Shown here: positions 1-8,155 of the stretch, in pieces | Numbering within the stretch: the first letter of the stretch is position 1 | How the letters are laid out: each line of letters starts with the position of its first letter | IMG/VR virus record: IMGVR_UViG_2534681649_000004 | DNA: 8,155 nt | Source: a virus | Lineage: Duplodnaviria > Heunggongvirae > Uroviricota > Caudoviricetes | Direction: 5' to 3' (one strand) | Translations under genes and position numbers: made by a program | The notes under the pieces: generated by a model | The model's input: the letters and a program-made list of their open reading frames with translations, nothing else | What the model was told of the DNA's origin: nothing | Database searches by the model: none

Positions 1-16
1 CGAAGAAATGTCGTCT

Positions 17-43
17 TGAGGTGTACTGGCAATAGCGGACACT
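17..43. repeat. IS600-like terminal inverted repeat (orfB-proximal end)
   Basis: TGAGGTGTACTGGCAATAGCGGACACT; pairs with the reverse complement of 1254..1280 (TGAGGTAGCCTGAGTTTAACGGACACT), sharing the TGAGGT terminus and the CGGACACT inner block. Confidence 0.55.
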
Positions 44-59
44 ACCATTTGTTCTTTTT

Positions 60-878
60 TTAAGCAGCCATCTGATGATATTTTTCCCTGAAGGCTGCCG
101 GGGAGATATTCCCCAGACGAGAGTGACGACGCTGACGATTGTAGAAAATCTCAATGTATTCCCGTATTACTGAGATGGCTTCATCCCGGTTATTAAAACG
201 ATAGTGGCTCAGGCTCTCATTTTTCAGCGTTCCCCAGAAGCTTTCCATCGGAGCGTTGTCGTAACAGTGACCTTTACGCGACATTGATGTTTTCAGACCA
301 GACTGCTCCTGTATGACCCGGTAATCGTATGCGCAGTACTGTGAACCTCGATCAGAGTGGTGGATTAGCCCGGCAGGTGGGCGCTGGCTCCTGAGCGCCA
401 TAAACAGGGCTTTACCTGTCAGCTCTTTTGTCATGCGCTCTCCCATGGCGTAGCCGACAATTTCGCACGTATAAACATCTTTGATGCCAGCGAGGTACAA
501 CCATCCCTCCTGTGTGGCAACATACGTCAGGTCCGCCACCCAGACCTGATTTGGTGCTGTAGGAGCGAACGTCTGGTTCAGCAGATTTGGCGCAACTGGC
601 AGATTGTGGTTCGGGTTCGTAGTCGCTCTGAACTTGCGTTTCTGCTTACAGCGTAGCCTTAGCTCCTTACGAAGACGTGCCAGTCGGTCACGACCAACGA
701 TGATGCCATTCTCTGCCAGCTCCGTCTGGAGCCGCCGGGTTCCATATGTTTCGCGAGTGCGGATATGTGCCACCTTAATCTCCAGTTTTAGCCGCTCATC
801 ACTTTGTTTTCTGTCTGAGGGTTCATGCTGTACCCAGTTGTAATAACCGCTCCTGGATACACCAAATACCTGACACAT
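60..878 (-). CDS. IS3-family transposase OrfB (DDE integrase catalytic domain), IS600-like; expressed in vivo as an OrfAB fusion by -1 frameshifting
   Basis: 272-aa ORF with DDE-type motifs (VWVADLTYV, HHSDRGSQY, CYDNAPMESFWGTLKNE). Sits in the -1 frame relative to orfA (codon phase checked by hand). Stop codon TAA at 60..62. Confidence 0.9.
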   Translation of the reverse strand: MCQVFGVSRSGYYNWVQHEPSDRKQSDERLKLEIKVAHIRTRETYGTRRLQTELAENGIIVGRDRLARLRKELRLRCKQKRKFRATTNPNHNLPVAPNLLNQTFAPTAPNQVWVADLTYVATQEGWLYLAGIKDVYTCEIVGYAMGERMTKELTGKALFMALRSQRPPAGLIHHSDRGSQYCAYDYRVIQEQSGLKTSMSRKGHCYDNAPMESFWGTLKNESLSHYRFNNRDEAISVIREYIEIFYNRQRRHSRLGNISPAAFREKYHQMAA

Positions 879-913
879 CGCTTCAATGGGAAATTGTTGT
901 CGCCATTGTTCGA

Positions 914-1216
914 TTAACGCGTATTTTTCAGCGACTCCTGTGCAAAATACGCTGTTGCTTTTTTTAATATATCTCGCTCAAGGCGAGCTTCATTTAACGC
1001 CTTACGCAGTTGCAGAATTTCAGATTCCAGTTCAGCCACCGTGCGGGAACCAGGAGTACCGAGCCCTTTTCTGGCGGCGGTAACCCATTGTCCTAAAGTG
1101 CCTTCAGGAAGGGATAATCGGGAAGCGCCTTCACTGATCGAAAGTTGATTTTCAAGAACCGTTCTGACAGTTTCGGCTTTGAACTCTTTAGAGTAACGTT
1201 GGTTTTTTCTGCTCAT
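914..1216 (-). CDS. IS3-family transposase OrfA (helix-turn-helix DNA-binding and leucine-zipper part), IS600-like
   Basis: 100-aa ORF MSRKNQRYSKEFKAETVRTVLENQLSISEGASRLSLPEGTLGQW..., typical IS3 OrfA. AGGAG Shine-Dalgarno about 7 nt upstream of the ATG at 1216. The ORF overlaps the slippery run. Confidence 0.9.
   Translation of the reverse strand: MSRKNQRYSKEFKAETVRTVLENQLSISEGASRLSLPEGTLGQWVTAARKGLGTPGSRTVAELESEILQLRKALNEARLERDILKKATAYFAQESLKNTR
959..965 (-). promoter_or_regulatory. Programmed -1 ribosomal frameshift slippery heptamer (A_AAA_AAA then G) between orfA and orfB
   Basis: T7 run on the plus strand at 959..965 is A7 on the coding strand, read TTA AAA AAA GCA (L K K A) in the orfA frame. 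A -1 slip enters the orfB frame (phase confirmed). Analogous to the A AAA AAG motif of IS911/IS3. Confidence 0.55.
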
Positions 1217-1253
1217 TATTAGCTCCTTCTGATGCCATTCTATTTCAGGAAGG

Positions 1254-1280
1254 AGTGTCCGTTAAACTCAGGCTACCTCA
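1254..1280. repeat. IS600-like terminal inverted repeat (orfA-proximal end)
   Basis: Reverse complement TGAGGTAGCCTGAGTTTAACGGACACT matches 17..43 at 19/27 positions; element ends in ...CA as expected for the IS3 family. Confidence 0.55.
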
Positions 1281-1456
1281 GTGTGCCAGAGGGGCGTATG
1301 TATCTGTCCAGAATCAGTGAGGCCATCAGTTTGTCTGCTGGTGAAGTGGCCCACCGGTTAATCGTCCCTTCATCGGATATTGACCTGGGGGAGACCGAGC
1401 TTCCGGTGCTCGGCGAGATCACCTGGCAGGCTTATGACCCGGCAAGGAGTAAATAA
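1281..1456 (+). pseudogene. 3' fragment of a phage baseplate J-like (Mu gp47/P2 gpJ-like) gene truncated by the IS600-like insertion
   Basis: Frame open from the IS boundary with no start codon (VPEGRMYLSRISEAISLSAGEVAHRLIVPSSDIDLGETELPVLGEITWQAYDPARSK*). Its stop overlaps the next gene's ATG (TAATG at 1454..1458), implying translational coupling in a baseplate operon. Identity is inferred from synteny only. Confidence 0.45.
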
Positions 1457-2046
1457 TGGATTCGTTACAGGATGATTATACAAAGCTGCTGTACGGACTG
1501 ATGCAGCCGGGGCCTGCATGGTCAGATACCGACGGTGTACTTGACGGTCTGGCACCATCGCTTGTGCGTGTTCACCAGCGGGCTGATGAACTGGTGATTG
1601 AAATCGATCCCGGTCAGTCCACAGAGCTGATTGAACGTTATGAAGAATTGTATGGTTTACCTGATTCCTGTTCCCCTGTCGGAACCCAGACATTACGCCA
1701 GCGTCAGCAACGTCTTGAAGCAAAAGCCAATGTGGCTGGTGGCATAAATGAGCAGTTCTTCCTGGATCAGCTTGAGGCGCTGGGATATACCGGCGTAACG
1801 ATCGAACAGTTCCAGCACCTGGATGCAAGCCCCGATCCGGAATGGGGAGATCGCTGGCGTTATTTCTGGCGTGTGACGTTGCCGGTGGATGCCGGTGCTC
1901 AGTGGCAGACATGCACGGACGCCTGCAACACACCGATCCGGACGTGGGGGGATACGGTTGCGGAGTGCGTGATTAATAAATTATGTCCGTCACACACCGT
2001 CGTTTTATTTTCCTATCCAGATGAGGATGAAGATGCACAGGATTGA
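1456..2046 (+). CDS. Phage tail/baseplate protein, YmfQ/Mu gp48-like (DUF2313-type)
   Basis: 196-aa ORF. Position between a baseplate J-like gene and the tail fibre gene matches Mu (47-48-S-U) and e14 (ymfP-ymfQ-stf-tfa) order. Family assignment from memory; start overlaps the upstream stop. Confidence 0.75.
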   Translation: MDSLQDDYTKLLYGLMQPGPAWSDTDGVLDGLAPSLVRVHQRADELVIEIDPGQSTELIERYEELYGLPDSCSPVGTQTLRQRQQRLEAKANVAGGINEQFFLDQLEALGYTGVTIEQFQHLDASPDPEWGDRWRYFWRVTLPVDAGAQWQTCTDACNTPIRTWGDTVAECVINKLCPSHTVVLFSYPDEDEDAQD

Positions 2047-3240
2047 TACGCTGACTGCGGTAAAAGATAAGTTTGGTCCGGGTAAGAACGGATTTACTGA
2101 CGGAAATCTTCGCACAGGACGTCTTGCTACCTGGCTGAACAGTGCCATGTGGAATGCCATTCAGGAGGAAATCTGTGGTGTCATTGAGAAGGCCGGGATA
2201 GAACTGAATAAAGAAGAACACGACCAGCTATATAAGGCTATATTATTGCTGGTGGGCGGTGCAATTAACGAAGAGGCATTGCTGATAAAAAATAACCTTT
2301 CGGATGTGGAAGACAGGGATGAGGCTGTTGAAAACCTCGGATTAAAACCCACGGTGGATAAGGCAAAAAATGCCGTTCAGCGTGATGGCGACACCATGAC
2401 CGGAGAGCTGAAAATCCGTGGTGTTAATGCGCTGAGGATTTTCAACGAAGCTTTTGGCCTGATTTTTCGTCGTTCGGAAGAGTGCCTGCACCTTATTCCC
2501 ACCAGTGAAGGTCAGGGGGAAAATGGCGATATTGGTCCCCTGCGCCCGTTCACCATTAATCTGCGGACGGGTGAAATATCCATGTCGCATAAAGTGTCTG
2601 TTGGCGGTGGTTCGCAGGTCAATGGTGCGCTGGGTATCGGCGTTCAGAACGCCCTGGGGGGAATTCAATTGCTTTCGGGGATAACGATACAGGTATAAAA
2701 CAAAACGGCGACGGCATTCTGGATGTTTATGCGAATGGACAGCATGTATTTCGTTTCCAGAATGGTGTGGCGATAGCGTTAAAAAATATTCAGGCCGGAA
2801 ATGCTAAAAAATTCACGTTATCCAGCGCCAACAACTCCACGAAAAATGCAGCGTTTTATTTGTGGGGTAATCCATCCAGGCCTGTTGTTGCAGAGCTTGG
2901 TGATGATTCCGGCTGGCATTTCTACAGCCAGAGAAATACCGATGGTAGTATCACATTCGCTGTAAACGGACAGGTAATTCCGTTAAATTACGGAAACTTC
3001 GATGCCCGCTATAAACATCGAACTGAGGGGGTACAGGATGTGCGGTATGGTTATGAAATGTATTACAACCCTGGCAGCAACACCGTTTCATGGACGTTTC
3101 GCTCACCTTCGGGACACGGGTTGTCAGGGATATCGATATCGGATACCGGCCGTAACTCAGCGGATAACGTCAACGGTGTGTATTACCGACCGCTGCAAAA
3201 ACTGATTAATGGCATCTGGTATAACGTAGCGAGTATTTAA
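2033..3240 (+). pseudogene. Tail fibre gene (Mu S / e14 Stf type) split by a 1-nt frame offset in a G6 tract; N-terminal segment 2033..2698, C-terminal segment from about 2662 to 3240
   Basis: N-terminal frame (MHRIDTLTAVKDKF...VQNALGG, likely start ATG 2033 after GAGGA at 2023..2027; the track's 2021 start is in the same frame) stops at 2696..2698. The other frame is open from 2593 and encodes NSIAFGDNDTGIKQNGDGILDVYANGQHVFRFQNGVAIALKNIQAGN...RPLQKLINGIWYNVASI, the conserved C-terminal block of lambda Stf/T4 gp37-type fibres. The two join seamlessly at the G run 2656..2661 if one more nucleotide is present. Confidence 0.75.
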
Positions 3241-3242
3241 CA

Positions 3243-3788
3243 ATGTTGCATTTAAAAAATATTACGGCAGGTAATCCGAAAACCGCGGAACAATATCAGC
3301 TGACAAAACAGTATGATGTCACCTGGCTTTTTTCGGAAGACGGCAAAAACTGGTATGAAGAACAGAAGAACTTTGCCAGTGACACCATAAAAATGGTTTA
3401 CACCGGAGACGGGCGCGTGGTGTGGGTCGGTAAGGATGTGACAGGCATTGAACCCCGTAACGCCAGTGTTATTGAAGTTCCTGATATTACCGCCAACCGC
3501 CGCATTACCGCGCCGGGTTACTGGTTTTACCGCAATGATGAATTTGTCTTTGACTACAGACTCAAAGCGGAAGATGAGCGTGATGCCCTTCTGGCTCAGG
3601 TCAGTGCCCGGACAGGGGAATGGGAAGAAGACCTGCTGCTGGGGCTAATCAGCGACGAAGACCGGGAAAAACTGAAAGCGTACCGTATTTACGCGAAATC
3701 GCTGCAGGCGATGGATTTCAGCGCCATCACTGATAAATCCTCATACAACGCCATTGAATGGCCCGTCTCTCCGGAAGGTTCTTCCTGA
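3243..3788 (+). CDS. Tail fibre assembly protein (Tfa / Mu U / P2 G family chaperone)
   Basis: 181-aa ORF starting MLHLKNITAGNPKTAEQYQLTKQYDVTWLFSEDGKNWYEEQKNF, the characteristic Tfa N-terminus. Starts 2 nt after the fibre gene stop. Confidence 0.85.
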   Translation: MLHLKNITAGNPKTAEQYQLTKQYDVTWLFSEDGKNWYEEQKNFASDTIKMVYTGDGRVVWVGKDVTGIEPRNASVIEVPDITANRRITAPGYWFYRNDEFVFDYRLKAEDERDALLAQVSARTGEWEEDLLLGLISDEDREKLKAYRIYAKSLQAMDFSAITDKSSYNAIEWPVSPEGSS

Positions 3789-3811
3789 TTTAATTTATCG
3801 CGAGAAAAACT

Positions 3812-5080
3812 ATGTCTGTAGTGATATCAGGTGCGCTGACTGATGGCGCAGGCATCCCCATGTCCGGATGCCAGATTATTCTGAAATCCCGTGTAAACAC
3901 CTCAGAAGTGGTGATGCGTACCAGGGCTGATGTAGTGACCGGAAATAACGGTGAATATTCGTTTGAGGCACAGGTCGGAAAATATTGCGTGTATCTGAAA
4001 CGGGACTGGCGCGACGAGTACTGTGTTGGCGACATTGCTGTATACGACGACTCAAAGCCCGGCACGCTGAATGACTTTCTGACTGCCCCCGATGAAGGCG
4101 ACCTGAAGCCGGATGTCGTCAAACGCTTTGAGGAAATGGTGGCGCAGGCGCAGCAGAGCGCCGGGGCCGCAGCCGGAAACGCACAGCAGACGGCGCAGGA
4201 TGTGGCGGCAGCCGCAGGTTATGCCCGCGCAGCAGAACAGGCCAAAAATGACATTGATGCTGCGCTGACCGGCACTCTGAAAATGGCTAACCATCTGTCA
4301 GAAATCGCAGCAGCAGGCGAAAAGGCACAACAGAAGTCCCGGGATAATCTGGGGCTGAAAAGTGCGGCCACGATGGAAGCACAGAGCGACATTTACGACC
4401 GGACAAAAGGCCGTCTGGCGATACCCGGCGCATTCGGCTTTGGGTGTGCTTTTCTGCCTGAAGATGTTATCCGTTTTGACACTAAGAGTGATTTCCTGGC
4501 CTGGGTAAGGAATGCGCTGCCAGGTGAATATTCCGTTGCTGGCCCCTACGACATCATCATACCCGACACACGGTTTGAAGGGGTGCTCAGCATCCGGTGG
4601 ACTGATGCACGCCCTGAGACAACAGAACCGCGGTACAGAGCCAAATCCCTTACTTTTTACGGCATTAACGGCCCCATTTATCACACCCGCTACTGCTACT
4701 GGCCCATATCCAGACTGACTGGCTGGGTGAAAATAAATATAACCACAGAAGATATTATTTACAGAATCGTGGCGAGCTCTGTCCGCAACAGATGGGGAGA
4801 CCCTGACATTGGCGGGCTGATTATTGCTGCGTACCAGGGAGAAGCTGACGGTGATAAAGTCATCAGACTTGTCAGGGGGCAGTCATACAGAGGCTCACGA
4901 CTGGGACCGGTGGGGATTTCAGTGCCCAGTACTCCCACCGGAACGTATATAGCATCCCCACAATTTTTCATTACGGGATGTTCAGAGCATTCATTACCGG
5001 GGTCATATTGCGCCCTGTCCGGGGGGCCGGATGCACATGTCTCTGGCGCAATGCCCGGGCTTTTTATTCGCACATCGTGA
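3812..5080 (+). CDS. Second tail fibre protein: lambdoid side-tail-fibre-type N-terminal domain, Ala/Gln-rich linker, and a C-terminal domain I cannot place
   Basis: 422-aa ORF. N-terminus MSVVISGALTDGAGIPMSGCQIILKSRVNTSEVVMRT...VYDDSKPGTLNDFL resembles the prophage tail fibre N-terminal domain of StfR/lambda Stf (from memory), followed by AQAQQSAGAAAGNAQQTAQDVAAAAGYARAAEQAK and an NLGLK motif. The C-terminal roughly 230 aa are Cys- and aromatic-rich with no family I recognise. Confidence 0.75.
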   Translation: MSVVISGALTDGAGIPMSGCQIILKSRVNTSEVVMRTRADVVTGNNGEYSFEAQVGKYCVYLKRDWRDEYCVGDIAVYDDSKPGTLNDFLTAPDEGDLKPDVVKRFEEMVAQAQQSAGAAAGNAQQTAQDVAAAAGYARAAEQAKNDIDAALTGTLKMANHLSEIAAAGEKAQQKSRDNLGLKSAATMEAQSDIYDRTKGRLAIPGAFGFGCAFLPEDVIRFDTKSDFLAWVRNALPGEYSVAGPYDIIIPDTRFEGVLSIRWTDARPETTEPRYRAKSLTFYGINGPIYHTRYCYWPISRLTGWVKINITTEDIIYRIVASSVRNRWGDPDIGGLIIAAYQGEADGDKVIRLVRGQSYRGSRLGPVGISVPSTPTGTYIASPQFFITGCSEHSLPGSYCALSGGPDAHVSGAMPGLFIRTS

Positions 5081-5083
5081 GGA

Positions 5084-5653
5084 ATGCACCGTGGAAATTA
5101 AAAAATCATTAATCCCCGTTATACCGAAAGTGGCGCAGTAGACTGTGACGTTTTTTTTGACGACAGGGACCAGGCAGTCCCCTACACAGCCACCGCTGAT
5201 GATGTCGCTCCGACGGGTCAGCAAATCTGGCAGGAACTGCAAAGCGGCAAATGGGGTGAGATAGCCCCATTCACTGTGACACCAGAAATGCTGGAAGCGG
5301 CCAGAGAGGCCAGACGTCAGGAAATTGAAGCATGGCGCGCAGAACAGGAGGCGAAGCCGTTCACGTTTGAATGGAACGGTCGTATCTGGAATGCTGGTCC
5401 CGACTCACTGGGCCGCCTGTCCCCGGTAGTCATGCTGGCAAAATCTGTCACAGCACAAACACATATGGCGTGGAGCGATGCCGATAATCAGCAGGTGAAA
5501 CTGTCGATGCCGGAACTGGAAGAACTGGCGGCAGCAATGGTGCAGGCGCAGGTCGATCGCAACGATGAGATTTATCGCCGTCAGCGTGAAATGAAAGAGG
5601 AGCTGAGCGGTCTGGATGATTTGGCTTCAATTCGGGCGTTTGACGTTGAGTAA
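5084..5653 (+). pseudogene. Tail fibre assembly/chaperone-like gene (DUF4376-like C-terminus) with an in-frame TAA at codon 6; alternatively a shorter CDS from GTG 5276
   Basis: ATG 5084 follows GAGG (5079..5082) overlapping the upstream stop, reads MHRGN then TAA (5099..5101). The same frame then runs open for 184 codons to 5653 with no ATG/GTG/TTG before GTG 5276. C-terminal sequence (FEWNGRIWNAGPDSLGRLSPVVMLAKSV...KLSMPELEELAAAMVQAQVDRNDEIYRRQ) resembles phage tail-fibre chaperone domains, from memory. Confidence 0.5.
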
Positions 5654-5769
5654 TGAATAAGCCGCAACTGGCGGAATCACAGAAGACCGCTTTGCTTACC
5701 GAAGCGGAGTCTGTCATCCGGCCGCGGGGGCGTGCTGTCAGGCTGAACAGGGAAACGGATGAATCCGGG

Positions 5770-5796
5770 GAGGCCCGGGGGCGGGCCTCTGTTTTT
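5770..5796 (+). terminator. Rho-independent terminator between the convergent tail-fibre operon and ipaH
   Basis: GAGGCCCG (5770..5777), loop GGGG, CGGGCCTC (5782..5789), then TGTTTTT. An 8-bp GC-rich perfect stem with a T tract on the plus strand; the reverse strand has the same hairpin preceded by A's, so it may act partly in both directions. Confidence 0.55.
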
Positions 5797-5832
5797 CCGG
5801 AGTCAGTCCGGTCTGTGGTTTATGCGATGTGA

Positions 5833-8155: not shown

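Follow-up and report, generated by a model that had tools for sequence, protein, structure and literature searches.

The analysed stretch of DNA, in the following called the window, has a length of 8,155 nucleotides and carries a prophage remnant between two insertion sequences. Sixteen nucleotides of left flank are followed by a complete copy of IS600 (IS3 family; positions 17..1280, minus strand). The inverted-repeat scan and nucleotide matches defined an extent of 1264 bp, and the element has TG...CA termini, reading TGAGGTG from position 17 and closing with CCTCA at position 1280. Its terminal inverted repeats, located at the OrfB-proximal end (17..43) and the OrfA-proximal end (1254..1280), are imperfect: the arms of 27 nt each are 70 % complementary. 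Both reading frames are open on the minus strand. OrfA (914..1216, 100 aa) matched HTH_Tnp_1 (PF01527), and OrfB (60..878, 272 aa) matched HTH_21 (PF13276) and the rve integrase core (PF00665). An A6G slippery motif for a predicted -1 frameshift, AAAAAAG, was read at 958-964 within the overlap of OrfA and OrfB; in E. coli copies of IS600 the OrfAB fusion is annotated as a programmed frameshift. For the best of thousands of matching E. coli records, annotated as IS3-like element IS600 family transposase, the identity to positions 17..1280 was 99.1-99.7 %. In length, termini, imperfect repeats and OrfA/OrfB with the A6G site, the copy corresponds to the known IS600 of Shigella and E. coli (IS3 family, IS3 group). 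Judged by these features the element is complete and apparently functional, and it probably remains active.

The prophage section to the right of IS600 begins with the 3' remnant of a baseplate J/gp47 gene (1281..1456, plus strand). The tail-fibre module that survives has as its first intact gene one for a Mu gp48-like baseplate protein (1456..2046, plus strand; PF10076, Phage_Mu_Gp48, E=4.8e-24); annotations in E. coli assign it to the YmfQ family. Further genes of a phiP27-like prophage, for tail fibres, tail-fibre assembly and DUF4376, follow on the same strand (2021..5654). Some of them are frameshifted, and the frameshift-specific stubs of DUF4376 measure 125 and 121 aa. The opposite strand carries ipaH (5833..7476), the right-end cargo of the prophage, encoding a type III secretion effector of 547 aa with leucine-rich repeats and a NEL E3 ubiquitin ligase domain (PF12468/PF14496); the records of relatives name it IpaHe. 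The left end of an IS1 (7861..8155, plus strand; about 98 % identity to IS1 family transposase records) is inserted in a methyltransferase gene. With this IS1 the 6.58-kb remnant ends on the right: the alignment of all related loci stops at position 7860, and the IS1 junction at 7861 was absent from every locus fetched and is private to the window.

The tail module is closest to that of phiP27 (NC_003356.1), an Stx2e-converting lambdoid phage whose contractile tail is Mu-like, with 89.5 % identity to positions 1281-5624 over 61 % of the query. Intact E. coli relatives of the remnant share the phiP27 order of lambdoid early region, P27-family terminase and Mu-like tail, whereas the window retains only the last 6.6 kb and has ipaH and the methyltransferase gene instead of stx as right-end cargo. 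The sequence-only reading had suggested a comparison to an e14- or Mu-like baseplate operon. The Mu-type tail families (PF10076, PF04865) are indeed present, but the prophage is phiP27-like and neither e14 nor Mu. The cryptic prophage e14 (jayE/ymfQ) likewise has baseplate J and YmfQ/Mu-gp48 families beside tail-fibre genes; this likeness is confined to the level of protein families, whereas the near-identical intact relatives at tRNA-Ser/mtfA-zinT are full phiP27-like prophages. The remnant in the window is dead as a virus and not able to form virions, with the tail-fibre genes and ipaH kept.

The baseplate J gene is truncated. Position 1281 of the window corresponds to nucleotide 908 of the intact gene in E. 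coli FDAARGOS_944 (locus L001, 8094..9176; 1083 nt, 360 aa; PF04865, E=1.6e-54). Thus the 5' 907 nt are missing, and the last 176 of the 1083 nt, aligned to L001 9001..9176, remain as 57 codons plus stop. The 57-aa fragment alone had no Pfam match at E<=0.01; a precomputed match assigns it to Baseplate_J_C (PF26079). Over positions 1281-3800 the window is 99.8 % identical to the FDAARGOS_944 locus, and the homology to the intact gene stops exactly at 1280/1281, where the reference reads …TTACGGGATG/GTGTGCCAGAGG (slashes mark breakpoints or junctions throughout). The abrupt begin of the baseplate frame at the IS boundary, seen already from the sequence alone, was hereby confirmed; the conclusion drawn from it, an IS600 situated within the gene, does not hold literally, for the other part of the gene is absent from the far side of IS600.

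Shigella loci were gathered by looking up the proteins encoded in the window (YmfQ, IpaH and the DUF4376 stubs) in public complete and draft assemblies. Seventeen fetched loci from 11 Shigella assemblies presented the right junction, CTCAGGCTACCTCA/GTGTGCCAGAGG, base for base as in the window, while 5,426 complete E. coli genomes yielded no occurrence. Among the Shigella genomes returned was CP000036.1, which we take to be S. boydii Sb227. In 10 of the 11 assemblies, the junction IS600 has as left neighbour the DUF968 gene of this phiP27-like prophage, which is truncated behind codon 252 of 352 and obtains its stop codon from the TGA of the IS terminus. In the remaining assembly, the complete genome CP162048.1 (L007), the left neighbour was the end of metG. 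Together with the IS66 remnant in the window, discussed below, three left flanks are thus combined with one right junction. Such a pattern, constant on the right and variable on the left, is characteristic of homologous recombination of one IS600 copy with another.

In E. coli FDAARGOS_944 and A31, the DUF968 and baseplate J genes are collinear and equally oriented in one intact element, integrated between tRNA-Ser/mtfA and zinT. The gene order of this prophage is int, exo, dicB, cI/cro-like, ydaT, DUF977, hokD, DUF968, rusA, Q, tRNAs, lysis and HNH; after these come P27-type terminase, portal, protease, capsid, sheath, tube, tape measure, baseplate, J, YmfQ and tail fibres. On these references the common Shigella breakpoints lie at …GGCTCAG/TATCTCC in DUF968 and at …GGGATG/GTGTGCC in baseplate J. 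The sequence-only reading had proposed to measure a deletion on an intact operon. This comparison gave a distance of 23,127 bp in FDAARGOS_944, which after subtraction of two ISEc60 insertions (about 1.3 kb each) corresponds to a loss of about 20.5 kb of phage DNA, and a distance of about 22.9 kb in A31. Lost were rusA, Q, the tRNAs and the lysis genes, and further the head and most of the tail (terminase, portal, capsid, sheath, tube, tape measure and baseplate hub genes). As judged by this comparison, an IS600-associated loss of about 20-23 kb of upstream prophage genes occurred in an ancestral Shigella state. The IS-mediated deletion of upstream prophage genes that had been suspected from the window is therefore correct for the ancestral event, the loss from DUF968 to J in 10 of the 11 assemblies, but not for the window itself, whose own left flank is not prophage DNA. 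A scar with a single IS between non-adjacent segments of one element is found in the ancestral state, not at the window's left flank.

Target duplications are missing in both states. In the window, the triplet left of IS600 is TCT (14-16) and the triplet to the right is GTG (1281-1283); the flank positions and the lack of a visible duplication given in the sequence-only reading were exact, and no 3-4 bp repeat is present at the mapped ends. The ancestral junction from DUF968 over IS600 to J has CAG opposed to GTG, also without duplication. A positive control was needed because mismatched triplets would be obtained from random sequence alone. Five control IS600 copies at other fetched loci (two from E. 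coli 08_4358, two from FDAARGOS_943, one from S. boydii Sb227) had each a length of 1264 bp and perfect 3-bp duplications: AAT, GTC, GTC, AAC and GCA. The missing duplication in the window is consequently a real anomaly and not a mapping error, and unlike the controls the window copy has hybrid flanks. Two IS600 matches that seemed to share the window's left flank turned out on inspection to be chance partial similarities and were used as duplication controls. The 3-bp duplication defines the event of simple insertion rather than IS600 itself; its absence marks a rearrangement after insertion.

The origin of the left flank was traced with its 16 nucleotides (1..16, plus strand), which end with GTCGTCT and match exactly a piece of an IS66-family transposase (TnpC) remnant, an assignment on 16 nt only. 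A scan of species-representative genomes (596 Gb) with the bare 16-mer revealed the exact sequence with an identical context of 120 nt on both sides in S. flexneri SFBU1023 (L068) and E. coli ECMA0423 (L069). By our own calculation, about 0.002 chance occurrences of a 16-mer are expected per 5-Mb genome. Other matches, in unrelated phyla and in Scandinavium (L094), were attributed to chance; only the two former are meaningful. The ORF of 93 aa around the 16-mer in SFBU1023 matched DDE_Tnp_IS66 (PF03050, E=6e-21), and in E. coli O104:H4 the ORF at this place is annotated as a partial IS66 family transposase. The island in E. coli O104:H4 C227-11 has the order tRNA-Phe, integrase, AAA-domain protein, IS remnants, IS66 remnant, TraF remnant and sigA. 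The left flank can thus, on statistically strong grounds, be assigned to the IS66-family transposase remnant of the sigA (SHI-1-like) island at tRNA-Phe, not to the prophage. On the map of E. coli K-12, more than 1 Mb separates the tRNA-Phe genes from zinT. As related IS66 copies could exist elsewhere, the chromosomal origin of the flank is probable rather than proven.

The empty site in the IS66 remnant reads …GTCGTCT/GGGAGATG…, and 521 bp beyond it lies, in the same orientation, a left-end fragment of IS600 of 216 bp with 100 % identity to positions 17-232 of the window. IS600 has therefore visited this island before, and the island is a real target area of the element. Queries with chimeric junctions detected IS600 exactly at the TCT site of the IS66 remnant in no E. 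coli genome. Apparent matches to a full-length IS600 in IS66 consisted of two pieces 520-720 bp apart and were due to the nearby fragment. The 16-mer was absent from the 8.5 kb left of IS600 in every relative and from the full intact prophages, and a local deletion extending from the ancestral junction to the left was accordingly rejected as source of the flank.

These observations are best explained, with a probability of about 75 %, if the IS600 in the window is a copy with hybrid flanks which resulted from two successive IS600-associated events in a decaying, ipaH-carrying phiP27-like prophage. The first event, older and common to many Shigella genomes, would have removed the prophage section from codon 252 of DUF968, in the nin region, to nucleotide 907 of the J gene and left one IS600 behind. 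Comparison with the intact elements shows this deletion. The likeliest route would be homologous recombination between two directly oriented IS600 copies, one at CAG in DUF968 and the other at GTG in J; after such a two-copy event, the remaining IS600 is flanked on the left by the duplication triplet of one copy and on the right by that of the other. A search of 5,426 E. coli genomes yielded neither of the precursor junctions predicted for it, GGGATGGTG/TGAGGTGTAC and GCTACCTCA/CAGTATCTCC; with Shigella searched non-exhaustively, this is weak negative evidence. As these genomes contained no intermediates with a single insertion, the two-copy route and an IS-promoted adjacent deletion, the alternative for the first event, are indistinguishable.

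A left flank that is not prophage DNA requires a second, lineage-specific exchange of IS600 by IS600. In the lineage of the window, the junction IS600 would have recombined with an IS600 copy at TCT in the IS66 remnant, exchanging the left flank and leaving the right junction untouched. The left flank is swapped; the crossover presumably took place within the IS and may have been part of an inversion or of a translocation. This history predicts more of the IS66 TnpC remnant (…GAACACACGTTAT) and genes of the sigA island left of the window. It also predicts a reciprocal hybrid elsewhere, with the left flank …CCGGAATCTCCGGCTCAG from DUF968 and the right flank TCTGGGAGATGCGTTCC from the IS66 remnant past the TCT duplication. 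The reciprocal junction would be expected as DUF968/IS600/TCTGGGAG..., with TCTGGGAGATG as right flank.

The alleles of the element fit such an exchange weakly. The window copy has G739 and A944, the general IS600 consensus. In its closest relatives (L006, L009, L013, L014 and L148) the junction IS600 has A739 and G944; where measured, 2-3 substitutions over 6.6-7.8 kb separate these relatives from the window. This pattern would be obtained if another copy had replaced the left 928 bp or more, with a crossover right of position 944. The argument is based on two positions, both of which vary too in copies that keep the DUF968 flank (L005 and L012), and gene conversion is an alternative to crossover for the origin of the alleles.

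In Shigella, recombination between insertion sequences is reported as a cause of inversions as well as deletions (Seferbekova et al. 2021, PMC8072062), and recombination of IS600 with IS600 was proposed for a deletion of about 23 kb in the tra region of pINV (Michelacci et al. 2020, PMC7283534). The published cases of IS-IS recombination in Shigella have the same signature, one IS at the scar with flanks from two sites and a deletion of tens of kilobases, and there, as here, different strains have different partners at one IS. Distinct in the present case are the target, a chromosomal remnant of a phiP27-like ipaH prophage, and the superposition of two events. As far as PMC8072062 and PMC7283534 were searched, the junction is not described in them.

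Among the other explanations, an assembly artefact is unlikely. It would have joined the 16 nt falsely to IS600 through identical copies of the element, the true neighbour being DUF968. IS600 was matched at up to 43 places per E. coli genome, a favourable situation for such a misjoin. The exact left junction of 30 nt was furthermore absent from the genome representatives, viral contigs and metagenome contigs scanned as well as from all fetched Shigella loci, and the IS1 junction at 7861 is unique as well. However, the scanned collections contain few Shigella genomes, thus the absence is weak evidence. The metG flank at the same junction in CP162048.1 speaks for genuine flank swapping at this place, and the window IS600 differs in its alleles from the copy at the ancestral junction.

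Very improbable is an origin in a single step, by intramolecular transposition of an IS600 resident in the IS66 remnant, or by a deletion or inversion which this IS600 promoted next to itself, directly into baseplate J. Such an event would leave no target duplication, as observed. IS3-family elements transpose by a copy-out/paste-in mechanism via a circular intermediate and do not normally generate adjacent deletions, which argues against this origin. Moreover, the junction of IS600 to GTGTGCC is common to the 11 other assemblies, 10 of them with DUF968 as left flank; the right junction therefore predates the left flank of the window, and a second, independent insertion that hit this very nucleotide with equal orientation is very unlikely. 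A simple insertion into baseplate J, whose duplication would be imprecise or mutated and which would place the 5' part of the gene just left of the window, has nothing in its favour beyond the position of the IS at a gene fragment and is refuted, since the left 16 nt (CGAAGAAATGTCGTCT) mismatch the …CTGATGTTACGGGATG[GTG] of the intact gene and were absent, even with two mismatches allowed, from the whole 20.5-kb reference locus; the left flank hence does not continue the baseplate gene, in accordance with the sequence-only reading.

Rearrangement driven by IS600 is ordinary in Shigella and already known, and the two successive events reveal no new mechanism. Their value lies in annotation and comparative genomics: the IS600 scar explains the death of the prophage, the baseplate J stub that has no partner, and a break of synteny between Shigella strains. 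An IS copy without target duplication is a reliable marker of an old recombination breakpoint, and the shared junction of IS600 and baseplate J could serve as lineage marker.

The integration mechanism of ipaH was termed 'uncertain' in a published analysis (PMC8072062). If the 6.6-kb segment with tail-fibre, DUF4376 and ipaH genes between IS600 and IS1 were a mobile cassette bounded by insertion sequences, this would account for chromosomal ipaH at several unrelated Shigella loci. We consider such a cassette quite improbable; as hints in this direction, modules of tail_N, DUF4376 and ipaH were present at several loci per genome and often adjoined IS600.

The tail module of the window has decayed by frameshift in addition to IS action. 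Its tail-fibre gene (region 2021-3240) is present as two ORFs, 2021..2698 and 2767..3240, vs. a single ORF of 402 amino acids in the counterpart of E. coli FDAARGOS_944 (9753..10961 of locus L001). The DUF4376 gene (5031-5654) carries a 1-bp deletion near position ~5100 relative to the closest relatives, the Shigella loci L006, L009 and L012-L014, which shortens the protein from 207 amino acids to an ORF of 125 amino acids (5276..5653). Several Shigella assemblies also have a DUF4376 product of 125 amino acids annotated at other loci linked to ipaH. The EIEC-like strain FDAARGOS_944 represents an earlier stage of the same prophage decay. In its otherwise intact prophage (L001/L136), ISEc60 has inserted twice, into the genes for the tail sheath and the portal, and the terminase, Q and ipaHe genes are frameshifted.

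Downstream of ipaH, the class I SAM-dependent methyltransferase gene of the window contains the left end of an IS1 copy (7861-8155, starting GGTAATGCTGCCAACTTACTG...). At the position matching window 7861, IS1 was absent from all fetched relatives. With IS1 starting at 7861, the 6.58-kb prophage remnant is therefore flanked by IS600 and IS1 in the window strain. The IS600 copy abutting the truncated baseplate J gene is itself interrupted in one relative, locus L011 (7249-9404, assembly CP160647.1), by 1308 bp inserted between the positions equivalent to window 864 and 860. A transposase of the IS3 family with 404 amino acids was called in this insertion, thus an IS is nested within the junction IS600. 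A left-end fragment of IS600, 216 bp long and with 100% identity to window 17-232, is located in the sigA/tRNA-Phe island, where 521 bp separate it from the sequence that corresponds to the left flank of the window. The fragment is conserved between E. coli O104:H4 (L159, 14025-14240) and S. flexneri (L068, 2025-2240, reverse strand).

Individual Shigella genomes contain a module of tail-fibre N-terminal domain, DUF4376 and ipaH more than once, at several distinct sites on the chromosome (loci L138, L141, L142, L144, L147 and L152-L158). Several decayed prophages seem to carry ipaH as right-end cargo. IS600 or IS1 often directly adjoins the module, sometimes an IS66-family element.

Follow-up and report, generated by a model that had tools for sequence, protein, structure and literature searches.

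A gene that appears to encode a tail fibre is divided between two reading frames in the 8,155-nt stretch of DNA analysed here (the window), and the frames meet at a short run of G residues. This raises the question of whether the locus holds one gene broken by the loss of a base, two genes that are normally separate, a sequencing error, or a site where slippage or recoding still yields the full-length protein. The run is six Gs long (G6) and lies exactly at positions 2656-2661, in the local sequence ...AACGCCCTGGGGGGAATTCAATTGC... (positions 2640-2670, GCGTTCAGAACGCCCTGGGGGGAATTCAATTG). The upstream frame, open from 2021 or 2033, terminates in ...VQNALGGIQLLSGITIQV followed by a stop at 2698. 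Shifted by one base, the downstream frame stays open from 2593 as far as 3240 and contains ...RPGGNSIAFGDNDTGIKQNGDGILDVY... and ...PGGNSIAFGDNDTGIKQNGDGILDVY.... Inserting one G in the run (G7) gives a continuous 402-aa protein containing ...VQNALGGNSIAFGDNDTG..., which bears out the description in the first-pass annotation of two frames that are both open across 2593-2698 and join only with one more G. The frame details given there were all confirmed, with the correction that relatives are annotated as starting at the ATG of 2033 (MHRIDT...) rather than at 2021. At the run itself, the codons CTG GGG GGG AAT, which encode a Gly-Gly pair, have become CTG GGG GGA ATT, and the upstream product is 221 aa long, made up of 210 native residues and 11 out-of-frame residues (IQLLSGITIQV) before the stop. 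For the tail-fibre gene, Pfam gave only a sub-threshold match to Gp34_trimer (20.2 bits versus a cut-off of 27) and an NCBIfam scan gave no match. Its identity as a tail fibre is based on the position of the gene, the annotation of its orthologues and the match to phage phiP27.

Table 1. Features annotated in the window around the divided tail-fibre gene, with the basis of each assignment
Feature	Coordinates	Strand	Basis
IS3-family insertion sequence, 1264 bp	17..1280	-	imperfect terminal inverted repeats 17-43 and 1254-1280; orfA 914-1216, orfB 60-878
Baseplate J/gp47 remnant, last ~50 codons	1281..1456	+	aligns to L001 from 3261, within its baseplate J gene (2354-3436); Baseplate_J_C fragment in relatives
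Mu gp48/YmfQ-family baseplate gene, intact	1456..2046	+	Pfam PF10076, E=4.8e-24; annotation in relatives
5' part of tail-fibre pseudogene	2033..2698	+	ORF; start annotation of orthologues; exact 221-aa protein in public Shigella records
G6 homopolymer, site of 1-nt deletion	2656..2661	+	G7 in closest intact orthologue; G8/G9/G10 in sister S. boydii lineage; GGGCGGA in many E. coli
3' part of tail-fibre pseudogene	2662..3240	+	192 codons and stop, distal half; colinear with residues 211-402 of intact orthologues
Tail-fibre assembly (chaperone) gene	3243..3788	+	Pfam Caudo_TAP, E=1.3e-25; annotation in relatives
Second tail-fibre-like gene (Prophage tail fibre N-terminal domain, phage_tail_N), 422 aa	3812..5080	+	Pfam PF08400, E=5.8e-63; annotation in relatives
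DUF4376 gene, frameshifted	~5031..5653	+	A run 5100-5105: A6 versus A7 in nearly all relatives
ipaH, intact, 547 aa (T3SS effector E3 ubiquitin ligase)	5833..7476	-	Pfam NEL, E=6e-77; NCBIfam IpaH_Shig, 563.9 bits versus cut-off 550

The window derives from the chromosome of a Shigella strain of the S. boydii Sb227-like lineage and covers the right-hand end of an ipaH-carrying prophage of the phiP27/Mu type (Table 1); the cargo gene ipaH assigns the locus to the Shigella/EIEC ipaH prophage islands. The whole prophage, as found in complete E. coli genomes, runs in the order DNA circularisation protein, baseplate P, V, gp46, J, YmfQ, fibre, Tfa, second fibre, DUF4376 and ipaH, and the succession J/gp47, gp48 (YmfQ), fibre and Tfa in the window is the same as in these intact prophages. 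The nearest sequenced phage is the Stx2e phage phiP27, with 92.7% identity over 72% of window positions 1281-3788, and this segment matches the baseplate, tail-fibre and tail-fibre-assembly genes of the phiP27 tail module and Mu-type baseplate genes. Unlike those modules, the remnant has only the last few genes left, a frameshifted fibre, and ipaH downstream. E. coli FDAARGOS_944 (L001) has an intact prophage, to which the homology of the window begins at 1281, inside baseplate J, and the genes found 5' of the IS3-family element in relatives are unrelated (hok/DUF968 or IS66/DUF4224), with no baseplate or tail genes among them. The prophage is defunct: 5' of the last ~50 codons of baseplate J nothing of it is left, the loss being due to the IS3-family element (which we take to have the length of IS600). 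Because the same IS junction is common to the lineage with G6 and to a sister S. boydii lineage with runs of eight, nine or ten Gs (G8, G9 and G10), the truncation must be older than the split between the two, and function was lost before the tract diversified. The stump leaves nothing with which to assemble a tail, so that a broken fibre would be without functional consequence.

Signs of relaxed selection surround the gene and include the IS truncation of baseplate J as well as frameshifts, deletions and IS1 insertions in its neighbours and in relatives. Lesions that vary by strain are the 1-nt deletion in DUF4376 of the window, 3943delA in CP000036.1 and IS1 insertions in the fibre gene. In the sister S. 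boydii lineage, a 352-aa product results from the absence of 197 bp (4072-4268) from the second fibre gene, and a sub-group of this lineage is missing a further 4 bp of the same gene (4719-4722).

Other differences between the window and related loci lie outside the divided gene. Compared to L001, the second fibre gene of the window has a small cluster of in-frame indels at 4544-4554. The DUF4376 A run is A6 in the window and one relative (L010), and A7 in L001 and all other Shigella loci that cover it; this second single-base homopolymer loss within 2.5 kb is nearly private, and could be either a genuine mutation of recent date or an assembly error. The ipaH gene of FDAARGOS_944 is annotated as 'frameshifted', its copy of the G4 run at window positions 7189-7192 (C4 in the sense of the gene) being one base shorter. 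Three loci of the G6 lineage (L005, L009 and L011) are near-identical to the window apart from a block of 20 substitutions confined to tfa (3286-3738), which by its sequence pattern looks like a recombination patch. The IS3-family copy has one right-hand junction, in baseplate J, and two alternative left-hand neighbourhoods that go with different Shigella lineages, hok/DUF968 or IS66/Rv2179c-like/DUF4224 (L004-L013 versus L019-L024), which indicates IS-mediated rearrangement after insertion.

At the position equivalent to the divided gene, three E. coli prophages (L001, L002 and L003) have a single CDS of 402 aa and 1209 nt. The closest intact copy of the gene, that of FDAARGOS_944, is 99.8% identical and has G7, within a prophage that is 99.4% identical to the window over 1281-7243. 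Base-level alignment of the two copies leaves two substitutions in 1.2 kb and one gap, which falls inside the G run, and the repaired 402-aa protein is identical to that of FDAARGOS_944 at 401/402 residues, the sole change being I395T. We looked for the deletion in 5,426 complete E. coli genomes with a probe of 67 nt; it was absent from all of the full-length matches (50/50), each of which spans 68 bases and none of which is at least 99% identical. Among the aligned intact E. coli alleles, 4/9 read CTG GGG GGG AAT (G7) and 5/9 read CTG GGC GGA AAC; with GGC GGA in five of nine, G7 is a synonymous variant specific to a lineage rather than a conserved feature. The proposal that a single tail-fibre gene has been split by a 1-nt offset is supported by these orthologues, all single 402-aa genes with G7 or GGGCGGA, and the comparison of tract length across relatives that the first-pass annotation had suggested places G7 or GGGCGGA in intact E. 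coli orthologues and a recurrent G6 in Shigella.

The G6 allele is not confined to the window. We found the exact 221-aa product indexed in 155 blocks of the protein collection and on 100 contigs in the cluster listing, and the exact 157-aa product of the downstream ORF listed on 55 contigs; these records sit under NCBI, ENA, UniRef and Logan accessions assigned to Shigella boydii (including Sb227), Shigella flexneri or MULTISPECIES Shigella. In the DNA, G6 was read in 10/10 loci, and because these were picked by exact protein match, which sets tract length by construction, the informative quantity is the number of independent assemblies rather than any frequency. The ten loci come from ten different assemblies, among them CP000036.1 (S. 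boydii Sb227, presumably a Sanger-sequenced genome from 2005) and several further complete chromosomes, and over 17-6197 their identity to the window is 99.5-99.95%. A search for the immediate intact ancestor, in the form of the repaired G7 protein with the I395 of this lineage, found no match among the ~15 billion proteins of the collection. The same truncated product and G6 DNA in at least 10 Shigella assemblies argue for a true inactivating mutation, one of the causes that had been offered. The event had also been called recent, which is correct on an evolutionary scale given the two substitutions that separate the gene from its intact relative, but many strains diverged only after the deletion arose, and this sequence is not alone in having it.

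Variation in the length of the run was first indicated by one cluster member with an extra Gly (403 aa), the DNA of which has G10 in five S. boydii draft assemblies. We predicted the product expected for each run length and looked it up as an exact match in the protein collection. The 217-aa product of G8 was found on 58 contigs (117 blocks), the 222-aa product of G9 on 32 contigs (57 blocks) and the 403-aa product of G10 on 5 contigs. G7 on the S. boydii backbone was found on only one long-read contig (L039), which has G-deletion noise and is unreliable. The collection gave no match to the products predicted for G5, G11 and G12 (as N-terminal fragments), for G4 on either of two backbones, for G13 on that of S. 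boydii or for G10 on that of L001. Tract lengths were confirmed in the DNA of 21 further loci. Within the sister S. boydii lineage, the 1387A haplotype occurs with G8 three times, G9 twice and G10 twice, the 1387A + 3595T haplotype with G8 three times and G9 twice, and the 2542T haplotype with G9 and G10 three times each. In total, 21 pairs of loci from this lineage have different tract lengths and 0 substitutions over 2.3-2.9 kb. Four long-read assemblies with many G-deletions (L007, L022, L023 and L039) were discounted, and the pattern is unchanged without them. The window's own lineage has G6 only, with no variation in the sample. Judging from these sequences, the run is a slippage hot spot that alters in length far faster than bases substitute. 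Such fast change is expected of runs of G8-G10 by replication slippage and does not need selection.

Two further observations concern G runs at this locus. A second G6 run, at 1946-1951 in the gp48/YmfQ gene, is G5 in the four discounted long-read assemblies, on differing backbones; this looks like long-read homopolymer error and not biology, and at least L022 and L023 have several other single-G deletions. In the contig L028 (Logan ERR15561420, locus 3501-4154), which ends just past the tract, a G8 allele, which is out of frame, lies 3' of a set of baseplate genes that appears complete (gpP, gp45, gp46 and full-length baseplate J). Based on this contig, the G run may be able to break the fibre in otherwise intact prophages too.

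We weighed four other explanations of the two-frame layout. It is next to impossible, in our assessment, that the upstream and downstream ORFs are normally separate genes. The cluster listing does give the Sb227 records ABB65621.1 and ABB65620.1 as two proteins, but one 402-aa CDS covers both parts colinearly in every intact relative, the opposite of what the first-pass annotation would have taken as refuting a split gene. A homopolymer error in sequencing or assembly, with a true run of G7 and an intact gene, would be in keeping with a lesion that is a 1-nt change of the undercall type, with the second such change in the window (A7 to A6 in DUF4376, common to only one relative), and with the clear G-deletion noise in some related long-read assemblies. 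Set against these are G6 and an identical truncated product in at least ten assemblies of differing dates and contig sizes (155 blocks) and the missing repaired G7/I395 protein. Recurrence of G6 across so many independent assemblies makes a sequencing error in the window very unlikely, and this cause, also among those originally offered, is effectively excluded. Programmed -1 ribosomal frameshifting or transcriptional slippage at G_GGG_GGA, by which a full-length fibre would be restored from G6, appears extremely improbable, even though the zero-frame reading CT G GGG GGA (2654-2662, in the frame of 2033) fits X_XXY_YYZ and a -1 slip would give exactly the ancestral ...ALGGNSIAF... sequence. 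This heptamer is in the correct phase, like those of programmed -1 sites in IS3-family transposases and dnaX, and given the formal match a trace of full-length protein may be possible. Unlike those sites, the run has no stimulatory structure that we could find, the 98 nt downstream (2663-2760) having a minimum free energy of -16.1 kcal/mol, no better than shuffled sequences (z = +0.58); the arrangement is also unconserved, and the ancestral gene lies in one frame. Orthologues with a single ORF require no frameshift, the two-frame layout is limited to the decaying lineage, and the sister alleles G8 and G9 are in different frames, showing that the frame relation is unconserved.

The remaining explanation starts from the slipped-strand tract that had been proposed as a cause of phase variation. 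As a mutational property this stands, since G8, G9 and G10 occur on otherwise identical backbones in sister S. boydii; as functional phase variation it finds no support, given the truncated prophage and the unconserved tract. We consider it decidedly unlikely that the gene is a contingency locus in which poly-G slippage switches a still-useful fibre-like protein ON (G7 and G10) or OFF (G6, G8 and G9). The poly-G at 2656-2661 is indeed a frame-shifting simple-sequence repeat inside a coding region. In the sister lineage, its length varies above background mutation (the 21 pairs), so that strains otherwise identical in sequence differ in tract length, and both in-frame and out-of-frame lengths occur; poly-G in receptor-binding protein genes is also discussed for Campylobacter phages. 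A functional product and a tract kept in orthologues, which such a locus would also have, are not indicated by the sequences. The IS-truncated prophage is a stump without tail tube, sheath and most of the baseplate, decay is seen in adjoining genes as well, and GGC GGA in many intact orthologues (5/9 alleles) argues that the tract is not kept by selection. Out-of-frame alleles prevail (155 blocks for G6, 117 for G8 and 57 for G9, versus 5 contigs for G10), and only G6 occurs in the window's lineage. The locus is like the contingency loci of Neisseria, Haemophilus, Campylobacter and Bordetella (for example PMC1891110) in having an intragenic poly-G that changes by 1-nt steps among near-identical strains and thereby sets the reading frame right or wrong. 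Unlike at those loci, the host element here is defunct, the tract is interrupted in many orthologues and the length differences observed are between strains. For a true contingency tract, the fibre would have to be co-opted, perhaps as a binding protein that is secreted or displayed on the surface, with slippage within populations between G6 and G10 toggling it ON and OFF at high frequency, which we regard as very improbable; if it were so, Shigella would be keeping the cluster of fibre, chaperone and second fibre beside ipaH because of that co-option. The length polymorphism is unlikely to be functional, and we infer that an unselected homopolymer has undergone neutral microevolution here and does not act as a regulatory switch.

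Two other candidates were rejected. A cloning artefact could have been suspected from the EcoRI site (GAATTC) and overlapping MfeI site (CAATTG) right after the run (2662-2672), but GAATTCAATTG is also found in natural E. coli prophages. For an invertible tail-fibre segment of the Mu G, P1 C or e14 P type, every fibre and tfa gene lies on the + strand and there is no invertase; aside from the IS transposase, no recombinase was detected among the ORFs of at least 95 aa or in a Pfam scan of the nine largest ORFs.

The divided gene is thus very probably a lineage-fixed frameshift pseudogene in a defunct ipaH prophage remnant, formed by neutral slippage that removed one G from G7. It has an uninterrupted orthologue, an indel that is not a multiple of three, a heritable allele and relaxed selection nearby. 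From sequence comparison, we regard the structure of the gene, the distribution of its alleles and the order of events, with IS insertion before diversification of the tract, as established. Replication slippage is most likely the cause of the G loss, in agreement with the presence of G8, G9 and G10 on identical backbones. According to the history we propose, an intact ipaH-carrying prophage of the phiP27/Mu type would have had G7 in its fibre gene and would then have been truncated by an IS3-family element in a Shigella ancestor. With selection gone, slippage would have produced G6 in the Sb227-like lineage and G8, G9 and G10 in the other, and G6 would have been inherited thereafter. Translation of the G6 allele is expected to stop after the 210 native and 11 foreign residues, leaving the distal 192 residues unmade.

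This pseudogene resembles the frameshift pseudogenes of Shigella prophage remnants and chromosomal ipaH islands, where ipaH lies beside phage tail genes, IS elements and disrupted ORFs. Nothing essential differs from the Shigella ipaH islands, and what is added here is a lesion in a G run that varies by lineage. Copies of ipaH are often flanked by prophages and pseudogenes, according to PMC9046306. A decayed gene in a Shigella prophage stump is of a kind already known from Shigella genome comparisons, and the polymorphism between G6 and G10 adds a minor new case of homopolymer microevolution, a phenomenon that is well known (compare PMC1891110).

The finding carries little biological weight, and its consequence for annotation is that both ORFs should be merged into one frameshifted pseudogene. 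The run at 2656-2661, which ranges from G6 to G10 and differs among otherwise identical S. boydii sequences, provides a natural length marker with possible uses in fine-scale typing and in checking the homopolymer accuracy of assemblies. It also illustrates how a synonymous change from GGC GGA to GGG GGG makes a fragile site in a gene, one that breaks after selection is lifted.

Follow-up and report, generated by a model that had tools for sequence, protein, structure and literature searches.

Does a 26-base stretch in the tail-fibre gene of a decayed prophage mark the remains of a DNA-inversion switch, or does it simply encode a conserved piece of the fibre protein? A sequence-only reading of the window (the whole stretch of DNA analysed here, 8155 bases long) had singled out positions 2325-2350 as a relic crossover core of the gix/hix type, and had taken it as a trace of an ancestral invertible host-range switch that was lost. 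Crossover sites of the Din family are 26 bp long and consist of two inverted 12-bp half-sites (consensus TTCTCNNAAACC / TTATCNAAAACC). Wild-type invertases need two sites in cis together with a Fis-bound enhancer, and the 5' part of the serine invertase gene (gin, cin, pin or hin) carries this Fis-dependent enhancer.

A phiP27-like tail module

The window is a decayed prophage tail module within an ipaH island, which we infer from its IS600, IS1 and ipaH content to be an island of the Shigella/EIEC type. The nearest described phage is phiP27, and the window is a phiP27-like prophage remnant with the following features:

~17-1280, minus strand: IS600
1281-1456: final 176 bases of a baseplate J/gp47 gene
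1456-2046, plus strand: YmfQ / Mu gp48-like baseplate gene (PF10076), directly upstream of fibre 1, as in e14 and Mu
2033-3240, plus strand: tail-fibre gene 1 (fibre 1), of the Mu S / e14 StfP / phiP27 L54 type, a pseudogene
2291-2344, plus strand: coding sequence of the protein module NNLSDVEDRDEAVENLGL (NLSD, 9 residues, A-x-x-N-L-G-L)
2325-2350, plus strand: flagged 26-mer, CTGTTGAAAACC - TC - GGATTAAAACCC, encoding A-V-E-N-L-G-L-K-P
2351-2420, plus strand: beginning of the shared downstream (variable) module, TVDKAKNAVQRDGDTMTGEL, with homology to the beginnings of both Mu Sv and the P2 H C-terminal region
3243-3788, plus strand: tail-fibre assembly gene (Caudo_TAP; PF02413 at 1.3e-25)
3812-5080, plus strand: tail-fibre gene 2 (fibre 2), with a lambda-Stf-type N-terminal domain (PF08400), in direct orientation
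ending at 5653: DUF4376 gene, frameshifted
5833-7476, minus strand: ipaH gene, intact
7826-7851, plus strand: 26-mer GTACCTTGAACCTTGGTTTTAACATT, within the 3' end of a SAM-methyltransferase gene
from 7861: IS1 end

The reading frame of fibre 1 is broken by a 1-bp deletion at about 2656, relative to locus L001, where positions 6753-7961 hold an intact 402-residue homologue; the break leaves open reading frames at 2021-2698 and 2767-3240. The chromosome of an EIEC-like E. coli has a matching locus, with 99.4% identity, in which fibre 1 is intact (402 residues); NZ_CP065613 is one example of an EIEC strain in which the locus is intact. The product of the assembly gene in the window is 41-47% identical to U and U' of Mu and to G of P2.

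The flagged 26-mer lies at the homologous position of Mu gixL and e14 pixL

Window positions 2325-2350 read CTGTTGAAAACCTCGGATTAAAACCC (2327-2350, GTTGAAAACCTCGGATTAAAACCC), with AAAACCTCGG at 2331-2340, and the fibre frame across them is (E)A-V-E-N-L-G-L-K-P. The sequence-only reading had described a stretch that contains a 10-mer identical to the centre of gix and that encodes E-N-L-G-L-K, and both sequence and frame are as it described them. The gix sequence that it used is correct: Mu gixL as read from NC_000929 is TTATCCAAAACCTCGGTTTACAGGAA, with gixR its exact inverted copy, and the published table of Din-family sites agrees with the gix and pix sequences as read from genomes (PMC3241671). 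The flagged 26-mer is identical to gix at 16 of 26 positions (left half 8/12, core 2/2, right half 6/12), so that the counts for the two arms, made by hand in that reading, also hold. The pixL site of e14, which lies inside stfP in E. coli K-12, is CTCTCGAAAACCTTGGTTTGGGAGAA and is likewise matched at 16 of 26 positions (left half 10/12, right half 5/12). The exact 10-mer AAAACCTCGG is expected 0.02 times per window, a figure for a pattern that was chosen after the fact. Only its location within a homologous gene goes beyond chance, and this is explained by protein homology.

Fibre 1 is of the Mu S type over its whole length. The two proteins have in common the N-terminal domain, the sequence ALLIKNNLS, the NLGL motif, NAVQ.xGDTxxGxL, and a C-terminal NFDxRY...RPxQKxINGxWYNVAS. 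In HMMER alignments, residues 80-130 of fibre 1 pair with residues 147-198 of Mu S (PDB 5yvq), which places ENLGL opposite the gix-encoded QNLGL, and residues 304-401 pair with Mu S 417-503 (PDB 5yvq; whole-sequence E = 3.9e-26). The N-terminal domain, with the pattern MHRIDT...QEE...G..L.K..H.QL directly after the Mu gp48/YmfQ gene, matches Mu S residues 34-97; it is 97-100% identical to phiP27 L54 and its homologues in EIEC prophages. Fibre 1 and e14 StfP are 58% identical over residues 1-65, and in their alignment ALENLGLGE of e14, at the position of the functional pixL site, faces AVENLGLKP of the window. On these alignments the flagged 26-mer is the positional homologue of Mu gixL and e14 pixL.

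The left flank of the motif, NNLSDVEDRDEAVEN, belongs to a module that is present in Mu S as NNLSEIKTAGASAQRTARENLDI. The first such motif of Mu S, ARENLDI, is not Mu's crossover site, yet it reads GAAAATCTGG. The NLSD...NLGL module recurs in fibres with and without invertase sites, for example in ARENLDI of Mu S, in ARxNLGL relatives, and in fibre 2 of the window.

The flagged 26-mer scores below every functional crossover site

We compared the 26-mer with known sites by means of a weight matrix built from 31, and later 35, unique Din half-sites, taken from published tables (PMC3241671, PMC4134206) and from pairs found beside invertases in related loci. Its score is 7.5-8.9 bits, to which the left half contributes 9.4-9.9 and the right half -1.9 to -0.9 (with the 35-half-site matrix, 8.9 bits, from 9.9 and -0.9). 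Functional full sites (n = 29) score 13.0-35 bits, each with one or both halves at or above 11.7-12.7 bits, so the best half of the flagged 26-mer is below the best half of every one of them. By matrix score its left half is intermediate and its right half is no better than about 4% of random 12-mers, so that the two do not form a pair matching the Din-family half-site consensus.

At the inner core positions 6-2 the left half reads AAACC and the right half GGATT, with A instead of the T that all listed GG-core sites have at position 4. The catalytic domain of Gin requires AAA-CC / GG-TTT at positions 6-2, with positions 6-4 strictly specified (PMC3985619). The outer arm of the right half matches at only 1 of 5 positions.

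The flagged 26-mer ranks first in the window, barely ahead of 7826-7851 (7.3-7.4 bits), which has a perfect AACCTTGGTT core palindrome inside the unrelated methyltransferase gene. We considered 7826-7851 as a partner site and rejected it as a chance match: it lies in a methyltransferase gene beside an IS1 end, and its TT core is incompatible with the TC of the flagged 26-mer. Scores of at least 7.5 bits occur at 234 positions in 1.67 Mb of related loci, or at about 0.1 per kb, as estimated from the counts, once real sites and clade copies are set aside.

Most of the likeness is predicted by the encoded peptide

AVENLGLKP can be encoded in 73,728 synonymous ways, and we evaluated all of them, with weights from the codon usage of the phage genes in the window. 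The peptide by itself predicts 12.5 of 26 identities to gix, against 16 observed (P = 0.02), and 14.6 of 26 identities to pix, against 16 observed (P = 0.25). The 10-mer AAAACCTCGG has a probability of 0.012 among these encodings, and the summed matrix score of the actual codons falls in the top 1.7-4.8% (P = 0.017-0.05). This mild excess of site-likeness stems from the rare CTC codon and from TTA, both common to gix-type sites (AAC CTC GGT TTA), and reflects an ancestry at the DNA level in common with real sites. The sequence-only reading had itself cautioned that protein constraint might partly explain the match. That caveat turns out to be the main explanation, since the peptide supplies 12.5 of the 16 gix identities and 14.6 of the 16 pix identities.

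The excess does not single the site out from the DNA around it. In the N-terminal domain, the window and e14 stfP have 54% nucleotide identity, with identical codons at 49% of the places where the amino acids match; inside the site the figures are 62% and 3 of 6 codons. On these figures, the similarity to real sites is not above that of the flanking homologous DNA.

Several other fibres encode NLGL with codons unlike those of a site. As the sequence-only reading had observed, fibre 2 encodes NLGLK (4346-4360) with unrelated codons, AAT CTG GGG CTG AAA; the corresponding 26-mer at 4338-4363, encoding SRDNLGLKS, scores -14.6 bits. The nearest relative by N-terminal domain (L058, 70% identical) has ALVNLGLSG at -14.9 bits, and a group with ARxNLGLG (about 60% identical) uses AAT YTG GGR CTN and scores from -23 to +3 bits. 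The downstream module of fibre 2 (KSAAT...) is also found in another locus (L064), behind a Mu-S-type N-terminus. NLGL is therefore a junction motif at the protein level, which is kept and exchanged regardless of an invertase site.

The site drifts with its flanks, and modules join at several points

The flagged site evolves like its flanks. The 66 phiP27-type copies of the motif score from -0.2 to 9.2 bits and vary by both synonymous and non-synonymous drift (AAC>AAT, GGA>GGG/GGC, AAC>AGC, GAA>GAT). Among 14 clade sequences, third positions vary at 3 of 9 codons inside the site and at 42 of 112 in the flanks (Fisher P = 1). Neither the 66 copies nor this third-position test gave any sign of extra conservation of the site within the phiP27 clade.

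At the level of the family, the flagged motif is a boundary between constant and variable modules: L058, e14 and L169 each share with the window either the N-terminal or the downstream part, and the switch is at the NLGL motif. Within the phiP27 clade the sequences are collinear through ENLGLKPTVDKAKNAVQRDGDTMTG and diverge only after it, and the real constant/variable breakpoints are downstream, at GDTMTG/EL (the slash marks the breakpoint) and beyond, not at NLGL. The claim that 2325-2350 is the junction at which Mu, P1 and e14 fibres switch is thus right as regards homology to gixL and pixL and the family-level boundary, but it does not apply to the breakpoints of the clade.

Other groups join the downstream module at different points. 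L169, with a P2 H/Mu-like constant region, joins at about 2326-2340, inside the 26-mer (PLFIENVGL/KPT); the L174 group joins at about 2352 (AVKAAMD/KAK), and Rac-SA53 at about 2396 (GDxMTG/EL). Because these three breakpoints are at short conserved patches, ordinary recombination fits them better than does a single site-specific point.

No invertase, partner site or inverted cassette accompanies the motif

We surveyed loci in which the N-terminus of the fibre is homologous (33 genomic, 80 viral), and a further 79 loci that share the downstream module. The sequence-only reading had reported no invertase gene and a downstream cassette in direct orientation, and the searches agree with it on both counts. 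TBLASTN searches of the window with PinE and Gin, a relaxed search included, found no invertase gene or fragment (best E = 0.59, noise). Neither an invertase nor a fragment of one was found in the phiP27-clade loci, of which six extend about 10 kb past the site, or in the 79 loci sharing the downstream module. All homology in the window to fibre and assembly genes of Mu, P1, e14 and P2 (S, Sv', U, U', Tfa and G) is on the plus strand, with no inverted cassette. Matrix scans found no partner site with a GA/TC core in the window or the clade loci, and no second site of at least 14.9 bits in the phiP27-clade loci (126.7 kb in total). Across about 100 related loci we found no trace of an invertase, a partner site or an inverted cassette accompanying the motif. 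The flagged element has none of the components needed for inversion.

Intact invertases were found only beside canonical sites, namely in e14-type loci and in L016, L079, L081 and L115, and in each case the partner site is just upstream of the invertase. Seven loci have only a C-terminal fragment of an invertase and a single site of 23-30 bits in the fibre gene; these are genuine locked relics. Genuine relics generally keep sites of 23-32 bits, often beside truncated invertase genes, and there are 11 loci with canonical sites in which an invertase is absent nearby. Among loci with at least 5.5 kb of downstream sequence, traces of an invertase accompany 14 of the 25 sites that score at least 20 bits and none of the 18 that score below 13 bits (P = 6e-5).

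We also searched IMG/VR for more canonical forms of the sequence. The canonical version GCTGTTGAAAACCNNGGTTT had five matches, all in unrelated environmental proteins with AVENLGLG and none in relatives of the fibre. The sequence GGTTTRAAACCNACNGTNGAYAA, which joins the downstream module to a canonical inner core, had three, of which two have Mu-like constant regions; none of the three is canonical as a whole (sums of about -0.5 to 1.7 bits) or has an invertase.

A probable protein junction motif and its alternatives

The flagged 26 bases are probably the coding sequence of a conserved fibre junction motif, without a function in recombination. A module of NLSD, about nine residues and A-x-E-N-L-G-L would link the baseplate-docking N-terminal domain to the shaft and receptor-binding part of the fibre. 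In Mu, e14, P1 and P2-like prophages with invertible segments, the DNA of the motif doubles as a 26-bp Din crossover site, since N-L-G-L is what the palindrome AAACC-NN-GGTTT encodes in this frame; the phiP27-like lineage would have retained the motif as protein only. The likeness to gix and pix would then come from gene homology and amino-acid constraint. Short patches conserved at the DNA level may make NLGL one of several points at which modules are swapped by homologous or illegitimate recombination, and such swapping would make the motif look like a constant/variable junction.

It is also conceivable, though unlikely, that the 26-mer is an ancient relic. A phiP27-like ancestor would have had an invertible segment like that of Mu G, whose invertase, partner site and alternative cassette were deleted; the remaining site would have decayed, mainly in its right half, and a second fibre set in direct orientation now lies downstream of it. 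This reading keeps appreciable weight because invertase systems come and go and because the codons and gix-type sites have a common ancestry at the DNA level. The 26-mer lies where the homologous genes have gixL and pixL, the TC core and the codons CTC and TTA are in common with gix-type sites, and the codon choice is more site-like than 98% of the synonymous alternatives. The downstream module and assembly gene are homologous to Mu Sv (invertible in Mu) and U, one breakpoint (between the window and L169) is inside the 26-mer, gain and loss of invertases, including loss by deletion, is frequent in the family, and P2 H is a precedent for relic sites in phages without an invertase. Nevertheless, documented relics keep sites of 18-32 bits, compared to 7.5-8.9 here, and neither the window nor the roughly 100 related loci retain anything of an invertase, a partner site or an inverted cassette. 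In the nearest N-terminal relatives the codons of the motif do not resemble a site, the left flank belongs to an NNLSD...NL module that is not a crossover site in Mu, and the 26-mer is only as similar to real sites as is the homologous DNA on either side of it. The lost invertible switch proposed by the sequence-only reading is therefore not borne out: there is no excess over the flanks, no extra conservation and no trace in about 100 loci, and demonstrable relics keep canonical sites.

P1 Cin uses quasi-cix sites, and a live role of this kind can be imagined for the 26-mer, with a Din invertase encoded at another locus of the genome (Shigella PinB, PinD or PinF, or e14 Pin) using it rarely to rearrange or capture fibre cassettes. 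Pin-family enzymes do act in trans on other prophages (PMC12529663, PMC4134206), a functional site can contain one very poor half (in hixR, for example, the outer half scores -0.2 bits), the central TC matches gix- and bix-type cores, and the left half keeps the AAA-CC at positions 6-2 that the Gin catalytic domain requires (PMC3985619). We nonetheless regard such use as very improbable. The best half of the 26-mer is weaker than that of any functional site, its right half has A for T at a strictly specified position 4 and an outer arm matching at 1 of 5, neither the window nor the clade loci contain a GA/TC-core partner, and fibre 1 is already a pseudogene; moreover, wild-type invertases need two sites in cis and a Fis-bound enhancer (PMC3798978 and established knowledge). 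Pure coincidence, in which a 10-bp match to gix arose by chance and is unrelated to fibre biology, is scarcely credible. Scores of at least 7.5 bits do turn up at about 0.1 per kb outside real sites and clade copies, and the methyltransferase gene reaches 7.3-7.4 at 7826, but the match is in frame, at exactly the corresponding residues of a homologue of Mu S and e14 StfP, and the alignments refute this idea.

A more far-reaching scenario, which we consider doubtful, is that the phiP27-like lineage swapped a Mu-G-type switch for two co-expressed fibre sets in direct orientation. The 26-mer would then be a decayed site, and perhaps a rare quasi-site for trans-acting Shigella Pin enzymes with TC-core sites. 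If true, this would be an evolutionary shift in host range from one fibre at a time to both at once.

Implications for annotation

Our verdict is that the 26-mer appears to be a homologous junction motif that is non-functional in inversion, an ordinary case of something already known in principle. The phenomenon of junction motifs in fibres has been known in principle since the 1990s (Sandmeier 1994; the description of P2 H). A full-text search of the literature had no match for 'NLGL' together with 'tail fiber'. The window adds one more example to the short conserved motifs that the tail fibres of Mu, P1, P2 and e14 share at module boundaries, and the result matters little on its own merits. 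For annotation, it means that an AAACC..GG core within DNA encoding NLGL does not in itself indicate an invertible switch, whether current or past. Traces of invertases occurred in our survey only at sites of at least 13 bits, and 13 bits on the half-site matrix is a usable cut-off between real or relic sites and homologues of the motif.

Comparison with known systems

The site gixL of Mu, the Gin crossover site at the Sc/Sv junction of the tail-fibre gene S, resembles the flagged 26-mer in lying in a homologous gene and in the same frame, with x-x-N-L-G-L, a central TC and the 10-bp AAAACCTCGG common to both, and the sequence downstream is also homologous (NAVQ.xGDTxxGxL). However, only 16 of 26 positions are identical, and the right arm of the window, GGATTAAAACCC, matches GGTTTACAGGAA at 6 of 12. 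Unlike Mu, the window lacks gin, a gixR partner and an inverted Sv'-U' cassette, and its left flank corresponds to Mu's first module, NNLSE...ARENLDI, which is not a crossover site in Mu.

In the Pin system of e14, pixL is in a fibre gene that has the N-terminal domain of fibre 1 and likewise follows a YmfQ gene, and the motif is equally far from the N-terminus. The left halves match at 10 of 12 positions (CTGTTGAAAACC in the window, CTCTCGAAAACC in e14), whereas the right halves match at 5 of 12 and the core is TC in the window and TT in e14. Furthermore, within 2.5 kb e14 has pixR, pinE and an inverted tfaE-stfE cassette, and the window has none of the three; its pixR is 1.8 kb downstream of pixL and adjoins pinE.

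Like the window, P2, a phage with no invertase, has a gix-like sequence (TTATCGAATATCTCGGTTTACAGGAA) in its fibre gene, H, at the place where homology to Mu Sv begins. The P2 sequence differs in being identical to gixL at 22 of 26 positions and in scoring 18.3 bits (on an earlier matrix), compared to 7.5-8.9 for the window. The P2 H sequence is one base from the functional Phi4 site, which was shown to invert in EC958 (PMC4134206), whereas the 26-mer of the window has no near-identical functional counterpart. To judge by these comparisons, the P2 H sequence is a convincing relic site.

The relic loci of our survey (L018, L028, L072, L083/84, L090/92 and L098) are like the window in fibre family, in the position of the site and in having a switch that is no longer operable. 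They differ in keeping a site of 23-30 bits and a C-terminal invertase fragment, and the window clade has neither. A further comparison is with module-exchange motifs: in the 1994 review by Sandmeier (Mol Microbiol 12:343; cited as a review in PMC4134206), short conserved motifs such as NLGL and GDTMTGxL are said to mark the boundaries at which unrelated fibre segments are joined. The window is one more example of these motifs and differs from them in nothing.

Frameshifts and IS elements in the window

Relative to the 99.4% identical locus in enteroinvasive E. coli (EIEC; L001), the tail-fibre gene 1 of the window is frameshifted by a 1-bp deletion at about 2656, and the DUF4376 gene is frameshifted by a 1-bp deletion at about 5100. 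Since each carries a frameshift, both tail genes are pseudogenes in the window. By contrast, the window has an intact copy of ipaH (5833-7476, minus strand), whereas the L001 copy is frameshifted. Two IS elements and a gene remnant complete the picture:

17-1280, IS600 (IS3 family), whose orfA and orfB are encoded on the minus strand
5578-5796, plus strand, remnant resembling residues about 80-159, the C-terminal part, of the assembly proteins Mu U / P2 G / P1 U'
7861-8155, end of an IS1 element with the InsA N-terminus

IS600 cuts the baseplate J/gp47 gene, of which only 1281-1456 remains, and the IS1 end interrupts the 3' end of the SAM-methyltransferase gene at 7861. Part of the assembly-protein remnant coincides with the end of the DUF4376 ORF, and ipaH comes shortly after the remnant.

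Other site-like 26-mers and the NLGL motif

A second 26-mer in the window, GTACCTTGAACCTTGGTTTTAACATT at 7826-7851, scores as high on the matrix of Din-family invertase half-sites as the site in fibre gene 1 (2325-2350), and it holds a perfect 10-bp palindrome, AACCTTGGTT. It is located in the C-terminal coding region of the methyltransferase gene, and its resemblance to a Din site looks like chance. Three related loci have two site-like 26-mers within one fibre gene, spaced 96 bp apart in direct orientation:

L079, 10290 and 10386
L115, 10278 and 10374
L074, 10290 and 10386

The first member of each pair is canonical (26-31 bits) and the second is TTGTACAAAATATCGGTTTAAAAGAA (13 bits); the pairs reflect a tandem repeat of the protein module DIPxKxxFxQN[IV]GL.

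In the window's fibre 2 (region 4346-4400), NLGL is followed by a module, KSAATMEAQSD..., that recurs in the fibre of the related locus L064 (from 10001), where it comes after a Mu-S-type N-terminal domain (NLGLKSAATADIQTSRDD). The same module is thus joined at NLGL to two unrelated attachment domains, and at NLGL in both fibres a DNA-level invertase site is absent. The exact string GCTGTTGAAAACCTTGGTTT was found in unrelated proteins of five environmental IMG/VR contigs (L122-L126), so fibre genes are not the only place where AVENLGLG and its site-like coding arise. In four of these contigs the context is ...RLTKAVENLGLGFEDARIKTF..., and our guess is that this is a putative tape-measure protein.

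Relatives with a truncated or missing invertase

In one set of related loci (L018, L028, L072, L083/L084, L090/L092 and L098) the surviving invertase is only a C-terminal fragment, starting at residue 95, 109, 113/114, 127 or 155. No partner site was found in these loci, and their fibre-gene site is still canonical (23-30 bits). Because the fragment endpoints differ, the sequences suggest repeated, independent deletions of the invertase, which would have locked the fibre in one orientation. At 11 loci, including L025, L026, L036, L037, L074 and L024, we found neither an invertase nor a fragment downstream (at least 5.5 kb examined per locus, and about 10 kb for the six named). The crossover sites in their fibre genes are canonical (24-32 bits), and among the 11 are e14-like loci from chromosomes of Shigella flexneri and E. 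coli.

Follow-up and report, generated by a model that had tools for sequence, protein, structure and literature searches.

A second tail-fibre gene directly behind a first one, with a virulence effector gene just beyond both, raises the question of what fibre this second gene encodes, what its distal part is and how fibre and effector came to stand together. We addressed this question for a stretch of 8,155 nucleotides of a caudovirus (IMG/VR record IMGVR_UViG_2534681649_000004), hereafter called the window. A first-pass annotation, made from the letters alone, had described two tail-fibre cassettes of different lineage in tandem and had singled out the C-terminal domain of the second fibre as unplaced. 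What it observed is largely correct; its interpretation overstates the novelty.

The tail end of a decayed prophage

The window contains the distal end of the tail module from a decayed phiP27-type prophage carrying the Shigella virulence gene ipaH. The following features are found.

60 to about 1216-1281, minus strand: IS3-family element (HTH_Tnp_1 and rve; orfA 914-1216, orfB 60-878)
1232-1456 (ORF list): remnant of a baseplate-J gene, its last ~74 codons, abutting the IS3-family element
1456-2046: gp48/YmfQ gene, end of the Mu-type tail module
2021-3240, plus strand: fibre 1, Mu/phiP27 L54-type, frameshifted into two ORFs (ORF list, PHROG search)
3243-3788, plus strand: Caudo_TAP assembly protein of fibre 1, intact (PF02413, E 1.3e-25)
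3812-5080, plus strand: second tail-fibre gene (fibre 2), phiP27 L56-type, intact ORF of 422 aa (PF08400, PHROG 2636)
3812-4204, plus strand: N-terminal anchor domain of fibre 2, aa 1-131, of the lambda Stf collar/neck-binding type (PF08400; PDB 9e7m_Ta, 7kjk)
4205-4450, plus strand: Ala/Gln-rich shaft and conserved hinge (…NHLSEIAA…SRDNLGLKSAA…QSDIYDRT; three-way protein alignment)
4451-4735, plus strand: predicted tip subdomain A, aa ~214-308, one helix and four strands (AlphaFold model)
4736-5077, plus strand: predicted tip subdomain B, aa ~309-422, one helix and six strands (AlphaFold model)
5091-5653, plus strand: DUF4376 tail-fibre chaperone gene, phiP27 L57-type, frameshifted pseudogene (PF14301; frame analysis)
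5100-5105, plus strand: A6 homopolymer, frameshift site of the DUF4376 gene
5653-5832, plus strand: ORF of 59 aa, relic of a decayed tail-fibre assembly gene (PF02413 below cutoff; PHROG 7784)
5833-7476, minus strand: ipaH, LRR and NEL E3 ubiquitin ligase T3SS effector, intact, 547 aa (PF14496, E 6e-77)

The closest matches of the window are chromosomes of ipaH-bearing E. coli and contigs with proteins that NCBI names Shigella. At the left end the IS3-family element, probably IS600, replaces all sequence upstream of the ~74 baseplate-J codons; the counterpart of this remnant in related loci carries PF26079. At the right end, the sequence starting at 7860 opens with an IS1-like terminal repeat, and from this position on the window matches an IS1-bearing segment of a related locus (L005). 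Compared with the loci L003 and L005 (9982-10963), the window is without most of the class I SAM-dependent methyltransferase gene that normally adjoins ipaH, a loss that is consistent with an IS1-mediated deletion. The 59-aa ORF (5653-5832) derives from the middle of a Caudo_TAP assembly gene that has decayed, its sub-cutoff PF02413 match covering profile positions 66-98 only. Related loci (L003, 10707-10976) hold a second fragment of 89 aa, the C-terminal PF02413 part, beyond ipaH and the methyltransferase gene; the two fragments look as if cargo had been inserted into, or had recombined within, a tail-fibre assembly gene.

Concerning the first cassette, a Mu/e14-type fibre and its chaperone had been reported to precede fibre 2. 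Both are present and the Caudo_TAP gene is intact, but fibre 1 itself is a pseudogene. Its frameshift lies in a run of G at 2655-2660, where the window has six G versus seven in the enteroinvasive E. coli (EIEC) strain FDAARGOS_944, in which fibre 1 is intact. Separate gene calls of 221 and 173 aa represent fibre 1 in those Shigella-type loci in which both parts are called.

The tandem arrangement had been understood as a mosaic of two fibre lineages, yet it is not a local event, since phiP27 and a near-intact EIEC prophage show the same order. In phiP27 the L54 fibre is followed by the L55 assembly protein, the Stf-type fibre L56, the DUF4376 protein L57, L58 and attR. The near-complete EIEC prophage, which extends from the tape-measure gene through the baseplate, has the two fibres in this order with ipaH at its end. 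At the locus L001 (11132-12773) of EIEC strain FDAARGOS_944 (NZ_CP065613), whose prophage, at 616-637 kb, is the most intact one, the state of the window is reversed: the tail genes, fibre 1 and the DUF4376 gene are undamaged, and ipaH is annotated as frameshifted.

The Stx2e phage phiP27 (AJ298298) is also among the closest known systems for the details of the cassette. The gene order after the Mu-type baseplate, the first fibre and the Caudo_TAP gene is the same, the anchor of L56 is 90% identical over aa 1-100 when identity is taken by segment, and the DUF4376 protein L57 is 75% identical. In contrast, the L56 tip is only ~29% identical and its shaft is 68 aa longer (490 versus 422 aa for the whole protein); phiP27 has no ipaH, and L58 is unrelated to the 59-aa ORF of the window.

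Anchor, tip and partner gene of the second fibre

As the first-pass annotation had it, a second fibre gene follows in tandem: the 422-aa ORF is intact and lies directly after the Caudo_TAP gene. Its N-terminus is indeed of the lambdoid side-tail-fibre type. Residues 1-131 match PF08400, 'prophage tail fibre N-terminal' (E 5.8e-63, 211.3 bits against a gathering cutoff of 26.6), and residues 1-92 match PDB chain 9e7m_Ta, deposited as 'Tail fiber protein' (E 4.8e-17). PDB 9E7M is the tail tip complex of Ur-lambda, a phage whose collar at the gpV/gpM junction consists of twelve Stf N-termini (PMC12617516). Moreover, the N-terminal ~190 aa of fibre 2 align with the collar spike of the Vibrio myophage XM1 (gp40, PDB 7KJK; E 2.7e-6). 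The N-terminal domain of XM1 gp40 is a homologous anchor that binds the neck, and it shows that trimers with such an anchor are able to attach to the neck of a phage with a contractile tail (PMC10457771). The distal part of gp40 differs, being unrelated to that of fibre 2. By analogy with these homologues, for which docking was demonstrated, the beta-sandwich Stf-type anchor of fibre 2 would hold the trimer as a collar on the tail or neck ring. The short Ala/Gln-rich shaft with its conserved hinge is the second part of the fibre.

The likeness to lambda Stf with Tfa (PDB 9E7M/9MGH) lies in the collar domain, aa 1-92. Lambda Stf uses Tfa, a member of the Caudo_TAP family. Fibre 2 is without a gp37-like region, the kind of tip with which lambda Stf binds OmpC (PMC12617516), and its partner is a DUF4376 protein. 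Beyond residue 131 no Pfam match was obtained for fibre 2, gp37-like distal sequences such as PF03406 repeats included. Nor is a partner of the T4 gp37/lambda Stf type encoded downstream, where the gene next to fibre 2 carries PF14301, not PF02413, and only the 59-aa relic has a sub-cutoff PF02413 match. The absence of a GDNDTG…DVYAN block from the distal part had been pointed out before and is borne out; this block belongs to fibre 1 (2677-2738).

The distal part, which starts with RLAIPGAFGFGCAF (RLAIPG) at residue 201 and thus comprises 222 aa, had been described as ~230 aa matching nothing recognisable. It has no Pfam, NCBIfam or PDB match by sequence; the full fibre 2 found N-terminal matches only among all PDB chains, and a tip profile built from 13 sequences found nothing credible there. 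NCBIfam holds no family for fibre 2, the DUF4376 protein or the 59-aa ORF. However, residues 133-421 align with PHROG 2636, 'tail fiber protein' (E 2.4e-206, profile positions 272-567 of 568), the shaft of fibre 2 being shorter than that of the profile. By tblastn the tip is 28-33% identical to regions in the fibres of Av-05, 19-1-2, Rac-SA53, phiP27, SerU-LTIIb and Goslar. With these homologues and the fold likeness given below, the region can no longer be called unplaced. Judged by sequence comparison, the tip family is structurally unsolved, sparsely annotated and outside every curated domain family (Pfam, NCBIfam).

A word-indexed search yielded 183 tip homologues, in which the module stands behind a PF08400 or a P2-type PF12571 anchor; all source names listed belong to Escherichia, Shigella or Salmonella. 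Exhaustive phmmer comparison with 1.84 billion representatives returned only 90 clusters, the tip almost always forming the C-terminal end of proteins 200-1300 aa long, and no Pfam family covers the module in these proteins either. Its halves sometimes occur separately: query positions 1 to ~120, corresponding to subdomain A, inside long fibres (P0137, P0176, P0184, P0187) and positions ~124-224, corresponding to subdomain B, alone at C-termini (P0177, P0180). Two proteins (P0088 and P0114; alignment A1, columns ~400-560) carry a long insertion between the subdomains, which are therefore separable units. The insertion includes a stretch resembling the conserved fibre segment '…SPSFSGTPTTPTP…EALDTLNELA…'.

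An AlphaFold model of the tip (m65263d9bb0dc; pLDDT 90.1, pTM 0.69), calculated from 65 diverse sequences, predicts a pair of alpha/beta subdomains, in each of which a single helix precedes four to six strands. An internal duplication was not detectable at the sequence level (hhalign, probability 1.4%). The extreme C-terminus, in subdomain B, carries a conserved LPGxYxALSG…GLFxR motif. In Foldseek searches with the model the two C-terminal domains of Staphylococcus phage K gp144 (5M9F) came out best (E 0.019, probability 0.82), and no match reached E 0.001. Together with the phi812 receptor-binding protein (9EUF) and the R2 pyocin fibre knobs (6CU2/6CL6), gp144 provides the best structural matches to the predicted tip; the likeness would lie in a tandem of small alpha/beta domains placed distally in a receptor-binding protein. 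This predicted resemblance agrees with the fallback already offered in the first-pass annotation, a divergent known fold. In our reading the tip is a divergent representative of this class of small distal domains, neither novel in kind nor closely related to any solved tip. Its place in the protein, its exchange as a module and the fold resemblance lead us to infer a conventional, structurally unsolved receptor-binding tip. A novel fold or activity of the C-terminal ~222 aa in place of a conventional tip, such as an enzymatic depolymerase or a domain of non-phage origin, we hold to be improbable.

Fibre 2 had further been credited with a chaperone-like gene of its own. A gene of the DUF4376 family does follow. 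The ORF that had been listed (5276-5653, 125 aa), however, is no gene by itself but the C-terminal two thirds of one, a DUF4376 gene of ~187 aa which is broken in the window. The gene starts with GTG at 5091, 10 nt past the fibre 2 stop and behind the ribosome-binding site GAGGAA (5079-5084), and frame analysis matches it over its full ~187 aa to phiP27 L57 and to the EIEC orthologue. The run of A at 5100-5105 has six residues in the window versus seven in 9 of 9 other loci containing the sequence, so that reading on from GTG 5091 meets a stop after 16 codons and no intact reading frame is left. Programmed frameshifting at this run was considered and rejected, as all other copies have A7 and one continuous frame. 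The 125-aa remnant matches PF14301 (E 3.6e-17, 63.2 bits against a gathering cutoff of 25), and it matches PHROGs 7703 and 1141 only in the C-terminal part of the profiles. The repaired protein has no PDB relative in a sequence search of all PDB chains.

Among the 90 related loci that we gathered, those with room downstream have a DUF4376 homologue behind the tip in 58 of 58 close and 19 of 20 distant cases; in typical uninterrupted loci it starts 6-25 nt past the tip match. DUF4376 proteins are listed as tail-fibre chaperones of the Alteromonas phages V22 and A5 (PMC10579305), and the function of the Campylobacter CJIE1 H-fibre requires a downstream gene carrying a DUF4376 domain (PMC7882524). 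V22 gp27, A5 gp9 and the CJIE1 gene resemble the window's gene in having PF14301 in the C-terminal half and in lying immediately 3' of the fibre gene; they differ in that the window's copy is frameshifted. Near-invariant synteny, taken with the experiments on DUF4376 proteins of other phages, suggests that this protein is the cognate chaperone which folds and trimerises fibre 2. Its N-terminal part is conserved across very different tips. Since the DUF4376 protein stays 65-75% identical where tips are only 34-48% identical, it may recognise the conserved extreme C-terminus of the tip (LPGxYxALSG…GLFxR) rather than the variable surface.

A recombinant fibre gene linked to ipaH

The gene for fibre 2 is composite. 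Three-way protein alignment and blastn place a breakpoint at ~4207-4216, in the shaft. From about aa 100 on, the protein is identical to a 471-aa lambdoid allele except for a 49-aa deletion in the shaft, whereas the anchor of that allele is only 48% identical to the anchor in the window. This allele, with the identical tip, occupies the stf position of lambda after gpJ and Lom and is followed by a DUF4376 gene and ipaH. At the DNA level, lambdoid loci match the window with 99% identity or more between 4207/4211 and 6780 or 7860, versus 83% immediately to the left. The resulting block of ~3.65 kb (4207-7860) comprises fibre codons 133-422, the DUF4376 gene, the relic of the tail-fibre assembly (TFA) gene, and ipaH with its upstream region; the Mu-type remnant in the window shares it at no less than 99% identity with lambdoid prophages of gpJ-Lom-Stf arrangement (L012, L018, L022, L033). 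At two loci (L012 and L022) identity ends at 6780, inside ipaH, the LRR part of which differs there.

The ipaH gene matches NF046045, IpaH_Shig, with 563.9 bits, above the cutoff of 550, and its NEL domain is recognised with E 6e-77. It faces the fibre cassette convergently and adjoins the TFA relic with 0 nt between them, a layout shared with the EIEC prophage. As expected of a prophage T3SS cargo locus or ipaH island, the effector lies at the end of the tail-fibre genes. On the minus strand, tandem repeats of ~60 nt at 6990-7230 encode duplicated LRR units (LPELPxSLEYINVSDNHL…), and ipaH alleles in related loci vary in length (547, 587, 603 and 608 aa). Among loci with room downstream, ipaH follows in 43 of the 47 with tips at least 85% identical to the window's and in 2 of the 14 with more distant tips. 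This linkage, together with the near-identity to lambdoid loci, argues that the distal fibre, the chaperone and ipaH move together, in a single block, between phage types. The presence of the block in lambdoid as well as Mu-type prophages indicates that recombination within the fibre gene, from codon ~133 on, would have moved tip, chaperone and effector jointly. Effector genes beyond the tail-fibre genes of prophages are a known placement (PMC3530523), into which the block fits; T3SS effectors lie there in the E. coli Sakai and Gifsy prophages and in the Shigella ipaH islands (PMC3530523, PMC4226921). The present case differs from these in that the effector moves with the distal half of the fibre and the chaperone, as a near-identical block, between two phage morphotypes.

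In the window the fibre cassette is a relic. It cannot operate there, because the upstream tail genes are cut off and both fibre 1 and the DUF4376 gene are frameshifted. Retention of the intact ORF through co-option by the host, for example for adhesion, as a component of a tailocin or to help ipaH move, might be supposed, given that fibre 2 has stayed intact amid broken phage genes, with the identical protein on 23 contigs, and that it is tightly linked to ipaH. However, only 33 of 66 close copies elsewhere have kept the full fibre ORF, this lineage has no baseplate, sheath or tube genes upstream and the cognate chaperone is broken in the window. Furthermore, dN/dS among close tip alleles ranges from 0.2 to 4.4 on few (1-17) and non-independent differences, an underpowered comparison that gives no clear purifying selection. 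Identity across genomes follows from recent common descent. We therefore consider co-option very improbable and prefer a relic whose ORF would be still intact owing to its physical linkage to ipaH. The possibility of an assembly chimera, raised by the first-pass annotation and seemingly invited by a composite of an anchor resembling phiP27 L56 with a shaft and tip identical to those of a lambdoid prophage fibre, deserves practically no credence, because the identical protein is encoded with its flanks on 23 contigs of independent assemblies, 15 of them longer than 1 Mb, and a complete EIEC genome has a copy at 99% identity. The composite structure reflects natural recombination.

A two-fibre relic and its meaning

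Taken together, the window probably holds the relic of a phiP27-like two-fibre module, in which a fibre of anchor, shaft and receptor-binding tip with its DUF4376 chaperone is linked to ipaH and has been moved by recombination within the fibre gene; we have good confidence in this explanation. A phiP27-like prophage with a Mu-type baseplate naturally encodes two fibres. The second would end in a two-domain alpha/beta tip of ~210 aa, a putative receptor-binding module, and in the window the IS element has severed all that lay upstream of the baseplate gp48 gene. Pairs of an accessory tail fibre and its DUF4376 chaperone are already known, and fibre 2 with its partner gene is one of them, decaying as a passenger beside ipaH. 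A more far-reaching view takes the tip as the founding example of an Enterobacteriaceae-restricted, two-subdomain receptor-binding family, without Pfam or PDB relative, whose DUF4376 partnership and co-transfer with ipaH would mean that fibre-gene recombination multiplied ipaH in Shigella; this we put forward tentatively, and as a whole it is rather doubtful.

The importance of these findings is modest. They provide a domain-level description and a confident model for a tip family that curated domain databases leave uncovered. For annotation, the 125-aa ORF becomes a fragment of a frameshifted gene and fibre 1 a pseudogene. The firm link of the tip family to DUF4376 chaperones could help the engineering of phage host range in Escherichia and Shigella. 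Moreover, the block of distal fibre half, chaperone and ipaH in two phage types offers a concrete, testable picture of how ipaH may spread among prophages.

Follow-up and report, generated by a model that had tools for sequence, protein, structure and literature searches.

The window analyzed here is a stretch of 8,155 bp and constitutes the entire contig AKNB01000189.1 of the NCBI draft assembly GCA_000268185.1 from the AKNB accession series, a 2012 Shigella draft set. Both contig ends fall in insertion sequences, namely IS600 (17-1280) and IS1 (7860-8155), and the contig breaks are therefore repeat-induced. The IS600 copy, which belongs to the IS3 family and contains two ORFs, is located on the minus strand and is inserted in the gene for the baseplate protein J/gp47, of which only the last ~52 codons are left (1298-1456). 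The tail module has the order baseplate wedge (Mu gp48-like / YmfQ), first fibre, Caudo_TAP assembly protein, second fibre, DUF4376 protein, small ORF, and cargo, the latter being ipaH in this contig; this order matches the end of the phiP27 tail operon, with the cargo then next to the attachment site. The first fibre gene is split into two ORFs (2021-2698 and 2767-3240) at a G6 run (2656-2661), which is G7 in the enteroinvasive E. coli (EIEC) strain FDAARGOS_944, where the intact first fibre comprises 402 aa; it is served by the Caudo_TAP tail-fibre assembly protein (3243-3788). The second tail-fibre gene (3812..5080 on the plus strand, stop TGA 5078-5080) encodes a 422-aa protein with a prophage tail fibre N-terminal domain (Pfam PF08400 at 211 bits), matches PHROG 2636 (tail fibre), and bears the same PGAP annotation in near-identical loci. 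This fibre is the presumed client of the DUF4376 protein encoded immediately downstream, which is the subject of this analysis.

On the distal side, the DUF4376 gene is followed by a conserved small phage ORF of 59 aa (5653..5832, plus strand), whose ATG overlaps the preceding stop codon (TAATG), so that its translational coupling would go if the upstream gene were untranslated. This small ORF matches PHROG 7784 (function unknown) at 149 bits, shows a weak Caudo_TAP match (E 0.0013) over a short stretch, and ends exactly where ipaH ends on the opposite strand. A terminator-like element, composed of a G+C-rich hairpin and a T run (5769..5800, plus strand), is located where the tail operon ends, directly ahead of the stop of the convergent ipaH gene. 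The ipaH gene (5833..7476, minus strand) is intact and encodes a 547-aa effector with LRR and NEL E3 ligase parts (Pfam NEL at 258 bits; PGAP names in near-identical loci). Effector genes are known to sit after tail-fibre genes (PMC3530523), and the placement of ipaH fits this. The window is a decaying, IS-disrupted prophage remnant of the Shigella type carrying ipaH, and ipaH is presumably the cargo for which the remnant is kept. Between ipaH and the IS1 end, there is a full-length match on the plus strand to CssrB (chromosome-encoded Shigella sRNA B, Rfam RF02799; 7604-7783), scoring 227 bits versus a gathering score of 76. IS1 directly abuts position 7860, and ~617 bp that are present before IS1 in same-locus genomes (e.g., in locus L068) are absent here; the breakpoint lies inside a class I SAM-dependent methyltransferase gene, the 5' part of which is among the lost stretch. 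This junction probably reflects a deletion next to IS1 or the joining of contigs within repeats.

The sequence that follows the second fibre gene begins with a Shine-Dalgarno element, GAGGA (5079..5083, plus strand), which overlaps the fibre stop and abuts ATG 5084. From this ATG, the bases read ATG CAC CGT GGA AAT and then TAA at 5099-5101, a six-codon mini-ORF (5084..5101, plus strand), after which the same frame is open again over 183 sense codons (5102-5650) until the stop TAA 5651-5653. According to the ORF listing, the first ATG, GTG or TTG codon in this open frame is GTG 5276, thus 58 codons (5102-5275) lack a canonical start. The initial annotation had described the same configuration, and both reading of the bases and translation confirm it; its counts of 184 open and 60 start-less codons are close enough to the measured ones. 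The same annotation regarded the gene as chaperone-like, coupled to the fibre gene via ATG 5084, and recently inactivated by a nonsense mutation. The three proposals fared differently, as described below.

When one A is restored in silico in the A6 run at 5100..5105, the gene becomes a 187-aa ORF with a DUF4376 domain. Residues 70-175 of this repaired protein match the Pfam family DUF4376 (PF14301) at 61.1 bits versus a cut-off of 25, and PHROG 1141 is matched over the full length with an E-value of 2e-88; thus, the long open frame is a real gene rather than a chance occurrence. The gene is located directly downstream of the tail-fibre gene and is co-oriented with it, an arrangement that is the same in EIEC, in E. 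coli SE11, and in phage phiP27. By analogy with published DUF4376 fibre chaperones, we assign the gene at 5091-5653 as the putative DUF4376-type tail-fibre chaperone of a phiP27-like prophage tail module, which bears out the chaperone-like label given earlier. As a functional member of the family, however, the copy in the window lacks an intact reading frame, since a stop is encountered after 16 codons.

Several DUF4376 proteins have been characterized in other phages. Gp27 of the Alteromonas phage V22 is needed for the cell-binding fibre and weakly co-purifies with it, and both V22 gp27 and A5 gp9 are predicted to form a trimeric cap similar to the intramolecular chaperone domains of the K1F and T5 fibres (PMC7289586, PMC10579305). 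In Campylobacter, a DUF4376 gene located downstream of the CJIE1 H-fibre gene is needed for the receptor-binding function (PMC7882524). Like the protein described here, these three proteins of about 190-240 aa carry DUF4376 at the C-terminus and are encoded directly downstream of a fibre gene; however, only the domain is common, the N-terminal parts being unrelated. In addition, the copy in the window is frameshifted after codon 5 in a defunct prophage. By analogy with V22 gp27, the intact protein would bind in trans to the C-terminal tip of the 422-aa fibre as a cap and would aid fibre trimerisation, a mechanism that we consider likely. An AF2 model of the protein has a pLDDT of 90, and its N-terminal 48 residues constitute a confidently folded beta domain followed by a helix. 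A Foldseek search of the PDB with this model yielded nothing at E <= 0.001, and a PDB sequence search with the repaired protein yielded nothing meaningful, with the best hit being VPS13 at an E-value of 0.1.

The PHROG 1141 proteins of phiP27 (L57), E. coli SE11 (ECSE_RS08485), and other E. coli prophages are true DUF4376 orthologs with 75-80% identity over the full length. Their genes, too, come at the end of the tail module behind a 'prophage tail fibre N-terminal' gene, and the products begin with M-E/Q-I-K; however, these orthologs are intact, start with ATG, and have neither the A7 nor the T8 run, whereas the copy in the window starts with GTG, has both runs, and lacks one base. The Caudo_TAP proteins (lambda Tfa, Mu U / TfaMu) have the same role and gene position as the DUF4376 protein. 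Membership of the latter in the Caudo_TAP family (PF02413) was considered and rejected, as there was no Pfam hit and the hhalign probability against the Caudo_TAP protein of the window was 0.1%.

The two candidate start codons, ATG 5084 and GTG 5091, are in different frames. The claim that ATG 5084 is coupled to the fibre gene via GAGG does not hold, because this codon is only 1 nt after the GAGG core and is thus too close for a Shine-Dalgarno interaction, whereas GTG 5091, which sits 11 nt past the fibre stop, is 8 nt after GAGG and 7 nt after GAGGA, which is a normal spacing for an element that overlaps this stop. Comparison with orthologs agrees with GTG. The E. coli SE11 ortholog (~79% identical) starts with ATG GAA ATA AAA AAA ATA (MEIKKI) at the equivalent of GTG 5091, and this ATG is preceded by AGGTGA at the corresponding site, with a spacing of 6 nt. 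The full-length orthologs from E. coli, Salmonella, and Escherichia sp. that were retrieved by a protein search (75-80% identity, 187-193 aa) begin with M-[EQNK]-[IV]-[KQ]-[KE]-I against V-E-I-K-K-I in the window, and their N-termini at this position include MEIKKI, MQIKEI, and MEVKKI. The PHROG 1141 profile aligns from residue 1 of the protein starting at GTG 5091, the 188-aa L57 of phiP27, a functional Stx2e phage, has its start at the fibre stop, and the more distant orthologs start at the GTG 5091 equivalent and have no ATG at the equivalent of 5084. From spacing and comparative evidence, we therefore place the start of the gene at GTG 5091 (5091..5093, plus strand), where the E. coli orthologs have ATG.

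The RefSeq/PGAP models of this gene in EIEC and Shigella (loci L001 and L003) are 207 aa long and read MHMSLAQCPGFLFAHREECT-VEIKK..., with an ATG located 60 nt upstream of GTG 5091. This ATG lies inside the fibre gene, with an overlap of 50 nt. Since the 20-residue extension (corresponding to 5031-5090 of the window) is absent from the more distant orthologs, the PGAP start is probably too far upstream and reflects an annotation choice rather than the native N-terminus. Thus, the native start in the Shigella/EIEC gene family is the GTG at the fibre stop, giving 187 aa, and neither the PGAP ATG with its 207 aa nor ATG 5084.

The position of the start determines how the interruption should be read. 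As sequenced, translation from GTG 5091 yields VEIKK|SLIPVIPKVAQ and ends after 16 codons at TAG 5139-5141 (5091..5141, plus strand). In the alignment of the start region, the window has ATT-AAAAAA-TC (A6, 5100-5105, plus strand), whereas the best EIEC locus, which is 99.8% identical, has ATT-AAAAAAA-TC (A7); in the A7 allele, the frame from GTG reads GTG GAA ATT AAA AAA ATC ATT AAT CCC (VEIKKIINPRY) and continues for 187 codons. Alignment with the A7 locus L063 over 627 nt, which cover the start region and the 5' part of the gene, shows 0 nucleotide differences. The change in the window is thus one of homopolymer length, and its correction restores the ORF, as in a slipped-strand frameshift or a base-calling error. 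We conclude with high confidence that the lesion is a 1-nt loss in the A7 run that spans codons 4-6 (AAA AAA ATC) of a gene starting at GTG 5091. Ribosomes would initiate at GTG 5091 by using the GAGGA element, would be out of frame after Lys5 in the A6 allele, and would terminate at TAG 5139. The A6 allele would accordingly yield only a 16-residue peptide from its native start, and the other 183 codons are still open only for want of further changes. The gene body (5102..5653, plus strand; residues 5-187 of the intact protein) is now in the -1 frame relative to the start.

The distribution of this allele was studied in 89 comparator loci obtained by an IMG/VR pattern scan and by exact-protein look-ups. 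The run is A7 in 76 of these loci, A6 in 12, and A5 in one; the IMG/VR scan, which allowed any 5-9 bases in place of the run, contributed 61 loci (53 with A7, seven with A6, and one with A5). Megablast of the region 4700-5900 against finished E. coli genomes retrieved ten enteroinvasive E. coli with loci that are 96-99.8% identical, in which the genes are annotated as a prophage tail fiber N-terminal domain protein, a DUF4376 domain-containing protein, and a convergent ipaH. Megablast against deposited phage genomes retrieved only ~80% identical orthologs (phiP27, Rac-SA53) and no close phage. The loci with A7 include those of all ten NCBI genomes, several of them finished chromosomes, that have the identical fibre protein and IS600 at the same place, and over 7,845 bp the closest same-locus relative (AMKB01000038, L066) differs from the window by 3 substitutions and the single A. 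The IS600 insertion and the G6 frameshift at 2656-2661 are common to the ten same-locus genomes and thus are older events, so that the A deletion is the newest event at the locus or an error. This agrees with the earlier view that the chaperone gene carries a third lesion independent of the IS insertion and of the G-tract, as the latter two are common to all same-locus relatives and the A6 run is not.

The same comparison bears on the proposal that the gene starts at ATG 5084 and that a recent point mutation converted codon 6 into TAA. In the window, ATG 5084 does share its frame with the gene body, and the sixth codon from it is TAA. However, the hexacodon ATG-CAC-CGT-GGA-AAT-TAA (ATGCACCGTG..ATTAA) is identical in 89/89 related loci, intact alleles included, and in the 76 A7 alleles its frame differs from that of the gene; thus, TAA 5099 is not a mutation. 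A comparison of codon 6 among orthologs, for which a sense codon such as CAA, AAA or GAA had been expected, returned TAA in each of these 89 loci, and the candidate of a nonsense-mutation pseudogene was rejected, as an indel was found instead of an ortholog with a sense codon in place of TAA. Moreover, an indel is the sole class of difference from same-locus relatives at the gene, with no substitution being involved; the 1-nt distance of ATG 5084 from GAGG and its absence from more distant orthologs also contradict this reading, to which we assign practically no probability. Of the initial claim of a recent nonsense mutation, the recent age therefore stands, whereas the nonsense change is replaced by the A6-versus-A7 indel. 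The mini-ORF is incidental: it is present in every allele, and the loss of one A from the run by chance places the gene body into its frame.

Another reading is that of a genuinely short gene, in which translation would begin at GTG 5276 (125 aa) or ATG 5288 (121 aa) and the region 5102-5275 would be non-coding. The 125-aa ORF (5276..5653, plus strand) was called by the annotators of the assembly, and other pipelines call the 121-aa version in damaged alleles; such a product would also hold the whole DUF4376 domain (residues 70-175 of 187) without the N-terminal domain. However, the region 5102-5275 is conserved at the protein level, with 67% amino acid identity to SE11 and nucleotide differences that are biased towards the third codon position (11/8/28 by codon position), and both the intact alleles and all full-length orthologs encode proteins of 187-193 aa. 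The confident fold of the N-terminal 48 residues in the AF2 model likewise argues against a short gene. Neither 5276 nor 5288 is preceded by a Shine-Dalgarno sequence at 5-10 nt, and because no ribosome-binding site lies at a usable distance, significant expression of the 125-aa ORF is unlikely. A genuinely short gene is thus extremely improbable, and the 125-aa ORF represents a remnant call rather than the native gene. In this respect the initial annotation was right: it had doubted a short gene and had named as contrary evidence a set of orthologs that start at the GTG 5276 equivalent with a divergent non-coding upstream region, and the conserved coding region was found instead.

A frameshift within six adenines could also be bypassed during expression, either because tRNA-Lys slips by -1 on AAA AAA or because RNA polymerase inserts an extra A, so that the A6 allele would be decoded to the full-length protein; alternatively, the A7 and T8 runs could function as a phase-variable switch. 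A -1 shift on AAA AAA (5100-5105) would give the exact wild-type sequence VEIKKIINP, and the lengths of the A and T runs differ between related loci, with T7 being observed in chromosome-scale assemblies. The A6C site of IS1 and the A AAA AAG site of dnaX are known slippery sites in E. coli. As at these programmed -1 sites, six A are read here as Lys-Lys and a -1 slip would restore the protein; however, the frame arrangement in the window is not conserved, and the canonical heptamer and a stimulatory element are both missing. In particular, 76 of the 89 close loci and all more distant orthologs have one continuous ORF rather than a two-frame arrangement, and E. coli orthologs encode the same residues without any run (e.g., MQIKEITS, EVLFEG). 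The 0-frame context is T AAA AAA T, not a heptamer of the type X XXY YYZ. A stimulatory RNA structure was sought in the 70 nt downstream of the A run and none was found, the fold being no better than that of shuffled sequence (z -0.74). In addition, contingency loci and efficient transcriptional slippage typically involve runs longer than 6-8 nt, the runs seen here are lineage-specific, and the module is otherwise dead. Recoding or switching is therefore very unlikely as an explanation of the A6 run. The bolder version, in which the A6 allele is not dead, slippage or polymerase stuttering gives a low amount of full-length chaperone, and the A run and the T8 run form a pair for expression tuning or switching in the Shigella/EIEC prophage family, is similarly given very little probability.

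The second length-variable run, T8 at 5151..5158 (plus strand; codons V-F-F), is located 46 nt downstream of the A run and is intact in the window. It is T7 in 11 of the 74 sequences tallied, and T6, T9, and T10 also occur among related loci. Two paralogous loci, L076 and L078, both from the draft genome GCA_000296305.1, share a compound run change, AAAAAAATC -> AAAAAACC, which suggests gene conversion between the copies or a consensus collapse of repeats in assembly.

Given a single-base loss in the A7 run as the preferred explanation, its cause may be biological or technical. In the technical case, the gene would be intact in the strain, with an A7 run that is called one base too short in the draft contig; this case is nested in the preferred explanation, with the same site and the same frame logic and a different cause. 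The window is a whole draft contig bounded by IS600 and IS1 repeats, and the 12 other A6 alleles and the A5 allele all come from early-series WGS drafts (ADUU, AKMY, AMGB) or from IMG/VR contigs, with no finished genome among them. The A6 run occurs in 0 of the 10 same-locus genomes, several of which are finished, and each of the 10 finished EIEC genomes has A7 at its best-matching place (53 places in total, with one, the best, read per genome); where calls of this gene are truncated in finished or chromosome-scale genomes, the lesions are others and not A6. Shortening of the A run and of the T run co-occurs in the IMG/VR set (5/8 versus 7/52, Fisher p = 0.006), a pattern that systematic, platform-specific under-calling of homopolymers would yield, and the 'dead' gene has accumulated no substitution. 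On the other hand, the contig is not error-ridden, as comparison with its nearest relatives over 7.8 kb reveals a single indel and full agreement at the other 16 homopolymers of >=6 nt; real inactivating lesions of the chaperone gene are common in finished Shigella genomes, the gene can clearly decay freely in this genus, and A7 runs are genuine hot spots of slipped-strand mispairing. Taken by itself, an under-called homopolymer has a considerable probability that falls somewhat short of an even chance, and in the direct comparison between the two causes we lean slightly towards a real and very recent deletion. The A6 alleles occur on several different sequence backgrounds, and thus the change is recurrent. 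The other A6 alleles were considered as an arbiter between the two causes and discarded in this role, because despite their several backgrounds no A6 or A5 allele is found in a finished genome.

The one-base frameshift is an ordinary pseudogene lesion or a sequencing error, and the finding is ordinary in both cases. As in other Shigella homopolymer pseudogenes and in homopolymer errors of draft genomes, a single base is lost in a mononucleotide run and the rest of the ORF is untouched; compared with these, nothing is distinctive here, and the neighboring genes are already inactivated by IS600 and by the G7-to-G6 change. Because the prophage is already dead due to IS600 in the baseplate gene and the frameshifted first fibre gene, we infer that loss of the chaperone would be without consequence. 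The biological weight of the finding is small: a fibre chaperone in an already IS-disrupted remnant lost, or seems to have lost, one base. The case has more bearing on annotation, as apparent premature stops beside homopolymer runs should be checked for a change of frame before nonsense mutations are called. Discrepancies in length recur at the A7 and T8 runs, and pseudogene counts at these sites in draft Shigella genomes need caution.

Other copies of the chaperone gene have been damaged in different ways. In finished Shigella genomes, there are copies with a GAA-to-TAA change at codon 2, copies in which the 5' end is replaced beside an IS, and a copy with a 1-nt deletion of C ~80 nt into the gene, while T8-to-T7 changes are observed in chromosome-scale assemblies (the loci with alternative lesions are L081, L085, L086, L087, L088, L089-L092 including L091, L093, and L094). 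Comparison of these copies indicates that the chaperone gene has decayed repeatedly and independently while ipaH has been kept.
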